Positions 1-13,531 of a stretch of DNA of 13,531 nucleotides are shown here, in pieces; the stretch's first letter is position 1, and the number at the start of each line of letters is the position of its first letter. This DNA is from a virus. The stretch lies in the UHGV virus genome UHGV-0241990, one strand, 5' to 3'. The notes under the pieces were generated by a model that saw only the letters and a list, made by a program, of their open reading frames with translations, was not told where the DNA came from and made no database searches. The position numbers and the translations under genes are program-made.

Positions 1-829
1 CCACCATATCGCCTAACGCATGCGGCTGGAACTGTGGGACCAGATAAGCAGTATTCTCTGGCAGACTATCCATTTGCACCACACGCAGAGCTAAGCCCGG
101 AATGCGGAAGGTCGGGAAGCCCGGCAGAATATCCTCAGGGAACATCAGACCTTTGTCGGTAATATTCTGATTGCCGAACAACAGCACTTTACGGAGCAGT
201 TCATCAGTCTGAATTGCAGCAAAGAGCTCAGCACGGCAGAACAGGGTGAAACCACGCAGAGCGCGAACAACACCACGCTGTTTAACCTTGCTCAGTGCAA
301 CCAGGTCCTGCAGCTGTTTAAGGATATCTTGAGCTAGATCCACTTCTGAAGTGGTTTGCTGTGCGCCCAGCAGTTCGCACACATTCAGTTCTTTACCCTT
401 GGTAAGGATAATTTTGTTCTCAAAGAGAGCAAGCTGGCGTGCTTCTTCATGGGTCGCGCGTAGTCCTTCACCCAGTTGAATAACACGACGAGCGGTTACA
501 GACTCTAAATTCTCTTCGGAATCTTTGCCCGGAACACGGATACCTTGCCAGTCAGAAGGATAAATAGCACTTGATGCGGCAGTGAATGCCATATCACCCG
601 TGCCCGTTTCACGCTCATCTGCGGTAATGGTAGCCATCTGTTCACCGTAGCGCGGATACTGACCGAAAGCGGTTTGTTTCACCTGGCGAACTTTGTCATA
701 TTCAAATTTAAAGGTATTGCACAGGGCTGTAGTGTTGAAGATATCCATTGCTGAAATAATCTGGTTATCCAGCGGGATGTCTTTAATCAGACCACACAGA
801 TCGCGAACTTCAAATTCTTTCTTAGCCAT
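1..829 (-). CDS. putative major capsid protein (N-terminal ~276 codons; gene runs past window start)
   Basis: Minus-strand frame opens at ATG 829..827 and runs to position 1 with no stop (frame hand-checked over several segments). GGAGG Shine-Dalgarno at 840..836, 6 nt upstream. Begins MAKKEFEVRDL. Lies directly downstream of the decoration-like gene (lambda D-E type order). Capsid call is from context and protein character, not confirmed homology. Confidence 0.5.
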   Translation of the reverse strand, partial: MAKKEFEVRDLCGLIKDIPLDNQIISAMDIFNTTALCNTFKFEYDKVRQVKQTAFGQYPRYGEQMATITADERETGTGDMAFTAASSAIYPSDWQGIRVPGKDSEENLESVTARRVIQLGEGLRATHEEARQLALFENKIILTKGKELNVCELLGAQQTTSEVDLAQDILKQLQDLVALSKVKQRGVVRALRGFTLFCRAELFAAIQTDELLRKVLLFGNQNITDKGLMFPEDILPGFPTFRIPGLALRVVQMDSLPENTAYLVPQFQPHALGDMV

Positions 830-840
830 CTTCAACCTCC

Positions 841-1176
841 TTATTGTGCAACACGCAAATCGCCATTGCTGGCAGCAATAACAGCGGCTAAGCCTTCTTT
901 ATCCACGTAGGCCGGATTGATGTAGCAACCTTTGTTCGCAACAACGATAAAAGCGTCACCAACCTCAGCACGTTCTACAACCAGCAGCGGAGTTTTACCG
1001 GTGTGCGTTGCTTTAACGAATGTTTCAACCTCGCCTTCCTCAGTCACCACAACAACAGTGCCAGCCGGAATCTCAGCCTTAACTTTGTTTTTAATTTCAA
1101 CGTCGCGAATAGAAAATTGCTCATCTGCGGCGTATGAAATGATGTGTCCGCGTGTGCGGATAGTCATATCTCTCAT
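841..1176 (-). CDS. head decoration protein-like (lambda gpD / DUF2190-like), 111 aa
   Basis: ORF from track. AGGTGA SD just upstream of ATG at 1176; stop 841-843 abuts the SD of the next gene. Beta-rich core (PLLVVERAEVGDAFIVVANKGCYINPAYV) resembles the gpD-type decoration fold pattern (recalled, not searched). Confidence 0.55.
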   Translation of the reverse strand: MRDMTIRTRGHIISYAADEQFSIRDVEIKNKVKAEIPAGTVVVVTEEGEVETFVKATHTGKTPLLVVERAEVGDAFIVVANKGCYINPAYVDKEGLAAVIAASNGDLRVAQ

Positions 1177-1229
1177 TTGATCACCTGCGATTTAAATTAA
1201 CTCCCCTCAAAGAGTTCCGGTATAACCTC

Positions 1230-1620
1230 TCAAACCACGACAGGCTCGGGCCGAAAAGTTATGCCGGAAATCTAAAGGGAAATTGATACAAGGAGAGGGA
1301 GATAGCCCCGCACCGTAGCCAAGCGGGGGCTATTCCACATGGGGAAACCGACAACAGTCGGATGATAGTTCACAGTATGGGTTACGGTTACTAGAGAGCA
1401 CTATCACGAAAGGCACTCCCCCGGATCAGTTCAGGCTGCGGTCACATCAGCGGGGAAATACCTTTCGGGATAGCTACCCACACAGAAAACCCGCAAAAGA
1501 AAACTGTGTGGATAACTAGCCCAATAGGAGAATTAATCGACCACTCAACGATGATCAGGGTAGTGTTATTTATAAGGCGGCACCGCTACCTGGTCGCCTT
1601 TACTTTGGAGGAAAATACGG
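1230..1620. other. structured, ORF-free, locally GC-enriched segment (candidate leader or ncRNA)
   Basis: No ORF of 60 aa or more on either strand. Hairpin 1302-1333 (ATAGCCCC / GGGGGCTAT arms) and hairpin 1478-1511 (8-bp stem CCACACAG / CTGTGTGG). A 9/9 DnaA-box-like TGTGGATAA at 1507-1515. Confidence 0.25.
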
Positions 1621-1943
1621 CAAATCACTTTCACCATTGATTTACGGTATATGTATATTATATCAGTATTCTCTCAAATTGTCAACCCCCTTATTATATA
1701 AATTCTAATAATTAGCGTAGTAACGGTATTTTCAGACCTCTATCAATCCCATCAATACGTCATCTCATCGCATCTATCATAACTTTTTCATTCGTGATAG
1801 ATATCTTTTGATCAATATCAATGTTTTCCGGGGATTTACCCGGTTATAGTTCGAATCAAGGAAGGGTAGCATTGATAGAGACACCCAAAGGGGTGACTGA
1901 AAGTCACCTGGCATAGCCAGTGAAAGCACCCAACCGAGCAAAC

Positions 1944-1961
1944 AAATCAACTTCTCGCAAA
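1944..1961 (+). repeat. conserved 18-nt element AAATCAACTTCTCGCAAA, copy 1
   Basis: Identical to 2463-2480; ends exactly 11 nt before the ATG at 1973. Confidence 0.7.
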
Positions 1962-1972
1962 AGGTGATAGTT

Positions 1973-2095
1973 ATGGGTATCAAGAACAGTGCCAGCGCAT
2001 GGCAAAAGGCCAGGTTTCATCACCCACACATTGTTAAGGCAATTGAGGTGGTTGGAGTTTTAGCCCTGATGTTAGCTCTGTGTGTGGAGGTGTGA
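1973..2095 (+). CDS. small hydrophobic peptide, 40 aa (MGIKNSASAWQKARFHHPHIVKAIEVVGVLALMLALCVEV)
   Basis: Not in ORF track (below its apparent length cutoff). ATG 1973 with AAGGTGA SD 5 nt upstream; stop TGA 2093-2095. Basic N-terminus and predicted C-terminal TM helix. Preceded by the conserved 18-nt element. Confidence 0.4.
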   Translation: MGIKNSASAWQKARFHHPHIVKAIEVVGVLALMLALCVEV

Positions 2096-2173
2096 GATGG
2101 GCAAAGGAGGCAAAGTATTTTTAATAGGTCTGGCAGTCTTAGATTTTGTATTAATCATCATTGAGCGGAGTTT

Positions 2174-2434
2174 ATGACGGGAACTAAAGATATTAAGAGA
2201 CTGAGGGAAGAGCTGATAGCTGAAATTAAAGCTAAGGCAAAGCAAATGGAGATAGCCGCACAAATGGATGTAGCGGAACAGATGTACAAGATGGTTGAGG
2301 AGGGAACGCCACGACAGGTCATCGCTAAAACCTTCGGTGTGGGGATCGCCACCGTGCACAGAAGGCTAAAAGCCTATGCCGACTACCACAATATCGAAAG
2401 AAAGGAGGATGGGAGATTTAAGAAGAATAAATAG
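2174..2434 (+). CDS. small HTH DNA-binding protein, 86 aa
   Basis: ORF from track; GGAG SD before ATG 2174. Helical N-terminus followed by an HTH-like segment TPRQVIAKTFGVGIATVHRRLK (resolvase / sigma region 4-type pattern). Confidence 0.75.
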   Translation: MTGTKDIKRLREELIAEIKAKAKQMEIAAQMDVAEQMYKMVEEGTPRQVIAKTFGVGIATVHRRLKAYADYHNIERKEDGRFKKNK

Positions 2435-2462
2435 TGTGAACAGTCCACCAGGTTATTAACTT

Positions 2463-2480
2463 AAATCAACTTCTCGCAAA
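2463..2480 (+). repeat. conserved 18-nt element AAATCAACTTCTCGCAAA, copy 2
   Basis: Identical to 1944-1961; ends exactly 11 nt before the ATG at 2492; followed by GGGG SD-like bases. Confidence 0.7.
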
Positions 2481-2491
2481 GGGGTACCACT

Positions 2492-3202
2492 ATGTTTAAG
2501 GGAATTATTGTTACACTATTAGCTTGCATTGTATTTGGTCCATGGGTGTTAGTAATTGCTTTGCCTCTATTACTAGTGATGAGTGTAGGGAAAGATATTA
2601 AAAAGCTGCATGCACAATATAAAGAGCACCCTGGAGCAGTCATAACAAGTCTGGTTATAGTCGCGGGGCTTATTGGCTGGGCCTACTTCTCTCTTCCCAC
2701 AGGAAATACAGCTGCAAATGTGGAAGAGGTGAACTCACAGCATGAAGAAGTGGTTAACGTCTCCGATCTTACATGGGAGGACAGGGTAAAAGCATATAAA
2801 TATATTTATGGTGTGCTAGATTGCGATCTCTCTAAAGATATAGGATGCACAGATAAATACCAGATTCACGCCTGGCTGTGGAATCATGCAGAAAAAGGTG
2901 CTTGCAACCAGATTAAAGTGGCGGTTAACAGTGGGGCACCTACTGGGAAAAATAAAGATGTTCTGACGGTATGGTGCAAGGATGTAAAAGGCAATGATCG
3001 TTGGCTACAGATGCGCCACATGGACGGTGTAAGCATAGAAACTACACGAACGGCTCGATGGTATAACGGTGAACTCGTTCACGAAGCATGGCAGAATAAC
3101 GCCTGGATCACTGAGGGAACACTCCTGAATGTTGATATGGAAGCATTGAAGATGCTTAATGAGATGTACGGTGAAGCCGTAGAAACCTCTCCTATGAAAT
3201 AA
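2492..3202 (+). CDS. membrane-anchored protein, 236 aa (two N-terminal TM helices plus soluble Cys-containing domain)
   Basis: ORF from track. Hydrophobic stretches IIVTLLACIVFGPWVLVIALPLLLV and ITSLVIVAGLIGWAYF, then a ~170-aa hydrophilic domain with several Cys. Followed immediately by a strong terminator. Confidence 0.85.
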   Translation: MFKGIIVTLLACIVFGPWVLVIALPLLLVMSVGKDIKKLHAQYKEHPGAVITSLVIVAGLIGWAYFSLPTGNTAANVEEVNSQHEEVVNVSDLTWEDRVKAYKYIYGVLDCDLSKDIGCTDKYQIHAWLWNHAEKGACNQIKVAVNSGAPTGKNKDVLTVWCKDVKGNDRWLQMRHMDGVSIETTRTARWYNGELVHEAWQNNAWITEGTLLNVDMEALKMLNEMYGEAVETSPMK

Positions 3203-3218
3203 CCACACCAACCCACCA

Positions 3219-3245
3219 GGGGGCCATCACGGCCCCTTTTTTATT
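3219..3245 (+). terminator. rho-independent terminator
   Basis: GGGGCC (3220-3225) / GGCCCC (3231-3236) stem, ATCAC loop, then TTTTTTATTT; 17 nt after the stop of the 236-aa gene. Confidence 0.85.
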
Positions 3246-3248
3246 TAT

Positions 3249-3303
3249 CCCCTATTTAACCCCTATTTAATGGGTATTTAATGCCTATTTATTGATTTAA
3301 TGG
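3249..3303. repeat. five tandem 11-bp units with TATTTAA core
   Basis: cccctatttaa (3249), cccctatttaa (3260), tgggtatttaa (3271), tgcctatttat (3282), tgatttaatgg (3293). Period is one helical turn. Confidence 0.6.
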
Positions 3304-3783
3304 TTTTGGGCATTGTTGACAGTGTAAGAGAGAGGATGTAACCCTTTTTTGCAATACTAATAAAATCAATAGCTTAGCTCAATTGGCCTTTTCTCTATTT
3401 TTGTCAAATTTAACATACCCTCAAAAACTGCAAAATCTGGCTGCAAGATTATCTGCAGCTGGATTTCTTACACCTCAATTTGTAGTATCACCCTGACTAG
3501 TTTGTGCATAAAATGAACAGTTTTTAACATTTCCTATTCACCTGGTAACCACACAAAAAGCTAAAAACGAGGCACAGATAATCTTAGAGGCCTGTTTTCT
3601 TGTTATCACTCTGGGAACGTCGTAGAAGTGATTTTGATGAAAGATGACCTACCCTATTACACCCCCATTTTTTGTTATCACAATTGCATCCTGTGCGGTG
3701 TATGGCTGTGTGCTGAAAGCGGTCTTGGGTGTGGGTGTCAGAAATATCCATTAGCGGTATTAATACCCGTCAGATGTTCGTCT

Positions 3784-3820
3784 GAGGTGCCAGGCAGGCG
3801 CTCCCCCACCTCCCTTTTTT
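3784..3820 (+). terminator. orphan terminator-like hairpin plus T-run in non-coding DNA
   Basis: GAGGTG (3784-3789) pairs CACCTC (3807-3812) with GC-rich inner pairing, followed by CC TTTTTT (3815-3820). No annotated gene upstream on this strand. Confidence 0.4.
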
Positions 3821-4368
3821 CTTCTAACAATTCTCAAATATCACACCACTGCCGACCACGTTGCTATTATGTTAATTCTTAAGCTTTGCTGTATGTTGTG
3901 CACATTATTTATTCAGGTGGCTGTACGTAAATTCTGTGCCCACTGATCATGATTTTTAAATCAGATTTTGTAGTGCGCTTTATTAGTGTAGATAAGATCT
4001 ATTATGTTAAATGCAATTTTCCCAACCCTTCAAATCAATGACTTACATGTAAGCATGCACTAACACCCCACACAGCACATTAGACGTATAGATGGCTATA
4101 TCCCACATTTTTGATTGTTTTGTAGTCATTCCCCTGATCATTTAACCAGTATAGTTTGTTCTCTGTAGACCACAAAACCGGAATTTACATCTGATTAACA
4201 TAATCTGTTAGCATGATCACCATTACCCACACAACAATAACCCCATGCAAGCCTCTTCAGGCAATTTATCGGCGTGTTGGTGTGAACAGTCTTTCATGTT
4301 CTTTATGTATTCATTGTCCTGTGTGAGGGAAGGATGGACTGCCCCAGGGGCCATAGTTATGACACCCG

Positions 4369-4404
4369 GTCAACATAACTGTTGATAAAATCAACGGGTG
4401 TTGA
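4369..4404. promoter_or_regulatory. pair of palindromic operator-like sites TCAACA-N4-TGTTGA and ATCAAC-N4-GTTGAT
   Basis: 4369-4384 TCAACATAACTGTTGA and 4389-4404 ATCAACGGGTGTTGAT share half-site TCAAC / GTTGA; centres 20 bp apart. CCCCAGGGG palindrome at 4341-4349 just upstream. Confidence 0.45.
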
Positions 4405-4525
4405 TCTGCATATTTCCCACACATGAGAGAAAATCAAAGCAAAGAGAGAGGAGAGAGGTTTGCTAGTCAAAATAGGTCAATTGACGGCTAATACAGAGTA
4501 AAAAATCAGATGCAATCACTCCCCC

Positions 4526-4795
4526 ACCTGTTGGGATTTCCTACAACCCCTTTCAGTCATACTCAGGCACCACACCCCGGTAAATATTACCGCACTAACC
4601 TGTAAAGAATTTTCACACCTGTGTGTTTATACAGTCATACTCTCCTGTTTTGCAGTCATTGCACCCATGATACACAGCCCCTAACCTGTCAAAATATTTT
4701 ACTACCCCACCAATAATACGGCCCATACCTGTAAAATATTTTTACTACTACCTGTCAAAATCTTTTACTACTACCTGTAAAAATATTTGACACTA
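4526..4795. repeat. iteron array: ACCTGT-containing ~23-bp repeats with near-palindromic core GT(C)AAAATATTTTAC
   Basis: Well-conserved copies starting near 4598, 4684, 4727, 4750, 4773 (spacings 86, 43, 23, 23 bp). Degenerate ACCTGT/CCTGT copies at 4526, 4617, 4644. Inverted repeat CGGTAAATATTACCG at 4578-4592. Confidence 0.65.
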
Positions 4796-4825
4796 ATAGA
4801 TAAAGTAATAGACCACACAATAGAT

Positions 4826-4859
4826 CCCCCCCTAACCCCCCAGGGGGGAATGGGGAGGG
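4826..4859. repeat. homopolymer C/G tract palindrome (C7-TAA-C6-A-G6-AAT-G4-A-G3)
   Basis: Read directly: ccccccctaaccccccaggggggaatggggaggg. CCCCCC A GGGGGG centred at 4842. Shorter CCCCAGGGG relative at 4341-4349. Confidence 0.5.
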
Positions 4860-5377
4860 ATCAGAGAGTGGGGAAGGTTTTCTAAGGGAAAAGCTTAACC
4901 CACAAATGAAAGCCTAAAGAGCATTAGCGACTCTTTAGGCAATATGTGTGTGGGGGTGACAATGTATTCCATACATGACACGTCACCCAATTGTGTGTGG
5001 GAGTGCCTACGGCACCTTAGCCCATGGCTAAGCCCTTCGGGTCTGTGTGTGGTCCGGCGAATGCGTCAGCATGAGGCCCACATGTGGACCGCTGCCGAAA
5101 GCTTGCCAGCGCCGGAAGGAGGCAGCAAAGAGTCTCCCGCGCGGGTGCACGCACACATATATAAAGGATACACTCATAAATCGAAAATAAGCCCCCTAAA
5201 TGGCCTTCTGGCTGCATTAACTAGTGTGAGTAGTGCAATTGCATTACCTGACCTCTAAATCGCGTTAGAATCGATTTTAGAGCGCTTAAGGCAAAAAGTG
5301 CCCTCCCTTGTGGGCTTGCTTGTGTCTGCTGTGCAGGCTATGGCACCTATAGCACACCTAAATGATAATAATTCTCA

Positions 5378-5406
5378 TTGACAATTGGTTGACAATATGA
5401 TAAGAT
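5378..5406 (+). promoter_or_regulatory. sigma70-like promoter candidate P1 with duplicated TTGACAAT
   Basis: TTGACA 5378-5383, 17-bp spacer, TAAGAT 5401-5406 (4/6). A second TTGACAAT at 5389-5396, 11 bp downstream of the first. Confidence 0.4.
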
Positions 5407-5441
5407 TATAAATAGGGGGAGAAACAGATCCGGAGGTCAAT

Positions 5442-5591
5442 GTGGAAATTACTGATGCAATAGCGATCATCAACCTGGCTGTACTGTGGTGCGGTGTTGC
5501 CTACATAGCCGGAGTAACTGCAATCGACAATCTTGAAGAAAAAATGATAGATAAATACAAAAAGATTGTTGACAATTTGACGAATGTCTGA
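5442..5591 (+). CDS. small GTG-initiated ORF, 49 aa, predicted TM helix (VEITDAIAIINLAVLWCGVAYIAGVTAIDNLEEKMIDKYKKIVDNLTNV)
   Basis: GGAGG at 5432-5436, 5 nt before GTG 5442; stop TGA 5589-5591. Not in track (short, non-ATG start). Protein-like composition, unlike the antisense track ORF 5406..5606. Confidence 0.3.
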   Translation: MEITDAIAIINLAVLWCGVAYIAGVTAIDNLEEKMIDKYKKIVDNLTNV

Positions 5592-5597
5592 TAAAAT
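5569..5597 (+). promoter_or_regulatory. near-consensus sigma70 promoter P2 for the plus-strand operon
   Basis: TTGACA 5569-5574, exactly 17-bp spacer, TAAAAT 5592-5597; predicted start ~5604, giving a ~120-nt leader before ATG 5725. Confidence 0.6.
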
Positions 5598-5724
5598 ATA
5601 AAGCATAGGGTAATTCTCATCATAGTGAATTTCCTTTAGTAGACTGGCGGGGGCTTGTCTTAAGTTCCCGTTTCTTTTTAATCATATATCGCACAGGTTA
5701 GTGAGCTAACAGGAGGCTTATACT

Positions 5725-5940
5725 ATGGCTAAAACCGGACCGATCAGCCAGCTGGTAAACTGGACTACTGACGAAATCGTCGAGAACGTACTTAAGGGGA
5801 ACTTCCGCAAAACTTCCGTTTATGCATTCATTCGTAAACATAAAGGAGAATATCCACACATTGAAGAAGCAATTTTAAAACTAAATTGCATTCGCCTTGA
5901 GCGGGAACTGGCTAAATACACCAATAACATTAATAAATAA
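5725..5940 (+). CDS. hypothetical small protein, 71 aa
   Basis: ORF from track; AGGAGG SD 5711-5716, 8 nt before ATG 5725; first gene downstream of P2. Confidence 0.7.
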   Translation: MAKTGPISQLVNWTTDEIVENVLKGNFRKTSVYAFIRKHKGEYPHIEEAILKLNCIRLERELAKYTNNINK

Positions 5941-5953
5941 TTATGGGGGAATT

Positions 5954-6820
5954 ATGGCAAGTAATTACGGGGAAAATTTTACTCCCCTTTTTAAACGTTT
6001 CATCAAATACATTTTTAAAAATCCGATTGCAAAAACTACAACCAATAAAGAAAGATTTCACTTAAACTTGTTGGAAATGACAATTTACGGTGAGATGGCA
6101 AGTTTTAATGCTGCAGGTTGTGAAATATTTATCTCTGAACAGAGATTAGCAGACGATTATGATGTTTCAAGACCGACAGTTATTAACTCGATTAAATCTC
6201 TAGAAAATGCCGGGCTTATTTCAATAGTTAAAAGTAAAGGCAAATCTAATCATTACAAACTGCTAATTACCCCTGATCAGCTTGGCAAGATGTGTGATGA
6301 GCAGGGTATTAAAACCTCCGACAGTGTGGGATCTAGTAAAGAGGCCCCCGATAATCAACAGGAAGCCCCAAAACAACCCACACAGCAAGCTAAAAAGGCC
6401 GAGGTGGTGCAATTGCCTACCCAACCTAAGAACGAGCGCAGAGAGCGCTTTAGAGACGCTGGCAAACGTGAGAAAGATGAGCACGGTTATCCGATTCTGA
6501 CAAGTGATGAGATGAACGCCAAATACAAAGGGATTCAGGCAACATTTAAGGATCGGAAGAGCATTAAACTCTCTGAATTGCGAGATGCATTTTACGGGCC
6601 GGAGGTGATGGATAAAATTAAAGGCACCGTTGAGGGTAGAATCTGGAAAGAAGATGATTATTGGCATTTAACAGAACAGGCCCTTAAGGTGGCTCAACAT
6701 GTAGCTAAAAGAGGTAAAACAATTATCATCGATTATATTAGTCATGGCTATGATGCCCCGAAAGAAAGATTGTGGAACAACTGCAAGCTTGTAAAAGGCG
6801 AATTAACCATTACAAAATAA
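5954..6820 (+). CDS. winged-HTH DNA-binding protein, candidate replication initiator or iteron-binding regulator, 288 aa
   Basis: Track ORF 5897..6820; start moved to in-frame ATG 5954 (GGGGGA upstream, avoids 44-nt overlap with previous gene). HTH segment ISEQRLADDYDVSRPTVINSIKSLENAGLISIVK, a Q/P/K/E-rich linker, then a distinct C-terminal domain. Lies ~1.2 kb downstream of the iteron array. Confidence 0.8.
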   Translation: MASNYGENFTPLFKRFIKYIFKNPIAKTTTNKERFHLNLLEMTIYGEMASFNAAGCEIFISEQRLADDYDVSRPTVINSIKSLENAGLISIVKSKGKSNHYKLLITPDQLGKMCDEQGIKTSDSVGSSKEAPDNQQEAPKQPTQQAKKAEVVQLPTQPKNERRERFRDAGKREKDEHGYPILTSDEMNAKYKGIQATFKDRKSIKLSELRDAFYGPEVMDKIKGTVEGRIWKEDDYWHLTEQALKVAQHVAKRGKTIIIDYISHGYDAPKERLWNNCKLVKGELTITK

Positions 6821-6859
6821 ACATTCTTATTTTTTACAGTATTCTAAAGGAAATTTAAA

Positions 6860-7006
6860 ATGTATGGCGATCTTGATTATTACCTGGAAAAGGAAAAATA
6901 TTTTGAAGATGAACTATCACAACATTTTTCATATTGGGAAGAATATTGTGGTTGGTTAGCTGAAGATCCAGCAGATGAAGAAAATGATTCTGACATCCCT
7001 TATTAA
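6860..7006 (+). CDS. tiny acidic protein, 48 aa (MYGDLDYYLEKEKYFEDELSQHFSYWEEYCGWLAEDPADEENDSDIPY)
   Basis: Not in track (short). AAGGA SD 8 nt before ATG 6860; stop TAA 7004-7006. Fills the otherwise empty gap between flanking genes. Strongly acidic with aromatic residues. Confidence 0.45.
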   Translation: MYGDLDYYLEKEKYFEDELSQHFSYWEEYCGWLAEDPADEENDSDIPY

Positions 7007-7104
7007 TTAATATCCCCTGTTATCCCCAAACAAACTAAATAAACAAACTAAGCACTAGAACTAGATTGATTGCCCTGATCTTTTAAACGTTCGGAGAATT
7101 AATC

Positions 7105-7593
7105 ATGTTCAAATCTGATCTTTCTGATTCCCAATTTGAAAAACTGGTAGCACTGCAGAAATATCTCCCCAGTGATGATCAACCAACACGACAGGCTAAA
7201 CACTTATTAGTCGAGGGCTTTACCCCTGAATTCGTGGCGGAATATACAGGCGTTAAACTTGAGAAAGTCCAAAAACTATATAATGAGTCCTGGAATCCAC
7301 GGTGTCGAGTTCCCCTCAGTGTCTACAACGAAATAGATAGAGATAGAAATGTCTTCGAAGATCGCCGCCGCAAATCTCTTTTAATGTGGAATTGTGGGAT
7401 GAATATTGAAGAGATAGCAAAAGAATTAAAAGTAACCTGCTTTCATATCTGGGGCTTGTTGAGTGAAATCCTGCCACGTAAGGAGCTTAATCAACGTTTG
7501 CCTAAGCCCGGTAGTCGTGCTTATCGCGAATTTATATTCATCTACCGCCGCCATAGAAATAAAGTCCAGAAAGCAATGGCCCAGAAAGCCTAA
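7105..7593 (+). CDS. putative DNA-binding protein with two sigma region 4-like HTH segments, 162 aa
   Basis: ORF from track; GGAG SD 8 nt before ATG 7105. HTH-like segments FTPEFVAEYTGVKLEKVQKL and MNIEEIAKELKVTCFHIWGLLSEIL; basic C-terminus. Confidence 0.8.
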   Translation: MFKSDLSDSQFEKLVALQKYLPSDDQPTRQAKHLLVEGFTPEFVAEYTGVKLEKVQKLYNESWNPRCRVPLSVYNEIDRDRNVFEDRRRKSLLMWNCGMNIEEIAKELKVTCFHIWGLLSEILPRKELNQRLPKPGSRAYREFIFIYRRHRNKVQKAMAQKA

Positions 7594-7666
7594 GTTTTAT
7601 CTCTTCGATTTATTTATTTTCGACTCACTTTAACCCCTTCCGGGGCTCTAATTTAAGGAATTCCAA

Positions 7667-8110
7667 ATGTCTCAAATCGCTAAATTATTATCCCAGGTAA
7701 TCAAAGCTTTCGACGCTGAAGATTCAAAAGTTCGCCAGGATCTTTTAGATGGCAAGTTTACCAACACCCTGGCATTTACCCGTGACAAAGAGCACTTCTT
7801 AAAACACAGACACCACGCTTTTGCTGAATGCAAGTCCGCTAATGGTGATGTTTTCTATGTCGATTTGGTGGTTATGGCATGTAGGCTGTGGATGATTCAG
7901 GACCTTATGCGCCAACACGGTGATGATCCTCTTATCAGCATGTGGAACAGCGCCCAGGATGGCTTTGTGATTGCTGCCTTATCCAAATCAATGATTGAGG
8001 CAGAAGGGGCAAGCCTTCAGAACATGGCAGATCTCTTTGAAATAAGCGTAGGAATGATGCAGACCATGCTCCAAGCTGTCAAACCTCTCAAACTGGTTAA
8101 TCTTGATTAA
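7667..8110 (+). CDS. hypothetical protein, 147 aa
   Basis: ORF from track; AAGGA SD 7 nt before ATG 7667. No recognisable motif. Confidence 0.8.
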   Translation: MSQIAKLLSQVIKAFDAEDSKVRQDLLDGKFTNTLAFTRDKEHFLKHRHHAFAECKSANGDVFYVDLVVMACRLWMIQDLMRQHGDDPLISMWNSAQDGFVIAALSKSMIEAEGASLQNMADLFEISVGMMQTMLQAVKPLKLVNLD

Positions 8111-8170
8111 GCTATTGATAAATAAGCACTCCCCATTTTTTGGGGGGTGCATCAATGAGAGGATATGCCT

Positions 8171-8554
8171 ATGAATATTGAAGAAATGATAGTTGAATTC
8201 GAAGAGGGTGATTTCCTGGAAGAAGGGGAGTTTAGTTACTCCCATTTTAAACAGGCGTTATTTAGCAGCGATGATAAACCACACGTTAGTGATCTTAACG
8301 ACGATGATTTATGTCGTTGGGTATGCACCCGCTTAAATGAAGATGGAAAGTATACAGGCCAAAACTTTCCAAATCTCTATTTCAAAGCACAAACATTTGA
8401 GGAAGGGCAAAGAGTGAAAAACCTGGTCGATAAAATGCTGTCAGCCGGATATTTGCATAAAGAATTATTAAATCCTAAAGCTGAAAGCAAGCGCCATTAT
8501 ATTTTTGTGTGGACTATTGGCGATAAGTGTCCACTAAGACGCAAAGGCAAATGA
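8171..8554 (+). CDS. hypothetical acidic protein, 127 aa (129 aa if started at 8165)
   Basis: Track ORF 8165..8554. GAGAGGA at 8157-8163 is only 1 nt from ATG 8165 but 7 nt from ATG 8171, so 8171 preferred. Stop TGA 8552-8554 lies 1 nt before the next ATG. Confidence 0.7.
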   Translation: MNIEEMIVEFEEGDFLEEGEFSYSHFKQALFSSDDKPHVSDLNDDDLCRWVCTRLNEDGKYTGQNFPNLYFKAQTFEEGQRVKNLVDKMLSAGYLHKELLNPKAESKRHYIFVWTIGDKCPLRRKGK

Positions 8555-8555
8555 T

Positions 8556-8792
8556 ATGAATATCTACGAAAAGATTTATCAAAAACTGGTTAAGGACTCC
8601 GAAGACACGCCCGAAGGGGTGACAATAGGTCACCTGCCAGAGGCAGCGAAAGAGGGGTCCACCATTATTAAAAGTAGCTCCCACACAGAAGGCCTCTCAA
8701 TCGAAGAGCTGGCGGAGAAATATAATATTGATAAAGAGGCCCTGAAAAGGGCTATTTCATTATCAAAATCTTTAAGACAGGGCGAGGTATAA
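8556..8792 (+). CDS. hypothetical protein, 78 aa
   Basis: ORF from track; tightly packed between neighbours (stop 8790-8792, next ATG 8794), consistent with translational coupling. Confidence 0.7.
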   Translation: MNIYEKIYQKLVKDSEDTPEGVTIGHLPEAAKEGSTIIKSSSHTEGLSIEELAEKYNIDKEALKRAISLSKSLRQGEV

Positions 8793-8793
8793 A

Positions 8794-10935
8794 ATGGCAA
8801 TGAAGGAAGTAGCCAGACTAACAAACGTTATTTACTGGGACTCTGATAAATCCTCCTGGCGAAAAGAAGTTAAACGGCTTGAGGATTATAAAAAATCCTG
8901 GAAGAAAGCTACCGACGATATAGCTAAAGCTGATTTTAAATCTAATCAGGCTGTGCTCAGAACACAAAGAACACGCGCTAAGGTGGAAGAGCAGATAGCC
9001 AGAGCTCAGAGGAAACAACAGGAAGCACAGAAGAAACAACGTGCTCAGGCTGTCAGCCGTCTGACCGGGGGCAACAATGCCGAACTTAACTCTATGCGCA
9101 AGTTCTACCAACAACAAGCCAGAGAAGCCGCCAGACAACAAAAACTGTTAGATCGTAGTGTTGGAGATGTTCAGCACAGAAAAGCACGTGTAGGGGCCAA
9201 CAGTGCACGAATCAGCAGCATGTTTGATGGATCCCTGGTTGCTCAGTTCCAAAGCAGAATCCAGAGAGTTAATGCTGATTATGCTAAAGGGGCTATTAAC
9301 CTGCAGACCTATAATCAGAAAATGGCCCGACTCAGAGCTGAAATGAAGATGGCCTCTAGAGATGCCACCACCTTTCAAAGCAAGCTAGATAAACTGGCAG
9401 CAGGTGCGAGCAAGGTGCATAACAATATCGGCAAGCTTAACAGTGCTTTAGGCAAGATAGCCATTGGCCTGACCGCTGCAGGATGGGGTATTCAGAGAGC
9501 TGTTAGTGGTGCTATGAGCGCTCAATCTGACCATAACTCAGCCTATTATGGTTTGCTTGCTCAGAACAAGGATGATAAAGCCAAGACTGACCAGCAGATG
9601 GCTTTTATCGAGAACACAGCCAACACCTACGGGATGGATCAGCGTGAGATGGAGGGTGGCTATATGCGTTTTGCTGCCGCTACTCCCACCATGAAGGAAT
9701 CTGATAAGCAGGCTCTTTTTGAGGCTATGGCGATTAAAGGCCGCTCAGTGGGTGCTACTGGCGAGCAACAGAACAGGGCGCTTGTTGCGGTCCAACAAAT
9801 GGCTTCAAAAGGAAGAGTAGCTGCGGAAGAGCTGCGTGGCCAGCTGTCAGAAGCCTTTGCAGGCTCACAACAGGATTTTCAACAGGCCGCTATTGATGCC
9901 GGAATCATCAAGAGTGCCCAGGAATTCGATAAAGCCATGGCAGATGGCAAAATCACCCTGGACAAGCTTCTTCCCTCTCTAGTGAAAATCTGGGGTGCTG
10001 CAAAAGAAACTGACGCTTTTGCTAAATCTATGCAACAGCCTGAAGTGGCACTGCAGAGAATGAGCAACCAGTTTTTTAAACTAAAGCAATCCTTTATGGG
10101 TGTTGTGGATCCTGCGGATGGCGTCATTACCCTGTCAGAATCCCTTATTTATATCTTTGAAGATTTATCCTCAATTTTCAGTAGCTCAGGTGAAGATGCC
10201 AAATCTCTCGGAGTTATGTTAGGCGAGGCAATGCATGAAATTTATTTTTGGGTCAACTGGGCTTGGTGGTGGACTAAGAAGATCGCCAAAGGCATTGGTG
10301 AGACGTTAGGCTGGACCGCACAGGATGCAGGCGAGAAGATTGGCCAGGTTGTGACCGCCCTGTTAGGCCTGAAGGTTGCAACAAGCATTGCTGGCATGGT
10401 TGGCGGCCTTATTTCCATGCTGTGGAAACTTAAAGCGGCGCTTAGTGCTTTAGTCGGTGTTGGTGATATCAGCACTGGAGGCACAGCAGGCAAAGGCAGA
10501 CCAGGTAGAGGCGGCTTTATCGGGAAAGCAGGCAGACTTGGAGGAAGATTTGCAGGTCCGGCAGGGATTGTTTTGACAGGATTTGACATTGCAAATAGCT
10601 TAGATTCCTACTGGCAGAATCCTGATAATCAGCGGCAGGAAGGAGCTAAACATCCTGAATGGTTAACCAGTATGGTTAATAGTGCTTCTAGCTTCCTTGG
10701 CCTTGATTATCGTCTGGACGCAGGACGCTACATTACCAGACCAACACCAACGGGTGGTATTGCTATTCAGAATGGAGGCTATCAGCCGACTCAAATCAGT
10801 GTAGTTCCGCAGGGTGAGATCTCCGGCAAGTGGGAGATAACCATTGATGAGGGGGGAATTGCCAGGGTGATCCAGAAGGAAGTCAGCGATCAGCTGGATT
10901 GGAAAGCCACACAGGAAGCTAATCAGCTTTTCTAA
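8794..10935 (+). CDS. tape-measure-like protein, 713 aa
   Basis: ORF from track. Long charged Q/K/R/E-rich helical N-terminus; central segment GEQQNRALVAVQQMASKGRVAAEELRGQLSEAFAG resembling the conserved tape-measure domain (recalled). Hydrophobic segments (VVTALLGLKVATSIAGMVGGLISMLW) and a Gly-rich stretch (GGTAGKGRPGRGGFIGKAGRLGGRFAG). Confidence 0.8.
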   Translation: MAMKEVARLTNVIYWDSDKSSWRKEVKRLEDYKKSWKKATDDIAKADFKSNQAVLRTQRTRAKVEEQIARAQRKQQEAQKKQRAQAVSRLTGGNNAELNSMRKFYQQQAREAARQQKLLDRSVGDVQHRKARVGANSARISSMFDGSLVAQFQSRIQRVNADYAKGAINLQTYNQKMARLRAEMKMASRDATTFQSKLDKLAAGASKVHNNIGKLNSALGKIAIGLTAAGWGIQRAVSGAMSAQSDHNSAYYGLLAQNKDDKAKTDQQMAFIENTANTYGMDQREMEGGYMRFAAATPTMKESDKQALFEAMAIKGRSVGATGEQQNRALVAVQQMASKGRVAAEELRGQLSEAFAGSQQDFQQAAIDAGIIKSAQEFDKAMADGKITLDKLLPSLVKIWGAAKETDAFAKSMQQPEVALQRMSNQFFKLKQSFMGVVDPADGVITLSESLIYIFEDLSSIFSSSGEDAKSLGVMLGEAMHEIYFWVNWAWWWTKKIAKGIGETLGWTAQDAGEKIGQVVTALLGLKVATSIAGMVGGLISMLWKLKAALSALVGVGDISTGGTAGKGRPGRGGFIGKAGRLGGRFAGPAGIVLTGFDIANSLDSYWQNPDNQRQEGAKHPEWLTSMVNSASSFLGLDYRLDAGRYITRPTPTGGIAIQNGGYQPTQISVVPQGEISGKWEITIDEGGIARVIQKEVSDQLDWKATQEANQLF

Positions 10936-10980
10936 CTGGTTGATAATAAAAGCCCCTCGGGATTTGTCATCCTTTGGGGC

Positions 10981-10992
10981 TCAACTTCTCGC
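10981..10992 (+). repeat. third copy of the core TCAACTTCTCGC
   Basis: Exact 12-nt match to the core of the 18-nt element at 1944 and 2463; lies just after a hairpin (10953-10981) downstream of the tape-measure-like gene. No start codon at the 11-nt distance. Confidence 0.5.
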
Positions 10993-11389
10993 CTGGCAAG
11001 TGTGATCATCTGCAGAGAGAAAGTCAACTCTCTTTCTGTTCACGTTTGATCATTCATACCGTTTGTTTTATATTCATCAGTGGAAACAGATCCCAGAGGT
11101 TAACGCGACCTCTAAGAGAAAATAAGCGTCTATGATCTGGAGTATCTTGTAGAGCACTGGGCTTGATGCGGCCTCACCCTAACCAAGGTGATAAACAGGC
11201 AAACGTTGGTGGTTCTGCTCTCTTACCCGGCAATAAGTGATAAGCCAAAACTAAGAGATGCCCACACGGTTTCACCGCACCGGAATATAAGCAGGTACCT
11301 GATAAAGCTGATCTACATGAAAACCTGAAAACCCCTAAATGATGCTAGTGTTTCTCCTTACCACCAACACGGCATCAAAAAGAGTTCTA

Positions 11390-11418
11390 TTGTCTGAATT
11401 CAGGATTTTGGCTATAAT
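11390..11418 (+). promoter_or_regulatory. sigma70-like promoter for the 49-aa ORF
   Basis: TTGTCT 11390-11395, 17-bp spacer, perfect TATAAT 11413-11418. Confidence 0.55.
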
Positions 11419-11452
11419 GTAGGCGTAGCAGGTCATAAGAAGGGGTGACACT

Positions 11453-11602
11453 ATGAAGAATGCCAATGCCATTAAGCGAAATAACCGCAAGATTCACGCT
11501 CGCAAGTTTCTCAAGACTGAAGAAGGCCGGAAATGGTTAGAAGAGAAGCAGAAGGAACGGCAGGAGATAAAGCTTGTGCGGGAATTATCCCAGTTTATCT
11601 AA
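11453..11602 (+). CDS. small basic protein, 49 aa (MKNANAIKRNNRKIHARKFLKTEEGRKWLEEKQKERQEIKLVRELSQFI)
   Basis: Not in track (short). AAGGGGTGA SD before ATG 11453; stop TAA 11600-11602. Own promoter and terminator. Confidence 0.6.
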   Translation: MKNANAIKRNNRKIHARKFLKTEEGRKWLEEKQKERQEIKLVRELSQFI

Positions 11603-11612
11603 TCTCAGAGAG

Positions 11613-11639
11613 AGGGGCTATCAGGCCCCTTTCTTGTCT
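11613..11639 (+). terminator. rho-independent terminator
   Basis: AGGGGC (11613-11618) / GCCCCT (11625-11630) stem, 6-nt loop, then TTCTTGTCT. Overlaps the stop codon of the convergent minus-strand gene. Confidence 0.6.
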
Positions 11640-12079
11640 ATGTCTACCCAGTATTTGATTGCACCGATCAAATCATCATAGTGGCGCATTGCATCATTGA
11701 AGCCTTTATAGCTTGCCCATTGTGGGGAAACCTTGTTATTGCTGAATTGCCCACTAATCAGGATAGTCTCCAAAATGTCGGCGTATCGCTTGCCAATTCG
11801 CTTTCTGACGGCCTCAGAGCTCCCACCCTTTACGATTGCATTAATCAGGGCTTTTGTGTGTCTCAGGCTCTCATAGAGCATTGCAGCGTGGGCAGACTCC
11901 ATAAATGAGCGCTTAGGCAAATCACCCCACCCCTCAGAGTGGATAGCCGCCAGTGTGGCGTAATTCAGGCCGCTATAGTGTTTCCCGTCATCCCAGCCAA
12001 CCGCTACACCTTCCATCTGTGAGAGCTCTTTATGCAGCTTATCCATCATGCGCTTGTCTATGGTGCACCGGACTTTCAT
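11621..12079 (-). CDS. putative virion morphogenesis protein, 152 aa
   Basis: ORF from track; start ATG overlaps the stop of the upstream gene (ATGA at 12076-12079). Segment VGWDDGKHYSGLNYATLAAIHSEGWGDLPKRSF is reminiscent of small head-tail or tail-completion proteins (weak, recalled). Confidence 0.75.
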   Translation of the reverse strand: MKVRCTIDKRMMDKLHKELSQMEGVAVGWDDGKHYSGLNYATLAAIHSEGWGDLPKRSFMESAHAAMLYESLRHTKALINAIVKGGSSEAVRKRIGKRYADILETILISGQFSNNKVSPQWASYKGFNDAMRHYDDLIGAIKYWVDIDKKGA

Positions 12080-12843
12080 TTTGTAGCATCCTTGGCAAAT
12101 TTGGCTTGCCTTTGCTGATCATAAATGTCTTTTGTGCTCATAGCCCCATCATTTTCATCGAGCAAAGTTTGTAAATTTTTAGGCTTAGCCGATGGGGTGT
12201 TGGTTGAGTTCCCGACGTTGCTATTCTTCTCAGCACTGTTAACAGCACCCTTTTGCTGTGTTTTATTCACCTTCTTACTGTTAGTGAAAACTCCGGCATT
12301 TTCGACCATCTTCACCTTGAAGGTGCGGAATTCTTCAAAAGTGCAATCAATAGTGATGCAGTCGCCAGAGGAAGAGCTACGCTTAACTTCACATTTCGTC
12401 ATGATGAAGTTCTCAAGAAGTCCGGCATCTTCACTAACCAGGCTAACCAGCTGGCGCTTGTCTCTCATTTCCATAAGTGCCTGAACAGCGGCAGCAGGGC
12501 GCATAGATTCACGGGGATTATCTGGATCAGTGTTCCGGTCGATGTAGTTCTCTTTCCGGATGATATGAGGGGAAGAGGTAACAATACCCGTAAAGCTGAC
12601 AGATTTATCTTTAATGACGGCATGGTCTGACATGGTGGTGCCATCCTCGACCGCATAGCTCGATTTCTCAACAGGGAACGAATAGCTGACATCAGAGATA
12701 GAGTCAAAGAAGATAGCCACATTATCGGTATAGTTGAAGCCATCCATTATATTTTTGTTTTGTGAATATCCCCCACACATAACAGTGAATGCAGGAGATC
12801 TCGACTCAGCTTGTTTTGCAGCTGTTAGAGCATCATTAGCCAT
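12076..12843 (-). CDS. hypothetical protein, likely structural, 255 aa (258 aa if started at 12852)
   Basis: Track ORF 12076..12852. GAGG SD is 1 nt from ATG 12852 but 10 nt from ATG 12843, so 12843 preferred. Beta-rich N-terminal part, low-complexity polar C-terminus. Confidence 0.75.
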   Translation of the reverse strand: MANDALTAAKQAESRSPAFTVMCGGYSQNKNIMDGFNYTDNVAIFFDSISDVSYSFPVEKSSYAVEDGTTMSDHAVIKDKSVSFTGIVTSSPHIIRKENYIDRNTDPDNPRESMRPAAAVQALMEMRDKRQLVSLVSEDAGLLENFIMTKCEVKRSSSSGDCITIDCTFEEFRTFKVKMVENAGVFTNSKKVNKTQQKGAVNSAEKNSNVGNSTNTPSAKPKNLQTLLDENDGAMSTKDIYDQQRQAKFAKDATK

Positions 12844-12948
12844 ATTGAACATGCCTCAAAAATGAATCTTTTCGTTGCCCTGCTTAAAATCTGCAGAAAA
12901 TACAGGGCAGTTATTCGTTAGAATCGCTTATAGCTCTTCCCGAGAGCG

Positions 12949-13209
12949 TTATTTTGCAAAACGATTATGGGCATTCAGGGCTTTTTTGCGGTCCTGTGCC
13001 TGTTTGCGTGCAATAAAATGTTCGAAAGTCTCGGCCCAGGTGCATTTATTATATTCACGGTATTTATGCATAGCCTGGCGGCTAACGTCATAGCAGGCGG
13101 CAAATGTGGAGATACGCAGGAATTCCGGCAGATCCTCGTCATCGATATGGATAATATCAAAAGGCACGTCGTCACGGTCGCCGTATAAAACAATTTTCAT
13201 AAAAGACAC
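12949..13209 (-). CDS. hypothetical small protein, 86 aa, possible HTH (AACYDVSRQAMHKY)
   Basis: ORF from track; GAGGTG SD 5 nt upstream of ATG 13209. Acidic N-terminus. Sits just downstream (minus sense) of a terminator. Confidence 0.7.
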   Translation of the reverse strand: MSFMKIVLYGDRDDVPFDIIHIDDEDLPEFLRISTFAACYDVSRQAMHKYREYNKCTWAETFEHFIARKQAQDRKKALNAHNRFAK

Positions 13210-13234
13210 CTCAAAAACTTAAGACGGGGATAAT

Positions 13235-13295
13235 AAAAAAGGGAAGAGGGAAAGACCTATCCCCGATCTCTCACCTCTTCCCTTTGCTTTTATTT
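13235..13295. terminator. bidirectional intrinsic terminator
   Basis: GGGAAGAGG (13241-13249) pairs CCTCTTCCC (13274-13282). Flanked by an A-run (13235-13240, read as T-run on the minus strand) and TTTGCTTTTATTT on the plus strand. Confidence 0.6.
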
Positions 13296-13319
13296 GGCCT
13301 TCGAAGAAGGACCTTATTT

Positions 13320-13531
13320 AGCCTTGGCTTTTGCCAGAGCAGCGGCGGCGGAGTTACTAACACTCACTTTAACCACAACCTCAGGCATCATGTTCATGAA
13401 AGCATAAGAGGATTCAATGAAGATTTCTCGTTTACCTCTGGACTCTTCCATATACATGAAAGCTTCACGTGCAGCGCCGTTTGCAAGCTTCAGGTTGCGA
13501 GCGCAAGGGCCGAAAAATTGAGTATAAACGC
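13320..13531 (-). CDS. C-terminal 70 codons of an upstream protein (ends ...VSNSAAAALAKAKAK)
   Basis: Minus-strand open frame from window edge to stop TAA at 13322-13320, hand-translated. Followed by the bidirectional terminator. Confidence 0.55.

What the first reader, a model, noticed from the sequence alone, without database searches (positions are those of the whole stretch)
11390..11639. Stand-alone promoter / small basic ORF / terminator unit between convergent modules
A perfect TATAAT with a 17-bp spaced TTGTCT, a good SD, a 49-aa Lys/Arg-rich ORF and an intrinsic terminator make a compact independent transcription unit. It sits in the ~0.7 kb gap between the plus-strand operon and the minus-strand cluster. 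That is the classic moron layout, often lysogenic-conversion or host-interaction genes.
Basis: seen in the sequence. Interest (0 to 1): 0.45.

Follow-up and report, generated by a model that had tools for sequence, protein, structure and literature searches.

The report
Small basic gene behind structured RNA
The promoter, 49-codon gene and terminator are real and conserved, but the gene is the tail end of a two-part cassette whose larger part is an apparently undescribed structured RNA found beside the threonine tRNA gene thrW and on satellite-like plasmids of enteric bacteria.

Summary
TTGTCT-17-TATAAT (11390-11418), an AAGGGG Shine-Dalgarno, a 49-aa Lys/Arg-rich ORF (11453-11602) and a 12-bp hairpin terminator (11608-11635) lie in the 685-bp gap between the tape-measure gene and the convergent 152-aa gene.

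The ORF is a real gene. pN/pS is 0.06-0.23 at saturated synonymous sites. Both promoter hexamers are unchanged in a 78%-identical relative whose spacer changed at 7 of 17 positions. Five complete sister plasmids lack the unit, which fits a moron.

It is not stand-alone, though. Directly upstream (about 11082-11395, core 11144-11320) lies a conserved structured RNA-like element. On 18 sequences, 32 of 51 pairs carry compensatory changes and 93.6% of cells pair, against 30-41% for slid controls. There was no Rfam match.

RNA and ORF travel together:
- next to thrW in about 10% of E. coli genomes;
- in Klebsiella, Enterobacter, Pantoea and Erwinia;
- on an IncF plasmid;
- in either orientation in two satellite-plasmid lineages.

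All 18 evaluable RNA loci found without reference to the ORF carry it.

Best reading: an RNA plus a small basic helical-hairpin protein that probably acts on that RNA. Function is untested. No evidence supports lysogenic conversion.

The parts
11046..11074 (+). P1: promoter-like site (TTGATC, 17 nt, TATATT) placed to start the structured RNA near 11082.
   Evidence: 9 of 12. TTGATC lies at the same distance (36 nt) from the start of homology in L020, and TATATT is kept in L007. Function not shown.
11082..11395 (+). Structured RNA-like element, window-type. It has a 5' hairpin at 11095-11113, a covariance-model core at 11144-11320, and a 3' part ending in CCAACACGGCAT...CTATTG.
   Evidence: Homology with L020 starts at 11082. 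CM R1 matches 11144-11320 full length: 24.8 bits, E about 7e-6 with filters off and 4e-5 to 5e-5 with default filters. G-U cells exceed A-C cells (54 vs 15), which points to the + strand as the folded one.
11390..11418 (+). The -35 overlaps the conserved CTATTG end of the RNA element.
   Evidence: 10 of 12. Both hexamers are 6/6 conserved against L020, with 7 of 17 spacer changes.
11440..11445 (+). Shine-Dalgarno AAGGGG, 7 nt upstream of the ATG.
   Evidence: L020 has GGAGG at the equivalent place.
11453..11602 (+). Gene for a 49-aa basic protein, with invariant core AIKRNNRKIHARKFL.T.EG..WL.
   Evidence: pN/pS is 0.06-0.23. AlphaFold2 predicts a helical hairpin, H4-21 and H23-48, pLDDT 89.
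11608..11635 (+). Intrinsic-terminator-like hairpin (12-bp stem, loop AUCA). The U-run is partly in the 3' arm. It is probably bidirectional.
   Evidence: -20.1 kcal/mol on +, -13.9 on -. A hairpin is kept at this position with different sequences in L007 and L020.
11621..12079 (-). Convergent 152-aa gene. Its stop codon (11621-11623) lies in the terminator loop. This is the right flank of the cassette.
   Evidence: It is 97-99% identical to the gene in sister plasmids. Its last residues differ from L001 where the cassette abuts it.
11634..11639 (+). Second copy of TTGTCT. With 11390-11395 it brackets the about 244 nt that L001-type plasmids lack.
   Evidence: L001 reads ...CACTATTGTCT|TTTTTCATCC...CCAGTATTTGATTG. 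This may be coincidence, because the two RNA alleles are very diverged.

Best explanation
The unit is a real, expressed-looking small gene. It belongs to a conserved two-part cassette: a structured RNA of about 0.3 kb (0.5-0.6 kb in the chromosomal forms), followed on the same strand by a gene for a 49-52-aa basic helical-hairpin protein.

In chromosomes the cassette sits immediately 3' of tRNA-Thr (thrW) or of its att half-site. No recognisable promoter or terminator lies in between, so it is probably made as one transcript from the tRNA promoter.

On this 13.5-kb satellite-like plasmid there is no tRNA. It also has a terminator that serves the convergent tail-gene cluster.

Inferred, not shown: the protein's Arg/Lys-rich first helix binds RNA, and its target is the adjacent RNA, as a partner, chaperone or regulator. 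The cassette would then act as a small RNA-protein module of the mobile element rather than as a host-conversion gene.
For: Real gene:
- Purifying selection.
- The identical protein is on 77 contigs.
- The family is narrow, 40 clusters among 1.84 billion representatives, with an invariant basic core.

Promoter and terminator: conserved by position against L020 and L007.

Structured RNA:
- RNAalifold gives 80 pairs, 18 of them compensatory, including a long-range helix.
- On 18 sequences, 93.6% of cells are paired against 30-41% for slid controls. 32 of 51 pairs have double changes. The covariation score is 0.353 against 0.130, with 0 of 500 shuffles reaching it.
- The CM finds it in the window directly upstream of the ORF.
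- G-U/A-C asymmetry favours the ORF strand.

Linkage:
- RNA and ORF move as one block. Window and L020 are 78% identical over -370..+146, and the block is inverted relative to the tape-measure (TMP) and Dit-like tail genes.
- The E. coli chromosomal copy (L012) and the IncF plasmid copy (L003) are 97.7% identical over 778 nt.
- Klebsiella and Enterobacter copies are conserved from -670 to about +120/+170 whatever the flanks.
- RNA loci found by a DNA pattern alone carry the ORF in 18 of 18 evaluable cases.

Co-transcription: no promoter or terminator lies between the tRNA and the ORF end in L026 or L012.

Protein: a confident two-helix hairpin with 8 basic residues in helix 1.
Against: - No transcript, protein or binding data exist.
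- The RNA occurs without the ORF in 5 of 5 complete sister plasmids, so it does not need the protein in cis.
- Adjacency could reflect a shared insertion point rather than shared function.
- The window's CM score is modest (24.8 bits), and alignment A4 was fitted to the model.
- The protein has no significant similarity to any RNA-binding family: Pfam and NCBIfam none, bL34 only E 0.4-1.5, Foldseek none.
- Basic helices also bind DNA.
Confidence: 0.5

Rival explanations
1. Free-standing moron. An accessory gene was inserted with its own promoter and terminator. Its product acts on the host (nucleoid, ribosome, surface) or on a phage and has nothing to do with the upstream RNA. Adjacency exists only because the RNA's 3' end is a favoured recombination point.
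For: - Presence/absence polymorphism with shared flanks.
- Promoter hexamers and a terminator are conserved.
- TTGTCT is repeated at both ends of the extra segment.
- The RNA exists without the ORF.
Against: - The ORF was never found away from the RNA, apart from one disrupted copy (L050) and one with the RNA 2.4 kb away (L051). Linkage holds in chromosomes, IncF and satellite plasmids and in 18 of 18 independent RNA loci.
- Chromosomal copies have no private promoter or terminator.
- There is no compositional anomaly: GC is 0.41-0.45 against 0.40-0.52 in the flanks.
Confidence: 0.2
2. The upstream RNA is a cis-acting leader, riboswitch-like or protein- or temperature-sensing, that controls translation of the small ORF. 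The protein's own job lies elsewhere, for example as a DNA-binding regulator of the element.
For: - In thrW-type copies an invariant AGCCUGCC pairs with the Shine-Dalgarno GGAGGC, next to a covarying hairpin.
- In the window, 11346-11359 can pair with 11440-11453, covering the Shine-Dalgarno and the A of the AUG (repeat I6).
- The Shine-Dalgarno is slightly less accessible in long than in short transcripts.
Against: - In L001-type plasmids the RNA is kept, highly conserved and with a compensatory change, and has no gene downstream; it runs straight into a convergent stop codon. A purely cis-regulatory role cannot explain that.
- 300-600 nt is very large for a leader of a 150-nt ORF.
- The accessibility differences are small, and the window's anti-Shine-Dalgarno is not kept in L020.
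Confidence: 0.2
3. Toxin-antitoxin or addiction pair: the small basic protein, or a neighbouring small hydrophobic ORF, is toxic and the RNA is its antidote, stabilising the plasmid or island.
For: - It is carried on plasmids and islands.
- In L002, L003 and L028 a convergent 50-56-aa hydrophobic ORF follows the small ORF.
Against: - The window has no hydrophobic partner.
- The RNA has no tandem repeats of the ToxI kind.
- The protein is soluble-looking and highly charged.
- PADLOC finds nothing.
- The RNA persists without the ORF.
Confidence: 0.05
4. Chance ORF: not a gene, only an open frame inside a transcribed or structured region.
For: It is short, has no family in Pfam, NCBIfam or PHROGs, and consensus promoter matches are common in the window.
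Against: pN/pS is 0.06-0.23 with saturated synonymous sites. The frame, start, Shine-Dalgarno and stop are kept across at least 8 genera.
Confidence: 0.02

Closest known systems
Phage morons (for example lambdoid bor/lom-type units; Hendrix-type definition)
   Same: A promoter, one small gene and a terminator between two structural-gene clusters. The unit is present in some relatives and absent from others with the same flanks.
   Different: The gene is always tied to an upstream structured RNA. The mobile unit is RNA plus gene, about 600 bp. There is no compositional anomaly. The host is a satellite-like plasmid, not a prophage. No conversion phenotype is known.
Dual-function RNAs (S. aureus RNAIII/hld, SgrS/SgrT, SR1/SR1P)
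   Same: One transcript unit combines a conserved structured RNA with a small conserved ORF.
   Different: There is no sequence relation. Here the ORF lies 3' of the structure, not inside it. The RNA is larger than most. Base-pairing targets are unknown.
Large ornate RNAs of mobile elements next to tRNA genes (ROOL, GOLLD)
   Same: Several hundred nucleotides, many covarying helices with GNRA-type loops, carried by phage-related elements, often beside tRNA genes, function unknown.
   Different: No match to their Rfam models at E <= 10. Found in Enterobacterales, not Firmicutes. It comes with a dedicated small basic protein gene.
Arginine-rich-motif RNA binders and small basic ribosomal proteins (lambda N; bL34)
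   Same: Short and very basic, with an invariant KRNNRKIHARK stretch. Like N after nutL, it is encoded just downstream of RNA hairpins. A weak profile match to bL34 covers residues 8-34.
   Different: The bL34 match is not significant (E 0.4-1.5) and Pfam finds nothing. No NusA- or polymerase-binding region exists, since the protein is only 49 aa. No boxA/boxB pair was identified.
ColE1 RNA II with Rop/Rom
   Same: A structured RNA of a few hundred nucleotides on a plasmid, followed by a gene for a small helical-hairpin protein that acts on RNA.
   Different: No sequence or Foldseek similarity. Rop is acidic. The plasmid has its own HTH_36 Rep-like gene and iterons elsewhere. The cassette also sits in chromosomes beside thrW.

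Membership tests
Moron (independent accessory transcription unit of a phage-like element) | Own promoter | tested here: met
   TTGTCT-17-TATAAT. The hexamers are conserved and the spacer diverged against L020. This is sequence evidence only.
Moron (independent accessory transcription unit of a phage-like element) | Own terminator | tested here: met
   A 12-bp hairpin of -20.1 kcal/mol. A hairpin is kept by position in L007 and L020.
Moron (independent accessory transcription unit of a phage-like element) | Inserted between genes that are adjacent in relatives | tested here: met
   L001 and L077-L080 lack the ORF unit, and the RNA abuts the 152-aa gene.
Moron (independent accessory transcription unit of a phage-like element) | Autonomous: not part of a larger functional unit | tested here: not met
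   It is always linked to the upstream structured RNA and moves with it.
Moron (independent accessory transcription unit of a phage-like element) | Expressed in the carrier state and gives a host phenotype | not testable with these tools
   No expression data are available.
Any Rfam 15 RNA family (including ROOL, GOLLD, group I/II introns, C4/CI, int-alpA) | Match to the family covariance model | tested here: not met
   No hit at gathering score in the window. No relevant hit at E <= 10 in window 10900-11700, L012 5100-6600 or L026 5280-6200.
Structured non-coding RNA (generic) | Compensatory base changes that support a common fold | tested here: met
   (32 of 51 pairs; slid controls 30-41% paired). 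Caveat: A4 was fitted to the model.
Structured non-coding RNA (generic) | Transcribed as RNA on the predicted strand | not testable with these tools
   Only indirect: G-U excess on the + strand and a promoter-like P1.
Ribosomal protein bL34 (PF00468) | Significant profile match | tested here: not met
   Pfam finds none at E <= 10. The PDB profile search gives E 0.4-1.5.
Lambda N-type antiterminator | N-terminal ARM plus NusA/RNAP-binding regions, with a nut (boxA/boxB) site upstream | tested here: inconclusive
   A basic N-terminal helix is present, and GNRA-closed hairpins lie upstream. There is no homology, the protein is too short for the other regions, and no boxA was identified.
Known anti-phage defence proteins (PADLOC-DB 2.0) | Match to a defence-system model | tested here: not met
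   No hit for P0001, P0010 or P0016.

The most novel reading that the evidence does not exclude
The RNA and the 49-52-aa basic protein form a previously undescribed ribonucleoprotein of enterobacterial mobile elements. It is switched on by read-through from the thrW tRNA promoter when an island is integrated, or by private promoters on satellite plasmids.
Probability: 0.3. Interest if true: 0.8.

Novelty: new variant of a known kind. Interest (0 to 1): 0.6.

Why it matters
- A structured RNA of several hundred nucleotides with strong covariation has no Rfam family, yet it is present in about one in ten complete E. coli genomes and in Klebsiella, Enterobacter, Pantoea and Erwinia. Such classes are rare, and past examples have turned out to be ribozymes, RNP scaffolds or regulators.
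- It sits at thrW, which P22-like phages and PICI-type satellites use as an attachment site, and on capsid- and tail-gene-bearing mini-plasmids. A role in satellite-helper or defence biology is therefore plausible and testable.
- The small protein gives a handle for pull-downs.
- For annotation, the case shows that a textbook-looking 'moron' can be the visible tip of an RNA-based module that ORF-centred annotation misses. RefSeq annotates nothing over the RNA.

Tried and rejected
- Megablast of 10900-12100 against phages found nothing. Against plasmids and E. coli genomes only the 152-aa gene matched. A distant blastn of the gap against plasmids found nothing.
- tRNA scan of the window: none.
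- Rfam at gathering score and at E <= 10 on three exemplars: nothing relevant.
- Pfam and NCBIfam found nothing. PHROGs gave only phrog_1441 at E 0.12. PADLOC found nothing.
- Foldseek against the PDB gave no meaningful hit. The PDB profile search gave only a weak bL34 match.
- An invertible-switch idea, prompted by nearby small recombinases and the inverted orientation in L020: no flanking inverted repeats were found, so I dropped it.
- An att, cos or other DNA-site explanation for the conserved gap is disfavoured by compensatory changes and the G-U excess on one strand.
- Hidden protein coding in the gap: only short, non-conserved ORFs.
- The single-sequence fold energy of the window RNA is no better than shuffles (z = +0.3), which is uninformative.
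- The anti-Shine-Dalgarno / accessibility test gave a small effect that is not conserved in L020.
- Literature searches on thrW, sRNA, satellites and the peptide motif found no description of the RNA or the protein. The EcCIMP1 paper (PMC11773190) describes a PICI and an 'adjacent island' at tRNA-Thr and does not mention them.

Full report
**1. The observation**

- Promoter: TTGTCT at 11390-11395, a 17-nt spacer, and TATAAT at 11413-11418.
- Shine-Dalgarno: AAGGGG at 11440-11445.
- ORF: ATG at 11453, a 49-codon frame ending in TAA at 11600-11602. The product is MKNANAIKRNNRKIHARKFLKTEEGRKWLEEKQKERQEIKLVRELSQFI, with 15 of 49 residues K or R.
- Terminator: a 12-bp hairpin at 11608-11635, -20.1 kcal/mol, z = -3.3.

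The unit lies in a 685-bp gap. The gap separates a 713-aa tape-measure gene (8794-10935, +) from a convergent 152-aa gene (11621-12079, -), whose stop codon sits in the hairpin loop.

A 10/12 promoter match is not significant by itself. The window has 30 such matches and shuffles give 25.6.

**2. What the window is**

The window is a member of a family of circular, non-mobilizable E. coli plasmids of 13.2-14.3 kb.
- They encode a major-capsid-like protein, a tape-measure protein, a Dit-like baseplate protein and an HTH_36 Rep-like protein.
- They have no terminase, portal or integrase.
- Chromosomal cousins with the same genes are integrated at thrW (L053).
- A PICI and an 'adjacent island' at tRNA-Thr, mobilised by a P22-like helper, are described in PMC11773190.

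**3. The ORF is a real gene**

- The identical protein is on record on 77 contigs, at the same place in eight fetched elements.
- Homologues of 49-52 aa occur in Escherichia, Shigella, Klebsiella, Raoultella, Enterobacter, Citrobacter, Kluyvera, Pantoea, Erwinia and Winslowiella. Nearly all share the core KRNNRKIHARKFL.TPEG..WL.
- Over a 29-codon core, synonymous sites are near saturation (pS 0.6-1.0) while pN is 0.04-0.22, so pN/pS is 0.06-0.23.
- The family is narrow: 40 clusters at 50% identity among 1.84 billion representatives.
- It has no Pfam, NCBIfam or PADLOC match.
- AlphaFold2 predicts a two-helix hairpin (residues 4-21 and 23-48, pLDDT 89). Foldseek finds no counterpart in the PDB. 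A PDB profile search gives only a non-significant bL34 similarity.

**4. Promoter and terminator**

L020 is a 15-kb element whose copy is 78% identical over -370..+146. Its comparison with the window shows the following.
- Both hexamers are unchanged, while 7 of 17 spacer positions and most of the 5' UTR differ.
- A Shine-Dalgarno is kept.
- A hairpin with a T-run follows the stop codon, with an unrelated sequence.

L007 shows compensated changes in the terminator stem. This pattern is expected for functional signals.

**5. The moron test**

Five complete sister plasmids (L001, L077-L080) have the same tape-measure and 152-aa flanks but no small ORF. In them the sequence runs ...CTATTGTCT|TTTTTCATCC into the stop codon of the 152-aa gene. 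The window has an extra 244 nt or so, bracketed by TTGTCT at 11390 and at 11634. That is a moron-type polymorphism. GC content is not anomalous.

**6. The unit is not stand-alone**

The block shared with L020 begins at 11082, 370 nt upstream of the ATG. In L020 it lies in the opposite orientation relative to the tape-measure and Dit genes.

In all other contexts the ORF is preceded by a conserved ORF-free stretch of 0.45-0.7 kb.
- The E. coli chromosomal copy and the IncF plasmid copy are 97.7% identical over 778 nt.
- Klebsiella, Enterobacter and other copies are 58-97% identical from about -670 to +120/+170, whatever lies on either side.
- The left side is usually tRNA-Thr(CGT), or its 3' half-site next to an integrase or a prophage end. 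The right side is variable cargo such as Abi_C or a STAND-like ATPase.

An alignment of ten genera-spanning copies shows invariant blocks: GAAUAAACAGGCGUAAUGUUGGGAAGACUAACC, CCACGGUUUC, CACCGGA, ACCUGAUAAGA and GUGCCCAACACGGCAC. It also shows plain compensatory changes.

The fold is supported as follows.
- RNAalifold gives 80 pairs, 18 with double changes, including a long-range closing helix.
- A 180-position covariance model of the core finds every copy. It also finds the window at 11144-11320 (24.8 bits, full length), L020, L007 and the ORF-less plasmids.
- On the 18-sequence alignment, 93.6% of cells pair against 30-41% when partners are slid. 32 of 51 pairs have changes on both sides, and no shuffle reaches the observed covariation. 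The caveat is that this alignment was fitted to the model.
- G-U cells outnumber A-C cells 54 to 15, so the folded strand is the ORF strand.
- No Rfam family matches at E <= 10 in three exemplars. No phage record contains it. RefSeq annotates nothing there.

**7. Linkage in both directions**

Starting from the RNA alone, a DNA pattern in IMG/VR gave 19 model-confirmed loci. All 18 in which the downstream DNA is held carry the ORF 130-200 nt after the core.

Starting from the protein, the RNA is upstream in all but two loci. L050 is a disrupted copy with no RNA match. In L051 the only match is weak and lies 2.4 kb away.

The converse exception is the ORF-less plasmid allele. Its RNA is nearly invariant among five plasmids and shows one compensated pair. 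The RNA can therefore exist and be conserved without the protein gene and with no gene downstream. That argues that the RNA has a function of its own and is not merely a leader.

**8. Transcription logic (inferred)**

In L026 and L012 the scanners find no sigma-70-like promoter and no + strand terminator between the tRNA and the end of the ORF. The simplest reading is one transcript from the thrW promoter.

The plasmid has no tRNA. It has a promoter-like P1 (TTGATC-17-TATATT, 11046-11074) placed to start at the first conserved base. Its -35 is at the same distance in L020. It also has P2 in front of the ORF and a terminator.

In thrW-type copies an invariant AGCCUGCC can pair with the Shine-Dalgarno. 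In the window, 11346-11359 can pair with the Shine-Dalgarno/AUG region. Computed accessibility differences are small, and the pairing is not conserved in L020. Translational control by the RNA remains a rival, not a finding.

**9. Mechanism**

Shown:
- a conserved small protein gene;
- conserved promoter and terminator signals;
- an adjacent conserved element with covariation on the same strand;
- tight genetic linkage and co-mobility.

Inferred: the basic helical hairpin binds RNA, and its target is the neighbouring RNA. I put about 0.5 on the cassette reading with a functional RNA-protein link. The autonomous moron and the cis-leader model each get about 0.2. Toxin-antitoxin and chance readings get little.

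**10. Novelty**

The layout resembles a moron and a dual-function RNA. The RNA resembles ROOL and GOLLD in size, ornateness and its tRNA/mobile-element context. Membership in every family tested failed. I found no paper describing either component.

I therefore class the finding as a new variant of known kinds. There is a real possibility, about 0.3, that it is a new RNP class.

Noticed in passing
window 3203-5440: About 2.2 kb with no ORF of 100 aa or more lies upstream of the 49-aa, 71-aa and HTH_36 (5897-6820) genes. It holds five iteron-like copies of ACCTGT(A/C)AAA.ATTTT.AC at 4598-4793, a G-rich hairpin at 4824-4851 and a terminator-like site at 4912-4940. This is probably the plasmid origin. 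The chromosomal cousin L053 has a similar 3-kb unannotated gap (9781-12719).
   Followed up: partly
whole window; L001, L077-L080, L004-L011, L053: The element family carries capsid-like, tape-measure and Dit-like genes plus a Rep-like gene, but no terminase, portal or integrase. It exists as 13-kb plasmids and as thrW-integrated islands. It looks like a phage-satellite type that I could not place in P4-like, PICI, cfPICI or PLE schemes. One RefSeq record of 39.6 kb (NZ_CP043822.1) holds three matches to the 152-aa gene segment, the only part of the query found in these collections.
   Followed up: partly
L003 4178-4336 (-), L002 about 4125-4295 (-), L028 6189-6341 (-): A conserved 50-56-aa hydrophobic ORF (one predicted membrane helix, C-terminus ...TKRL/INRL) lies convergent to, and 35-70 nt after, the small basic ORF in an IncF plasmid, a Klebsiella plasmid and a Klebsiella chromosome. 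It is absent from the window. It could be a type I toxin-like partner or an unrelated neighbour.
   Followed up: no
L023, L033, L055 (5' of the RNA); L012 about 5310-5330: Where the RNA is not next to a full thrW, it is preceded by the 3' half of tRNA-Thr or by the att core TCCTATTATC, next to an integrase gene or a prophage tail-fibre end. The cassette is therefore what lies just beyond the attachment site used by P22-like phages and PICIs.
   Followed up: partly
L026-L033, L023-L024, 3' of the small ORF: The genes directly after the cassette are variable and defence-like (Abi_C 274 aa; nSTAND/AAA ATPase 482 aa; YafQ toxin; small resolvases and 183-195-aa tyrosine recombinases). The cassette may mark the edge of a cargo hotspot.
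   Followed up: no
window 1685-1657 (-): A perfect 12/12 sigma-70 consensus with an extended -10 TG lies on the minus strand, in the gap between the 111-aa gene (841-1176, -) and the HTH_7 gene (2174-2434, +).
   Followed up: no
window 10951-10981: A 13-bp imperfect hairpin (AGCCCCTCGGGAT / ATCCTTTGGGGCT) lies just after the tape-measure stop codon, without a T-run. It is conserved in the close relatives L004-L011 and may end the + strand operon before P1.
   Followed up: no
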